Source of the DNA: Escherichia coli
Lineage (GTDB): Bacteria; Pseudomonadota; Gammaproteobacteria; Enterobacterales; Enterobacteriaceae
Assembly: GCF_003991155.1 (NCBI RefSeq)
Contig: NZ_CP031293.1
DNA length: 64,000 nucleotides
Strand: one strand, 5' to 3'
Part shown: piece after piece, positions 1 through 64,000 of the stretch
Position numbering within the stretch: position 1 is the stretch's first letter
Layout: the number at the start of each line of letters is the position of its first letter
Made by a program: the position numbers and the translations under genes
The notes under the pieces: model-generated
Database searches by the model: none
Told to the model about the DNA's origin: nothing
Seen by the model: the letters and a program-made list of their open reading frames with translations, nothing else

Positions 1-1292
1 ACGTCGCCGTTTTCCAGCGTGACTTTCGGCTGAATAAACATCTTGCCGACCGGAGAGTGCTTCGCTTCGCCCTCACGCACCAGCGCACCGCCGTAATATT
101 GCGGCATCGGCTTGAAGCGCATTTCAAGGAAGTAGCGTTTTACTGGCGGCAGATAATTCAACAGCCAGGAAACGCCGTCACGTAATGTACCCTGCCAGCG
201 TTTCGGCGGAGCCAGCACGTTGCCCGCCGTCACGGACAGGTCAATCATCGCTTTGGCGTGATCGCGACGTTCTTGTTGATAGGTATCGAGCAGCGCATCG
301 CGGGCTTTCCCCTGGATAACCAACGCCAGTTTCCATGCGAGGTTAAAGGCGTCGCGCATACCACTGTTATAGCCCTGCCCCTGCCACACCGGCATGATGT
401 GTGCGGCATCGCCCGCCAGCAGTACGCGATCAATACGAAAACGTTGCGCCAGTCGCGCGTTGTGGGTGTAGACACGCTGGCGAATCAATTCAACATTGTC
501 CGGATTAGGCAGCACTTTGCTTAACAGCTTGCGCATATTTTGCGGCTCACGCAGCTGTTCTTCGGTTTCTCCCGGCATCACCATAAATTCAAAGCGACGT
601 ACCGCATGAGGCAGCGCGGCAGAAACATACGGGCGCACCGGATCACAACACAAATAGATATGCGGCGTACTTAACGGATCGTTGGCGATATCTACCACAA
701 TCCACTGATTTGGCGCAGTTTTACCTTCAAACGGCACATTCAGGGTGCGACGGACAAAACTTGCCCCACCATCACAGGCCACCAGCCACTGGGCTTTGAC
801 CGTTTCCCGCTGCCCTTCTTCCGTTTTTAGGTGCAAGGTCACTTCGTCATCTTGCTGGCTGAAGGCCTCCAGCTCGCGGGAAAACAGGCAGCGCACATTC
901 GGAAAACGCGACAATCCTTCCAGCATCACCGCATCGACCTGAGGCTGAATAAAGGCGTTACGGCGCGGCCAGCCAAATTCATCGGTCATTGGCTGAATAT
1001 CAGCAAAACAGCGACCTTTTGGGGTGAGAAAACGCATCGCGTGCCACGGCGTAGTGTGCGGCAGAACATTATCGACCAGGCCAACCGACTGCATGGTGCG
1101 CAGCGCCTCGTCATCAATACCAATCGCACGCGGGTAGTCGATCAACTTATCGAGTTTCTCCACCACCAGCACGTCAATGCCCATCTGGCCGAGATAGTTC
1201 GCCATCATCAGCCCGACCGGACCGGCACCAGCGATCGCCACCTGAACGCTATGGTTAACAGCAGGCTGGATGTCAGGGTGTTGTATTGCCAT
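1..1292 (-). CDS. mhpA: 3-(3-hydroxyphenyl)propionate hydroxylase, 5' part of gene (C-terminus lies beyond window start)
   Basis: Reverse-strand translation from ATG at 1292..1290 gives [46 protein letters not shown] with an FAD-binding GxGxxG motif; divergent from mhpR as in E. coli. The plus-strand ORFs in the track (258..524, 831..1358) are antisense artefacts. Confidence 0.85.
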
Positions 1293-1433
1293 TTCAGTAC
1301 CTCACGACTCGGACAAAATGCCGTTGCGCGCACAGTACAGCGCAACTTGTTTTGTTAAAAACATGTAAATGATTTTTTATTGTGCGCTCAGTATAGGAAG
1401 GGTGTTTTCGGCTACAATCAAAACATGCCCGAA

Positions 1434-1450
1434 TGTGCACCAGGTGCACA
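1434..1450. promoter_or_regulatory. 17-bp perfect palindrome TGTGCACCAGGTGCACA in the mhpR-mhpA divergent region; probable MhpR operator
   Basis: Palindrome read directly from the sequence; position between the IclR-type regulator and its target operon. Assignment to MhpR is from memory of the mhp promoter literature. Confidence 0.55.
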
Positions 1451-1482
1451 ACGTTGTTTTAACTATATAAATGTCAATTAAT

Positions 1483-2316
1483 ATGCAGAACAATGAGCAG
1501 ACGGAATACAAAACCGTGCGCGGCTTAACCCGCGGTCTAATGTTATTAAATATGTTAAATAAACTTGACGGCGGTGCCAGCGTCGGGCTGCTGGCGGAAC
1601 TCAGCGGCCTGCATCGCACCACTGTGCGGCGACTGCTGGAGACGCTGCAGGAAGAGGGATATGTCCGGCGTAGTCCCTCCGATGATAGTTTCCGTTTGAC
1701 CATCAAAGTGCGGCAATTAAGCGAAGGATTTCGTGACGAACAGTGGATTTCTGCACTGGCTGCCCCACTGCTGGGCGATCTGTTGCGCGAAGTGGTATGG
1801 CCGACAGATGTGTCCACGCTGGATGTTGATGCAATGGTGGTACGCGAAACCACCCATCGTTTCAGCCGATTATCCTTTCACCGGGCAATGGTCGGGCGAC
1901 GGTTACCGCTTCTGAAAACCGCCTCGGGCCTGACCTGGCTGGCCTTTTGCCCGGAACAAGAACGCAAGGAATTAATCGAGATGTTAGCCTCCCGCCCCGG
2001 TGATGACTATCAACTGGCACGAGAACCGTTAAAGCTGGAAGCCATTCTGGCGCGCGCGCGCAAAGAGGGGTACGGACAGAACTACCGCGGCTGGGATCAG
2101 GAGGAGAAGATCGCCTCTATCGCCGTACCGCTGCGCAGTGAACAACGGGTGATTGGCTGTCTGAATCTGGTGTATATGGCGAGCGCAATGACCATCGAAC
2201 AGGCAGCGGAAAAGCATCTTCCGGCGCTGCAACGGGTGGCAAAACAGATCGAAGAAGGGGTTGAATCGCAGGCTATTCTGGTAGCGGGAAGGCGAAGCGG
2301 CGTGCATTTACGCTGA
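1483..2316 (+). CDS. mhpR: IclR-family transcriptional activator of the mhp operon
   Basis: ORF 1471..2316; second in-frame ATG at 1483 gives MQNNEQTEYKTVRGLTRG and the 277-aa length I recall for MhpR; IclR-type N-terminal HTH. Confidence 0.9.
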   Translation: MQNNEQTEYKTVRGLTRGLMLLNMLNKLDGGASVGLLAELSGLHRTTVRRLLETLQEEGYVRRSPSDDSFRLTIKVRQLSEGFRDEQWISALAAPLLGDLLREVVWPTDVSTLDVDAMVVRETTHRFSRLSFHRAMVGRRLPLLKTASGLTWLAFCPEQERKELIEMLASRPGDDYQLAREPLKLEAILARARKEGYGQNYRGWDQEEKIASIAVPLRSEQRVIGCLNLVYMASAMTIEQAAEKHLPALQRVAKQIEEGVESQAILVAGRRSGVHLR

Positions 2317-2392
2317 CACCATCGAATGGCGCAAAACCTTTCGTGGTATGGCATGATAGCGCCCGGAAGAGAGTCAATTCAGGGTGGTGAAT

Positions 2393-3475
2393 GTGAAACC
2401 AGTAACGCTATACGATGTCGCAGAGTATGCCGGTGTCTCTTATCAGACCGTTTCCCGCGTGGTGAACCAGGCCAGCCACGTTTCTGCGAAAACGCGGGAA
2501 AAAGTGGAAGCGGCGATGGCGGAGCTGAATTACATTCCCAACCGCGTGGCACAACAACTGGCAGGCAAACAGTCGTTGCTGATTGGCGTTGCCACCTCCA
2601 GTCTGGCCCTGCACGCGCCGTCGCAAATTGTCGCGGCGATTAAATCTCGCGCCGATCAACTGGGTGCCAGCGTGGTGGTGTCGATGGTAGAACGAAGCGG
2701 CGTCGAAGCCTGTAAAGCGGCGGTGCACAATCTTCTCGCGCAACGCGTCAGTGGGCTGATCATTAACTATCCGCTGGATGACCAGGATGCCATTGCTGTG
2801 GAAGCTGCCTGCGCTAATGTTCCGGCGTTATTTCTTGATGTCTCTGACCAGACACCCATCAACAGTATTATTTTCTCCCATGAAGACGGTACGCGACTGG
2901 GCGTGGAGCATCTGGTCGCATTGGGTCACCAGCAAATCGCGCTGTTAGCAGGTCCATTAAGTTCTGTCTCGGCGCGTCTGCGTCTGGCGGGCTGGCATAA
3001 ATATCTCACACGCAATCAAATTCAGCCGATAGCGGAACGGGAAGGCGACTGGAGTGCCATGTCCGGTTTTCAACAAACCATGCAAATGCTGAATGAGGGC
3101 ATCGTCCCCACTGCGATGCTGGTTGCCAACGATCAGATGGCGCTGGGCGCAATGCGCGCCATTACCGAGTCCGGGCTGCGCGTTGGTGCGGATATCTCGG
3201 TAGTGGGATACGACGATACCGAAGACAGCTCGTGTTATATCCCGCCGTTAACCACCATCAAACAGGATTTTCGCCTGCTGGGGCAAACCAGCGTGGACCG
3301 CTTGCTGCAACTCTCTCAGGGCCAGGCGGTGAAGAGCAATCAGCTGTTGCCCGTCTCACTGGTGAAAAGAAAAACCACCCTTCCGCCCAATACGCAAACC
3401 GCTTCTCCCCAGGCGTTGGCAGATTCTTTAATGCAGCTGGCGCGACAAATTTCCCGACTGGAAAGCGGGCAGTGA
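2393..3475 (+). CDS. lacI: lactose operon repressor LacI
   Basis: GTG start at 2393 gives (M)KPVTLYDVAEYAGVSYQTVSRVVN (LacI HTH) and 360 aa; C-terminus ...ARQISRLESGQ. A few substitutions versus the K-12 sequence as I recall it. Confidence 0.97.
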   Translation: MKPVTLYDVAEYAGVSYQTVSRVVNQASHVSAKTREKVEAAMAELNYIPNRVAQQLAGKQSLLIGVATSSLALHAPSQIVAAIKSRADQLGASVVVSMVERSGVEACKAAVHNLLAQRVSGLIINYPLDDQDAIAVEAACANVPALFLDVSDQTPINSIIFSHEDGTRLGVEHLVALGHQQIALLAGPLSSVSARLRLAGWHKYLTRNQIQPIAEREGDWSAMSGFQQTMQMLNEGIVPTAMLVANDQMALGAMRAITESGLRVGADISVVGYDDTEDSSCYIPPLTTIKQDFRLLGQTSVDRLLQLSQGQAVKSNQLLPVSLVKRKTTLPPNTQTASPQALADSLMQLARQISRLESGQ

Positions 3476-3488
3476 GCGCAACGCAATT
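3468..3488. promoter_or_regulatory. lac auxiliary operator O3
   Basis: GGCAGTGAGCGCAACGCAATT overlapping the lacI 3' end, matching the O3 sequence. Confidence 0.8.
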
Positions 3489-3509
3489 AATGTGAGTCAG
3501 CTCACTCAT
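3488..3509. promoter_or_regulatory. CRP (CAP) binding site of the lac promoter
   Basis: TGTGAGTCAGCTCACT, i.e. TGTGA-N6-TCACT, upstream of the -35 element. Confidence 0.85.
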
Positions 3510-3523
3510 TAGGCACCCCAGGC

Positions 3524-3553
3524 TTTACACTTTATGCGTCCGGCTCGTATGTT
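3524..3553 (+). promoter_or_regulatory. lac promoter, -35 TTTACA (3524..3529) and -10 TATGTT (3548..3553), 18-bp spacer
   Basis: Canonical lacP hexamers and spacing read directly from the sequence. Confidence 0.9.
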
Positions 3554-3559
3554 GTGTGG

Positions 3560-6672
<3,113 letters not shown>

Positions 6673-6678
6673 TAATAA

Positions 6679-7977
<1,299 letters not shown>

Positions 7978-8042
7978 GCAATCAATGTCGGATGCGGCGC
8001 GAGCGCCTTATCCGACCAACATATCAGGGCGGAATGATCGCA

Positions 8043-8654
8043 ATGAACATGTCGATGACAGAAAGAATAAAAGCAGGCAAGCTATTTACCGATATGTGCG
8101 AAGGCTTACCTGAAAAAAGACTTCGTGGGAAAACGTTAATGTATGAGTTTAATCACTCGCATCCATCAGAAGTTGATAAAAGAGAAAGCCTGATTAAAGA
8201 AATGTTTGCCACGGTAGGGGAAAACGCCTGGGTAGAACCCCCCGTCTATTTCTCTTACGGTTCCAACATCCATATAGGCCGCAATTTTTATGCAAATTTC
8301 AATTTAACCATTGTCGACGACTACACGGTAACGATCGGTGATAACGTATTGATTGCACCCAACGTTACTCTTTCCGTTACGGGACACCCGGTACACCATG
8401 AATTGAGAAAAAACGGAGAGATGTACTCTTTTCCGATAACGATTGGCAATAACGTCTGGATCGGAAGTCATGTGGTCATTAATCCAGGCGTCACCATCGG
8501 GGATAATTCTGTTATTGGCGCGGGTAGTGTCGTCATAAAAGACATTCCACCAAACGTCGTGGCTGCTGGCGTTCCTTGCCGGGTTATTCGCGAAATAAAC
8601 GACCGGGATAAGCAATATTATTTCAGAGATTACAAAGTTGAATCGTCAGTTTAA
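8043..8654 (+). CDS. lacA: galactoside O-acetyltransferase
   Basis: ORF 7992..8654; in-frame ATG at 8043 gives MNMSMTERI and 203 aa; hexapeptide-repeat acyltransferase region (IGDNVLIAPNV..., IGNNVWIGSHVVINPGVTIGDNSVIGAGS). Confidence 0.95.
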   Translation: MNMSMTERIKAGKLFTDMCEGLPEKRLRGKTLMYEFNHSHPSEVDKRESLIKEMFATVGENAWVEPPVYFSYGSNIHIGRNFYANFNLTIVDDYTVTIGDNVLIAPNVTLSVTGHPVHHELRKNGEMYSFPITIGNNVWIGSHVVINPGVTIGDNSVIGAGSVVIKDIPPNVVAAGVPCRVIREINDRDKQYYFRDYKVESSV

Positions 8655-8666
8655 ATTATAAAAATT

Positions 8667-8728
8667 GCCTGATGCGCTTCGCTTATCAGGCCTACAAGTT
8701 CAGTGATCTACGTAGGCCGCATCCGGCG
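8667..8728. repeat. REP (repetitive extragenic palindromic) element pair between convergent lacA and cynX
   Basis: GCCTGATGCGCTTCGCTTATCAGGCCTAC ... GTAGGCCGCATCCGGCG: inverted REP units with the typical GCC(G/T)GATGCG core. Confidence 0.7.
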
Positions 8729-8756
8729 TGAACAAAGCGCAGGAACAAGCGTCGCA

Positions 8757-9911
8757 TCATGCCTCTTTGACCCACAGCTGCGGAAAACGTGCTGGTGCAA
8801 AACGCAGGGTTATGATCATCAGCCCAACGACGCACAGCACATGAAACGCCCAGTCCATCAAGTAATTGCCACTGATACTACGCAGCACACCAGAAAACCA
8901 GGGAGCAAGCCCGGCGATGATAAAACCGCTCCCCTGCATAAACGCCACCAGTTTGCCAGCAATAGCCGGTTGCGCAGAGTGATCGAGCGCCAGCAGCAAA
9001 CAGAGCGGAAATGCGCCGCCCAGACCTAAACCACACACCATCGCCCAGAAGACCGGCAATTGCAGCGGCAGCCAGATAAAGCCGCAGAAACCCACCAGTT
9101 GTAACGCCAGCGCCAGCATCAAAAGTTTGCGCCGATCCTGATGGCGAGCCATAGCAGGCATCAGCAATGCCCCTGCAGCTTGCCCAAGCGTCATCAACGC
9201 CAGCAAGGAACCGCTGTACTGCGCGCTGGCACCAATCTCAATATAGAAAGCGGGTAACCAGGCAATCAGGCTGGCGTAACCACCGTTAATCAGACCGAAG
9301 TAAACACCCAGCGTCCACGCGCGGGGAGTGAATACCACGCGAACCGGAGTGGTTGTTGTCTTGTGAGAAGAGGCGACCTCGCGGGCGCTTTGCCACCACC
9401 AGGCAAAGAGCGCAACAACGGCAGGCAGCGCCCACCAGGCGAGTGTTTGATACCAGGTTTCGCTATGTTGAACTAACCAGGGCGTAATGGCGGCACCAAG
9501 TCCACCGCCGCCCATCAGAGCCGCGGACCACAGCCCCATCACCAGTGGCGTACGGTGCTGAAACCGCCGCTTAATTACCGAAGGCATCACTGCCTGAATG
9601 ATGCCGATCCCCACTCCACCAAGCAGTGCGCTGCTAAGCAACAGCGCACTTTGGGGGTAAAGCTCACGCATCAATGCACCGACGGCAATCAGTAACAAAC
9701 TGATGGCGACGCTGCGACGTTCGCTGACATGCTGATGAAGCCAGCTTCCGGCCAGCGCCAGCCCGCCCATGGTAACCACCGGCAGAGCGGTCAACAGGGC
9801 AGCCACGCTAAAGCTCATTCCGCTTGCCTGGCGCAATTGCGGTAGCAGTGGCCCGACGGAGGTGAGCAGTGGTCGCATATTAAGACCAATCAGCACCAGA
9901 ACCAGCAGCAT
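8757..9911 (-). CDS. cynX: cyanate transporter (MFS)
   Basis: ORF 8757..9938; start placed at the ATG giving MLLVLVLIGLNMRPLLTSVGP (384 aa); membrane protein directly downstream of cynS in the cynTSX operon. Confidence 0.9.
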   Translation of the reverse strand: MLLVLVLIGLNMRPLLTSVGPLLPQLRQASGMSFSVAALLTALPVVTMGGLALAGSWLHQHVSERRSVAISLLLIAVGALMRELYPQSALLLSSALLGGVGIGIIQAVMPSVIKRRFQHRTPLVMGLWSAALMGGGGLGAAITPWLVQHSETWYQTLAWWALPAVVALFAWWWQSAREVASSHKTTTTPVRVVFTPRAWTLGVYFGLINGGYASLIAWLPAFYIEIGASAQYSGSLLALMTLGQAAGALLMPAMARHQDRRKLLMLALALQLVGFCGFIWLPLQLPVFWAMVCGLGLGGAFPLCLLLALDHSAQPAIAGKLVAFMQGSGFIIAGLAPWFSGVLRSISGNYLMDWAFHVLCVVGLMIITLRFAPARFPQLWVKEA

Positions 9912-9943
9912 CGTGAACGTCTTTTGATGGTTACGCATGGCTG

Positions 9944-10432
<489 letters not shown>

Positions 10433-10444
10433 TTAAAAATAAGG

Positions 10445-11104
10445 TTACGCTGCGGTCGGTTGGCGTAGCGGTATGGCACAAACGCGAGGATTAGCGGCCA
10501 GTGGCACAAACTGGCGGGTTGCGCCGTCAAAAGCTGCGATGCTGCCGCTTGCAATGTCGTAGACCCAGCCGTGCAGGGCGATCCGCCCCTCTTCGAGCGC
10601 CAGGCGCACCGATGGATGAGTTTGCAAATTAGCCAACTGAGCAATGACGTTTTCACGTACCATCGCCGCAGCTTTTGACGGTAAATCGGGATGCGGGCGC
10701 GCCTCATTAACGACGCGGGCTGAATCGGCATAACGCAGCCAGTGGGAGACGGCAGGCATATGGTCCATGCACTGACAGCTGGCAATGGCGGTCATCGCGC
10801 CACAGTTGGAATGACCGCAAATCACAATGTCAGATACCCGAAGCGCAGCGACGGCGTACTCCACCGAAGCAGAAACGCCACCGGGTTCCGGCCCGTAGGA
10901 AGGGACGATATTGCCCGCGTTGCGAATAACGAACAGATCGCCAGGCTCACGTTGCGTCACCAGCTCAGGGACCAGACGGCTGTCGGAGCAGGAGATAAAA
11001 AGTGTGCGCGGGCTTTGCTGTGTCGCCAGCTGTTTAAACAAGGCTTCCCGCTTCGGAAATGCCTCGCGCTGGAATTTAAGGAATCCATCAATAATCTCTT
11101 TCAC
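10445..11104 (-). CDS. cynT: beta-class carbonic anhydrase
   Basis: 219 aa; beta-CA zinc-ligand motifs CSDSR and HSNCG present. Confidence 0.95.
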
Positions 11105-11213
11105 CGTTAACCTCTGTCTGTCTCTGGAATGAGAGGCAGACTACTCGCCGATTGTCATAAGGTAAAAGTCTCATTTATGATGAGTTCTATTGGATTTACT
11201 TATAGGTTGGCGA

Positions 11214-12113
11214 ATGCTCTCTCGACATATCAATTATTTTCTTGCCGTGGCTGAACATGGCAGCTTTACCCGTGCCGCCAGTGCGTTGCACGTCTCCCAG
11301 CCTGCGCTTTCCCAGCAGATTCGCCAGTTAGAGGAGAGTTTAGGCGTGCCGCTGTTTGACCGTAGCGGGCGAACGATTCGTCTCACTGATGCGGGAGAAG
11401 TCTGGCGACAGTACGCCAGCCGGGCGTTACAGGAACTGGGGGCGGGTAAACGGGCGATTCATGATGTTGCCGATCTGACGCGAGGATCGCTGCGTATCGC
11501 CGTCACTCCCACCTTTACAAGCTACTTTATCGGCCCTTTAATGGCGGATTTCTATGCGCGCTACCCCGGCATCACGCTCCAGCTACAGGAAATGTCGCAG
11601 GAGAAAATCGAAGATCTGCTTTGTCGCGACGAGCTGGACGTTGGGATTGCCTTCGCGCCTGCGCATTCGCCGGAGCTGGAGGCAATTCCTTTACTGACAG
11701 AAAGTTTAGCGTTAGTCGTGGCGCAACATCATCCGCTGGCTGCCTGTGAACAGGTGGCGTTGAGTCGCTTGCATGATGAAAAACTGGTCCTGCTCAGCGC
11801 GGAATTTGCCACCAGAGAGCAAATTGACCACTACTGCGAGAAAGCGGGGCTACATCCACAGGTGGTCATTGAGGCGAACTCAATTAGCGCGGTTCTGGAG
11901 CTGATTCGCCGCACTTCCCTTTCCACATTGTTGCCAGCAGCGATTGCCACACAACATGACGGGCTTAAAGCGATTTCTCTTGCCCCACCGTTACTGGAGA
12001 GAACGGCGGTTTTGTTGCGGCGGAAAAATAGCTGGCAGACAGCCGCCGCGAAGGCATTTTTACACATGGCGTTGGATAAATGCGCGGTTGTTGGCGGAAA
12101 TGAATCGCGGTAA
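11214..12113 (+). CDS. cynR: LysR-family activator of the cyn operon
   Basis: ORF 11190..12113; ATG at 11214 gives [40 protein letters not shown] (LysR HTH), 299 aa; divergent from cynT. Confidence 0.93.
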
Positions 12114-12126
12114 CCACTGACACAAT

Positions 12127-12208
12127 TGCCTGATGCGCTACGCTTATCAGGCCTACGAGTTCAGTGCTCTACGTAGGCCGGATAAGGCGTTCACGCCGCA
12201 TCCGGCAT
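12127..12208. repeat. REP element cluster between cynR and codA (convergent)
   Basis: GCCTGATGCGCTACGCTTATCAGGCCTAC ... GTAGGCCGGATAAGGCGTTCACGCCGCATCCGGCA. Confidence 0.7.
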
Positions 12209-12245
12209 AAACTACGCTCGCTTTGTCAACACACAGCCCAGCCGA

Positions 12246-13529
12246 TCACCGTTTGTAATCGATGGCTTCTGGCTGCTCCAGATATACGGTGGTTTGTGCC
12301 GGTTGTGTGCTGGCAATCACCTTGCCGCCACGTACCGAATAACGTACCGGAACCTGACGGCGCAGCGCATCAAACCCATTTTCAGCCGGCAGGATAATCA
12401 GGTTGGCGCTGTTTCCGGCGGCAATGCCGTAATCCTGCAAATTCAACGTCCTGGCACTGTGGTGGGTGATTAAATTCAGGCCATCGTTAATCTGCCCGTA
12501 GCCCATCAGCTGGCAAACATGCAGCCCCATATGCAGCACTTGCAGCATATTCGCCGTTCCCAGCGGATACCACGGATCGAAGACATCATCGTGACCAAAG
12601 CAGACGTTAATGCCGGACTCCAGCATCTCTTTAACGCGCGTGATGCCGCGACGTTTTGGATAGGTATCGAAACGTCCTTGCAGATGGATATTGACCAGCG
12701 GGTTGGCGACAAAGTTAATACCGGACATTTTCAGCAAGCGGAACAGGCGCGAGGTATACGCCCCGTTATAGGAGTGCATTGCCGTAGTGTGGCTGGCGCT
12801 GACTCGCGCGCCCATGCCTTCACGGTGCGCCAGGGCGGCAACGGTTTCAACAAAGCGCGACTGTTCGTCATCAATCTCATCACAGTGAACATCGATGAGA
12901 CGGTCGTATTTTTGCGCCAGGGCGAAGGTTTTATGCAGCGACTCCACGCCATATTCACGGGTAAATTCAAAATGCGGAATCGCCCCCACTACGTCTGCCC
13001 CTAAGCGTAACGCCTCTTCCAGCAACGCTTCACCGTTGGGATACGACAAAATCCCTTCCTGCGGGAAGGCGACGATTTGCAGATCAATCCACGGCGCAAC
13101 TTCCTGTTTCACTTCCAGCATCGCTTTCAACGCAGTCAGCGTTGCGTCGGAGACATCGACATGGGTACGCACATGCTGAATGCCGTTGGCAATCTGCCAT
13201 TTCAGCGTTTGCCAGGCGCGTTGTTTCACATCGTCATGGGTTAATAACGCTTTGCGCTCGGCCCAGCGTTCAATGCCTTCAAACAGCGTGCCGGACTGAT
13301 TCCAGTTCGGTTGTCCTGCGGTTTGCGTGGTGTCCAGGTGAATATGCGGCTCCACAAACGGCGGTATAACTAAACCTTGTTCGGCATCCAGGCTGTTTTC
13401 AGTTATGGGCATCACGCCGGATTGCGCATCAATGGCGCTGATTTTTCCGTCCTGCAGATAAATCTGCCACAGCCCCTCTTTGCCAGGTAACCGGGCGTTA
13501 ATAATTGTTTGTAAAGCGTTATTCGACAC
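12246..13529 (-). CDS. codA: cytosine deaminase
   Basis: ORF 12246..13544; GTG at 13529 gives (M)[15 protein letters not shown], 427 aa; amidohydrolase metal-binding HIHLD motif. Confidence 0.95.
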
Positions 13530-14778
13530 TGTTAGCCTCCACATGCGTCATTGCTGCTGTCGTTTTACGATTCAAAATCGGGTTAAGGATCAGATAGCTC
13601 AGCGCGCCACCTAATACCGCGTTGACCGGAACAATTCCCGGTAACCAGTGGCCTGCGGCAATCCCCAAGGCGACCGCCAGAATCGCCACCCAATTGACAC
13701 TCATCATACGCGTGGTCGCAAAGTGCTCATAGCGGCGACGGTTCATCAGATAGTCAGCGATGATCACGCCCCCTACCGGAGGAATAGCTGCCGAAAGGAA
13801 GGTCAGCCAGCCGACAAAATTGTTATACAGCCATAATGCGCAGACCGTACCGATAATACCGTTGATTACCGAAAGGGTTTTGCTCGACATCCCGGTAATG
13901 TTGGCGAAACCTAAGCCCGACGCATAGAGCGCGTTATCGTTGGTGGTCCAGATATTCAGCCCCAGCACCACAATCGCAGGCAGCAGCAGACCCTGAGCAA
14001 TCATCACATCAGAGATATCCGCCATCCCCAGTGCCGCCGCGCCCGCTGCACCGAAAATAAACATCAACGAGTTGCCGAGGAAAAAGGCCACCATCGCCAC
14101 CAGCACCGCCAGTTTGGCATTACGACCAAACCGGACAAAGTCAGCGGTGAGCGTGCCCGCACTGATAAATGACCCCACAACCAGCGCCAGCGCGACATTG
14201 AAATCTAACGGTTGTGCGGGAACGACCGCTTTTAATGCGTCCAGGCCGCCCATGCCGTTAACGGCCAACCACACGGAATAACCGCCAAGACAGGCGATAG
14301 CCGGAACTGCAATCACCGAAAGAACCGTCAGCGCCGAAATGCCAAAGAAGACGGTTACGGTCATCAGTAAACCGGAAACGGCAATCAGCAAATTAATATC
14401 CAGCCCGGTTGCCTTGCCCACCGGAATAGCAAACATCGCCACGCCAACGCCAAACCAGCCAACCTGAGTTCCGCCCAGTAGCAGTGAAGGCAGCCATGAG
14501 CCTTTAACACCAAAAGAGAAGCGAGCAAGAAGATGAGTGGTCAGGCCGGTTTTTGCGCCAATGTAACCAAGAAATGAAGTGTAAATACCGAGGAGAAGAT
14601 TACCGATGAGGACTGCGAGGAAGAAATCATGATAGCTAAGACCGGTTCCGAGAGTGCCGCCGGTCCACATACTGGCGGAAAAGAAGGTTAATCCCAGCAT
14701 GACGAACGTCAATGCCAACACCCCTTTCCGCGCCGACTGCGGGACTGGCCCCTGGCTAAAGTTGTTATCTTGCGACAC
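13519..14778 (-). CDS. codB: cytosine permease (NCS1 family)
   Basis: 419-aa polytopic membrane [32 protein letters not shown]; its stop overlaps the codA start by 11 nt. Confidence 0.95.
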
Positions 14779-14954
14779 GAAATTCCCCCTTTTTGCTGTT
14801 TGAAACCCAAAAAATCCGCCGCATTCTATTCATCTGAAGATAAAAAGCAATCGTTTTCGTGGGGAAATATATTTTTTATATGAATGAGTGCAAAAAGGTG
14901 GGGGAAAAATTATCGGTGTAAAAACAGTGGGTAGGCATAATAAGACGCGGTAAA

Positions 14955-15008
14955 CGTCGCATCAGGCATCGGCGCATGGTGTCGGATGCGCCAGGCGACG
15001 CATCCGAC
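14955..15008. repeat. REP element between codB and prpE
   Basis: CGTCGCATCAGGCATCGGCGCATGGTGTCGGATGCGCCAGGCGACGCATCCGACA. Confidence 0.65.
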
Positions 15009-15014
15009 AATAAC

Positions 15015-16901
15015 CTACTCTTCCATCGCCTGGCGGATCTGATCCAACGACGCTGGATCATCAATGGTCGTCAGATCTCCAGGATCGCGTCCTTCGCAAA
15101 TCGCCTGGATCGTGCGGCGCAGCATTTTTCCGGATCGCGTTTTTGGCAATTGCGAGACAAACCAGACGTGCGCCGGGCGGCCAAAGTTGCCAATCTGGCT
15201 GTCCACCAGCGCCATAATCGCCTTCTCTTGCGAATGCGCCACCTCACGATCTTCCAGACTGTCGCTCTCTTTCGGAATGACAAACGCCACCGCCACCTGC
15301 CCTTTCAGCGCATCTTTCACCCCAACCACCGCCACTTCGGCAACGCCCGGATGACTGGAGATACTCTCTTCAATCTCGCGCGTCCCCAGCCGATGCCCGG
15401 CAACGTTAATTACATCGTCAGTGCGCCCGAGAATAAAGTGATAACCGTCAACGTCACGGATGCCCCAGTCAAAGGTGGCGTACACCGGGCGGGAAAACAG
15501 CGACCAGTACGTCTTCACAAAGCGGTCGTCGTCGCCCCAGATGGTCTGAATACACCCCGGCGGCAGCGGCCCTTCCACCACCAGCATCCCTTTCTCGTTG
15601 ACGCCACACGGTTCGCCGGTGACTTCATTAAGCAACTGCACGTTATAGCCATACATCGGCACGCCGGGGCTTCCCAGACGCGTCTGCCTGTCGTCCAGAC
15701 CGCGAGCAATCGCCATAATCGGCCAGCCGGATTCGGTCTGCCAGTAGTTGTCGATGACCGGCACATCCAGCGTATTGCTCACCCAACTGGCGGTCGGCTC
15801 GTCCAGCGGTTCTCCAGCCAGATAGAGCACTTCCAGCGACGAGAGATCGTGTTTGCGAATTTCAGCGGTAGGGAATTTTTTCAGCACGCGAATGGCGGTC
15901 GGCGCTGAGAACATCCGGCTAACCTGATATTTCTCGACGATTTTCCACCACACACCGCAGTCCGGCCAGATCGGTAATCCTTCGTAAACGATAGTCGCCA
16001 TCCCCGCCAGCAGCGGCGCGTAGACGATATACGAATGCCCCACCACCCAGCCGATATCCGAAGCACAAAAGAACACACCGCCCGCTTTGCCGCCAAAAAT
16101 GGTGTCCATCGAGGTCGCCAGCGCCACCGCATATCCGCCGACGTCACGCTGCACGCCTTTAGGTTTGCCGGTCGTGCCGGAGGTGTAGAGAATGCAGGAG
16201 GTTTCGTTGGATTCCAGCCACGCTACCGGCACCCGCGCGCCGATGTGTTGATGGCGCAATGACGCGAAATCGACATCCCGCCCGCTGACGCGCGCCATTT
16301 TCGCCAGCCCGCGATCCACCAGCAAAACGTGGCGCGGCTGATGCTGCGCCTGACTTATCGCATCGTCGAGCAATTTTTTATAAGGAATGATTTTGCCACC
16401 GCGCGCTCCGGCATCTGCCGAGACAATCAGCACCGGTTTAGCGTCATCAATCCGCGCCGCCACGCTGTGCGAGGCAAATCCACCAAACACCACCGAGTGA
16501 ATAGCGCCAATGCGCGCGCAGGCCAGCAGAGTAATATGCGCTTCGGCAATCATCGGCATATACACCAGCACCCGATCGCCACGCTGCACGCCCAGTGAGC
16601 GCAGCATTGACGCCACTGCGTTCACTTCGTCATGCAGCTGACGAAAGGTAAAGGTGCGCTCTTCTTCTGTTTCCGAAGAGACGGCAATCAGCGCCAGCGC
16701 CTCTGGCTGTTTCTCCAGCCAGCGGTCGATAGCGTTGTGACACAAGTTGGTTCGGCCTTCACAAAACCAACGGGCAAACGGCGGATTGCTGTGATCAAGC
16801 GTTTGCGTAAAGGGCGTCTGCCAGTCAATACGCCGGGCCTGCTCGGCCCAGAACTTCTCCGGTTCGTTAATCGAACGCTGATAAAATTCGCTAAAAGACA
16901 T
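15015..16901 (-). CDS. prpE: propionyl-CoA synthetase (acyl-CoA synthetase family)
   Basis: 628 aa; AMP-binding motif YTSGTTGKPKGV; last gene of prpBCDE. Confidence 0.95.
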   Translation of the reverse strand: MSFSEFYQRSINEPEKFWAEQARRIDWQTPFTQTLDHSNPPFARWFCEGRTNLCHNAIDRWLEKQPEALALIAVSSETEEERTFTFRQLHDEVNAVASMLRSLGVQRGDRVLVYMPMIAEAHITLLACARIGAIHSVVFGGFASHSVAARIDDAKPVLIVSADAGARGGKIIPYKKLLDDAISQAQHQPRHVLLVDRGLAKMARVSGRDVDFASLRHQHIGARVPVAWLESNETSCILYTSGTTGKPKGVQRDVGGYAVALATSMDTIFGGKAGGVFFCASDIGWVVGHSYIVYAPLLAGMATIVYEGLPIWPDCGVWWKIVEKYQVSRMFSAPTAIRVLKKFPTAEIRKHDLSSLEVLYLAGEPLDEPTASWVSNTLDVPVIDNYWQTESGWPIMAIARGLDDRQTRLGSPGVPMYGYNVQLLNEVTGEPCGVNEKGMLVVEGPLPPGCIQTIWGDDDRFVKTYWSLFSRPVYATFDWGIRDVDGYHFILGRTDDVINVAGHRLGTREIEESISSHPGVAEVAVVGVKDALKGQVAVAFVIPKESDSLEDREVAHSQEKAIMALVDSQIGNFGRPAHVWFVSQLPKTRSGKMLRRTIQAICEGRDPGDLTTIDDPASLDQIRQAMEE

Positions 16902-16940
16902 AATGCTCTCCTGTTGAACTTACGCCTTACCGCTGTTTGC

Positions 16941-18392
16941 TTAAATGACGTACAGGTCGAGATACTCATTGACCGGCATCTGTTCCAGGCGAGTTCTGTC
17001 GAGAGAAACCTCCAGAATGCGCTGCTGTTGGCGAGTCGGGAACTGGCGCGCGAGATTGATTTTGAATTTATCGACCAGCTTCGGAATTCCATCCTGACGG
17101 CGGCGAGCATGACCAATGGGGTACTCCACCACCACTTCTTCAAAGCGCGTGCCGTCGGTGAACTCAAGGGTTATGGCATTGGCGATGGCGCGTTTTTCCG
17201 GGTCGTGGTAGTCAGCGGTAAACGCCGGATCTTCAAAGCAATTGATCTTCTCGCGCAGGGCGTCGATGCGTTTATCTTGCGCAACGTTGTCCTCGTAATC
17301 TGCCGCCGTTAAGCGCCCGAACAGCAGCGGGATCGCCACCATGTACTGAATGCAGTGGTCGCGGTCAGCCGGGTTATTGAGCGGCCCTTTTTTGTCGATG
17401 ATGCGAATACAGGCTTCGTGGGTGCGAATGGTCACTTTTTCGATATCCGCCGCCGTTTTGCCTGCTGCCTGCATCTGTTCATAGAGCGTCATCGCCGCTT
17501 CAACTGCCGCCTGGGAGTGGAACTCCGCCGGGAAGGAGATTTTGAACAGCACATTTTCCATGACGTAGGAACCGTACGGACGCTGGAAGCGGAATGACTC
17601 ACCTTTAAAGGAGACGTCGTAGAAACCCCACACCGGCGCGGTCAGGGCTGACGGGTAACCCATTTCGCCCGTTTTCGCCATCAGCGCCAGACGTACCGCG
17701 CGGGATGTAGCATCGCCCGCCGCCCAGGATTTACGCGTGCCGGTGTTCGGCGCATGGCGGTAGGTGCGCAGCGACTGTCCGTCTACCCATGCCAGCGAAA
17801 CGGCGTTGAGGATTTCATCACGGGTCAGGCCAAGCATTTCGGCGACCACGGCGGTGGAAGCCACTTTCACTAACAGAACGTGGTCAAGGCCGACGCGATT
17901 AAAGGAGTTTTCCAGCGCGATGCAGCCCTGAATTTCATGGGCTTTAATCATTGCGGTCAGCACCTGTTTCATGGTCAACGGGGCTTTGCCGCTGGCGACC
18001 GCGTTGCGTGAAAGCCAGTCTGCCGTTGCCAAAATACCGCCGAGGTTGTCGGAAGGATGCCCCCACTCCGCCGCCAGCCAGGTATCGTTGAAATCGAGCC
18101 AACGGATCATCGCGCCGATGTTAAATGCCGCCTGGACGGGGTCGAGCTGGAACTGAGTTCCGGGGACGCGCACGCCGTTAGGTACGACGGTGCCGGGGAC
18201 AATTGGCCCCAGCAGTTTTTTACAGGCTGGGTATTCGAGAGCTTCAAGACCGCAGCCGAGCGTGTCGAGCAGGCAGTAATGTGCGGTGTCGTAGGCTACT
18301 CTGGAGCTGATTTCGTAGTTCATCACGTAATCGACGATATCAACGATTTCACGATCAAATTCCGGGCGGATGTTGTTGATTTGAGCTGACAT
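16941..18392 (-). CDS. prpD: 2-methylcitrate dehydratase
   Basis: 483-aa ORF (MmgE/PrpD family) [30 protein letters not shown]; operon position. Confidence 0.95.
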
Positions 18393-18425
18393 TGGGTACG
18401 TTTCCTTATTGTTATTCGTAGAGGT

Positions 18426-19595
18426 TTACTGGCGCTTATCCAGCGCGACAAACGGGCGGTCTTCCGGTCCAACATAATTGGCGGAAGGACGGATAATTTT
18501 GTTGTCCTGACGTTGTTCGATAATGTGCGCCGCCCAGCCGGTGACGCGGGCGATAACAAACAGTGGTGTGAACATCTCGGTGGGAACGCCCATCATGTTG
18601 TAGGAAACAGCGGAGAACCAGTCGAGATTGGGGAACATCTTTTTGCTCTCCCACATCACCGTTTCCAGGCGATCGGCGATGTTGTACATCTTCAGCGAAC
18701 CGCCTTCCTGCGAGAGCTGCTTCGCCACGCGTTTGATCACCTGATGACGCGGGTCAGCGATGGTATAAACCGGATGTCCAAAACCAATCACCACTTCTTT
18801 GTTTTCCACGCGCTTGCGGATATCGGCTTCGGCTTCGTCCGGCGTTTCGTAGCGTTGCTGGATCTCCAGCGACACTTCATTCGCCCCGCCGTGCTTCGGC
18901 CCGCGCAGTGCACCAATCGCGCCAATAATGGCGGAATACATATCAGAGCCGGTGCCCGCAATCACCCGGCTGGTAAAGGTGGAGGCGTTAAACTCGTGTT
19001 CGGCGTACAGCACCAGCGAAATATGCATCGCCTTTTCCCAGCTTTGCGACGGCTTTTCGCCATGCAGCAGATGCAGGAAGTGACCGCCGATGGAGTCGTC
19101 ATCGGTTTCCGGCTGAATGCGTTCGCCGTTGTGGCTGTAGTGATACCAGTAGAGAAGAATCGAGCTAAGTGACGCCAGCAGTTTGTCGGCAATATCCCGC
19201 GCACCAGATACAGTGTGCCCCTCTTTTTCCGGCAGTGTGCAGCCGAGCGCGGAAACGCCGGTGCGCATAACATCCATCGGGTGTGACGCCGCCGGTAAGG
19301 CTTCCAGCACGGTACGCACGTTAGCCGGTAAACCACGCAGGGCTTTCAGTTTCGTTTTGTAAGCGGCGAGTTCGTCACGGGTTGGCAGTTTGCCGTGGAT
19401 CAGCAGGTGCGCCACTTCTTCAAATTCACAATGTTCCGCCAGATCAAGAATATCGTAGCCACGGTAATGCAGGTCGTTGCCGCTTTTACCCACGGTGCAG
19501 AGCGCCGTATTGCCCGCCGGAACGCCGGAAAGTGCCACCGATTTTTTCGGTTTAATGACATGGGTACTGTTTTGCAGGATCGTTGTGTCGCTCAT
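18426..19595 (-). CDS. prpC: 2-methylcitrate synthase
   Basis: 389 aa; citrate-synthase signature GFGHPVY and conserved catalytic region. Confidence 0.95.
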
Positions 19596-19620
19596 ATTGT
19601 CCTCGTCATTGTTATCATTT

Positions 19621-19733
19621 GTAGGGTCGAGATTGTTGTCGGATGCGACGCTATGCGTCTTATCCGACCTACAGTTCAGTTCACCTCGTAGGCCTGATAA
19701 GTCGCGTCAGCGGCGCATCAGGCATCGGTTGTC
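19621..19733. repeat. REP element cluster in the prpB-prpC intergenic region
   Basis: GTCGGATGCGACGCTATGCGTCTTATCCGACCTAC ... GTAGGCCTGATAAGTCGCGTCAGCGGCGCATCAGGCATCG. Confidence 0.7.
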
Positions 19734-19754
19734 GAATACAACCAACGGGCGTTT

Positions 19755-20645
19755 TTATTTCACCTGACCACGGGCAAACAGGTCGTCGAGCTTCTCTTCG
19801 TACTGGTAGTAGTTGATGCTTTCGTACAGCTCGTTGCGGGTCTGCATGGTGTCGATGACGCTTTTCTGCGTGCCTTCCTGACGCAGGACGTTGTAGACAT
19901 GTTCAGCGGCGCGGTTCATGGCACGGAACGCTGAAAGCGGGTACAGCGCCATTGCGACATGGGCGCTGCGTAATTCGTCGGTGGTAAACAGCGGTGTTGC
20001 GCCAAATTCGGTGATGTTGGCGAGGATCGGCACCTGCACCGCATCGGCAAACTGGCGGTACATGGCGAGTTCGGTAATCGCCTCCGGGAACAACATCTCG
20101 GCACCCGCTTCAACATAGGCCTGCGCGCGCTCGATCGCGGCGTCCAGCCCCTCTACCGCCAGCGCATCGGTGCGCGCCATGATCACAAAATCAGGATCGG
20201 TTTTCGCATCCACCGCCGCGCGGATCCGATCCACCATCTCCTCTTTCGAGACAATCGCTTTGTTCGGACGATGACCGCAGCGTTTCGCACCAACCTGATC
20301 TTCAATATGCAATCCTGCCGCACCGGCTTTAATCATCGATTTCACGGTGCGCGCCACGTTAAAGGCCGAAGAACCAAAACCGATATCCGCATCCACCAGC
20401 AGCGGCAGCGAACAAACGTCGGTAATACGGCGAATATCTGTCAGCACGTCATCAAGAGTAGAAATACCGAGATCCGGCAGCCCCAGCGACCCTGCCGCCA
20501 CGCCACCGCCGGAAAGATAAATCGCCTGATATCCGGCACGCCGCGCCAGCAGCGCATGGTTAGCGTTGATGGTGCCAACAATCTGCAATGGATTTTCTTT
20601 AGTCAGTGCAGCGCGAAACGCTTTACCTGGAGAGTGTAGAGACAT
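19755..20645 (-). CDS. prpB: 2-methylisocitrate lyase
   Basis: 296-aa [37 protein letters not shown] (isocitrate lyase/PEP mutase superfamily); first gene of prpBCDE. Confidence 0.95.
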
Positions 20646-20692
20646 AGCCCATCCTTTGTTATCAACTTGTTATTTGCGTTAATAAACACAAA

Positions 20693-20707
20693 GCAAGGGG
20701 TGTGCCA
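20693..20707 (-). promoter_or_regulatory. sigma-54 promoter (-24 TGGCAC / -12 TTGC) for prpBCDE
   Basis: Reverse complement reads TGGCACACCCCTTGC, i.e. GG-N10-GC, about 50 bp upstream of the prpB start; consistent with the adjacent sigma-54 activator prpR. Confidence 0.75.
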
Positions 20708-20883
20708 CAATTGACTGAATAAAATTAAATGTTTAATTTCAATTTGTTAGAGATAAAGTCATGAAGTAATCCGCAAATATGTGTTTCAGTTAACGTTTCA
20801 GGCAATGTTTCACCGCGTTTCATTGCAACAATTATGAAACAAGGCTAAACCCAATATTCGGTTTCTTAACTTTGCGGTGCGCT

Positions 20884-22470
20884 ATGGCACATCCACCACG
20901 GCTGAATGACGACAAACCGGTTATCTGGACGGTATCGGTGACGCGCCTGTTCGAGCTGTTTCGCGATATCAGCCTCGAGTTTGATCACCTGGCGAACATT
21001 ACCCCTATTCAGCTTGGCTTTGAAAAAGCAGTGACCTATATCCGCAAGAAACTGGCAAACGAACGCTGCGACGCCATCATCGCCGCTGGCTCTAACGGCG
21101 CATATCTTAAAAGCCGCCTGTCAGTGCCAGTTATTTTGATTAAACCGAGCGGCTACGATGTGTTACAGGCACTGGCAAAAGCCGGAAAACTCACCTCTTC
21201 TATCGGCGTTGTCACTTATCAGGAAACTATTCCGGCACTGGTGGCGTTTCAAAAAACCTTTAATTTGCGCCTCGACCAACGTAGCTACATTACCGAAGAA
21301 GACGCGCGCGGGCAGATTAACGAGCTGAAAGCTAACGGCACCGAAGCGGTGGTCGGCGCGGGGCTGATTACCGATCTGGCAGAAGAAGCCGGAATGACCG
21401 GAATTTTTATCTATTCCGCCGCCACCGTGCGCCAGGCATTCAGCGATGCGCTGGATATGACGCGCATGTCGTTACGCCATAACACTCACGATGCCACCCG
21501 CAACGCTCTGCGTACTCGTTACGTGCTGGGCGATATGCTCGGTCAATCACCACAGATGGAACAGGTACGGCAGACTATTTTGCTGTATGCCCGCTCCAGT
21601 GCGGCGGTGTTGATTGAGGGGGAAACGGGGACGGGCAAAGAGCTGGCGGCCCAGGCGATTCATCGGGAATATTTTGCCCGCCACGATGCGCGACAGGGCA
21701 AAAAGTCGCATCCGTTTGTTGCCGTCAACTGCGGGGCGATTGCCGAATCGCTGCTGGAAGCGGAGCTGTTTGGCTATGAGGAAGGAGCGTTTACCGGCTC
21801 GCGACGTGGAGGTCGCGCCGGGCTGTTCGAAATTGCCCACGGCGGTACGCTGTTTCTGGATGAGATTGGCGAAATGCCGCTACCTTTGCAGACTCGCCTG
21901 TTACGGGTGCTGGAAGAAAAAGAGGTCACCCGCGTCGGCGGGCATCAGCCTGTTCCGGTGGATGTGCGAGTCATTAGCGCCACTCACTGCAATCTGGAAG
22001 AAGATATGCGGCAAGGGGAGTTTCGCCGTGATCTGTTTTATCGGCTGAGTATTTTGCGTCTGCAATTGCCACCACTGCGCGAGCGGGTGACGGATATTCT
22101 GCCGCTGGCGGAAAGCTTTTTGAAAGTGTCTCTGGCGGCGCTCTCCGCCCCGTTTTCTGCCGCATTACGCCAGGGGTTACAGGCAAGCGAAACCGTGCTG
22201 GTGCACTACGACTGGCCGGGAAATATTCGTGAACTGCGCAATATGATGGAGCGACTGGCGCTGTTTTTAAGTGTGGAACCGACGCCGGATTTAACGCCGC
22301 AATTTTTGCAGCTGCTACTGCCGGAACTGGCGCGCGAGTCGGCGAAAACTCCCGCTCCACGCTTACTGACACCACAACAGGCACTGGAGAAATTTAAAGG
22401 CGATAAAACAGCAGCGGCGAATTATTTAGGTATCAGCCGGACGACGTTCTGGCGGCGGCTGAAAAGCTGA
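20884..22470 (+). CDS. prpR: sigma-54-dependent activator of the prp operon
   Basis: ORF 20872..22470; ATG at 20884 gives [15 protein letters not shown]; AAA+ Walker A GETGTGKE and GAFTGS motif; C-terminal HTH. Confidence 0.93.
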
Positions 22471-22567
22471 ACTGCCGAATGCAGCGCGAACGCTTTATCC
22501 GGCATAAATTTCAATAGATGATCGCCGATAAACTTACGCATCGGGGATGTTTATATAGGGTTCAGAA

Positions 22568-22843
22568 TTACTTCTTCTTATAAATATCCGCCGTGCCGTG
22601 GATCTTATTGTCAGTCTGACCAGAGGTCAGCACCAACACATCAGCCCCTTTTTCATCCGCTTTTTTGATCAGATCTTCTTTCGCATCTGCGGTCGACATT
22701 TCATTACTGGTTGAAATATCACCTATTTTTTCATATTGCGATGCAACCTTTTCAAATTCCGCTTTGGTCATTAATTCTGCGGCATAGACATTGGTAACGG
22801 CAAACGCTAACGCACCGACTAACATTTTAGAGATTATTTTCAT
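22568..22843 (-). CDS. yahO: small secreted DUF1471 (BhsA/YdgH-like) protein
   Basis: 91 aa with N-terminal signal peptide [21 protein letters not shown]; matches YahO length and position. Confidence 0.8.
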
Positions 22844-22989
22844 ATTACGGCTCCAGAGTTGTTATCACACTATCACCCACCCACATTATTGGGTTGATTA
22901 ATAATTAGTTCAGTCAGGGCATAAACGCCAGTAACCGGAAATAAGACACTTTGTGATCTCTCTCGCACCCGATTATTTTTGGTAGAAAT

Positions 22990-23661
22990 ATGATGAAGTT
23001 ACTTCACTTATTTATGGATGAAATCACTATGGATCCTTTGCACGCCGTTTATCTGACCGTAGGACTGTTCGTGATTACTTTTTTTAATCCGGGAGCCAAT
23101 CTCTTTGTGGTAGTACAAACCAGCCTGGCTTCCGGTCGACGCGCAGGAGTGCTGACCGGACTGGGCGTGGCGCTGGGCGATGCATTTTATTCCGGGTTGG
23201 GTTTGTTTGGTCTTGCAACGCTAATTACGCAGTGTGAGGAGATTTTTTCGCTTATCAGAATCGTCGGCGGCGCTTATCTCTTATGGTTTGCGTGGTGCAG
23301 CATGCGCCGCCAGTCAACACCGCAAATGAGCACACTACAACAACCGATTAACGCCCCCTGGTATGTCTTTTTTCGCCGCGGATTAATTACCGATCTCTCT
23401 AACCCGCAAACCGTGTTATTTTTTATCAGTATTTTCTCAGTAACATTAAATGCCGAAACACCAACATGGGCACGTTTAATGGCCTGGGCGGGGATTGTGC
23501 TCGCATCAGTTATCTGGCGAGTCTTTCTTAGTCAGGCGTTTTCTTTGCCTGCTGTGCGTCGTGCTTATGGGCGTATGCAACGCGTTGCCAGTCGGGTTAT
23601 TGGTGCAATTATTGGTGTATTCGCGCTACGCCTGATTTACGAAGGGGTGACGCAGCGGTGA
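22990..23661 (+). CDS. yahN: LysE/RhtB-family amino-acid exporter
   Basis: 223-aa hydrophobic ORF; matches YahN. Confidence 0.82.
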   Translation: MMKLLHLFMDEITMDPLHAVYLTVGLFVITFFNPGANLFVVVQTSLASGRRAGVLTGLGVALGDAFYSGLGLFGLATLITQCEEIFSLIRIVGGAYLLWFAWCSMRRQSTPQMSTLQQPINAPWYVFFRRGLITDLSNPQTVLFFISIFSVTLNAETPTWARLMAWAGIVLASVIWRVFLSQAFSLPAVRRAYGRMQRVASRVIGAIIGVFALRLIYEGVTQR

Positions 23662-23677
23662 GCAGATAATTTACTCT

Positions 23678-23923
23678 CTACGTAATCAACCTGATTTGCC
23701 GGATCCCGACCATCGGCGATGATAGCCCCCGTAATGCGTGGTCCTTATTTCCGATAAGTTTACTTGAGTCTTTAGCTTCCCATTTCAGCCCACTCTCCCC
23801 TGTGTGGGCTTTTTTCATTGCTTTGACCCGTCCTGAATAGCCAAACAATGGCAATGTTTCACTTTGCAGGGATGATAATAAGGGGATCTGATTCAGAAGA
23901 GTTATGAAAAGTTGGACCGCCAT
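23678..23923 (-). CDS. yahM: small protein of unknown function
   Basis: ORF 23678..23953; internal ATG at 23923 gives the 81-aa MAVQLFITLLNQIPLLSSLQ... that I recall for YahM. No functional motif seen. Confidence 0.55.
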   Translation of the reverse strand: MAVQLFITLLNQIPLLSSLQSETLPLFGYSGRVKAMKKAHTGESGLKWEAKDSSKLIGNKDHALRGLSSPMVGIRQIRLIT

Positions 23924-24336
23924 CGAGGCCTCGAACCCCGTACCATACAACAATCCTGGTTGTCGTCTGCTCTTCCTGATGAGCTAATGGCGGTTTTTGA
24001 TATGAGCCTTACAGCATATTTTCTGTCAGGCTTGAGTGCGATACGTAAGATACAGAAAAGACCCCACACAAACATGATGGAATTATGATTTTTTTCATAT
24101 GAATGTCAACCCACACATTCACAAAACATCTGCATGAGATCATTTTTTTATACACCGTATAGCTGCGAAACCACTGCTGATGCTTTTTTAAGCGAAGCGT
24201 CGCCGATCACAACAAAATATCGGCGAAAAAGGCGGTGGAATGCCATTTGGCATACGGATATACAGATGAAATGATCACCTGCTTTGCGATTCACTCTCTG
24301 GTGGAATAACAACTCGCAGGTGGAACCCTTTCTGAA

Positions 24337-25152
24337 CTAAAGAGTGTAGCGGATTTTAACGTGCTTATTTACAGGATAATATCTGTCACCTAATTCCTGC
24401 ACTCTATTAGATATCCATTCATTTAATCGCGCATCATCTCTGTATGTTTTTACGTCCAGAACAGAGAGCAATAACCTCACCAGTGATTCAGGAAAAACAG
24501 GGTAGATATTTTTTAAGTGTAATAATAATCCATGCGCAAGCGCCTGCTTAATGGGCGCGTCGGTCTCCGGGATAGACGACATTTCGCGAAGCCATTTTTC
24601 CACATGCATACACTCTTTCCCTTTAGGGAAAAGTCTCAGCAAAGGCATATGGTGTTCAAGAAGAATACATTTGCAATCTGTTCGCACTGAATCGATAAAC
24701 TGCACTAATTTCTTAAGCCCGGTAAAGCGTCCAGCCTGCACATTTGCTTTAATATCAAGAAACGCATCATCCTGGTCATATACCCAAACTGTCCCTTTTT
24801 GATTTTCAAGTATGCGAAAAACAAACTTAACCGGGTGATCAGGGTAATCCATCCAGTCATAAAATCCAGGGAAATCATTAAACTGCACATTTATGGTGAG
24901 TGCGTTATCGTCTGACCACTCACAGTCTCGCACGGCTGCCATAAGATGAATGAGTTTGTCATCATCGACTAAATCATCACGACAATCATAAGGATAATCA
25001 TAATATTGTTTAATCAAAACCTTGAATATATCGACACAGGAAACCAGAGAGCTTTTGATATCCTCCGGTAACTGGTTGTTTTTAACCGTATTAAGTATGC
25101 TTTGTTGCGTATATGGCATCAAATTATTGTGTGGAGCTTTTAATGATATCAT
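24337..25152 (-). CDS. yahL: protein of unknown function, A+T-rich gene
   Basis: 271-aa ORF MISLKAPHNNLMPYTQQSILNTVKNNQLPEDIK; no recognisable domain; length matches YahL. Confidence 0.7.
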   Translation of the reverse strand: MISLKAPHNNLMPYTQQSILNTVKNNQLPEDIKSSLVSCVDIFKVLIKQYYDYPYDCRDDLVDDDKLIHLMAAVRDCEWSDDNALTINVQFNDFPGFYDWMDYPDHPVKFVFRILENQKGTVWVYDQDDAFLDIKANVQAGRFTGLKKLVQFIDSVRTDCKCILLEHHMPLLRLFPKGKECMHVEKWLREMSSIPETDAPIKQALAHGLLLHLKNIYPVFPESLVRLLLSVLDVKTYRDDARLNEWISNRVQELGDRYYPVNKHVKIRYTL

Positions 25153-25394
25153 CGCGATCTCTCTTAAATAAAAATAAACGTCGCAGATAATAAAGCTCTG
25201 ATTAAACCAGGCACTATCAGAAATCGCTCATAACTAACGTGTGAAGTATTGTGTCCTGGAGGGAGTTAATTTAACAATTTGAATTTACGTTATAGGTTTT
25301 ACTGCTACTTTGATATTATTTCGCTCTCCTTAACTAAAAAGTTAAGTGGAGAGCGAAGTTAATATGTTAAACCACAGGATATTTATTAATTGTT

Positions 25395-26444
25395 TCAGTC
25401 TGTTAGTGTGCGATTATCGATAACAAAACGATATTTCACATCTCCTCGCAGCATTCGCTCATAGGCTTCATTAATTTGATCGGCCCGAATCATCTCTATA
25501 TCAGCCACGATGCCATGTTCGGCGCAAAAATCGAGCATCTCCTGAGTTTCTGGAATGCCGCCAATCATAGAACCGGCTATCGCACGGCGTTTCATGATCA
25601 GGTTGAAAACTTCCGGCGATTTATGCGGTGTCGCAGGCGCACCAACCAGCGTCATGGTGCCATCGCGCTTCAGCAAGGTGGTAAAATCGTCGAGATTATG
25701 TGGCGCAGCTACTGTATTCAAAATGAAATCGAAACTCTTCAGATGAGTCGCCATCTCATCGGCATTGCGTGAGTTAACAACTTCATCGGCCCCCAGGGCT
25801 TTTGCCGCTTCGCGTTTTGACTCAGACGTGGTAAACGCCACCACATGCGCCCCCATCGCGTGGGCCAGCTTGATCCCCATATGTCCCAGACCGCCGATGC
25901 CAACCACGCCCACTTTTTTACCCGGCCCGGCCTGCCAGTGACGTAGCGGCGAATACGTGGTGATCCCTGCACACAACAAAGGAGCCACCGCCGCCAGCTG
26001 CTCTTGCGGGTGACGAATACGCAAAACATATCGCTCATGAACGACGATCTGTTGTGAGTAGCCGCCCAGAGTATGGCCCGGTTCGTCCGGCGTCGGCGAG
26101 TTATAGGTGCCGGTCATGTGATCACAGTAGTTTTCCAGCCCGTCTTCACACTCTTCACAATGTTTACAACTGTCGACAATACAGCCGACACCGACCAGAT
26201 CGCCCGGCGCATGTTTTTCTACCTGATCACCAACGGCTACCACACGCCCCACAATTTCATGACCCGGCACGCAGGGGTAAACCGTCCCCGCCCACTCGGA
26301 ACGGACCTGGTGGATATCGGAATGGCAGACGCCACAGTAAGCGATTTCAATTTTGACATCATGCGGTCCCGGTTCACGCCGGGTAATATCCATCGGTTCC
26401 AGCGGTTGTTTAGCGGAATATGCACCAACAGCTCTGATCTTCAT
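25395..26444 (-). CDS. yahK: NADPH-dependent aldehyde reductase (zinc alcohol dehydrogenase family)
   Basis: 349 aa; zinc-ADH motifs CGVCHSD and GHEIVGRV, Rossmann motif GVVGIGGLGHMG. Confidence 0.9.
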   Translation of the reverse strand: MKIRAVGAYSAKQPLEPMDITRREPGPHDVKIEIAYCGVCHSDIHQVRSEWAGTVYPCVPGHEIVGRVVAVGDQVEKHAPGDLVGVGCIVDSCKHCEECEDGLENYCDHMTGTYNSPTPDEPGHTLGGYSQQIVVHERYVLRIRHPQEQLAAVAPLLCAGITTYSPLRHWQAGPGKKVGVVGIGGLGHMGIKLAHAMGAHVVAFTTSESKREAAKALGADEVVNSRNADEMATHLKSFDFILNTVAAPHNLDDFTTLLKRDGTMTLVGAPATPHKSPEVFNLIMKRRAIAGSMIGGIPETQEMLDFCAEHGIVADIEMIRADQINEAYERMLRGDVKYRFVIDNRTLTD

Positions 26445-26820
26445 TGTGTTTACTCCTGATTAGCTATGTGTATTTGGCGATGCCTGATATGTCATCGCGG
26501 CAAAACGCGTCCATTGAATATAGCCAATATTTAAACCACCCGATCCAGCCCCAACATGCCGCGAGCCTGAATGAAACAGAGCAGCAACGTTCCCCATAAG
26601 GCGAGCGCCTATAAGTGTGATATTTGCTATCCGTAAAAGACAAAAATCGGCAAAACTGATGATATTTTCACGTAGACAAATAGTTATCTACACAACGTCA
26701 ATAAGGGCATATTCTTCAAAGATAATGTCCATTTCTGCCGACACACTCATACTCAGGCCGCCCCACTCCCTGGGGCTTAAATCTCTTACTGTTCACCGTT
26801 GCAGATATATCAAGTTCGTA

Positions 26821-28203
26821 TCAACCTGCCACACTCCCCCACACCAGTTGCCCTTTATGGAACGTTGCGGTTCTCGGCGAGATACGCGCCACCGCCTCGG
26901 CGGAACAGGAGGCGTCCACCAGCACAAAGCTGGCGTCATCCTGCGCTTTGGGCCACACGCGCTCGCCTTTTTCGTTGAGCGGCAATACATCGCCAGTGGC
27001 TAAAAACAGCGAACGGGACAAATTCTGTTCGTTAGGACGAATATAGAGCTGCGCGTAGAGATTGGCTTTTTCCAGCATGTCGCCCAGGCCGTAGGGAGAC
27101 CAGTGGTCGATAACGCTGTCGGTGCCGGTCATGACTTGTACGCCTTTGTCGTGCAACTGTTTGAGCGGCATATGCAGCGTGCCAATCGGCACCGTCGAGG
27201 CGATAGAAATTTGCTGCGCCGCCATCCGGTGCGCCAGTTCATCTACCTGTTGCTCATTGAGCGTTGCCAACGCAAAGGCGTGACTGATGGTCAGCTTGCC
27301 CTTCAGCTGTGGCGTTTTCTCTACCGTTTCAACCATATAATTGATGGCTGCCACGCCCGACGGAGTGGTTTCGTGCAGGTGAATATCGACGCCTTTGTCG
27401 TAGTCCAGCGCAATCTGGAACATGGTGTCGAGGGATTTTTCCATCGCGCCATCGACACTGGTCGGGTCCAGTCCGCCGACGTAATGCGCACCCGCCTGCA
27501 TCGCTTCGCGCATTAAGGGTTCTGATTTCGACAGCAGCAAACCGTGCTGCGGGAAGGCGACAATTTCACACTCGAAGCCCGCCTGACGTCGCGCCAGAAC
27601 CGCCTGCAAATTTTGCAGATTTTTCAGGCCGGAAACCGGTTCGATATTGCAGTGGCTGCGGGCAATGGTGGTGCCTTTCGACTGCAATAAATCGATCAGT
27701 TTTTCCGCCCGCTCCTGCGTGTACGGTTGTAACTCCGGCAGCATTTTCTGCTCGAGTTTGATCATGTCCTGGATGGTGGTGCCTGCCGGGCGATTGAGCG
27801 AGCGCCACGGCCCGCCGTAGAAAGTTTTGTCGAGATGAATATGCATGTCGCGGGTGGTGGGCAGCATCAACTTACCGCCTGCGTCATAGTGCGGCAGCGT
27901 GGCCTCCGGATGCTGCTTGTTCTCGCGCAGGGCAACAATTTTGCCGTTCTGAATCTCTACGGTCTGGTGCGCCGTGCGGGTCTGCACCGCCACACCGTTT
28001 TCGTAGTCAAAACCGGTTTCCAGCAGCACGTTGTCGAGATAGTAGTGCGGGTCAGTGATTTTCATGGTGTTATTTGCCTCGCAGTGGGTTGTGCCAGAGA
28101 CTGCCGCATGGGCGAGCGGCACTGAGGTACCAAACAGCGCGGCGGCGGTAACCATCTTACCGCTCTGGCTCAGAAATTCACGGCGGCTATTGTTTTCTTT
28201 CAT
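26821..28203 (-). CDS. yahJ: amidohydrolase-family deaminase with twin-arginine (Tat) signal peptide
   Basis: 460 aa; N-terminus MKENNSRREFLSQSGKMVTAAALFGTSVPLAHA has an SRRxFL Tat motif; metal-dependent hydrolase fold (HIHLD). Confidence 0.85.
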   Translation of the reverse strand: MKENNSRREFLSQSGKMVTAAALFGTSVPLAHAAVSGTTHCEANNTMKITDPHYYLDNVLLETGFDYENGVAVQTRTAHQTVEIQNGKIVALRENKQHPEATLPHYDAGGKLMLPTTRDMHIHLDKTFYGGPWRSLNRPAGTTIQDMIKLEQKMLPELQPYTQERAEKLIDLLQSKGTTIARSHCNIEPVSGLKNLQNLQAVLARRQAGFECEIVAFPQHGLLLSKSEPLMREAMQAGAHYVGGLDPTSVDGAMEKSLDTMFQIALDYDKGVDIHLHETTPSGVAAINYMVETVEKTPQLKGKLTISHAFALATLNEQQVDELAHRMAAQQISIASTVPIGTLHMPLKQLHDKGVQVMTGTDSVIDHWSPYGLGDMLEKANLYAQLYIRPNEQNLSRSLFLATGDVLPLNEKGERVWPKAQDDASFVLVDASCSAEAVARISPRTATFHKGQLVWGSVAG

Positions 28204-28212
28204 CTTACGTCC

Positions 28213-29163
28213 TTAGGTTTTAATAATATGGGTGCCCGTTTCGCCGCGTAGCGCCGCAGGCAGGCATTCCGGCGTGGTGATAATCACTTTTTTACCGCCC
28301 TGCTCCAGGAACGTCAGGCTGGCGATGATTTTTGGCAACATGCTGCCGGGTGGGAAATGCCCTTCCTGCATATAGCGGGTCATGGTGGCAATATCCACCC
28401 GATCCAGCACCTGCTGCTGCGGTTTGCCAAAGTGAATACACACTTTTTCGACGCCAGTGGTGATCACCAGAATGTCGGCGTGAATTTCACGGGCCAATAG
28501 CGCGGTAGAGAGATCTTTGTCGATAACCGCGTCCACGCTTTGATAATCTCCCGCTTCGGTGCGCACCACAGGAATTCCACCGCCGCCCGCGCCAATCACC
28601 ACAAAGCCTTGTTGGATCAGCGCCTTAATGGCAGGTGCTTCGACAATACGTTTCGGTTCCGGCGAGGCGACCACGCGGCGATAGCCCCGTCCGGCATCTT
28701 CAACAAAACGCCAGTCAGGGTTTGCCTTTTGTAGTTCGTCACGCTGGCTTTCACTAAAGAATGCGCCGATGGGCTTGGTGGGATGGGCAAACCCCGGATC
28801 GTTTTTATCCACTTCCACCTGAGTCACCACGGTGACGGCTTTTTTCTCGCCGTGACGCGCCAGCCGGTTATTCAGCGCCTGCTGGATCAGATAGCCAATG
28901 CCGCCTTGCGTATCCGCCACACAGTTCGCCAGCGGCGTTAAGGGCAGCCCTTCGCGCTCGTGGGCAATCTCCGCGCGGCGTAAATCCAAACCGACCTGCG
29001 GTCCGTTGCCGTGGGTCAGCACAATGTCGTAATCGGAAGCCAGCATTTCCAGCACCGTATCGGCGACGGCCTTCACCGCCTCCGCCTGATGCTCAATCGA
29101 CTGGCTGGCGTTATCTTTGATAATGCTGTTGCCACCAATGGCAACGACCACAAGTTCTTTCAT
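28213..29163 (-). CDS. yahI: carbamate kinase-like protein
   Basis: ORF 28213..29280; ATG at 29163 gives MKELVVVAIGGNSII (amino-acid kinase fold, 316 aa). Confidence 0.82.
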   Translation of the reverse strand: MKELVVVAIGGNSIIKDNASQSIEHQAEAVKAVADTVLEMLASDYDIVLTHGNGPQVGLDLRRAEIAHEREGLPLTPLANCVADTQGGIGYLIQQALNNRLARHGEKKAVTVVTQVEVDKNDPGFAHPTKPIGAFFSESQRDELQKANPDWRFVEDAGRGYRRVVASPEPKRIVEAPAIKALIQQGFVVIGAGGGGIPVVRTEAGDYQSVDAVIDKDLSTALLAREIHADILVITTGVEKVCIHFGKPQQQVLDRVDIATMTRYMQEGHFPPGSMLPKIIASLTFLEQGGKKVIITTPECLPAALRGETGTHIIKT

Positions 29164-29258
29164 GTTGTTATGTCCGCTACAGAGGGTGATGGGGTTATGA
29201 GAGTGAGGTTGCCCTTCTCCCCAAAAGGGAGAAGGTATCGTAAGGTGCGGTTGGAGGG

Positions 29259-30677
29259 TCAGACGCCGTAACGTTCGCACCAGCCAAGAATGGCTTTCTC
29301 GAAGCAGGCGAAGGGTGGATGCACAATGCCCGCGCCAATCATGCCGACGCCCGCATCTTTATGGGCAATGGCGGTGTTGATCACCGGCAGAATGCCGCTG
29401 CTACCCACGCGGGTGATGTCGATTGCCGACGGCACGCCCATAAAACCGAGCAGCGGAATGGTCACGTTGGGGTTTTCGCCGAGAGTGATTTCGCGCATCT
29501 GACGGGAGAAATCGATAGCCTCTTCCACCGTACCGCCCACCAGCGCGACGATTGCAGGCGCGGTCGCCATAGCAAATCCGCCAATGCCGTAGGTTTCGGT
29601 GATGGCGCTGTCGCCGATATCCAGCCCCGAATCTTCCGGCTTATAACCGGCAAACATCGGGCCGATCACCTGCTGCGCCGGACCGGTAAACCATTGCCCC
29701 GGTAATCCGCTGACCCGCAGACCGAACTCGACGCCGTTACGCGCCATGGTGGTCACCACAGTGCTGTATTCGATGCCGTGCGCCGCATCCATCGCCGCTT
29801 TACACATCGCCATCCACGTCGGGCCGGAGAAGTAGTCACTGCTGGCGACAAACTCAAACACTTCGCGCTGTTGCTCGACGGAGTAGCCCGCCTGAATAAT
29901 CCCCGGCGTCAGCGCCTGAATCAGCAGCGTCGTCCCGGCGTTATTGCGGTTATGGCACTCATCGCCCATATGCAGCGCCTGCGCCAGCATTAAGCGCAGA
30001 TCGATTTCGCCGATAATTTTCATCGCGTCGCGCAGCATGGGTCCCTGCACATCGCGCATCCAGTTGAGGCGGTCGATCACGCTCTGGTCATTAGCGCCCA
30101 TACGCAAAATCTTCGCCATCTGCTCGCTCATGTTGGTATAAGCGATGTTGCCGTAGGTTTTGTTTTTCACGATGTGCATAAACATCGAGGCCGAGGTGAC
30201 GCCCGCCATCGATCCCACACAGTCGTGCTCGTGGCACGGCGAGAAAGTGATCTCACCGGAAGCCGCCAGTTCAGCCGCCTCGTCGAGATCTTTCGCCAGC
30301 CCTTCGAACACCAGCGCCCCGGTGACCGCGCCTTTCATCGCGCCGCACATTTTTTCCCAGGTGACCGGCGGCCCGGCGTGAAGAATGGTTTTCGGCGTCA
30401 TGCCCGGCACCACGTTAATCGCCTGATCAAAACCAATCAGCACCGGATGTGACTGAATAATGCGTTCCAGCGCCTGCTGGTTAGCGGCGGCGATTTTGTC
30501 TGCCAGCGGCGAATCGGCAATGTTGTCCAGCGCCTGCACCACCTGCATATTGCCCTGCCCCGGCGGCGTCCAGTCGAGTTGAGTCACTTCTACATGCTGC
30601 TTTTTCAAATCATCGCTAAACATGGCGATGCCGACGTTAATAACGTTCAACGGTTGGCTAAACAGTGACGGGCTCAT
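29259..30677 (-). CDS. yahG: DUF1116 protein (YlbE paralogue)
   Basis: 472-aa ORF; start ATG shares one nucleotide with the yahF stop (TGATG), indicating translational coupling. Confidence 0.8.
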   Translation of the reverse strand: MSPSLFSQPLNVINVGIAMFSDDLKKQHVEVTQLDWTPPGQGNMQVVQALDNIADSPLADKIAAANQQALERIIQSHPVLIGFDQAINVVPGMTPKTILHAGPPVTWEKMCGAMKGAVTGALVFEGLAKDLDEAAELAASGEITFSPCHEHDCVGSMAGVTSASMFMHIVKNKTYGNIAYTNMSEQMAKILRMGANDQSVIDRLNWMRDVQGPMLRDAMKIIGEIDLRLMLAQALHMGDECHNRNNAGTTLLIQALTPGIIQAGYSVEQQREVFEFVASSDYFSGPTWMAMCKAAMDAAHGIEYSTVVTTMARNGVEFGLRVSGLPGQWFTGPAQQVIGPMFAGYKPEDSGLDIGDSAITETYGIGGFAMATAPAIVALVGGTVEEAIDFSRQMREITLGENPNVTIPLLGFMGVPSAIDITRVGSSGILPVINTAIAHKDAGVGMIGAGIVHPPFACFEKAILGWCERYGV

Positions 30678-32224
30678 CAGGCTTCCTCCCCTTTGCAGAT
30701 AAATTCACGCGCCAGCAATCCGGTATTGGTGCTGCTGCTCGCCAGAATCACTCCGGCATCAAGCAGCATCTGGCTTTGTTGTTCTAATGATGGCGTATCA
30801 AGATCGGTACCCAGCACATAGGCGAGAATGATCAACTCGCGTCCTTCGGCAGCGGCGATCGCTTTCGCCTCTTTGATCGCCTCGATGGTGGAACCGACCG
30901 GATCTTCATGCGATCCAAACCCGAGCACAAAATCCATCACGATCACCGCCACTTCTGGATCGCGCGCTTCTTCGATCAACCGGCTGATGCGGTTGGTCGG
31001 GTCAATCATTGGATGCGGCTTGCCGTTGGTAAAATCGTCATCGCCAAAGTCGAGGAAGGTATGTTTGACGCAGCGGTTGATATCTTTCAGGCGGAATTCA
31101 GGATCGGGCTGGATGTTGCTGTAGACATCGCCGTGTTTTTCCATCACCGCGAACATGGTTTCGTCACACAGCGTACCGCCGCAGAACAGGCCACGAATGT
31201 ATTTCTGTTGTGGCTTCAGGCGAGCGCGCACGTCAGCAATCAATGGCTGGTTCAGGGTATGCAGATCGAGATGTTCCTGTTTCACGCCGGAGAGCATTAC
31301 CGCTTTCAGCGCCGCTTCTTTGCTGCCGCGAGCAAACTGTAGCCCCTGCTCATCCACTGGCGTTTCGCCACGACCGAGGAAGCAGACCACCACCGGCTTG
31401 CGGCAGGCACGTGCGCGTTCCAGCACTTTGCGGGCCACCGCAGGCGCAGGCGGTTTGGAGATAAGCACAATGATTTCAGTTTGCGGATCGTTTTCCAGCA
31501 TCCCGATGGCATCGAGCATCATCAGACCGCCGATTTTCTCGCTCAGGTCGCGCCCGCCGGTGCCAATCAGTTGCGAAACGCCGCCGCAAAATTCATGGAT
31601 ACGGACGCTCAGTTCCTGGCTGCCGGTGCCAGATGCGCCAACAATGCCGATGTTGCCGCGACGCACGGCGTTACCAAAGCAGAGCGCCGCGCCGTTGATA
31701 ATCGCCGTACCGCAGTCTGGCCCCATCATCAGCAGCCCTTTTTCGTGGGCCAACTGTTTGAGCGCCAGTTCATCTTCAACTGAGACGTTATCGGAAAACA
31801 GCATCACGTTAAGATCGTTTTGCAGCGCCTGACGCGCTTCGCGAGCGGCAAACAGACCGTTGACCGAAATCACCGCCAGGTTACTTTCCGGGATATGCTT
31901 TTTGGCGCTGGCAATAGTGGCATAGCGTGCTTCATGTGAACCAGTTTGAGCTTTGGTGTTGAACAGTTCTTCAATCTCCACCAGCAACTGCTCGTTGTCT
32001 GCGCCCGCTTTGCCGTTGATGACAATCATCAGGTCGCCGTTTTTCGCCTGCTCCAGTTCCGGCGTCAGCAGCCCTAAATTCTTCAGCACGCCTTTGTTCA
32101 TTTCGGTCGCCATCGCCACAAATGCCTGCTCGACGCCGTCGAGTTTATTTGCACGCGTGGAGATAGACATCAGCGAGACAGAATCAAAATAGGTATTCGG
32201 TTTAATGACTATTTTAACTGACAT
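30677..32224 (-). CDS. yahF: FdrA-like acyl-CoA synthetase (NDP-forming) / succinyl-CoA-ligase-alpha-like protein
   Basis: 515 aa; CoA-binding glycine-rich segments (GIVGASGTG, ISKPPAP); overlaps yahE by 11 nt. Confidence 0.85.
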   Translation of the reverse strand: MSVKIVIKPNTYFDSVSLMSISTRANKLDGVEQAFVAMATEMNKGVLKNLGLLTPELEQAKNGDLMIVINGKAGADNEQLLVEIEELFNTKAQTGSHEARYATIASAKKHIPESNLAVISVNGLFAAREARQALQNDLNVMLFSDNVSVEDELALKQLAHEKGLLMMGPDCGTAIINGAALCFGNAVRRGNIGIVGASGTGSQELSVRIHEFCGGVSQLIGTGGRDLSEKIGGLMMLDAIGMLENDPQTEIIVLISKPPAPAVARKVLERARACRKPVVVCFLGRGETPVDEQGLQFARGSKEAALKAVMLSGVKQEHLDLHTLNQPLIADVRARLKPQQKYIRGLFCGGTLCDETMFAVMEKHGDVYSNIQPDPEFRLKDINRCVKHTFLDFGDDDFTNGKPHPMIDPTNRISRLIEEARDPEVAVIVMDFVLGFGSHEDPVGSTIEAIKEAKAIAAAEGRELIILAYVLGTDLDTPSLEQQSQMLLDAGVILASSSTNTGLLAREFICKGEEA

Positions 32225-33077
32225 AATTCCCTCCGTAGGTTTGGCTCAGCGCACAACCATCGGCCATGCCATACAGCATGTCGCAGCCGGAACTGGAGCC
32301 AATATGTTTAATTTTTTCTATTGCCTGAGTTGCGTTCCCAGGGATGTCATAAATAATGTTATGAATAAAACGATGAATATTTTCCCGGCAGCGTTGTTGT
32401 AATGCGGCTTCCAGCGTTATGGCACTTAATAACGTGGTATTATTTCTGCCGCGTTGCAGACCGAGATAAAATTCCTCTTTGTATTTTTCCGCCGGATGTC
32501 CGGAAATAAATAAAATAAGCGCCAGACCTGTTAAATAATCGTCGGCTGATGGCGTAAGGCCAATCCCTAAGCCCATCATACTGGCGACTGCTGAGGCGAT
32601 ATTTTGTTTATCGTTTACGGCCTGAATAACTGCCCGTCGTTTAATATGTAATTCTTTATTTAACGCCTGATAAAACGGATTATCGCCGCAATAATTAAAC
32701 AGGGTTTCATTTTCCCCCAGGTGCTGATGAATAATGTCATGCCACTGTTGCCAGACGATAAGGTGAAAATTCACAGCGGTCATTTGCAAGGTTGGGGACA
32801 GCCAACGCTGGCAATGACTCATCTCTATATGAAGATGTTGACCAACCGTAATGCCTTGATCGTCAAACTGAACCTTATCACCATGATGGAACAGACCATT
32901 AAAGTGAGTGAGTGCCAACCGACAACTGTTTGGCGCATTGTCGTACTCTTCACAAAGCAGCGTCAGCAACTGCTGGCGGGCCGGAAGTGCGATATTTACC
33001 GCTCTGGCAAAGACCTGTTCAACCTGTCCTTGCCCCCGCTGCGCCAGAAAATCCGCATCCGCAGTTAGCGCCCACAC
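32214..33077 (-). CDS. yahE: DUF2877 protein (YlbF paralogue)
   Basis: 287-aa ORF between yahD and yahF; no catalytic motif recognised. Confidence 0.75.
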   Translation of the reverse strand: MWALTADADFLAQRGQGQVEQVFARAVNIALPARQQLLTLLCEEYDNAPNSCRLALTHFNGLFHHGDKVQFDDQGITVGQHLHIEMSHCQRWLSPTLQMTAVNFHLIVWQQWHDIIHQHLGENETLFNYCGDNPFYQALNKELHIKRRAVIQAVNDKQNIASAVASMMGLGIGLTPSADDYLTGLALILFISGHPAEKYKEEFYLGLQRGRNNTTLLSAITLEAALQQRCRENIHRFIHNIIYDIPGNATQAIEKIKHIGSSSGCDMLYGMADGCALSQTYGGNYVS

Positions 33078-33116
33078 ACACCGTCTTTCTGGTGTGTTGA
33101 TAGCAAGCCTCCCGGT

Positions 33117-33722
33117 TTATGCGCCTGCGGCAATCAGTAACTGCGCAATCTCTTCAAAGCCTCGTTCCCGCGCCAGTTCCAGCGGTGTTTTGCCATATTT
33201 ATCCGTCAGATGCGGGCTGGCACCGTGTTCCAGCAATAACTGGACAATCGCCTGCTGTTTAATCCCGCCATCATTAAGCACAATCGCTTCCAGTAGCGGC
33301 GTCCAGCCTACATGGTTGGTCTGGTTAACGTTAATCTCCGTATGCGCCAAAAGCTCTTTTACAATACTTAAATGGCCTTTTTCACAGGCAGGCGTCAGGC
33401 CGACACCGCCAAAACGGGTTACGCAATTAAGATCGGGTTTAGCCGGTAAAATAATTCGTAGTAGCGTTAAATCATCGTTCAGACAGCTAATTAAAAAAGG
33501 ATTTAAACAGGTATGATCTTGCTTATTAATATCCGCTCCAGCGTCAATTAATGCCTGAACGCAAGCATATTGCTGATATAAACTTGCCAGCGTAATTGCC
33601 GTTTTCCCCTGACGATCGCAGGTATTAATATCGACACCCAGCGCAAGGCAGGTTTTTACTTTATCGATATCACCCTGTTGCGCAGCCAATAAATAGTCGG
33701 CAGGTAGATTTTTTATAGTCAT
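33117..33722 (-). CDS. yahD: ankyrin-repeat protein
   Basis: 201 aa; repeated ankyrin signatures (G-TPL--A---GH---V--LL--GA), e.g. GWTPLLEAIVLNDGGIKQQAIVQLLLEHGA. Confidence 0.85.
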   Translation of the reverse strand: MTIKNLPADYLLAAQQGDIDKVKTCLALGVDINTCDRQGKTAITLASLYQQYACVQALIDAGADINKQDHTCLNPFLISCLNDDLTLLRIILPAKPDLNCVTRFGGVGLTPACEKGHLSIVKELLAHTEINVNQTNHVGWTPLLEAIVLNDGGIKQQAIVQLLLEHGASPHLTDKYGKTPLELARERGFEEIAQLLIAAGA

Positions 33723-33979
33723 TCACATTCCCCTGGTTTTTGTGGCTGTTTTCGATGAATTGAGAATAGCAACGATAATCTGATAAAAGAACCCGCTTAA
33801 ATTTAATTCGCCGTATTTCGCCTTTTTGTTGAATGATGTTCAACAATCTTTTCGCAGTGTGCGGTAGTGCAATATTTGTTTCTTTGACCCGATACCCTTT
33901 CACTCAATCAGGTTTTATTTCTCTATAGTCTGCACATGTAAGAGTAGCTTTCGTCCATGTCTAACCAGAGGGGAACAAG

Positions 33980-34477
33980 ATGAACGGACTCACGGCAACG
34001 GGTGTCACCGTCGGTATTTGTGCAGGGCTTTGGCAGTTAGTGTCTTCACATGTCGGGCTCTCTCAGGGATGGGAATTATTAGGAACCATTGGCTTCGTCG
34101 CCTTTTGCAGTTTTTATGCCGCAGGCGGCGGTAAATCGGGGTTTATCAGAAGCCTGGCGGTTAATTATTCCGGGATGGTGTGGGCGTTTTTCGCCGCGCT
34201 GGCTGCCGGTTGGCTGGCCTCGGTGAGTGGATTGTCCACGTTCTGGGCGAGCGTGATTATGACTGTACCCTTCTCGGCGATGGTGGTCTGGCAAGGGCGT
34301 TTCTGGTTACTGTCTTTTATTCCTGGAGGCTTTCTCGGCATGACGCTATTTTTTGCCAGCGGGATGAACTGGACGGTGACATTACTGGGTTTTCTGGCGG
34401 GTAACTGCGTGGGGATAATTTCAGAATATGGCGGACAAAAATTAAGCGAAGCGACGACTAAACGCGACGGGTATTAA
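33980..34477 (+). CDS. yahC: inner-membrane protein of unknown function
   Basis: 165-aa hydrophobic ORF divergent from yahD. Confidence 0.75.
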   Translation: MNGLTATGVTVGICAGLWQLVSSHVGLSQGWELLGTIGFVAFCSFYAAGGGKSGFIRSLAVNYSGMVWAFFAALAAGWLASVSGLSTFWASVIMTVPFSAMVVWQGRFWLLSFIPGGFLGMTLFFASGMNWTVTLLGFLAGNCVGIISEYGGQKLSEATTKRDGY

Positions 34478-34568
34478 AAGTTATTCAAAAATGATTATCT
34501 ATCTTTAACCGATACCTCTACAGTCATGGCTGGAGAAATTCATATTCGATAATGGCGGGAATGGTTTA

Positions 34569-35501
34569 ATGAACTCAATTTTTACCGAAGAGAATCTGTT
34601 GGCATTTACTACCGCTGCGCGTTTTGGCAGTTTCAGTAAAGCCGCAGAAGAGTTGGGTTTAACCACTTCCGCCATTAGCTACACCATCAAGCGAATGGAA
34701 ACAGGGCTGGATGTGGTGCTGTTCACTCGCAGTACCCGAAGCATTGAGTTAACGGAGTCCGGGCGTTATTTTTTCCGCAAAGCTACCGACCTGCTGAATG
34801 ATTTTCACGCCATCAAACGCAGCATCGATACTATTTCGCAGGGTATAGAAGCACGGGTGCGCATTTGTATTAACCAACTGCTTTATACGCCCAAACACAC
34901 CGCACGCTTATTACAGGTACTGAAAAAGCAGTTTCCAACCTGCCAGATTACCGTGACGACCGAAGTGTATAACGGCGTCTGGGATGCGATTATTAATAAT
35001 CAGGCGAATATTGCTATCGGCGCGCCCGACACACTGCTGGACGGCGGCGGCATTGATTACACGGAGATTGGCGCGATTCGCTGGGCTTTTGCTATCGCCC
35101 CGGATCACCCGTTAGCCTTTGTGCCGGAACCCATCGCCGAAAGCCAGCTGCGTCTCTATCCTAATATCATGGTGGAAGACACCGCGCATACGATTAATAA
35201 AAAAGTGGGCTGGTTGCTGCATGGGCAGGAGTCGATTCTGGTGCCAGATTTCAACACCAAATGTCAGTGCCAGATTTTAGGCGAAGGAATTGGTTTTTTG
35301 CCGGATTACATGGTCCGTGAGGCGATGGCGCAATCCCTGCTGGTTACCCGACAAATCCATAATCCGCGCCAGGATTCACGCATGTTACTGGCGACCCAGC
35401 ACTCTGCCACCGGTCAGGTGACGCAGTGGATTAAAAAACAATTTGCGCCAAATGGCATATTAACGGGGATCTATCAGGATTTACTGCATCGGGAGAATTA
35501 A
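34569..35501 (+). CDS. yahB: LysR-family transcriptional regulator
   Basis: 310 aa; N-terminal LysR HTH (FTTAARFGSFSKAAEELGLTTSAISYTIKRME). Confidence 0.88.
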   Translation: MNSIFTEENLLAFTTAARFGSFSKAAEELGLTTSAISYTIKRMETGLDVVLFTRSTRSIELTESGRYFFRKATDLLNDFHAIKRSIDTISQGIEARVRICINQLLYTPKHTARLLQVLKKQFPTCQITVTTEVYNGVWDAIINNQANIAIGAPDTLLDGGGIDYTEIGAIRWAFAIAPDHPLAFVPEPIAESQLRLYPNIMVEDTAHTINKKVGWLLHGQESILVPDFNTKCQCQILGEGIGFLPDYMVREAMAQSLLVTRQIHNPRQDSRMLLATQHSATGQVTQWIKKQFAPNGILTGIYQDLLHREN

Positions 35502-35542
35502 TCGCTGCCAACCTCCCGATGCGCTGTGAATAGCGGTTTACA

Positions 35543-36631
35543 TCAACCACCGGCTTTCATTACCCATTCAGAGATAAATTTATTACCCGGTACTGGCGGA
35601 GAGTACAAATAGCCCTGCAAAAAGTGAACGCCTTTGCCGATCATTAAATCCGCCTGCTCCTGGGTTTCTACCCCTTCCGCCACGATACTCAGACCAGGCT
35701 TACGCGCCAGTTCGACAATATTGTCCACAATATGACCGGATATTTCGTCCACGCTCGCCATTTGCACAAATGACTTATCGATCTTAATAAAATCGACCGG
35801 GAACGCCTGCAAGTAACGATAGGTTGCATAACCCGTACCAAAGTCATCCAGCGCAAAGGTAATGTTGTGCTGATGAAGGCTGTCAAATATCGCTCTGGCT
35901 TCTGGCGTTACCGGAATAGGGTTACGTTCCGTTAACTCGAGAACCAGTTTGATTTTATCGTTACCTAATTTCTTAACCAGGTTCAGACACTCTTTTTCAA
36001 ATCCTGCGGCCAAAAAACATCCTGCCGAGACGTTGATGCCAATATGGAAATTATCCGGCAGCAAATGTTTTACTGGCATCAGAATATCCGCAGTCTGTTT
36101 CATCAGCTGGCGAGTCATTATGACGATAAGACCAGATGACTCCGCCAGAGGAATAAACTGATCCGGTGGGATAATTCCCGTTTGCGGATGTTCCCAGCGA
36201 ACAAGCACCTCACAGCCCGTCAGTACCCCAGTCTGCGCGCAGAAAACCGGTTGGATCCACGGTTTAAATTCATGGTTTTCCAACGCCAGACTGATGGCTT
36301 CAGGCGTGACGATATGGTGATAGTGATTATCATTAATATATTTGTGACTATTATTACCCGTGGCGGATATGATCTCCGGATTGTACTGAAAGAAAATATC
36401 CCGCCAGAAAGTAATATCGCTCTGAATCCCCAGTTTCTCAAAGAGCTGTTTCTTTTGATGTGAAATGGTCTTTGCACTGCGATTTCTGTACTGTGATATT
36501 TCTGTTACAGACATTCCCTGCATCAGCAGCTTGAGTAGCAGTCGTTCTTTCTCGGATACGCTACCAGGCAATGACAAATGAACCGTTGTACCGAACTCTT
36601 GCAGAAAAACACGAAAATCACATGAATTCAT
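35543..36631 (-). CDS. pdeL: c-di-GMP phosphodiesterase with LuxR-type HTH and EAL domain
   Basis: ORF 35543..36637; ATG at 36631 gives MNSCDFRVFLQEF (362 aa); EAL-domain motifs LVLELTE and DDFGTGYA. Confidence 0.9.
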   Translation of the reverse strand: MNSCDFRVFLQEFGTTVHLSLPGSVSEKERLLLKLLMQGMSVTEISQYRNRSAKTISHQKKQLFEKLGIQSDITFWRDIFFQYNPEIISATGNNSHKYINDNHYHHIVTPEAISLALENHEFKPWIQPVFCAQTGVLTGCEVLVRWEHPQTGIIPPDQFIPLAESSGLIVIMTRQLMKQTADILMPVKHLLPDNFHIGINVSAGCFLAAGFEKECLNLVKKLGNDKIKLVLELTERNPIPVTPEARAIFDSLHQHNITFALDDFGTGYATYRYLQAFPVDFIKIDKSFVQMASVDEISGHIVDNIVELARKPGLSIVAEGVETQEQADLMIGKGVHFLQGYLYSPPVPGNKFISEWVMKAGG

Positions 36632-37461
36632 GAACACACCTTTTATCTTTTATCGCTGTTCAGTATGAGTGATTACCTGTGGATTCCTGAGCACACATAA
36701 GGGGTAACCATAAACATTAGCGATGCCATACGTATAACATCCCACATCACTATCAAGAAGATTATCTTTACCTCTGATGCTCGCTCAAAAACAGTTACGC
36801 TAAATACCTTAAAAAGGTAATCACAAGTCAAACTCAGGAGATAATCACGCAAGAATGCAATATTAAAATTCAGATACTCATTTTTGGTAATAAAGAAGTA
36901 GTTGGACTATTTCGATATTTATAATTTCCCACTACGTATTGACGCCCATTCATGAGTAAAGGCGCATTATATGAATTTAACAATCCAGATCAACTGAAAA
37001 TACCTCAACCTCATAAACACATAGCGTCAACATTCAATGACATAATGAGTAAAGATGTTGGTTATGCATACACGTCATTACTCTATGCCTATCCCTTAAC
37101 AACCTGCTTTTTAAGACTGAATCCATTCAGCAATAGATAGCCAACATTATAACAATGACAATAAAAACAATATTTAAAACAATCAATAAAATATCAGGCA
37201 CAGACAATTAAACCTTAAACAACAAACGGTTACATTGATTTTAGTTGATTTGCGCTACGCGTTCCCCATGAATAAAGCGTCATTTCAAATTAGCACCAAT
37301 ATTTACATTAAATAAGACTAAGCTTATTGAACATTCACAACAGTCCAAACGTAGGTTTTGGGCTTCAATAGTTCTTTTCTTTTTTATTATCTGTTGCCTG
37401 GCAATCATCAATCGATACTAAGGGCTTAACTGTACAGATATAACGTATCAAGAGGTAAGAG

Positions 37462-37494
37462 AAACCGCGCCATATGCAGACATGGCGCGGTTTT
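37462..37494 (-). terminator. probable intrinsic terminator downstream of betT
   Basis: Perfect 12-bp inverted repeat AAACCGCGCCAT/ATGGCGCGGTTT around an 8-nt loop; on the minus strand the stem is followed by UUUCUCUU; 13 bp past the betT stop. Confidence 0.55.
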
Positions 37495-37506
37495 ATGCAA
37501 AAACAA

Positions 37507-39540
37507 TCACGCGTCCGGGAACATCACGCTATGGCCCGGCGCTTCACGATGGAGATGGATAAAGTTAAGATGCCGCTCGTACTGGTCAAGAATATCGGTG
37601 ATCACCTGCTCTTTGCTGTAGTCCATCAGGTCGTTGCCCTGGCTGCCTTCTAACAGGAAGGTTTCCAGCCGGTAGTAGGTCGATTTACCGCTACGTGCGC
37701 GGTAGGTAAAGCCCGGCACCGAATATTGCTGCGGCCAAATCTGATAGACAAAGTTTTGCTCTTCGCCCATATGCACCAACAAATCCAGATGCCCCAACTG
37801 TTGTCCCTCTTCCGGCGGCAGGCTTTTTAGCTCCACGTACGCGCCGCGCAACCGCAACTCCTGCGCCACTTCTTCCATTGCCGGGTAACAGACCGTCTCC
37901 ATCATCTGTTTAGTGTAACGCGTGCCCGGATAATTCATCAGGCGCGAGAGACGTTTTTTCCAGCTCAGGCGATCCTGAAGCCCCAGCGGTCGCGGTGCGG
38001 TATCGCGGTTGGCACTTTCACGGCGGTAATCTTCTACCTTCAGAGATTTATACAACCCCGCCATCACGAAGAAGATCACAAAGCTGAACGGCAGGCCCAT
38101 AATCACCGTGGTGTTTTGCAGCGCGGATATCCCGTTGGTCATCAGCATGCCGAGCGTCAGCAGGCCAATCGCCACCGACCAGAAGACGCGCAGCCAGCCG
38201 GGGGCGTCGCTGTTGATATCTTTAAGCTGCGAGGTGAAATTCCCCAGCACCAGCGCCCCGGAGTCCGCCGAGGTCACATAAAACAGCAGGCCAGTAATGG
38301 TGGCGACGGAGGCGCTAAAGGTAAACGCCGGATACTGCGCCAGCAGGCTGTAGAAGCCGCGCTCCGGATGGACCATCGCTTCCTCGGCAAATGCCGCGCC
38401 GCCGTGGATGATTTCATACAGCGCGCTATTGCCGAACACCGAGAGCCATAACAGCGTGAAGGTAAACGGAATAATCAACGTGCCCAGCACGAACTGGCGA
38501 ATGGTACGCCCACGCGAGATACGCGCCAGGAACAAGCCGACAAACGGCGACCATGCCACCCACCATGCCCAGAAGAAGAGCGTCCAGTTATTCATCCACT
38601 CAACCGGACGGTCGAAGGCAAAACTGTTGAGCGTCATGCCCATAAAGCGATTCACATAGTCGCCAACATTCAGCACCAGTGCATTAAGCAGGAACGAAGT
38701 GTCGCCCATAAACAACACGAAAAGGATCAATCCCAGCGCCAGCGCAACGTTAAGTTCCGATAACACGCGAATGCCCTTATCGACACCGGAGGTGACAGAG
38801 ATCGTTGCGATGATCACCGACAAGGCGATCAGTGCCGCTTTCGCCGCCATTGAATCGGGAATATCAAACAGTACGCTCAAGCCATAGTTAAGCTGCACCA
38901 CACCAATACCGAGCGTAGTGGCAATACCGAAGATGGTGCCGATCACCGCTGCAATATCCACTGAGTGACCTATCGGCCCGTTAATCCGTTTACCGAAGAT
39001 CGGGTACAGCGCTGAGCGGATGGTGAGCGGCAAATTATAACGATAGCTAAAGTATCCGAGCGCCATGCCCATCAGCGCATACATCGACCAGCCGGTTAAG
39101 CCGTAGTGAAACAGCGTCCAGACCATCGCCTGACGCGCGGCCTCAATCGTCTGACCCGCGCCTTCCGGCGGCTGCATATACTGCGTTACCGGTTCGGCTA
39201 CGGAAAAGAACATCAGGTCGATACCGATCCCGGCAGCAAACAGCATCGCCGCCCAACTCAGCAGACTGAATTCCGGTTTTGATTGTTCTGGCCCGAGCTT
39301 CACCGAACCAAAACGCGAACAAGCGATACAGACCACAAAGACAATATAGAGCGTTGCCGCCAGCAGATAGTACCAACCGAAGGTTTTAGAAACCCAGTCC
39401 AGCGTGCGGTCAATCCACAGGGCCGAGAAGTCGCGAAACAGGATCGTTGTCAGGGAAAACAACAAAATCAGTCCGGCGGAAGTGTAAAACACCACCGGAT
39501 TGATTTTGTCCTTTTCCCTGCTGTGTGAAAGGTCTGTCAT
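37507..39540 (-). CDS. betT: high-affinity choline transporter (BCCT family)
   Basis: 677-aa polytopic ORF MTDLSHSREKDKINPVVFYTSAGLILLFS; divergent from betIBA. Confidence 0.95.
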   Translation of the reverse strand: MTDLSHSREKDKINPVVFYTSAGLILLFSLTTILFRDFSALWIDRTLDWVSKTFGWYYLLAATLYIVFVVCIACSRFGSVKLGPEQSKPEFSLLSWAAMLFAAGIGIDLMFFSVAEPVTQYMQPPEGAGQTIEAARQAMVWTLFHYGLTGWSMYALMGMALGYFSYRYNLPLTIRSALYPIFGKRINGPIGHSVDIAAVIGTIFGIATTLGIGVVQLNYGLSVLFDIPDSMAAKAALIALSVIIATISVTSGVDKGIRVLSELNVALALGLILFVLFMGDTSFLLNALVLNVGDYVNRFMGMTLNSFAFDRPVEWMNNWTLFFWAWWVAWSPFVGLFLARISRGRTIRQFVLGTLIIPFTFTLLWLSVFGNSALYEIIHGGAAFAEEAMVHPERGFYSLLAQYPAFTFSASVATITGLLFYVTSADSGALVLGNFTSQLKDINSDAPGWLRVFWSVAIGLLTLGMLMTNGISALQNTTVIMGLPFSFVIFFVMAGLYKSLKVEDYRRESANRDTAPRPLGLQDRLSWKKRLSRLMNYPGTRYTKQMMETVCYPAMEEVAQELRLRGAYVELKSLPPEEGQQLGHLDLLVHMGEEQNFVYQIWPQQYSVPGFTYRARSGKSTYYRLETFLLEGSQGNDLMDYSKEQVITDILDQYERHLNFIHLHREAPGHSVMFPDA

Positions 39541-39597
39541 CCAGTATCCCCACTGTTATTGTTACCATTTAAAATCAAATTAGTAACAATTAAGACA

Positions 39598-39625
39598 CAT
39601 TTTATATTGAACGTCCAATCAATAA
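39598..39625. promoter_or_regulatory. probable BetI operator in the betT-betI divergent promoter region
   Basis: Reverse complement reads TTGATTGGACGTTCAATATAAAATG, an imperfect inverted repeat (TTGATTGGA / TTCAAT) matching the BetI site as I recall it. Confidence 0.5.
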
Positions 39626-39668
39626 CCGCTTTAATAGATAAACAACGCTGATGAATGGAGTGGCGAAA

Positions 39669-40256
39669 ATGCCCAAATTGGGGATGCAGTCGATCCGGCG
39701 CAGACAACTGATCGACGCCACGCTGGAAGCAATAAATGAAGTGGGCATGCACGATGCAACGATCGCGCAGATCGCCCGCCGTGCAGGCGTTTCTACGGGG
39801 ATCATCAGCCACTATTTCAGGGACAAAAATGGTCTGCTGGAAGCAACCATGCGCGATATCACCAGTCAGCTGCGTGACGCGGTTTTGAATCGATTACATG
39901 CACTTCCGCAGGGCAGTGCAGAGCAGCGATTACAGGCGATTGTTGGCGGAAACTTCGATGAAACGCAGGTGAGCAGTGCGGCGATGAAAGCCTGGCTGGC
40001 GTTCTGGGCCAGCAGTATGCATCAGCCGATGCTCTATCGTTTACAGCAGGTCAGCAGCCGTCGCTTGCTGTCGAACCTGGTGAGCGAGTTTCGCCGCGAA
40101 TTGCCGCGCCACCAGGCACAGGAAGCGGGCTACGGACTTGCCGCGCTGATTGACGGATTATGGCTGCGCGCGGCACTGAGCGACAAACCGCTGGATAAAC
40201 CTCTCGCACACTCGCTGACCCGTCACTTTATTACTCAGCATTTACCCACCGATTAA
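39669..40256 (+). CDS. betI: TetR-family repressor of the bet regulon
   Basis: ORF 39651..40256; ATG at 39669 gives [50 protein letters not shown] (TetR HTH), 195 aa. Confidence 0.93.
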
Positions 40257-40269
40257 CCGAGGAGACGTG

Positions 40270-41742
40270 ATGTCCCGAATGGCAGAACAGCAGCTTTATA
40301 TACATGGTGGTTATACCTCCGCCACCAGCGGTCGCACCTTCGAGACCATTAACCCGGCCAACGGTAACGTGCTGGCGACCGTGCAGGCCGCCGGGCGTGA
40401 GGATGTCGATCGCGCCGTGAAGAGTGCCCAACAGGGGCAAAAAATCTGGGCGGCGATGACCGCTATGGAACGCTCGCGTATTCTGCGTCGGGCCGTTGAT
40501 ATTCTACGTGAACGCAATGACGAACTCGCAAAACTGGAAACCCTCGACACCGGAAAAGCATATTCGGAAACCTCAACCGTCGATATCGTTACCGGTGCGG
40601 ACGTGCTGGAGTACTACGCCGGGCTGATCCCGGCGCTGGAAGGCAGCCAGATCCCGTTGCGTGAGACGTCATTTGTTTATACCCGCCGCGAACCGCTGGG
40701 CGTAGTGGCAGGGATTGGCGCATGGAACTACCCGATTCAGATTGCCCTGTGGAAATCCGCCCCCGCGCTGGCGGCAGGCAATGCAATGATTTTCAAACCG
40801 AGCGAAGTCACCCCGCTTACCGCGTTAAAGCTGGCCGAAATTTACAGCGAAGCGGGCCTGCCGGACGGCGTATTTAACGTGTTGCCGGGCGTGGGCGCGG
40901 AGACCGGGCAGTATCTGACCGAGCATCCGGGCATTGCCAAAGTGTCATTTACCGGCGGTGTCGCCAGCGGCAAAAAAGTGATGGCTAACTCGGCGGCCTC
41001 TTCCCTGAAAGAAGTGACCATGGAGCTGGGCGGTAAATCACCGCTGATCGTTTTTGACGATGCGGATCTCGATCTCGCCGCCGATATCGCCATGATGGCG
41101 AATTTCTTCAGCTCCGGTCAGGTGTGTACCAACGGCACTCGCGTCTTCGTTCCGACGAAATGCAAAGCCGCATTTGAACAAAAGATTCTGGCGCGCGTTG
41201 AGCGCATTCGCGCGGGCGACGTTTTCGATCCGCAAACTAACTTCGGCCCGCTGGTCAGCTTCCCGCATCGCGATAACGTGCTGCGCTATATCGCCAAAGG
41301 CAAAGAGGAAGGCGCGCGCGTACTGTGCGGCGGCGATGTACTGAAAGGCGATGGCTTCGATAACGGCGCATGGGTTGCACCGACCGTGTTCACCGATTGC
41401 CGCGACGAAATGACCATCGTGCGCGAAGAGATCTTCGGTCCGGTGATGTCGCTTCTCACTTATGAATCTGAGGACGAAGTGATTCGCCGCGCCAATGATA
41501 CCGACTACGGCCTGGCGGCGGGCATCGTGACGGCGGACCTGAACCGCGCGCATCGCGTCATTCATCAGCTGGAAGCGGGTATTTGCTGGCTCAACACCTG
41601 GGGCGAATCCCCTGCTGAGATGCCCGTTGGCGGCTACAAACACTCCGGCATTGGTCGCGAGAACGGCGTGATGACGCTCCAGAGTTACACCCAGGTGAAG
41701 TCCATCCAGGTTGAGATGGCTAAATTCCAGTCCATATTCTAA
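40270..41742 (+). CDS. betB: betaine aldehyde dehydrogenase
   Basis: 490 aa from ATG 40270 ([14 protein letters not shown]); ALDH motifs ELGGKSP and catalytic-Cys segment [13 protein letters not shown]. Confidence 0.95.
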
Positions 41743-41755
41743 CCAGGAGGTTTAT

Positions 41756-43444
41756 TTGCAATTTGACTACATCATTATTGGTGCCGGCTCAGCCGGCAAC
41801 GTTCTCGCTACCCGTCTGACTGAAGATCCGAACACAACCGTGCTGCTGCTTGAAGCAGGCGGCCCGGACTATCGCTTTGACTTCCGCACCCAGATGCCCG
41901 CTGCGCTGGCATTCCCGCTACAGGGTAAACGCTACAACTGGGCCTATGAAACGGAACCGGAACCGTTTATGAACAACCGTCGCATGGAGTGCGGACGCGG
42001 TAAGGGGCTTGGCGGGTCATCACTGATCAACGGCATGTGTTACATCCGTGGTAACGCGCTGGATCTCGATAACTGGGCGCAAGAACCCGGTCTGGAGAAC
42101 TGGAGCTACCTCGACTGTCTGCCCTACTATCGCAAGGCCGAGACTCGCGATGTGGGCGAGAACGATTACCACGGTGGCGATGGCCCGGTGAGCGTCACCA
42201 CCTCCAAACCCGGCGTCAATCCGCTGTTTGAAGCGATGATTGAAGCGGGCGTGCAGGCGGGCTACCCACGCACGGACGATCTCAACGGCTATCAGCAGGA
42301 AGGTTTTGGCCCGATGGATCGCACCGTCACGCCGCATGGCCGTCGCGCCAGCACCGCGCGTGGCTATCTCGCTCAGGCCAAATCGCGCCCTAACCTGACT
42401 ATTCGTACTCACGCCATGACCGATCACATCATTTTTGACAGCAAACGCGCGGTGGGCGTCGAGTGGCTGGAAGGCGACAGCACCATTCCGACCCGCGCGG
42501 CGGCGAATAAAGAAGTGCTGTTATGTGCAGGCGCGATTGCTTCACCGCAGATCCTGCAACGCTCCGGCGTCGGCAACGCTGAACTGCTGGCGGAGTTTGA
42601 TATTCCGCTGGTGCATGAATTACCTGGCGTCGGCGAAAATCTTCAGGATCACCTGGAGATGTATCTGCAATATGAGTGCAAAGAACCGGTTTCCCTCTAC
42701 CCTGCCCTGCAGTGGTGGAATCAGCCGAAAATCGGTGCGGAGTGGCTGTTTGGCGGCACCGGCGTTGGTGCCAGCAACCACTTTGAAGCAGGCGGATTTA
42801 TTCGCAGCCGTGAGGAATTTGCGTGGCCGAATATTCAGTACCATTTCCTGCCAGTGGCGATTAACTATAACGGCTCGAACGCAGTGAAAGAGCACGGCTT
42901 CCAGTGCCACGTCGGATCGATGCGCTCGCCAAGCCGTGGGCATGTGCGGATTAAATCCCGCGACCCGCACCAGCATCCAGCGATTCTGTTTAACTACATG
43001 TCGCACGAGCAGGACTGGCAGGAGTTCCGCGACGCAATTCGCATCACCCGGGAGATCATGCATCAACCGGCGCTGGATCAGTATCGTGGCCGCGAAATCA
43101 GCCCCGGTGTCGAATGCCAGACGGATGAGCAGCTCGATGAGTTTGTGCGTAATCACGCCGAAACCGCCTTCCACCCATGCGGTACGTGCAAAATGGGGTA
43201 CGACGAGATGTCCGTTGTGGATGGCGAAGGCCGCGTGCACGGGCTGGAAGGATTACGCGTAGTCGATGCGTCAATTATGCCGCAGATTATCACCGGCAAT
43301 CTGAACGCCACGACGATTATGATTGGCGAGAAAATGGCGGATATGATTCGCGGGAAGGATGCGTTGCCGAGGAGCACGGCGGGATATTATGTGGCAAATG
43401 GGATGCCGGTGAGAGCGAAAAAAATGAGTCGTGATGTGAACTGA
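41756..43444 (+). CDS. betA: choline dehydrogenase (GMC oxidoreductase)
   Basis: ORF 41711..43444 overlaps betB; likely start is TTG 41756, 5 nt after the RBS AGGAGG, giving (M)[17 protein letters not shown] (FAD-binding). Exact start is uncertain. Confidence 0.93.
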
Positions 43445-43975
43445 CTCAGGAACCTATCAGATTGAGAGTTACCGTTCTACTATGAGGACCGAATCCTTAT
43501 ATAAAACACTGAGGTAACTCTCATGCTTCATATCCAGTATTCATGATGCTGGCTTTTTGCTGATATTTAACCCGAACATTCCTGATACAGACTATTAATT
43601 CATTTATCTGCGGCAGATTTTATTTTCTGGATATATTATGAGTGAACAAATCAAACAGGATATCGATCTGATTGAGATTTTATTTTATCTGAAGAAAAAG
43701 GTAGATGAATACCAACAAAACTCTGGGCAGTAATAAACAGCATTCTGATAGAGAGTGCCTGTATAAAGCTGAAGTGACAATGACCGGGAAGGGAACCCGT
43801 TTTCAGGAATGGATGCCTGTCTTTTTCAATTTAAATATCCTGGCATTAGTAATGCCAGGATATTTACAGAAGAGCAGCATAACCATGACGGAACGGGGTT
43901 AAGTCAGGTTGTCCTAAACGCTATTTTCAACCTCGTATGCCTTCTTCAGGTTTATGTCCAGACTTCATATCTCTC

Positions 43976-44671
43976 TCAACAATCCTCAATAATCAGATAC
44001 ACCGCTTTCACCGGGCCATGAACTCCGACGACTTTGATAAGCTCAATATCCGCCGTTGAACTGGGGCCGCTAATGATGTTAATGCAGGAAGGCATTCGTT
44101 CACCGGCCTGCGCTTTCTGATGCAATTTTTCTGCGAGTTGCGCTACACGCGGCAGGATAGTGCTTTTACGCAGGATAAAAAGAGAAGATTCCGGGAGCAG
44201 GCTCAATGAACGCCCGCGCCCGGCGGCGGAAAAAAGAACCACGCCTCCCGATTCGGTTAAACCATATTCAGCATACACTACGCCAACTTTAGCCTGCTCT
44301 GCTTGTGATATGTTCTCAATACCTTTCGCCGGATCCCAAACAACGGCATTGCATTCCTGCTGCAAACGTTCGCTAATCCCCAATTCCTCCAGCCTCGTGT
44401 CACCGCTAATCACGATCGACTGATCTCCCAGCTCTTTACACAGACGTATTGCAGCTTCTGCCGCCTTCGCCTCGCTGGTCAGTTCACAGCGCGTCAACAT
44501 AACATCGCTGGCAAACTGGATAAACGCGTCACAGCGCTGCTGTTGGGTAAGTTGGGTAAGCCGCTCGTTAGCATAGTTGTTTAGCGGCGCATCTTCTGCT
44601 TGCGGTTCAAGTCGCAGCGGGCGACCCAGTGCCTGAGCAACGTTATTCAAAAATTCGCTCCGATTATCCAT
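43976..44671 (-). CDS. ykgG: LutC-like protein (DUF162)
   Basis: ORF 43976..44824; ATG at 44671 gives MDNRSEFLNNVAQALGRPL (231 aa); 8-nt overlap with the ykgF stop. Confidence 0.85.
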   Translation of the reverse strand: MDNRSEFLNNVAQALGRPLRLEPQAEDAPLNNYANERLTQLTQQQRCDAFIQFASDVMLTRCELTSEAKAAEAAIRLCKELGDQSIVISGDTRLEELGISERLQQECNAVVWDPAKGIENISQAEQAKVGVVYAEYGLTESGGVVLFSAAGRGRSLSLLPESSLFILRKSTILPRVAQLAEKLHQKAQAGERMPSCINIISGPSSTADIELIKVVGVHGPVKAVYLIIEDC

Positions 44672-46091
44672 TCTTTTTCTCCTGCGCCTGATGTTTCTTA
44701 AACCAACTACGGAAACTCTCTCCGTCAGCTTCAGGAAGATCGCGTGCTTCCATCCAGTCGCTAATCGCGCCAAATTTGAGTGGTGTTTTGCCGCCATTGA
44801 TAAACCAGCTTGCCGCATGAGCACCAGCCATCATCCCAACTTTCCACAATCCTGGATGACTATTGGCATAAGCGAACATTTTTATCGCCCGTTGCTCTGC
44901 TTTTGCGGTGATCCCTTTTTCAGCCATCACCCGACGATGACGCAAAATCAGTTTTGACAGCGGAATACGCACCGGACACACGCTGTCACAAGCGGTGCAT
45001 AAAGAGCAGGCGTAGGGTAAATCTTTAAAATCTTTATAGCCGCCAAGTAGCGGAGAAATCACCGCACCAATTGGCCCTGGATAAATAGAGCCATATCCAT
45101 GACCGCCAATATGGCGATATGCCGGACAAGTATTCATACAAGCCCCGCAGCGAATACAGCGCAGCACATCCCGAAATTCAGAGGCCAGCACCTCAGAACG
45201 CCCGTTATCGACAATAACCAGATGAAACTCTTCAGGACCATCAACGTGCCCCGCTTCGCGCGGTCCTGTCAGCCAGGTGTTGTATCCCGTCAAACGTGCA
45301 CCAACGGCACTGCGCGCCAGCATGGTGATCAATACATCTACCTCGGCAAACGTGGGGGCAATACGCTCCATTCCCATCACTGCAATATGCGTTTTAGGCA
45401 GCGTGGTACACATTCGCGCATTACCTTCATTGGTCACCAGGCATACCGAACCGGTCTCTGCCACCGCGAAATTACAGCCGGTAATACCTATTTCAGCACT
45501 GAGGAAATCTTCGCGGATTTTTTGCCGGATGAATAAGGTCATTGCTTCAGGCGTTTCCGACCCCTCATAGCCCAGACGTTCGTGTAGCACCCGACGGATC
45601 TGATGGCGATCTTTATGAATTGCCGGGACCACAACATGAGAGGGCGGATCTTGATCCAGCTGGAGAATGTATTCACCCAGATCGGTTTCAATCACCTGAA
45701 TGCCAGCATCCTGCAACACATGATTGACACCAATCTCTTCGGTCACCATCGATTTAGATTTCACCACCTTCCGGGCATTTTTGCGTTGGGCAACCTGTAA
45801 AATGTAGCGGGTAGCGTCTTCTTTGGTTTTTGCAAAATAGACGTGACCGCCGTTTTGCGTCACTTTTTCTGAGAGCTGGTACAGATAAGCGTCGAGATTA
45901 CTCAGAACATGATCACGTATCTGGGCGGCCCGATCGCGCCATTCCTCCCAGTGCCCCAATTCATCGACCATTTTTTGCCGATTTGCCCCGATACGCTGCT
46001 GCGCGTTTGCCACCGCTTTGCGCATGATCGGATCTTCAATTTGCTGACGGATGCGTGTCTTAAAATCTGTATTACTGGTTTTGATCGACAT
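44664..46091 (-). CDS. ykgF: LutB-like iron-sulfur oxidoreductase
   Basis: 475 aa; two 4Fe-4S ferredoxin motifs, CIRCGACMNTCP and CSLCTACDSVCP. Confidence 0.88.
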   Translation of the reverse strand: MSIKTSNTDFKTRIRQQIEDPIMRKAVANAQQRIGANRQKMVDELGHWEEWRDRAAQIRDHVLSNLDAYLYQLSEKVTQNGGHVYFAKTKEDATRYILQVAQRKNARKVVKSKSMVTEEIGVNHVLQDAGIQVIETDLGEYILQLDQDPPSHVVVPAIHKDRHQIRRVLHERLGYEGSETPEAMTLFIRQKIREDFLSAEIGITGCNFAVAETGSVCLVTNEGNARMCTTLPKTHIAVMGMERIAPTFAEVDVLITMLARSAVGARLTGYNTWLTGPREAGHVDGPEEFHLVIVDNGRSEVLASEFRDVLRCIRCGACMNTCPAYRHIGGHGYGSIYPGPIGAVISPLLGGYKDFKDLPYACSLCTACDSVCPVRIPLSKLILRHRRVMAEKGITAKAEQRAIKMFAYANSHPGLWKVGMMAGAHAASWFINGGKTPLKFGAISDWMEARDLPEADGESFRSWFKKHQAQEKKNG

Positions 46092-46101
46092 CTTTATATC
46101 C

Positions 46102-46821
46102 TCAGCGACTCATCAGCACTTCAGCAATATGCATCACTTTGACTTTCTGCCCTTCCCGTTGTAATCGTCCACTGATGTTCAGCAGGCAACTCACGTCAGC
46201 ACCAATTAAATACTCAGGGCGGGCTTCCATCAGGTGCACAACCTTTTCTTTCACCATCTCGCCGGATATTTCGGCCATTTTGACCGAGAACGTGCCGCCA
46301 AATCCGCAGCAGGTATCCTGTTCAGCAAAGGTCAACAGCTCCAGTCCACGCACATTTTTCAGCAGCGTAAGTGGTTCGTCCTTCACCCCCAGCTTACGGG
46401 CCAGGCTACAAGATGGGTGATACACCGCTCTCCCTTGCAAACTGGCACCTACATCGACTACCCCTAATGTATTAACAATAAAAGAGGTGAGATCCTGCAT
46501 ACGCGCGGCAACCTTTTCGGCACGTGATGCCCATTCAGGTTCATCCGCCAGATACGTCGGGTAACTTTTTACGGCATAGGTGCAAGAGCCAGCCGGTGAA
46601 ATAATGGGATCGTCGTTATCCTCCAGTGCGGCGATCAGATTTTTCATCCCTGGAATCGCTTCTTTGATATAACCACTATTGATCGCAGGCTGACCGCAGC
46701 ATCCCTGTTTCTCCGGGAAATTTACGCGACAGCCGAGTTTTTCCAGTAGCAGCACGGAGTCTCGTGCCATTCTTGATTTCAGGGCGTCACCAATACAGGT
46801 GACAAAGAAATTGACATTCAC
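46102..46821 (-). CDS. ykgE: LutA-like cysteine-rich (CCG-domain) oxidoreductase subunit
   Basis: 239 aa; cysteine-rich motifs CCG and CSCA-type; first gene of ykgEFG. Confidence 0.85.
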   Translation of the reverse strand: MNVNFFVTCIGDALKSRMARDSVLLLEKLGCRVNFPEKQGCCGQPAINSGYIKEAIPGMKNLIAALEDNDDPIISPAGSCTYAVKSYPTYLADEPEWASRAEKVAARMQDLTSFIVNTLGVVDVGASLQGRAVYHPSCSLARKLGVKDEPLTLLKNVRGLELLTFAEQDTCCGFGGTFSVKMAEISGEMVKEKVVHLMEARPEYLIGADVSCLLNISGRLQREGQKVKVMHIAEVLMSR

Positions 46822-47346
46822 AACTAATACTCCATTACTTCATGCCCATTTATGCCCGATGGTTCCCCCCTTCCGGGGGATCAATCATCAATAAATATGG
46901 CGTTCTTTTTTAATTGGCTAGCAACATACCACCCCTCATTTGTATGACAAATGATAATCTTTCATCTAAACTTCAAATGCAATAACTAATTTTATTTCTT
47001 TCGGCATCGCTCACATTTTATAGGGAAATCGACGATCATTTTTGGCATAAGAAATCCATTTAAAAAGGCTACACCCCTTATACCTATTCAGAGCTACTTA
47101 TTCAGGGGTTATTGAGATATACACTGATGGTGCACAAAAAAATCACCGACAATAATCACGCATCAAGTAATAGTCGGGATTTTATTTAATTGAAGCAATT
47201 TAGTTTGCATTTTTATTTAAAAACTGAGCTAGAGTCCATCAAAAAAATATATAAAGCCCAAAACCACCGTTGGAAATAGAAATAGTTGAAAGGCTCACAA
47301 CTCCCGGAATGCGGATTATCTTTGCCCTGATTTCTGGCGGTTTTAT

Positions 47347-48201
47347 TCAGGGTGCAAGCTGTCTGACCCTTTCCCGATATTCTCCCGGGGTACAACCAAA
47401 CTCGCGAACAAACGCCTTGTGAAAAGATGATTCACTGGCATAGCCTACTGACTCAGCGATCACCACAACAGGGAGCGTTTCCCGGGAAAACATCTGGGCC
47501 GCTATTTGTAGACGCAACTTTGTTAATACAGCCAGCGGCGTGGTTCCGGAAACATCACGGAAAAGCTGGGCAAAACTTGCCCGGGACATGTGGGCGATGC
47601 TGGCCAGCGATTCGACGGTCCAGGCGTGTCCTGGCATTTCCAGCATTTGCTGTATTACCGCACCAAGACGTGGATGTAGAAGCAAACTGAGAATGTTTTT
47701 CTCTGTATTAACCTGTGCAATCCACTCACGCACCGCGAGGGTAAAGAATGTAGCGCAGATCTGGCTACACAGAGCATCCACTCCCGGCATTGCCGATCTG
47801 GATTCCTGTTGTAAAAACGGGATCGCCTCCCTCAGCCAGTTATATTCCACGCTATGGTTCACTGGTGCTACAAACAGCGTTTCCGGCAAAGACGTTAAAA
47901 AATAACGCGCCGAATGTTGCAGCCGAAGAGTGCCACAGACAATACAGGTCGATTCATTATCGACATGACTCAGGCGATGAGCTGAATTTTGTGGTAGCAG
48001 GACCACATTTCCCGGGCGTAATGTAAAAATCTCTCCCGTCGGCATTTCCAGCTTCGCCGCTCCTTGCGTTAACGCATGCCAACGAATAACCGACAATTCC
48101 CCGGCACCATGTGGAAGTTGCCAGTCACTTCCTAACACGCAATTCTTATCGATCGTTCCTTGTGGAGCGTTAAGCATCAACAAACGGCTAAGAGCATCCA
48201 T
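47347..48201 (-). CDS. rclR: AraC-family reactive-chlorine-responsive activator
   Basis: ORF 47347..48252; ATG at 48201 gives MDALSRLLMLNAPQG (284 aa); C-terminal AraC HTH; divergent from rclABC. Confidence 0.9.
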   Translation of the reverse strand: MDALSRLLMLNAPQGTIDKNCVLGSDWQLPHGAGELSVIRWHALTQGAAKLEMPTGEIFTLRPGNVVLLPQNSAHRLSHVDNESTCIVCGTLRLQHSARYFLTSLPETLFVAPVNHSVEYNWLREAIPFLQQESRSAMPGVDALCSQICATFFTLAVREWIAQVNTEKNILSLLLHPRLGAVIQQMLEMPGHAWTVESLASIAHMSRASFAQLFRDVSGTTPLAVLTKLRLQIAAQMFSRETLPVVVIAESVGYASESSFHKAFVREFGCTPGEYRERVRQLAP

Positions 48202-48427
48202 ATCAGACTCCTGAGTGGTTTTTTGATTACAAACACCAACAATCTTAGTCAATAATTAATCTAATACCATCAAATAGTTAATCATGATTTTTGTTTTGTG
48301 ATTCTGATTAAGAAAAAGAAAATACCAGACGATAAGACAAAATATCAAGCGTTGTGAAGAAATGTTATTTGCTCTTTTGCGTCTATAGTCATGATGTCAA
48401 ATGAACGCGTTTCGACAGGAAATCATC

Positions 48428-49753
48428 ATGAATAAATATCAGGCAGTTATTATTGGTTTTGGCAAGGCTGGAAAAACATTAGCCGTCACGCTGGCAAAAG
48501 CAGGTTGGCGTGTGGCTCTCATCGAACAATCAAATGCAATGTATGGCGGGACCTGTATTAATATCGGCTGTATCCCAACCAAAACATTGGTTCATGACGC
48601 ACAGCAGCACACAGATTTTGTCCGTGCCATACAGCGTAAAAATGAAGTGGTTAATTTTTTACGTAATAAGAATTTTCATAATCTTGCGGATATGCCCAAT
48701 ATCGACGTGATCGACGGCCAGGCGGAGTTTATCAATAATCATAGCCTGCGTGTTCATCGGCCTGAGGGAAATCTGGAAATTCATGGCGAGAAAATTTTTA
48801 TTAATACCGGTGCAAAAACCGTGGTTCCGCCAATTCCTGGAATTACCACCACGCCTGGTGTATATGACAGCACCGGATTACTTCATCTAAAAGAATTGCC
48901 TGGGCATTTAGGTATTTTGGGCGGCGGATATATTGGCGTTGAGTTCGCCTCTATGTTCGCTAATTTTGGCAGCAAGGTAACCATTTTAGAAGCAGCTTCG
49001 CTGTTTTTGCCTCGGGAAGATCGGGATATTGCTGATAACATCGCGACGATTTTACGCGATCAGGGCGTCGATATTATCCTCAATGCCCATGTGGAGCGAA
49101 TCAGTCACCATGAAAATCAAGTGCAAGTGCATAGCGAGCACGCCCAACTGGCGGTGGATGCACTGTTAATAGCTTCCGGTCGTCAACCGGCTACCGCTTC
49201 TTTACATCCAGAAAATGCCGGTATCGCAGTAAACGAGCGCGGGGCAATTGTCGTTGACAAGCGATTACATACCACCGCAGACAATATTTGGGCGATGGGA
49301 GATGTTACCGGCGGGCTGCAATTTACTTACATATCACTAGATGATTACCGCATTGTACGTGATGAGTTACTGGGTGAAGGCAAACGTAGTACTGATGATC
49401 GGAAAAATGTGCCTTATTCCGTATTTATGACACCGCCACTGTCCAGGGTTGGTATGACAGAAGAACAAGCCAGAGAGAGTGGTGCTGATATTCAGGTGGT
49501 GACATTGCCTGTAGCTGCAATTCCGCGCGCCAGAGTGATGAACGATACCCGTGGGGTATTAAAAGCGATTGTTGATAATAAAACCCAACGTATATTAGGG
49601 GCATCACTGCTGTGTGTTGACTCCCACGAGATGATCAATATAGTGAAAATGGTGATGGATGCCGGGCTGCCTTATAGCATATTACGCGATCAGATATTTA
49701 CTCATCCGTCGATGAGCGAATCACTCAATGATCTATTTTCATTAGTCAAATAA
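48428..49753 (+). CDS. rclA: pyridine nucleotide-disulfide oxidoreductase
   Basis: ORF 48401..49753; ATG at 48428 gives MNKYQAVIIGFGKAGK (441 aa); redox-active disulfide motif GGTCINIGCIPTK. Confidence 0.9.
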   Translation: MNKYQAVIIGFGKAGKTLAVTLAKAGWRVALIEQSNAMYGGTCINIGCIPTKTLVHDAQQHTDFVRAIQRKNEVVNFLRNKNFHNLADMPNIDVIDGQAEFINNHSLRVHRPEGNLEIHGEKIFINTGAKTVVPPIPGITTTPGVYDSTGLLHLKELPGHLGILGGGYIGVEFASMFANFGSKVTILEAASLFLPREDRDIADNIATILRDQGVDIILNAHVERISHHENQVQVHSEHAQLAVDALLIASGRQPATASLHPENAGIAVNERGAIVVDKRLHTTADNIWAMGDVTGGLQFTYISLDDYRIVRDELLGEGKRSTDDRKNVPYSVFMTPPLSRVGMTEEQARESGADIQVVTLPVAAIPRARVMNDTRGVLKAIVDNKTQRILGASLLCVDSHEMINIVKMVMDAGLPYSILRDQIFTHPSMSESLNDLFSLVK

Positions 49754-49861
49754 ACTCAAAATCAGACGCCAGAACAAATATTCTGGCGTCTCAGAGAAAA
49801 TAATCTTATTAATTCCCTGTTATTATATAACTTCTTAATCACTTCATTGATGGTATTTTAT

Positions 49862-50098
49862 ATGTTTAAAAAACCTGTTTTATTTGCAACACTATTATCT
49901 GGCGTTATGGCATTTTCCACCAATGCAGATGATAAAATAATTCTGAAACATATCAGCGTCTCGTCAGTATCAGCATCACCGACAGTTCTGGAGGATGCCA
50001 TTGCTGATATGGCCAGAAAATATAATGCTTCATCCTGGAAAGTCACATCGATGCGAATTGATAATAATTCAACCGCAACAGCAGTATTGTATAAATAA
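49862..50098 (+). CDS. rclB: small periplasmic DUF1471 protein
   Basis: ATG at 49862 gives MFKKPVLFATLLSGVMAFSTNA (signal peptide), 78 aa. Confidence 0.78.
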   Translation: MFKKPVLFATLLSGVMAFSTNADDKIILKHISVSSVSASPTVLEDAIADMARKYNASSWKVTSMRIDNNSTATAVLYK

Positions 50099-50109
50099 GG
50101 ATGTTTACA

Positions 50110-50703
50110 ATGGAGAAATACCTGCACCTGTTAAGTCGGGGAGATAAAATTGGCCTGACATTGATTCGTCTGAGTATTGCGATTGTTTTTATGTGGATTG
50201 GGTTATTAAAGTTTGTCCCTTACGAGGCAGACAGCATTACACCATTCGTCGCAAACAGTCCACTAATGTCGTTCTTTTATGAACACCCGGAAGACTATAA
50301 ACAGTATCTGACTCACGAAGGCGAATACAAACCAGAAGCAAGAGCATGGCAAACGGCTAATAATACCTATGGTTTTTCCAACGGTCTTGGCGTCGTGGAG
50401 GTGATTATTGCTCTGCTGGTTTTGGCTAATCCTGTCAATCGCTGGTTAGGTTTATTGGGTGGGCTGATGGCATTTACCACGCCGCTGGTAACACTCTCAT
50501 TTTTAATCACCACCCCGGAGGCATGGGTACCCGCATTGGGTGACGCTCATCATGGTTTCCCTTATTTATCCGGTGCTGGTCGCCTGGTATTGAAAGATAC
50601 TCTGATGCTGGCAGGTGCTGTCATGATAATGGCAGATTCGGCGCGGGACATTCTTAAACAACGCAGTAATGAATCCAGTTCAACGTTAAAAACTGAATAT
50701 TGA
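50110..50703 (+). CDS. rclC: inner-membrane protein (DUF417)
   Basis: ATG at 50110 gives MEKYLHLLSRGDKIGLTLIRLSIAIVFMWIGLLKF, 197 aa, hydrophobic. Confidence 0.82.
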   Translation: MEKYLHLLSRGDKIGLTLIRLSIAIVFMWIGLLKFVPYEADSITPFVANSPLMSFFYEHPEDYKQYLTHEGEYKPEARAWQTANNTYGFSNGLGVVEVIIALLVLANPVNRWLGLLGGLMAFTTPLVTLSFLITTPEAWVPALGDAHHGFPYLSGAGRLVLKDTLMLAGAVMIMADSARDILKQRSNESSSTLKTEY

Positions 50704-50864
50704 TAATCCGAACACTGTCTGTTGTTCACTTTTTCAGGCGTCAGGCTTTCCTTGCTAATGGGTGAAGCCTGACGCCATATTACCTGAAACAGGACAATGT
50801 AAGGTTCAATATAACTCCCTTATTAAAACATTTATGTCGTCTCAGGTAAAATAAGTGATTAATA

Positions 50865-51734
50865 TCAATCATGTATTTTTACAGCAAGACAACCACGAAC
50901 AAACTCAGGATTAAAATGTTTTACCGATTCCCCAACATAACCCAAATCTAGCGAACTAATTTGCGCCATTTCTTTCTCTGTCAGTGAGAAATCCCAGATA
51001 GCAAAATTTTCTTCGATACGCTGTTGATGTGTTGATTTCGGAATAACGACCACTCCCCGTTGAATATTCCAACGCAGAATGACCTGAGAAATCGATTTTT
51101 GATGGGCATCTGCAATACTCTGAAGCAGATTATTTTCAAAGGGTTTATGTCGTCCACCACCTAACGGAGCCCATGCTTCAGGCTGCACGTTATAATACTT
51201 CATGATTGCCAGCGCCTCTGGTTGGGCAAAATAGGGATGCAACTCGACCTGATTGACCATCGGTTTAACTCTTACCGTTTCACAAAAGTTCGCCAGAACA
51301 TGAGGGTAGAAATTGGAAACCCCAATCGCTTTTAATTTGCCCTCCTCATAGGCATCTTCGAGTGCACGCCACGCACTAAAATAATCGCGCATGGCCTGGT
51401 GCAATAAATAGAGATCGAAGTATTCTAGCCCCGATTTTTTTAATGATGCTTCAATACCTGCTGCTGCAATATCCTGATTCAACATATCCTGCACCCACAA
51501 TTTAGACGTTATAAATAACTCTTCTCGGGTACATAAACCTTCAGATATGGCTTCACGAACGGCTTCACCGACGGCATCTTCATTACCGTATACCGCTGCA
51601 GTGTCGATGAGTCGATAACCCGTGCGGATAGCATTCAACACTGACTGTTTGCACACGTCTTTATCGGTAACCTGAAAAACACCAAATCCCATCATCGGCA
51701 TTTTCAGATTGTTACTTAATACGGAAAATTCCAC
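50865..51734 (-). CDS. aldo-keto reductase family oxidoreductase
   Basis: ORF 50865..51749; probable GTG start at 51734 preceded by GGAGGG; AKR motifs ([32 protein letters not shown]). Paralogue of the AKR at 57780..58631. May correspond to an intact form of the K-12 ykgQ pseudogene (uncertain). Confidence 0.8.
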   Translation of the reverse strand: MEFSVLSNNLKMPMMGFGVFQVTDKDVCKQSVLNAIRTGYRLIDTAAVYGNEDAVGEAVREAISEGLCTREELFITSKLWVQDMLNQDIAAAGIEASLKKSGLEYFDLYLLHQAMRDYFSAWRALEDAYEEGKLKAIGVSNFYPHVLANFCETVRVKPMVNQVELHPYFAQPEALAIMKYYNVQPEAWAPLGGGRHKPFENNLLQSIADAHQKSISQVILRWNIQRGVVVIPKSTHQQRIEENFAIWDFSLTEKEMAQISSLDLGYVGESVKHFNPEFVRGCLAVKIHD

Positions 51735-51981
51735 TGTCAGTCCCTCCATTAGGTATGAACAATGAGTCTACGTTAAAACGTAACCTCAAATTAGTATGTG
51801 GATTTTGATATCACTTATGCAAAAAATTCATTAATAATGTAGGACTGAAACCTCTCTATTTTTGGGGCAATGAAGCAGACGCTATCAGTGCTTTTGCCTT
51901 GGGACTTGCTGTTTTTGATACACTTAGGGCCCAGGACATAACGAAAATGTGCGATATGACAAAGAATTAACGGAGTATGTG

Positions 51982-52839
51982 ATGATCAGGCAGAAGATTC
52001 TACAGCAGCTCCTGGAGTGGATTGAGTGTAATCTTGAGCACCCTATTTCAATCGAAGATATCGCACAGAAATCTGGCTACAGCAGACGCAACATCCAGCT
52101 TCTGTTCCGAAATTTCATGCATGTGCCTTTGGGAGAATACATTCGCAAACGAAGGCTTTGTCGTGCCGCCATTCTTGTCCGGCTCTCCGCGAAATCTATG
52201 CTTGATATTGCACTCTCTTTGCATTTTGATTCACAGCAATCATTCAGCCGCGAATTTAAAAAGTTATTCGGCTGCTCTCCCCGTGAATACCGCCACCGTG
52301 ATTATTGGGATCTCGCAAATATCTTCCCTTCTTTTTTAATACGTCAACAGCAAAAGACGGAGTGTAGATTAGTCAACTTTCCTGAGACACCTATTTTTGG
52401 CAATTCATTTAAATATGATATTGAAGTGTCGAATAAATCACCGGATGAAGAAGTCAAACTGCGACGTCATCATTTAGCCAGATGTATGAAGAATTTTAAG
52501 ACGGATATCTATTTCGTCTCCACGTTCGAACCGTCAACAAAATCGGTCGATTTGCTCACAGTTGAAACTTTTGCCGGTACGGTATGCAAACAAACCGATT
52601 CAGAGATGTCGAAAGAGTGGACAATTAACCGAGGACTGTATGCCTCTTTCCGCTATGAAGGTGAGTGGGAGCACTACCCTGAATGGGCGCGAAACCTCTA
52701 TCTGATGGAATTACCCGCCAGGAGGTTAGCCAGAATGAACGGCAGTGATATTGAGCGGTTTTATTACAATGAAGATTTCGTAGAAAAGGATAGCAATGAT
52801 GTTGTTTGCGAAATATTTATCCCTGTTCGTCCGGTTTAG
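51982..52839 (+). CDS. ykgA: AraC-family regulator with a C-terminal effector-binding domain assigned as GyrI-like by memory
   Basis: ORF 51949..52839; ATG at 51982 preceded by GGAG; N-terminal AraC HTH (ISIEDIAQKSGYSRRNIQLLF). Appears full length here. Confidence 0.78.
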   Translation: MIRQKILQQLLEWIECNLEHPISIEDIAQKSGYSRRNIQLLFRNFMHVPLGEYIRKRRLCRAAILVRLSAKSMLDIALSLHFDSQQSFSREFKKLFGCSPREYRHRDYWDLANIFPSFLIRQQQKTECRLVNFPETPIFGNSFKYDIEVSNKSPDEEVKLRRHHLARCMKNFKTDIYFVSTFEPSTKSVDLLTVETFAGTVCKQTDSEMSKEWTINRGLYASFRYEGEWEHYPEWARNLYLMELPARRLARMNGSDIERFYYNEDFVEKDSNDVVCEIFIPVRPV

Positions 52840-52963
52840 CCTGTAAATCCATCACATAAGATTTACCCTACCCTGCCACCGTCTAATCGGTACCAGGGTA
52901 GGTATTCAGTAAATAATGGCGCTGCGCATGTCAACGCCATTATTATTTATTACATCATCGCTT

Positions 52964-55900
52964 TTATTTCTCCTCAGCGCCTTCAGTATCTGCAGGAACG
53001 GCGTTAATTGTCACAGTCACTGGTTTCATTTCATACCCTCCATATGTCAAAGAGTTGAATGTGAATGTGTATGTACCTGGCTTGTTGGTACTAAATGTAC
53101 GCGTGATTTTCCCGTTCGCGAAATGGTCATTTTTCGACGGCAGGAACTGATAATCCGCCTCTGTCACCCCTTCCGGAGCCTCAATGTCGACCCACATGGT
53201 TCCTCCTACGGGGTTGACACCCGACATCAGAGTAACCGTCAGTGTTGCAGTTGTCTTCCCGTCCGCCACCAGAAAATCTACACGCTCTGGAGATGCAGCG
53301 AGCTCCGCGTTTTTATCATCCGCGACGAATTTAGATTCGGCAGTTTTCGTCGATTCCTGACCATCGGCCTGTTCCACTTTCGCCGTGAGTGTATATGTCG
53401 CTGCGACAGTGGTCGTGGCGGTGAAAATAGCCTGCCCTTGCTCATTCGTTGTCGCCGTCCCATTGGGAGTCAGAACTAAATTTTCCGGGCTGGCAGTCAG
53501 CGTCACTTCGCTATCTTTCAGCAGGTTGTTATTGGCATCAGTCACCGTAACTTTATACGTCTGTTTGGTTTTGCCATCCGCCACTGCACGGTTGCCAATC
53601 ACCTCAATACTGGAGATGGTCGCCGTAGTGTTATCGGCCACAAACGTTACAGACTGCGCATTCGAAGGCTGGTCATTTCCTGCTGACGCCGTGATCTCAT
53701 AGGTTCCGGCAGTCACGGAAACCACTTTCAGTTCCGCTTTACCCTCCTTGTCGGCGTTCACCATGATATTACCGTCTGCAAGCGGTTTGACGCCCCGAGG
53801 CAGATTAAAGACGACCACAGCGCCAGGAAGAAGGTTGCCGTATTGATCCTTAACCGTTGCCGTCAGCGTAAAGGCATCTTTGCCGTTTGCCACTTTTTGA
53901 GCAGCGGCGTCTACCTCCAGGCTCGCCTGACCGGTACTGAAATCCGCCTTGAATTTCACCTTGACCGTCTTCTGAGAGTTTTTCACCGAGGCCTCGATCT
54001 CAAGTTCCCCGGCAACCGTTGACATCAGCTCAATGTCAGCTTTACCTGCCGTATTGGTTGTTACCGTATTCCCCGTCTTGCTGGTCACGCCCTGCGGTAA
54101 AGTCAGCGTAACTTCTTGCCCCTGCAACGGGTTACCATAGCTGTCCACGACGGTCAGGGTTATCTGGTTAGCAGACTGTCCATTAGCCAGTTGGTTATTA
54201 ACCTTCACTGTCATATCACGAATCTCAGCCTTAGATGCGTCACCTGCAACGTTCAGCACCAGTGGCTGAGCAACGGCATTTTGGCCATTCACTCGCGGCA
54301 TCACAGACAACTGACCCGCGGCAGATCCCAGCGTTAAGGTCGCCACGTAGACCCCATTACTTTGCTCTGTCCAGCTTCCTGCTGAAGGTCGCTCACTCCC
54401 CGTGCTGGCGGCACCGCTAAACACTGGTGCATCGAGCTTCAGGCCACTAACAGGGTTCCCATACGCATCCTTCGCGGTGAAGGTAAGTTCCGTCGTCGCT
54501 TTGACGGTCGGAGCCTTATTGTCAGCAACAAGCGTAGAGTTCGCTGATGACATCTCCCCCGCAACGACAGTCAACCGCGCAGCATCGGTGGCTGCTGGCT
54601 GACCGTTGAATAGCGGCATAACGAGAAGCTCACCCGTCTTTCCCCCTGTGGTCAGCGTAGCGACATAGGAACCATCGCCCTGCTCGGTCCAGTTGGATAC
54701 CGTCGCCCCTTCAGACGCAGCACCCGTCAGGCTTGCCGACAGGGAAAGGCCACTGATAGCGTTGCCATGCGCATCTTTTGCAATAAGCGTCACGGTTGTG
54801 CTTTCGCCTGCTTTTACGCGGTCTGCGGCTACAGAGACTGTCGACTGGCCTGAAGATAACGCATCAGCCACCACGGTCACTTTAGCCGCATTCGCTGCCG
54901 CGTCCTGCCCATTGAGCTTCGGCATAACCTCTAATTCCCCCGCCGTAGTGCCGAGAGTAATCTGCGCAGTCCAGGTCCCGTCGCCATTATCCGTCCAGCC
55001 TGATGCCATAGACCCCGCAGCGGCTGCGCCAGATAATGACGGTGCATCTGGATTGAGGCCAATTACAGGGTTGCCATTGGCATCTTTTGCCGTCCAGATT
55101 GCCGTAAGCGTACCACCAACCACCGGTTTATCCGGATTCAGGGCGATGGTCGAATGTGCTGCATCAAGCGGCCCGGCGACAAACTTCAGCGTTTGTTGTA
55201 ATGAGCCCAACTGATACTGCTCGCTAAAGGCACGCACAACAACGTTTCCGGCACGGGTCGAAGAAACCGTGGCGCTGTAAACCCCTGGTTTTATTTCCGA
55301 AATGGCACCAATGGTTACACCATTAGTGTCTTGCGGAACAAGTCGCAGGCGGCTGGCTTCTCCCGTCACCGGATTACCCTCGGAGTCCACCGCTGTCAGT
55401 GTCAGCGTGTAGACTTGCTGACCATCAGCAACCACATCACCTGACGGCTCGTTAGCGCTCAGGGTGGAGTTTGCCACATCCATCATCGTGGCCCGCAGTT
55501 CTGCAGTGACAGTTTTGCTCATGTCATCAACGCTAACAGTAATCGTTGCCTCTCCTGACTGCGTTCCGGTAGTAAAGACAGACTGATACACCCCTGCTTC
55601 AGTTTCGGTGAACTCACCCAGTGTTGGCTTTGCCTGTGATTTAGTGGCCTTCAGGGTACGAGTCACAATATTTCCAGCCGGTTTGAACGTCAGCTCAGTC
55701 TTGATCTGATCTTTCATGCCCGTGACTGGCTGCCCCTCGGCGTCGCGCAGAGAAAGCACCAGTGGCTTTTGCTCACTACCGTTAGCAAGCATTTGAATAC
55801 GGCTCTGACCGTCAAGCGTTAACGCCGTGCGCTCGGCACTCATACCTGCTCCGGTAATGACCACCTCTGTCTGCACGTGTTTTGAGGCATTGCCTTTGTT

Positions 55901-57214
55901 ATCGTAGGCAACCGCAGAAATCGCATAATAATTGTCTTTGCCTGCCTGGTAAGCCGGGAGCGTCACTTGCCACTGATTGCCCTGCCCCGTAATTTTTCCG
56001 CCTGCGGCCAGCAAAGACGGCGCTTCCCATTGCACATTTTTCAGACCGTGAGTTGCTTTGCTGACCACAAGCCCCAGGGAAACCGTCTGGCCGCCCTTGC
56101 CTTCAATACGCTCAGGCAGAGCAATACGGATCACTTCAGATTTGCGATACTCAAGAACGATATTGTTATTACGCTCAACCAGGTCATAGCGGCTGCCTGC
56201 CAGCATTCGACGCTCGCGAATACTGTCTGTATCGAGTTGTTTTTCCAGAGGTTCGCCAATCCGATAATTAACTTCCAGGCCAAAGCGAGTGTCATTCTCA
56301 CCACTCTTGCCCTGCTTATGCCCGGCACTCAGGGTCAGAAGAGGCACTGGCGTGTAATTCACTTCAGCGGTAATCGCATGTGGATCTTTCTGGCGTTTAT
56401 CTTTACCAAACAGCCCGACTTCATCGCCATAATACTGTTCATACATCAGGCTTGCGCCAAGCTGCGGCCAGGCAGGTAAATAGCCCTCAGCACGAATATC
56501 CCAGCCATTCGCCGGGCGTTCCTGATAATCCTCAACATCCGGCGATTTTTTCCAGCCAGAAGCCCGGATATAACCATTGGCGCTCAGTTTCAAATAATCA
56601 CGCCAGTATTCCGCACCAACACCAATGCGGGTATGACTACGGGATAAATCATGATCGATAAAAGTATTCACCCCCGCCATCCAGTCATTTCCTGAAAAAT
56701 GACGCCAGCCAAAACCAATATTTGACTGAGTACGATCGTCGGTACGATGTATTGTCCCCTGAGTGAACAACATATTTGTCGGTGTATCATAAATCGGATA
56801 AAGCATTTCCAGCGAAGAATCCTTCAGCGAGAAATCTTTATCGACATTCAGTTTGACGCGCGCAGTACCGTATTTCCCGAGCCACTCCTGTATTTCCTGG
56901 TTAGCTTTAGCGGTGGCCATTCCGGTAATAAAATTACGTGTCGCATCGCTATCTGGCTGACTGCTTAAAAATGTCCCGGCATTTGCGGCAAACGACGCGA
57001 CATTTTTCTCCACGTTATTATCAGCAGTTACCGTAGTATTTCCCATGCTCAACCGTGGCTGAACCGCATGCTGCGCACGTGCCGCCATTACTGGGGTAAA
57101 GGTGACAGCGAGTGGAAAAAGAACCTGAACAGAGATATTTGCCCACGCCACGCAGCGGGCCAGAACTGAATAACGAAATTGTGGTTGTTTATGACCTATT
57201 TTATAACGTGACAT
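52964..57214 (-). CDS. eaeH: intimin/invasin-like adhesin (inverse autotransporter with bacterial Ig-like repeats), full length
   Basis: 1416-aa ORF; N-terminal signal and beta-barrel region, then a long run of Big-domain-like repeats rich in T/A/G/V (LTVVA... patterns recur); length matches FdeC/EaeH. Confidence 0.85.
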   Translation of the reverse strand: MSRYKIGHKQPQFRYSVLARCVAWANISVQVLFPLAVTFTPVMAARAQHAVQPRLSMGNTTVTADNNVEKNVASFAANAGTFLSSQPDSDATRNFITGMATAKANQEIQEWLGKYGTARVKLNVDKDFSLKDSSLEMLYPIYDTPTNMLFTQGTIHRTDDRTQSNIGFGWRHFSGNDWMAGVNTFIDHDLSRSHTRIGVGAEYWRDYLKLSANGYIRASGWKKSPDVEDYQERPANGWDIRAEGYLPAWPQLGASLMYEQYYGDEVGLFGKDKRQKDPHAITAEVNYTPVPLLTLSAGHKQGKSGENDTRFGLEVNYRIGEPLEKQLDTDSIRERRMLAGSRYDLVERNNNIVLEYRKSEVIRIALPERIEGKGGQTVSLGLVVSKATHGLKNVQWEAPSLLAAGGKITGQGNQWQVTLPAYQAGKDNYYAISAVAYDNKGNASKHVQTEVVITGAGMSAERTALTLDGQSRIQMLANGSEQKPLVLSLRDAEGQPVTGMKDQIKTELTFKPAGNIVTRTLKATKSQAKPTLGEFTETEAGVYQSVFTTGTQSGEATITVSVDDMSKTVTAELRATMMDVANSTLSANEPSGDVVADGQQVYTLTLTAVDSEGNPVTGEASRLRLVPQDTNGVTIGAISEIKPGVYSATVSSTRAGNVVVRAFSEQYQLGSLQQTLKFVAGPLDAAHSTIALNPDKPVVGGTLTAIWTAKDANGNPVIGLNPDAPSLSGAAAAGSMASGWTDNGDGTWTAQITLGTTAGELEVMPKLNGQDAAANAAKVTVVADALSSGQSTVSVAADRVKAGESTTVTLIAKDAHGNAISGLSLSASLTGAASEGATVSNWTEQGDGSYVATLTTGGKTGELLVMPLFNGQPAATDAARLTVVAGEMSSANSTLVADNKAPTVKATTELTFTAKDAYGNPVSGLKLDAPVFSGAASTGSERPSAGSWTEQSNGVYVATLTLGSAAGQLSVMPRVNGQNAVAQPLVLNVAGDASKAEIRDMTVKVNNQLANGQSANQITLTVVDSYGNPLQGQEVTLTLPQGVTSKTGNTVTTNTAGKADIELMSTVAGELEIEASVKNSQKTVKVKFKADFSTGQASLEVDAAAQKVANGKDAFTLTATVKDQYGNLLPGAVVVFNLPRGVKPLADGNIMVNADKEGKAELKVVSVTAGTYEITASAGNDQPSNAQSVTFVADNTTATISSIEVIGNRAVADGKTKQTYKVTVTDANNNLLKDSEVTLTASPENLVLTPNGTATTNEQGQAIFTATTTVAATYTLTAKVEQADGQESTKTAESKFVADDKNAELAASPERVDFLVADGKTTATLTVTLMSGVNPVGGTMWVDIEAPEGVTEADYQFLPSKNDHFANGKITRTFSTNKPGTYTFTFNSLTYGGYEMKPVTVTINAVPADTEGAEEK

Positions 57215-57764
57215 TGAGATAATTTCCTGATGAACGAATTAACGAACATAGGCAGACACAAATAATGGCGTCTGCTTGTCAGAAAAACCGGGGATTTCCC
57301 GGTTTCCTTTTCCGCAGAAAAGGAAATACCTTTATGTAAGAAAGTACACCGCCACCTAATATATCCAGTGCCTGTAGCCTCTCATCAGGTGGTTGGGCGC
57401 GGGATTATATTTTTATTTATGGGTGAAAATTTAGCTTTTTGTGCAAGTCATTAAATAGATACCTAAGTTATATTTCTTACTCTGCGGACAGTGAATAATT
57501 CATTATTCAGAGTGAATAATAATGACCTGCCTTTAATTAGCAACTATTGGAAATACGTCGAAGTAGGTATATACGCCAGGATAAACCGATATATTTTTTA
57601 TGGATATTCATTTTCCTTCATCAGACTGTGAATTGCAGGGATATCGAACTTGCACGACTCATCGCAACACTCAAACAGATTTATGAATTTCGTTCATAAC
57701 CCCTGACAAATCCTGCCGTCTAATCGAGCTTTTCCCTTTACGTTATGCTTCTCATGAACGATAA

Positions 57765-60688
<2,924 letters not shown>

Positions 60689-60770
60689 CTAAACTTTCAG
60701 GAGATTTATTATGAATAAACGTATCCTCACGATTGCGCCATTCTTCTTACCGATATTCTGACACACATCA

Positions 60771-61697
60771 TTAACTTTCTATTTTTACTCTTTTCTCCAC
60801 CATAAAATCAATAAAAGCACGAACTTTAGAGGGCATTCTCACCCGTGATGAAACATATATATAAAATCCAGGAAATGAAACGGCCCAATCCTCAAGAATC
60901 GGCTGTAACTTGCCCGCATTGATATGCTCAGCGATTGCAAAATCCAGATGTTGAATGATACCCGTTCCATTCAGCGCCATTCGTATCATGCTTTCGTCAT
61001 CATTAGAAATATACTTACCTGACACCTCTATTTCGAACTCTTCATTACCCCCCACAACATTCGAAAACTCCCATGCTGAGAGTGCACCGCTACTTTTATG
61101 CCGCAACCGAAGACAATTATGGTTACTCAATTCCTGAGGAGTTTCAGGAATACCGTGTTCTTTTAAATAATCTGGCGATGCCACAGTAACCAGTTTAATA
61201 AGCGGAGAAACAGGAACGGCAGTCATATGCTCATCCAGTCCTTGCTCAAGACGTATGCCCACATCACAGCCGTCCGCAATAATGTTAGATAAACCGTCAT
61301 CCATAATGAGTTCTATCTTTGTTTTGGGGTAACGAGTAAGAAACTCGCCAATATGAGGCTCAACAAGCATCCGTGCTGCAACACGGGAGGAATTTATTCT
61401 CAACAGGCCTGTAGGTTCAAGTTGGGTATCACCAACATCTTTCAAAGCATCATCAATTTGCCCCAAAGCCGACACCAGCACTTCATACAGACGCTGTCCT
61501 TCCTCAGTAAGCGACATATTGCGGGTCGTACGGTATATCAGCTTGGTGTTAAGACGTTCCTCAAGAGATTTTAAATTCTGGGACAATGCGGCCCGCGTAA
61601 TACCCATTTCAGAAGCGGCTCTGGAAAAACTGCCGGCACGAACAATAAGCGCAAACCAGGCAAGAGAAGGCAAAATTGAAGGCTCTATTTTCATCAT
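60771..61697 (-). CDS. LysR-family transcriptional regulator
   Basis: ORF 60771..61760; ATG at 61697 gives MMKIEPSILPSLAWFALIVRAGSFSRAASEMGITRAALSQNLKSLEERL; divergent from the hydrolase gene. Confidence 0.85.
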   Translation of the reverse strand: MMKIEPSILPSLAWFALIVRAGSFSRAASEMGITRAALSQNLKSLEERLNTKLIYRTTRNMSLTEEGQRLYEVLVSALGQIDDALKDVGDTQLEPTGLLRINSSRVAARMLVEPHIGEFLTRYPKTKIELIMDDGLSNIIADGCDVGIRLEQGLDEHMTAVPVSPLIKLVTVASPDYLKEHGIPETPQELSNHNCLRLRHKSSGALSAWEFSNVVGGNEEFEIEVSGKYISNDDESMIRMALNGTGIIQHLDFAIAEHINAGKLQPILEDWAVSFPGFYIYVSSRVRMPSKVRAFIDFMVEKRVKIES

Positions 61698-61853
61698 TGT
61701 AAACCTTAACTTAACACTGTGATAGATATTAGACCATTGATGATAACCAATACAAGTCATACTATTACGCCGTTCTCGATATGAACACGAATGCCAGTTG
61801 CGGATAATAGAAATGATATTTAAATCTGTTTAGGCAAATCCCCGGAGCTTGAA

Positions 61854-62774
61854 ATGAAAACTGTTTCGATAAAACATACTTACTGGGATATAGCTGCTGA
61901 TATCTATTTCCCTGACGATTTTAATAGTGAAAAAAAGTATCCTGCCATTATCAGCGCCCATCCAATTGGAAGCTGCAAAGAACAGACATCGGGTAGTGTG
62001 TATGGTGCCGCCCTGGCAAAAGCTGGCTTTATCGTCATTGCTTTTGATGCCAGTTTTCAGGGAAGCAGCGGTGGAGAACCGCGTTATCTGGAAGATCCAA
62101 CAATGCGAGTAAAAGACTTCAGCATTGTCGTTGATTATCTTACCAGCTTACCTTACGTTGATGCCGGGCGTATTGGTGTACTGGGTATTTGTGGTGGAGG
62201 TGGATATGCCATTAATGCCGCAATGACAGAACGTCGAATTAAAGCTATTGGTACTGTCACGGGTGCAAACTACGGGCGTCTTATGCGTGAGGGATTTACA
62301 GCGTTTAATCCTATCGGAGCACTCGAAGCAATGGCGCAACAAAGAACAGACGAAGCTAACGGCGCAAAACTTCGCGTAGATGATTTGCTCCCTTCTTCTC
62401 CGGAAGCAGCTCTTGAAGCGGGATTAACAGAAATAGACCTTTTTGAAGCAACAGAATATTATCGTTCGCCACGAGGCTGTGCACCTAATGGGGTAAATCG
62501 TTCGCTATTCTCACATCAGACTGTTGCCGTGGGTTGGGATGCATTTCATCTTGCAGAAGTCCTGTTAACTCAACCAATAATGGTTGTGGTGGGCGATAGA
62601 GTGGGCGCATTTGGTGCCTACCGTGACGGCTGCGAAATTATTGGCCGCGCTGCCTCAAAACATAAAGAGCTGGTCGTGGTTGAAGGTTATTCACATTACG
62701 ACCTGTATGATAAGCCAGAACCTGTGAAACAGGCACTCGACAAATTAATTCCTTTTTATAAAACACATTTGTAA
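61854..62774 (+). CDS. alpha/beta hydrolase (dienelactone-hydrolase-like, Cys nucleophile)
   Basis: 306 aa; nucleophile-elbow-like GICGGG and a C-terminal SHYDLYD histidine region. Confidence 0.7.
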   Translation: MKTVSIKHTYWDIAADIYFPDDFNSEKKYPAIISAHPIGSCKEQTSGSVYGAALAKAGFIVIAFDASFQGSSGGEPRYLEDPTMRVKDFSIVVDYLTSLPYVDAGRIGVLGICGGGGYAINAAMTERRIKAIGTVTGANYGRLMREGFTAFNPIGALEAMAQQRTDEANGAKLRVDDLLPSSPEAALEAGLTEIDLFEATEYYRSPRGCAPNGVNRSLFSHQTVAVGWDAFHLAEVLLTQPIMVVVGDRVGAFGAYRDGCEIIGRAASKHKELVVVEGYSHYDLYDKPEPVKQALDKLIPFYKTHL

Positions 62775-63018
62775 TAATCTTACAGGGAGATTCCTTATCT
62801 CCCTGACATTTATCCTTTATTGACTACACAACAATAATAAAATTACTCAAAAAGAAATTTCATTAAAGAAACAGAAAAGCAGCAACTCAATTATTAAGAT
62901 TATTAGAAACCCTTTGAAGGAATTATAAATAAAGCCATAATTCTTGGTTCCAAAGCTGGCAACAACTAACCAGTTAAAACATACGCATCAAAATCAGATA
63001 AACATTTGAGGTATTGTT

Positions 63019-64000
63019 ATGACAAATAAACACCCATCATTGTTTTCTCCTTTTATGCTGACAGAAAAAATAAAGCTACGTAATCGTATCGTTATGGCTC
63101 CTATGACGACCTGGTCAGCGAATCCTGATGGAACCATCTCTGAGCAAGAACTCGAATTTTATAAACGTCGCTCACAAAATGTTGGTTTAGTAATAACAGG
63201 ATGCACCTATGTCACGCCAAGCGGCATTGGGTTTACTCATGAATTTGCCGCGTATGACGACCGTTTCATTAACAGCCTTGAAAAGTTAGCAGCTGCAGCC
63301 AAAAGTGGCGGTGCTCCGGCTATTTTGCAGATTTTCCACGCCGGTAATAAAGCCATCCCGGAGCTTGTGCCAAATAACGATGTTATTAGTGCCAGCGCAT
63401 CAAGCGTAAAATCTGGTGACTTTATGAAGAGAGTGGTACAAAGCAGGGAAATGACTGAAAACGAAATTCAGGAAACCATTAGAGCATTCGGAGATGTCAC
63501 AAAAAGGGCGATTAAAGCAGGTTTTGATGGCGTTGAACTTCATGGTGCGCACGGATTCCTTCTGCAGAATTTCTTCTCCCCTCTATTTAACCAGCGTAAT
63601 GACCGATGGGGAGGAGATCTCGAAGGACGTATGCGCTTCCCGCTGGCCGTATTACAGGAAGTAAAAAATGTAGTCTATGAATATGCGACAAAGCCCTTTG
63701 CCATCGGTTACAGAATATCTCCTGAAGAATCTGCAACAGGGGGGCTGCGGATAGAGGATACTTATAAACTCCTTGATCGGCTCATTTCATCCGGTATTTC
63801 GTATATACATACCTCACTGGTCAGTATTAACGATAGCTACCCTGTTGAGTCGCCAAATGGCCCCCGAACTATTGAATTGATTTTAAATCATATTGCAGGC
63901 AGAGTGCCGGTAATCGCTGCAGGTAAAATACGCACACCGTCTCAGGCTCAAGAAGCAATTTCCACTGGCCTGCCACTTGTTGCGATCGGTAAAGGGCTGG
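63019..64000 (+). CDS. NADH:flavin oxidoreductase of the Old Yellow Enzyme family, 5' part (runs past window end)
   Basis: ATG at 63019 with RBS GAGG; MTNKHPSLFSPFMLTEKIKLRNRIVMAPMTT and LHGAHGFLLQNF are OYE hallmarks. Not in the ORF track because no stop is reached. Confidence 0.85.
   Translation, partial: MTNKHPSLFSPFMLTEKIKLRNRIVMAPMTTWSANPDGTISEQELEFYKRRSQNVGLVITGCTYVTPSGIGFTHEFAAYDDRFINSLEKLAAAAKSGGAPAILQIFHAGNKAIPELVPNNDVISASASSVKSGDFMKRVVQSREMTENEIQETIRAFGDVTKRAIKAGFDGVELHGAHGFLLQNFFSPLFNQRNDRWGGDLEGRMRFPLAVLQEVKNVVYEYATKPFAIGYRISPEESATGGLRIEDTYKLLDRLISSGISYIHTSLVSINDSYPVESPNGPRTIELILNHIAGRVPVIAAGKIRTPSQAQEAISTGLPLVAIGKGL

Follow-up and report, generated by a model that had tools for sequence, protein, structure and literature searches.

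The gene at positions 52964 to 57214 of the window, on the minus strand, is an intact allele of fdeC (eaeH), the chromosomal type Ve inverse-autotransporter adhesin of Escherichia coli; we put the probability of this identification at about 97%. Here, "the window" means the whole stretch of 64,000 nucleotides that was analyzed (contig NZ_CP031293.1). Its open reading frame listing gives 1416 codons plus a stop at these positions, beginning with ATG, and the translation contains a single stop, at its end. A sequence-only reading of the window had called both the uninterrupted 1416-codon frame, without giving its strand, and the intimin-like adhesin eaeH/fdeC, and both calls held. Over 4251 nt, the reading frame is 100% identical to the fdeC that RefSeq annotates in E. 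coli 2016C-3878, and positions 709108-773107 of that chromosome correspond to the whole window with 2 mismatches. No evidence contradicts the identification. The gene and its parts are listed below, with the basis of each.

52964-57214, minus strand: fdeC (eaeH) coding sequence (open reading frame list, translation, and 100% identity to RefSeq fdeC BEN53_RS03645 / WP_061092850.1).
57074-57214, minus strand: N-terminal leader, aa 1 to about 47, with a basic start, a hydrophobic stretch, and ...AARA; a presumed Sec signal, judged from the translation.
56165-56989, minus strand: inverse-autotransporter beta-barrel, aa 76-350 (Pfam IAT_beta; matches to 4E1T and 4E1S).
52967-56143, minus strand: passenger of ten Ig-like (Big/Invasin_D3) domains, aa 358-1416 (Pfam, self-phmmer, unit alignment, and AlphaFold2); approximate units at aa 358-459, 460-576, 577-680, 681-785, 786-887, 888-992, 993-1093, 1094-1196, 1197-1297, and 1298-1416.
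54191-55432, minus strand: Region B, aa 595-1008, the counterpart of the crystallized FdeC fragment (PDB 4E9L), which includes D4-D6, the most mutually similar domain trio.

The product has the layout of a type Ve protein, with an N-terminal barrel and a passenger of Big domains C-terminal to it. The IAT_beta family (PF11924) covers aa 76-350 with E=1.7e-110 and profile positions 3-279 of 279, and the barrel also matches the structures of invasin (4E1T, E=1.7e-83) and intimin (4E1S, E=8e-72). Beyond the barrel, Pfam places 9 Invasin_D3 and 5 Big_1 stretches. The self-comparison that had been proposed for counting the repeats (here self-phmmer with unit alignment) yields ten units of ~103 aa each; Heinz 2016 likewise gives FdeC 10 Big domains. 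In the AlphaFold2 model (mean pLDDT 73.8) the passenger is all-beta, including the last domain (pLDDT ~76-89), and a Foldseek search with this model places 4E9L on top at 91% identity; the 4E9L match itself has E=1.3e-238. Every NCBIfam match falls under its curated cut-off, and the models concerned represent other inverse autotransporters, the best being the IatC N-terminal model; the family name therefore comes from the identity to annotated FdeC and from 4E9L.

The closest known system is accordingly FdeC/EaeH itself (ECOK1_0290 of IHE3034; PDB 4E9L): identity is high over the full length, domain count, architecture, chromosomal neighborhood, and RefSeq name are the same, and so is the length, given as 1416 aa by Nesta 2012, who also describe a protein without a lectin domain that acts in adhesion and urinary tract infection (UTI) colonization, and a pseudogene in K-12. 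The difference is that the present allele, at 91% identity to the crystallized region, is a rare one. The K-12 copy had been given as IS3-disrupted, and so it is: K-12-derived ME8067 keeps the first 876 nt, a partial gene under the name "inverse autotransporter beta domain-containing protein," with an IS3 transposase directly after. Of 5426 complete genomes, 4585 carry at least 80% of fdeC at a single place. This is thus an ordinary finding: FdeC is a named, crystallized, and vaccine-tested adhesin that most E. coli carry intact, and publications already cover the gene, its K-12 truncation, the Ig-like architecture, and control by H-NS and temperature.

The neighborhood is equally characteristic of the fdeC locus. 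In the annotation of the matching record, an AraC/GyrI-like ykgA-type gene lies downstream, reductase and LysR genes lie upstream, and rclABC is nearby; Nesta 2012 reports the same layout of reductases, LysR, and AraC-type regulators, and E. marmotae-type loci, too, retain the AraC neighbor. The AraC/GyrI-like gene and fdeC converge, and in the 124 bp that separate them are three strong hairpins, which are probably bidirectional terminators to judge from their predicted folding; a terminator pattern scan did not list them.

52843-52944, no strand assigned: three strong hairpins, at 52912-52944, 52867-52902, and 52843-52866 (folding: -54.1 kcal/mol, z=-8.15).

The barrel invites comparison with intimin (eae, EaeA of EPEC and EHEC), which likewise has an inverse-autotransporter barrel followed by Ig-like domains. 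That the gene is intimin, or an intimin-type Tir-binding adhesin, is a reading with a negligible chance of being right. The homology is real (the NCBIfam intimin model gives E=1e-117, alongside the 4E1S match), but this model covers aa 58-466 only and reaches 393.9 bits against an equivalog cut-off of 1400. The protein has ten Ig-like domains where intimin has a few; Pfam finds neither LysM nor a C-type lectin tip in it, and its last domain is Ig-like in the model, in keeping with Nesta 2012, rather than a lectin-like Tir-binding domain. In addition, its gene lies among reductase, LysR, and rcl genes and not in the LEE. Domain content and locus together lead us to reject intimin. Invasin (InvA of Yersinia) shares the barrel fold seen in 4E1T, and its D1-D4 resemble the Big_1/Invasin_D3 domains of FdeC, which has a longer passenger and no integrin-binding lectin-like D5. 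YeeJ and IatC, the long inverse autotransporters of E. coli, also combine a barrel with many Big domains; YeeJ differs by its LysM and lectin tip and by a documented variation in the copy number of three domains, built of repeated DNA; FdeC shows none of these.

Function and regulation are carried over to this allele by analogy from papers on other strains. The protein would cross the inner membrane by means of its presumed N-terminal leader, residues 76-350 would form the outer-membrane beta-barrel, and, following the literature, the C-terminal passenger would be exported through or alongside it with the help of BAM and TAM. Heinz 2016 reports that assembly of FdeC is TAM-assisted and shows outer-membrane insertion and surface display of the CFT073 protein through protease shaving and its dependence on TAM. 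Once exported, the passenger would be a rod in which ten Ig-like domains follow one another, with an Ig-like tip rather than a C-type lectin. In published work, the rod attaches to epithelial cells and to collagen, and it favors biofilm formation as well as colonization of the urinary tract. In ordinary culture fdeC is described as silent and repressed by H-NS, with induction at ≥39 °C, at alkaline pH, or upon host-cell contact; Easton et al. 2014 is cited for the finding that H-NS and temperature regulate FdeC.

The Big-domain-like region had been described as internally repetitive, and ten Ig-like units are indeed there; however, the repeats exist at the level of protein fold only. Pairwise amino acid identity among units is 14-46%, TRF finds no tandem repeats in the gene beyond a 19-nt hexamer run, and self-blastn returns only patches of ≤53 nt at 77-83% identity; within Region B, 35-nt DNA patches recur at a spacing of 306/309 nt. 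The antisense reading frames that had been blamed on the repeats do exist (54693-55214 on the plus strand and four others of ≥80 aa), but the repeats are not their cause. Shuffling codon order, which removes any repeat structure, leaves 5.46 ± 1.76 antisense frames of ≥80 aa against the 5 observed, and codon composition therefore accounts for them.

The further suggestion, that strains tune the length of FdeC by gaining or losing Ig-like repeats, is highly improbable and, for E. coli, already largely refuted. What speaks for it is a single common length variant of 1630 aa (234 member sequences), with a two-domain insertion of 213 aa after aa 884 at the orthologous locus, together with ~10 singleton proteins carrying in-frame deletions of 91-196 aa and the three-domain variation of the related YeeJ. 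Yet a blastn search of 5,426 complete E. coli genomes gives no match to the insert DNA of the long form, the N-terminal part of this form is identical to an E. marmotae protein, and the two-domain-longer FdeC is confined to another Escherichia lineage; the deletions are all singletons, and most are not whole-domain multiples. The comparison of strains points the same way, with six diverse E. coli alleles collinear at 1415-1418 aa, the large protein clusters (~24,000 sequences) at 1414-1418 aa, and lengths within E. coli at 1413-1420 aa. Neither near-identical tandem DNA repeats nor whole-unit copy-number polymorphism, the marks of a repeat-number-variable adhesin, is found.

Strain variation instead comes from point differences and recombinational mosaicism, mostly in the outer domains, and not from changes in domain number. 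The present protein is 90-96% identical to the five other alleles, the variable sites among the six cluster in aa 1050-1416, and identity per 300-nt block spans 84% to 99.7% within single allele pairs. The allele of this strain is rare and mosaic: only 34 records reach ≥99% identity to it, most E. coli copies lie at 90-95% nucleotide identity, and for the D4-D5 segment 45 of 4384 genomes reach ≥99% identity and 3773 lie at 80-90%.

Upstream of the gene, the sequence-only reading had linked silencing to an A+T-rich region of 565 bp. The length is exact, the GC content is 38.4% against 50.9% for the whole window, and H-NS control is published. However, the 41 intergenic regions of the window have a median GC of 40.5%, and 15 of the 41 are as low or lower, which leaves the inference from base composition weak. 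The region is the second longest of the 41, and it contains a conserved block that we regard as a new lead, a candidate regulatory leader in the light of folding models.

57215-57779, no strand assigned: divergent intergenic region between fdeC (minus) and an aldo/keto reductase gene (plus).
57215-57460, minus strand: conserved, single-copy proximal promoter and leader block (alignments).
57404-57409, minus strand: candidate promoter with a perfect -10 hexamer, TATAAT, and a weak -35 (read from the sequence).
57346-57400, minus strand: predicted leader stem-loop SL1 (RNAalifold).
57303-57326, minus strand: perfect 10-bp hairpin UUUCCUUUUC-UGCG-GAAAAGGAAA (-12.7 kcal/mol, z=-4.4).
57281-57303, minus strand: GC-rich hairpin ACCGGG-AAAUC-CCCGGU followed by UUUUUCU (-13.6 kcal/mol), intrinsic-terminator-like in the fdeC sense orientation.
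57211-57230, minus strand: translation initiation region, predicted to be base-paired, with UCAGGAAA at 57223-57230, Shine-Dalgarno (SD) AGGA at 57225-57228, and AUG at 57212-57214.

Of 5038 E. coli records, 5034 match the 246 nt preceding the ATG at ≥95% identity, which makes this stretch more conserved than the gene (90-95% in most); no annotated feature lies beneath the match in these records, and Rfam gives no match. Between positions -139 and -1, divergence from E. marmotae is 9%, against 26% at fourfold-degenerate sites, and the TATAAT is invariant across all chromosomal Escherichia leaders. One reading, tentative and in our view somewhat doubtful, is that the leader of ~190 nt (minus strand, 57215-57400) acts in cis as a regulatory RNA not described before, an attenuator and/or thermosensor that adds a post-initiation layer of control: attenuation, translational occlusion, or both would hold fdeC down as long as the structure is not opened by heat or a factor. 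Such control would come on top of silencing by H-NS, and the reading complements the account of fdeC given above rather than replacing it. In the predicted layout, the terminator-like hairpin stands before the coding region, and in full-length transcripts the U-tract UUUUCUGA (57279-57286) and an upstream CAU/AGGUA segment pair with the SD region and the AUG, for both of which P(unpaired) is ~0.04 at 37 °C. The predicted fold is strong (196 nt: MFE -66.6 kcal/mol, z=-4.78; 3' domain of 137 nt: z=-5.3), it has four compensatory pairs, a number equaled in 0 of 500 shuffles, and a published reporter whose 5' end corresponds to 57458 reproduces the induction at 42 °C. A literature search gave no paper connecting an RNA thermometer with fdeC or eaeH. 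Against this, the four compensatory pairs stem from a single lineage, E. marmotae, three in SL1 and the other in helix 8, while the helices of the SD and AUG (helices 4 and 7) and the terminator, like the hairpin at 57303-57326, are invariant and carry no covariation signal. Predicted melting is gradual (P(unpaired) 0.04 to 0.10 from 37 to 50 °C), the 57281-57303 hairpin is missing from the consensus terminator scan, and a plasmid paralogue keeps ~85 nt of leader with no unusual folding (z=0.26). Alternatively, protein-binding sites in the DNA could account for the conservation. FourU and other SD-occluding thermometers and leader attenuators resemble this upstream lead in having a U-rich stretch predicted to pair with AGGA before a heat-induced gene; the fdeC leader differs in its large multibranch predicted fold with a terminator-like hairpin and in the lack of predicted sharp melting and of an Rfam match.

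The same block could alternatively be read as an independent small-RNA gene, with a transcript of ~115 nt running from the TATAAT promoter to the GC hairpin and U-tract, and fdeC would then be expressed by read-through or from another promoter. We consider this unlikely. The perfect -10 hexamer, the structured 5' stem-loop with its compensatory changes, and the A-tract, GC stem, and U-tract at 57281-57303 form a layout typical of small RNAs, and the flanking genes are divergent, leaving no same-strand upstream gene that would need a terminator there. The absence of a family match and of RefSeq annotation tells against it, as does the absence of eaeH and ykgR from the supplementary tables of a 3'-end mapping study in K-12, and the conservation continues unbroken across the 65 nt from the terminator to the ATG.

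Region B is the antigenic fragment in vaccine work, and here it differs by ≥10% of its nucleotides from ~99% of sequenced E. coli; the divergence of this rare allele thus bears on vaccine coverage. If the regulatory leader is functional, the long-noted cryptic, heat- and contact-dependent expression of FdeC would have a mechanism that can be tested directly, and such a layer could explain, beyond silencing by H-NS, why the protein is cryptic in culture and appears at ≥39 °C or upon contact with host cells.

The gene on the minus strand at 52964..57214 is fdeC (also called eaeH), listed as a single open reading frame (ORF) of 1416 aa with an ATG start, and the only stop in its translation is the terminal one. 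The window is the reverse complement of positions 709108-773107 of the E. coli 2016C-3878 chromosome NZ_CP029747.1 (2 mismatches in 64,000), where a gene annotated as "fdeC: inverse autotransporter adhesin FdeC" matches the ORF at 100% over 4251 nt. The uninterrupted 1416-codon eaeH/fdeC gene described in the sequence-only reading is thus borne out; the identification is correct, and the gene is well known rather than new. Intact fdeC is the norm among E. coli, not the exception: of 5426 complete genomes, 4585 carry at least 80% of the gene at a single site.

By Pfam, an IAT_beta barrel occupies aa 76-350 (E=1.7e-110) and is followed by nine Invasin_D3 and five Big_1 stretches; neither LysM nor a lectin domain was matched. 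NCBIfam returned other inverse autotransporters only (IatC, Ilp, intimin, SinH, and YchO), all far under the cut-offs. When compared with the PDB, aa 595-1008 match the crystallised FdeC fragment 4E9L (E=1.3e-238); the structures hit by the barrel are those of invasin (4E1T) and intimin (4E1S). An intimin reading was rejected on domain content and locus. An AlphaFold2 model of the passenger (aa 358-1416) is all-beta, including the last domain (mean pLDDT 73.8), and its top Foldseek match is again 4E9L, at 91% identity. Whole-protein self-blastp gave no off-diagonal matches; the units within the passenger became visible only with domain-seeded phmmer. Together with unit alignment, it resolves the passenger into ten units (D1-D10) of ∼103 aa each, 14-46% identical to one another, with the highest values within D4-D6 (44-46%) and 29-37% among D7-D9. 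This domain content agrees with Nesta et al. 2012, who described FdeC as a 1416-aa protein, encoded in the same gene neighbourhood and by a pseudogene in K-12, that lacks a C-type lectin domain and shows three Ig-like domains in its crystallised part, and with Heinz et al. 2016, who counted 10 Big domains and demonstrated surface display and TAM-assisted assembly.

The Ig-like repeat region noticed from the sequence therefore stands at the level of protein units, but not as tandem DNA repeats. Tandem Repeats Finder reported only a 19-nt hexamer run in fdeC, and a repeat search and self-blastn found just 35-53-nt patches of 77-83% identity at 306/309-nt spacing within D4-D6; none of the three gave meaningful DNA repeats. 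Six alleles, 90-96% identical in amino acid sequence, align collinearly and measure 1415-1418 aa, differing in length by one internal and two C-terminal residues, and in a search of 5.8 billion proteins the large clusters (17,949, 3,112, 3,064, 195, and 70 members) all fall at 1414-1418 aa. Given this fixed length and the lack of tandem DNA repeats, repeat-number tuning of adhesin length, as had been proposed, is not a feature of E. coli fdeC, in contrast to YeeJ, whose documented three-domain variant consists of repeated DNA. The repeat-variable-adhesin reading was likewise rejected.

A long FdeC form of 1630/1627 aa (234 members) carries two extra Ig-like domains (213 residues) following aa 884. 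Its gene occupies the orthologous position beside the same AraC/GyrI-like gene, and the N-terminal part of the protein is identical to an E. marmotae protein; blastn of the insert DNA against 5,426 complete E. coli genomes gave no match. The 1630-aa form (gene at 3001-7893 and insert at 5653-6291 of compared loci L014-L017) belongs to a lineage resembling E. marmotae, in which sulfatase and radical-SAM genes lie upstream. About ten singleton proteins (P0097, P0103, P0105, P0106, P0108, P0111, and P0113; also P0102, P0107, and P0109) have in-frame deletions of 91-196 aa, most of which are not whole-domain multiples. These deletions differ from one another, all lie within aa 373-960, and occur mostly on one allele background (MSHYKTGHK...EEEMP); either genuine, independent events or assembly artefacts could account for them.

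fdeC contains five antisense ORFs that reach 80 aa or more, spread over all three registers. They had been called spurious products of the repeats, and spurious they are, but repeats are not the cause. Shuffling codon order abolishes any repeat structure, and 1000 such shuffles gave a mean of 5.46 +/- 1.76 antisense ORFs, with total and maximum lengths equal to those observed. Their source is codon composition.

Extensive FdeC sequence variants have been reported previously. Among the six alleles, variable sites cluster in aa 1050-1416, and adjacent 300-nt blocks jump between 99.7% and 84% identity within single allele pairs; this switching indicates that fdeC is a recombinational mosaic. At least 99% identity to the segment covering D4-D5 (window 54515-55114, fdeC nt 2101-2700) is seen in just 45 of 4384 E. 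coli genomes; 3773 fall at 80-90% and none at 95-99%. D4-D5 of this strain is thus a rare and sharply separate allele class within region B (aa 595-1008), the part of FdeC that has been crystallised and vaccine-tested. Between PerC/MarR genes and ParA, L018-L020 (metagenome/NCBI contigs) carry a paralogue resembling fdeC, 1414-1416 aa long and with 79-80% aa identity. It has matches in 37 plasmid records (PLSDB hits H31-H42), of which 27 are conjugative; the records come from E. coli, E. albertii, E. fergusonii, and Salmonella. Of the chromosomal leader, this paralogue retains no more than the final ∼85 nt.

The statement that K-12 carries an IS3-disrupted fragment proved accurate: K-12-derived ME8067 retains nt 1-876 of fdeC, followed at once by IS3, beyond which an AraC-type gene is truncated. 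O157 lineages have a different IS3-family insertion, after nt 144, and one such strain has also lost everything up to betT. Independent IS3-family insertions are thus found at two sites in fdeC, nt 876 (K-12) and nt 144 (O157 lineages), both with an adjacent deletion in some strains (L002 6001-8097; L004 1501-2900; L005 5001-6400). On the 3' side of fdeC, a ykgA-type AraC/GyrI-like regulator gene at 51982-52839 (+) adjoins fdeC also in loci of the E. marmotae type, whose opposite flank differs, and is truncated together with fdeC in K-12; it may be a dedicated regulator. The 124-bp gap between these convergent genes holds three strong hairpins (52843-52944; -54.1 kcal/mol, z=-8.15), of which one, a GC hairpin flanked by A/U, looks like a bidirectional terminator and another is a 36-nt near-perfect palindrome. 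Upstream of fdeC, the aldo/keto reductase and LysR cluster is missing from K-12-type and several other strains (L002, L008, L010, and L011), with a breakpoint ∼550 bp 5' of the ATG (window about 57765-57914) and a 90-nt gene fragment remaining.

The 565-bp gap upstream of fdeC (57215-57779), with the aldo/keto reductase gene divergent on its far side, had been taken as A+T-rich and hence tightly silenced. Control by H-NS and temperature is already published (Easton et al. 2014, PMC4249167), so the silencing idea is known from the literature, but the A+T argument for it is weak. The gap has 38.4% GC versus 50.9% for the whole window, which is ordinary among the window's 41 intergenic regions (median 40.5%; 15 at or below the gap). 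Its length, second among the 41, is its sole unusual property. No H-NS high-affinity motif (TCGWTWAATT, at most one mismatch) occurs in the gap, and its count over the whole window does not exceed chance. Among small ORFs of the gap none is conserved or convincing, and a consensus promoter/terminator scan gave chance-level counts and overlooked hairpins that are visible on folding.

In the upstream alignment the proximal ∼246 nt are almost invariant across E. coli, and E. marmotae, E. whittamii, and Escherichia sp. E1V33 share this conservation; farther upstream the E. marmotae sequence is unrelated and K-12-type strains have a replacement. The block is single-copy and unannotated.

Features of the fdeC leader (window positions, minus strand)
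57404-57409 (-), perfect TATAAT in the sequence
57346-57400 (-), predicted stem-loop SL1
57303-57326 (-), predicted perfect 10-bp hairpin
57281-57303 (-), GC hairpin with an A-tract before and UUUUUCU after, terminator-like in the fdeC sense orientation
57252-57275 (-), predicted additional hairpin
3' end of the leader (-), invariant sequence of ∼41 nt reaching the ATG

Of 5038 records from complete genomes, 5034 have the block at 95% identity or more, and for fdeC itself 4144 of 5082 lie at 90-95%; by these alignments the leader/promoter block 57215-57460 (-) is more conserved than fdeC. Relative to E. marmotae, positions -139..-1 diverge by 9%, and fourfold-degenerate sites of the adjacent barrel-coding region by 26%.

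Folding of the 196-nt leader gave -66.6 kcal/mol (z=-4.78), and its 137-nt 3' domain alone z=-5.3. In the predicted consensus fold the terminator U-tract UUUUCUGA (57279-57286) pairs with the Shine-Dalgarno region UCAGGAAA (57223-57230), and ACAU..AGGUA pairs with UAUCU..AUGU across the start codon; the predicted probability of being unpaired at 37 C is ∼0.04 for AGGA and AUG. Compensatory change is confined to four pairs, in one lineage, within SL1 and one hairpin, and the helices of the Shine-Dalgarno region, AUG, and terminator do not vary at all. When one genome per species was scanned for the exact pattern, the block turned up in just three Escherichia species, which limits the strength of the covariation test. 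Permissive Rfam searches of the upstream region returned chance-level snoRNA-type matches only.

Induction at 42 C is seen with a published reporter that starts at position 57458 of the window (primer P0184), so the determinants lie within the proximal block and coding sequence; the 42 C induction of fdeC was confirmed for an avian pathogenic E. coli (APEC) strain. The reporter result does not separate H-NS effects from RNA effects. In-silico melting from 25 to 50 C gave a gradual rise with no sharp opening, a literature search returned nothing relevant on an fdeC/eaeH start site, sRNA, or RNA thermometer, and eaeH and ykgR are missing from the supplementary tables examined from a K-12 3'-end mapping study. 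We put the probability of a functional cis-regulatory leader at fdeC at roughly 0.3, a tentative candidate, and this conserved leader is the sole modest lead to arise from this work.

Follow-up and report, generated by a model that had tools for sequence, protein, structure and literature searches.

Why should a hairpin with the features of an intrinsic terminator stand in front of a gene instead of behind one? This question is raised by the region upstream of fdeC (eaeH) in Escherichia coli, which we analyzed within a window of 64,000 nucleotides (the whole stretch of DNA under study). The adhesin FdeC, which is widely conserved in E. coli and considered a vaccine candidate, is almost never made in laboratory culture; its expression has been reported upon host-cell contact. 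To our knowledge, H-NS is the only FdeC regulator described to date. The gene, the upstream spacer and the structural elements of the putative leader are as follows, in order of distance from the coding region.

52964..57214, minus strand: fdeC (eaeH), encoding an inverse autotransporter adhesin of 1416 aa, annotated fdeC in an identical RefSeq record
57215..57779: spacer of 565 nt between fdeC and a divergent aldo/keto reductase gene at 57780 (plus strand)
57250..57215, minus strand: ribosome-binding region, with the Shine-Dalgarno sequence AGGAAA at 57228..57223, 8 nt before the ATG at 57214..57212
57275..57252, minus strand: hairpin H3, GCAGACGC-(8 nt)-GUGUCUGC, lying 3' of the U-run and 5' of the ribosome-binding site
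57287..57280, minus strand: U-run UUUUUCUG after the G+C core of H1 (TTTTT-C-T-G as DNA)
57305..57285, minus strand (fdeC-sense): hairpin H1, an 8-bp stem AAACCGGG/CCCGGUUU with the 5-nt loop AAAUC
57326..57303, minus strand: hairpin H2, A/U-rich, UUUCCUUUU(C)-UGCG-(G)AAAAGGAAA, adjoining H1
57400..57346, minus strand: H0, a 55-nt stem-loop at the probable 5' end of the leader

The initial annotation had described an 8-bp GC-rich stem with the plus-strand loop GATTT, and this hairpin, H1, is indeed present at 57285..57305. The plus strand reads AAACCGGGGATTTCCCGGTTT and the minus strand AAACCGGG-AAATC-CCCGGTTT. The stem contains five G-C and three A-U pairs, and its fold has a free energy of -13 kcal/mol (z = -3.2 against shuffles). 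The terminator geometry proposed for the minus strand was borne out as well, with the U-run directly after the H1 core. Counted from the G+C core, this run has six U in eight nucleotides (tail score 3.45), and the first three are also part of the stem, paired with its AAA. H1 has both the stem of an intrinsic terminator (~5–14 bp, G+C-rich, short loop) and the adjoining U-rich tract; only five U are consecutive, and the stem carries a U·G pair in about half of the copies described below. What H1 lacks is the position at the end of a gene, since it lies 71–91 nt 5' of the fdeC ATG at 57214, close to the distance of about 70–90 bp given at first. The end of the U-run (57280) is 66 nt before the ATG. 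It also holds that no minus-strand gene lies upstream, the next gene being the divergent aldo/keto reductase gene.

The second inverted repeat of the initial annotation, TTCCTTTT-CCGCAG-AAAAGGAA, adjoins the first at 57304..57325 of the plus strand and extends to 57303..57326, the segment of H2. H2 and H1 compete for a common AAA (57305..57303), and the 5' arm of H2, AUUUCCU, is complementary to the Shine-Dalgarno region. H2 and H1 together fold with -22 kcal/mol (z = -3.0) and H3 with -14 kcal/mol (z = -4.0). The 96-nt block from H2 through H1 to H3 reaches -36 kcal/mol (z = -5.5), and none of 200 shuffles was equally stable. H0 and H3, both conserved and on the same strand, come in addition to the hairpins reported initially.

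H1 was missed by a first terminator scan, in which the stem was extended through the A/U pairs, leaving too few T in the tail. A dedicated scan of both strands of the 64-kb window, with the U-run counted from the G+C core, returned six terminator-like sites, among which H1 has the joint-best U-tail score. The others are a bidirectional site at 37465..37490 (counted as two), the terminator of fdeC itself at 52940..52916, and two weaker plus-strand sites. In 40 dinucleotide shuffles, an average of 2.3 sites per window was obtained, and 0.6 per window were as stable as H1. H1 is not due to chance. Of 5,426 complete E. coli genomes, 5,035 contain the fdeC upstream region, nearly all of them with an identity of 95% or more, and 57150..57850 (701 bases) is 100% identical to strain 2016C-3878. 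The element is single-copy, with a median of one place per genome and a maximum of two, which rules out a repetitive extragenic palindrome or a mobile hairpin element.

From metagenomes, 118 stretches were gathered by exact matching to a 23-nt pattern in the ribosome-binding region and pooled with the window, K-12 and three orthologous loci. Among the resulting 120 copies, 56 variants can be distinguished over 293 nt and 38 over 199 nt. In the H1 stem, variation affects four of the eight pairs and always consists of C-to-U opposite G, which leaves a G·U pair in the sense RNA; G-to-A changes are absent. The C57302U polymorphism occurs in about half of the copies, including K-12. The H1 loop varies freely (AAAUC, AAAUU, AAAUA, AACUU) and is fully inverted to GAUUU in 15 of the 120 copies. 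The U-run has a single variable position, altered in one copy out of 120. H2 is nearly invariant, with 99.2% of its cells paired in the 38 distinct variants. In three sequences, a G-C pair of H3 is replaced by A-U through compensatory change, and H3 also varies among G·U, G-C and A-U pairs. In H0, three pairs are changed on both sides in a divergent lineage (E69-like), and 95–97% of the cells are still paired.

The strand on which this structure is maintained can be read from the same variants. Across the four hairpins, 94.4% of cells are paired as sense RNA versus 82.5% as antisense RNA (38 distinct variants), a total biased toward sense by the derivation of the structure from that strand of the window. 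The values for H3 are 99.0% versus 87.5%, and those for H1 are 99.3% versus 93.1%; the H1 result is free of the bias, since H1 is fully Watson-Crick in the window. Covariation is weak, with changes on both sides in just four pairs overall, as expected from the shallow divergence sampled and from the retrieval of most copies by an exact 23-nt pattern.

A protein search with one genome per species found close fdeC orthologues only in Escherichia, namely Escherichia sp. E1V33, E. whittamii and the divergent 'E. coli E69' lineage. H1 is found in each of the three, 72–73 nt before the ATG. The leaders of homologues in Pectobacterium, Rahnella, Citrobacter, Hafnia and others contain no H1-like element and have no sequence similarity to this leader. 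The E69-like lineage provides the most informative comparison with the window:

fdeC third codon positions: 76.4% identical, taken as the neutral benchmark
H2, H1 and U-run: 46 of 47 positions identical, the single change being in the H1 loop (binomial P = 5e-5)
ribosome-binding region: 36 of 36 positions identical (P = 6e-5)
H0: 65% identical, drift with compensation
H3 region: 72% identical, drift with compensation

The ribosome-binding region is identical at 36 of 36 positions in all three divergent Escherichia lineages, a result that is independent of the DNA search pattern, since these lineages came from the protein search. H0 and H3, which drift with compensation, act like hairpins whose role is purely structural. 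The sequence itself is frozen in H2, H1, the U-run and the ribosome-binding region, as would be expected of segments that RNA polymerase or a protein reads, or that have more than one pairing partner. We conclude that H1 is a sense-strand RNA element under selection, located within the fdeC leader and linked to fdeC. It is probably a leader terminator or a cis-regulatory 5' UTR element, specific to Escherichia fdeC and uncharacterized so far.

The placement of H1 inside the leader follows from the layout of the spacer, where two further elements, invariant in the 56 variants, lie upstream of H0.

57416..57403, minus strand: invariant block with a perfect -10 hexamer, TATAAT, at 57409..57404
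57447..57428, minus strand: invariant 20-nt block A, CTTGCACAAAAAGCTAAATT, with which the conserved unit upstream of fdeC begins

No variable column is found at 57414..57403 in the 56 variants, and 13 of the 14 positions of the TATAAT block are identical in the E69-like lineage, as are all 20 positions of block A. An 11-nt variable stretch (57427..57417) separates the two. From this arrangement, we infer that the fdeC promoter lies at TATAAT, with a start near 57398 at the foot of H0; block A is centred near -40 relative to this putative start. The TATAAT block has no good -35 element and was not called by the promoter scan. A candidate sigma-32 promoter, CTTGCAC...CCCCAT, was set aside; it has a 16-nt spacer, and its -10-like part falls in the variable stretch 57427..57417. 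Every promoter-like element of the fdeC unit lies upstream of H1, and no promoter-like hexamer pair was found in the 70 nt downstream of it (57284..57215), either by scan or by eye, which places H1 inside the fdeC leader.

The upstream limit of this unit is marked by the E69-like lineage, where the neighbor is an unrelated, divergent gadB-like gene. Homology to the rest of E. coli sets in at CTTGCACAAAAAG (~57447), about 231 nt 5' of the ATG and next to that unrelated gene, so that the fdeC promoter and leader are expected within 57447..57215. The leader is probably ~185 nt long (at most 231 nt) and travels with fdeC, H1 being part of it. In a study of avian pathogenic E. coli (APEC), fdeC was cloned "with promoter sequence" using a primer that matches 57466..57436, about 250 nt upstream of the gene, and the plasmid-borne gene was expressed at 42°C and not at 37°C (PMC11143625).

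K-12 carries the element as well, in front of an eaeH that IS3 has truncated; the U-run there extends to 314288, and the ATG lies at 314357. The curated K-12 Term-seq tables (Adams et al. 2021, PMC7815308) list no 3' end near 314286–314291 and have no entry for eaeH, ykgP or positions 31428x/31429x. The lists of transcription start sites (TSSs) for K-12 wild type and Δhns (Forrest 2022) contain none between 313822 and 314560, and Cappable-seq (Ettwiller 2016) contains no plus-strand TSS at 313300–313599 (U00096.2 coordinates). The MG1655 annotation has no small RNA (sRNA) at the fdeC leader. H-NS occupies K-12 positions 314161–314999, covering the hairpins and the 5' part of eaeH. These K-12 negatives are weak evidence, since the locus is H-NS-bound and silent and the conditions reported to induce FdeC are absent from those studies. 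One sense TSS, at 313821, is seen in both wild type and Δhns, 536 nt upstream of the ATG (equivalent to about 57750 of the window), and its extended -10 element, TGTTATCGT, is partly created by a K-12 deletion junction. This TSS means that sense transcription can enter the fdeC leader in K-12.

What, then, does H1 do? The initial annotation had suggested a transcription attenuator or the 3' end of a small RNA. The part of this proposal that stands is a real hairpin on the fdeC-sense strand, under purifying selection as an RNA structure and situated downstream of the only conserved promoter-like block and upstream of the fdeC start codon; a classical attenuator, with a mutually exclusive antiterminator, a leader peptide or a known aptamer, was not found. 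We tentatively favor premature (leader) termination as the role of H1, by which fdeC expression would be limited or gated, and we give this prediction slightly less than an even chance. It is the most likely single explanation because the full set of terminator sequence features is combined with a site between the promoter-like block and the start codon.

According to this model, RNA polymerase would start at the putative promoter (TATAAT at 57409..57404, start near 57398) or enter from upstream. It would transcribe H0, then a weak hairpin and then H2, and would mostly stop at the U-run (~57283..57280), releasing a leader RNA of about 115–120 nt, with FdeC encoded by read-through transcripts only. 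In the read-through RNA, the 5' arm of H2, or the U-run together with CUGA, could pair with the Shine-Dalgarno sequence and act as an added translational brake. Promoter, termination and its relief are all putative; the candidate relief signal is the temperature of at least 39°C at which FdeC expression is reported. In enterohemorrhagic E. coli (EHEC), detection of FdeC is described as limited to alkaline pH and temperatures of at least 39°C (Easton et al. 2014, as cited in PMC11143625).

A strong constitutive terminator before a conserved gene needs a relief mechanism, which counts against a leader terminator at this site. Truncated and constrained folds from three possible 5' ends revealed no stable structure that excludes H1. 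The best alternative with H1 blocked is a helix of 3–5 bp that requires an RNA start upstream of 57404 and is 4–8 kcal/mol worse. On the sense strand upstream of H1, no conserved open reading frame (ORF) that could encode a leader peptide was found; a 9-codon ATG ORF in H0 is not preserved in the E69-like lineage, which has ACG in place of the start codon. An ORF at ATG 57249 was also rejected as a leader peptide, as it lies downstream of H1, has no Shine-Dalgarno sequence and possesses its stop codon in just 7 of the 120 copies. A search of 56900..58100 against all Rfam families (E ≤ 10) returned noise only (DUF2815 RNA with 18.5 bits, versus a gathering threshold of 41.2). A classical attenuator is therefore not demonstrated, antiterminator, leader peptide and aptamer all being absent from these searches. 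Relief by RfaH was also considered and rejected. The ops element is the 12-nt sequence GGCGGTAGnnTG, carried by the non-template strand of a leader, and the nearest leader sequence, GGCGGTGTACTT, has three mismatches; matches of this quality are common by chance, and the leader has no site with two mismatches or fewer. The RfaH regulon of CFT073 comprises eight operons, and fdeC is absent from the main text of that report (PMC9765446).

Ranked second is a reading in which H1, H2 and H3 are structural hairpins of a 5' UTR that buries the Shine-Dalgarno sequence and the start codon, forming a translational or stability element and possibly a thermosensor. The U-run with CUGA, or the 5' arm of H2, would then serve as an anti-Shine-Dalgarno segment that opens at 39°C or above to permit translation, and the terminator-like appearance of H1 would be a by-product of a U-rich anti-Shine-Dalgarno segment beside a stabilizing hairpin. 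The predicted structures are consistent with this reading. The MFE structure buries the ribosome-binding site by pairing UUUUCUGA (57286..57279) with UCAGGAAA (57230..57223), and CAUAAAGGUA with UAUCUCAAUG. In the RNAalifold consensus, the 5' arm of H2, (G)GUAUUUCCU, pairs with AGGAAAUUAUC (AGGAAAU of the ribosome-binding site), and H1 extends to 10 bp. Two alternative pairing partners would explain why H2, H1, the U-run and the ribosome-binding site are frozen in sequence while H0 and H3 drift with compensation. The temperature dependence of FdeC, which the APEC plasmid clone with ~250 nt of upstream sequence retains (PMC11143625), also fits. However, the predicted burial is unremarkable: the probability that the Shine-Dalgarno sequence is unpaired is 0.34, versus 0.44 ± 0.16 in 300 shuffled leaders, 21% of which are as low, and accessibility from the Shine-Dalgarno sequence to the AUG is no lower than in shuffled leaders. 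The ribosome-binding site is predicted to open gradually with temperature, from 0.14 at 25°C to 0.28 at 42°C, the leader matches no Rfam thermometer family, and the effect of temperature could be explained by H-NS binding without an RNA sensor. Moreover, H1 and the U-run would form co-transcriptionally, ahead of synthesis of the ribosome-binding site, and termination would still have to be avoided. We consider this reading unlikely, although it is the main competitor of leader termination.

A bolder combination of the two would make H2, H1 and the U-run a dual-function RNA switch behind the 39°C threshold of FdeC expression, with the ~117-nt leader RNA acting in trans in addition. At 37°C, most leader transcripts would be terminated and the ribosome-binding site of the rest buried by two alternative anti-Shine-Dalgarno segments; fever, or avian or bovine body temperature, would let transcription and translation through. 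We regard this combination as improbable. If true, it would represent a new, Escherichia-specific class of cis-regulatory RNA controlling an adhesin.

The other half of the initial proposal, an independent sRNA, appears improbable to a similar degree. Such an RNA, of ~70–120 nt, would run from near 57398 or 57351 to H1 and have its function in trans; transcription of fdeC would then be separate or occur just by read-through. The layout is sRNA-like, with H0 at the 5' end, a 19-nt A/U-rich single strand and two 3' hairpins ending in a U-run, and both a promoter-like ATGAGA-16-TATATT (57385..57358) and the invariant TATAAT lie upstream of H1. However, Hfq-type sRNA terminators have a long uninterrupted poly-U tail, and the U-run here (five U, then C-U-G) is short by that standard. 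In addition to the missing MG1655 annotation and Rfam match, neither a 3' end nor a leader TSS is seen in the K-12 data, and no such short RNA is described in the fdeC/eaeH literature searched. The element occurs only before fdeC and moves with it, and a role in cis fits this better. Two EHEC sRNAs can be set apart from the element: EsrF maps to the glnA-ntrB spacer, and Esr41 lies in Sakai-specific DNA absent from K-12, whereas the fdeC leader element is in K-12. E. coli 5' UTR termination products that act as sRNAs are nonetheless documented (PMC7815308).

Somewhat less probable still is a palindrome that acts at the level of DNA, as a site for H-NS or a transcription factor, or one that has no function and is carried along by recent common ancestry. 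The region is bound by H-NS in K-12, E. coli copies are 95–100% identical, which makes much of the conservation shallow, and the palindrome takes part in mutation at the level of DNA, as the loop inversion shows. The substitution pattern, restricted to G·U, nevertheless favors one RNA strand, and operators would hardly take the form of three or four hairpins in a row, two of which (H0 and H3) show compensatory changes. Hitch-hiking is difficult to reconcile with 46 of 47 identical positions against the neutral benchmark of 76%, with both flanks diverged.

It is very unlikely that H1 is an insulator, perhaps bidirectional, that stops transcription from the A/T-rich intergenic region or from inside fdeC, with the real promoter in the last 70 nt before the gene: the K-12 sense TSS does lie upstream of the leader, an A-run and a U-rich stretch flank H1 on both strands, and the first scan calls H2 terminator-like on the plus strand, but scanning and reading of those 70 nt gave no promoter-like hexamer pair, plus-strand H1 has a mid-stem A·C mismatch in about half of the copies, and the E69-like lineage keeps the element despite a different upstream neighborhood.

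A selected RNA element between the promoter region and the start codon would constitute a second, post-initiation layer of FdeC control. Such an element could explain why removal of H-NS in K-12 fails to switch on a leader promoter. It would also provide a concrete 25-nt mutagenesis target for engineered strains that express FdeC. If H1 is merely a leaky leader terminator, it would be one more ordinary case of a common bacterial arrangement.

Several known systems resemble this leader in part. The trp, his, thr and pyrBI attenuators and riboswitch platforms likewise have a terminator in the leader of the regulated gene, with hairpins before it; in contrast, the H1 leader has no leader peptide, convincing antiterminator or known aptamer. 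In fourU and ROSE thermometers, as here, a U-run with complementarity to AGGA in the ribosome-binding site lies beside a stabilizing hairpin, and fdeC expression is reportedly temperature-dependent. However, the U-run of fdeC is ~50 nt from the ribosome-binding site with another hairpin between them, the burial of that site is within the range of shuffled leaders, and the 39°C threshold could equally reflect H-NS. The predicted termination product, consisting of H0, an A/U-rich linker, H2 and the H1 terminator, resembles sRNAs derived from 5' UTRs by premature termination, but its U-run is short. The last comparison is with the 5' UTR intrinsic terminators mapped by Term-seq (PMC7815308). No 3' end at H1 is listed in those tables, fdeC being silent in K-12. 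H1 is nevertheless like these terminators in being a G+C-rich hairpin with a U-run between the promoter region and the start codon, which could lower downstream expression and release a short leader RNA.

The loop of H1, the terminator-like hairpin at 57285..57305 in the leader of the adhesin gene fdeC (eaeH), is present as its exact reverse complement (GAUUU for AAAUC) in 15 of the 120 copies compared, with the stem unchanged. The GAUUU form is a hairpin-loop inversion, which probably arose in a single template-switch event. The features considered here and below are as follows.

Features of the fdeC leader, the upstream spacer and the rest of the window
57293..57297: H1 loop; the corresponding positions are inverted in loci L039, L043 and L083
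57428..57447 (-): invariant 20-nt block CTTGCACAAAAAGCTAAATT, at the 5' boundary of the conserved fdeC unit
57489..57520 (-): direct repeat ATTATTCACT, two copies, in the spacer upstream of that unit
57537..57611 (-): 24-codon ORF MNIHKKYIGLSWRIYLLRRISNSC on the fdeC-sense strand, located downstream of the position equivalent to the K-12 TSS; its Shine-Dalgarno sequence, AAGGAAA, is strong
57196..57249 (-): short ORF MFVNSFIRKLSQCHVIK, starting within the 3' arm of hairpin H3 and overlapping the start codon of fdeC in a different reading frame
52916..52940 (-): fdeC 3' terminator, 24 nt past the stop codon (terminator scan of the window)
37465..37490 (both strands): strong bidirectional terminator (same scan)
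about 57765 (L001 2217..2306): end of K-12 homology, ∼15 nt before the reductase ATG

A 30-nt deletion was also observed in one metagenome contig (L118:4414-4612), matching about 57340..57311 of the window. The linker is lost together with the 5' arm of the neighboring hairpin H2, while H1, H3 and the ribosome-binding site are retained. The deletion could reflect either natural variation or an error in assembly.

The CTTGCACAAAAAGCTAAATT block is centered near −40 relative to the inferred fdeC start and could serve as a binding site for an activator. A sigma-32-like reading (CTTGCAC-16 nt-CCCCAT) is also possible in K-12, but its 16-nt spacer is long and CCCCAT, the −10-like part, is polymorphic. 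Farther upstream, the ATTATTCACT repeat overlaps an 18-bp near-palindrome, TGAATAAT-GA-ATTATTCA. Together these elements look like an operator, perhaps one for the divergent genes encoding the aldo/keto reductase or LysR; they are missing from the E69-like lineage.

The MNIHKKYIGLSWRIYLLRRISNSC ORF probably does not encode a genuine protein, since its amino-acid sequence is poorly conserved across Escherichia lineages. The MFVNSFIRKLSQCHVIK ORF lacks a Shine-Dalgarno sequence, and its stop codon is found in only 7 of 120 copies, the reading frame continuing in the rest.

In the divergent 'E. coli E69' lineage (L004:730-2160), fdeC and its 231-nt leader lie beside a divergent glutamate decarboxylase (gadB-like) gene, which replaces the aldo/keto reductase. 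The adhesin unit has therefore been relocated, or its surroundings have been swapped. K-12 has lost the adjoining aldo/keto reductase and LysR genes, and the upstream remnant is annotated as the pseudogene ykgP. Published K-12 maps place an eaeH-directed TSS 536 nt upstream of the eaeH ATG (NC_000913.3 313821, + strand; about 57750, − strand, in the window), present in both wild type and delta-hns, and additional TSSs within eaeH (314561 and 314791/2) that are induced in delta-hns.
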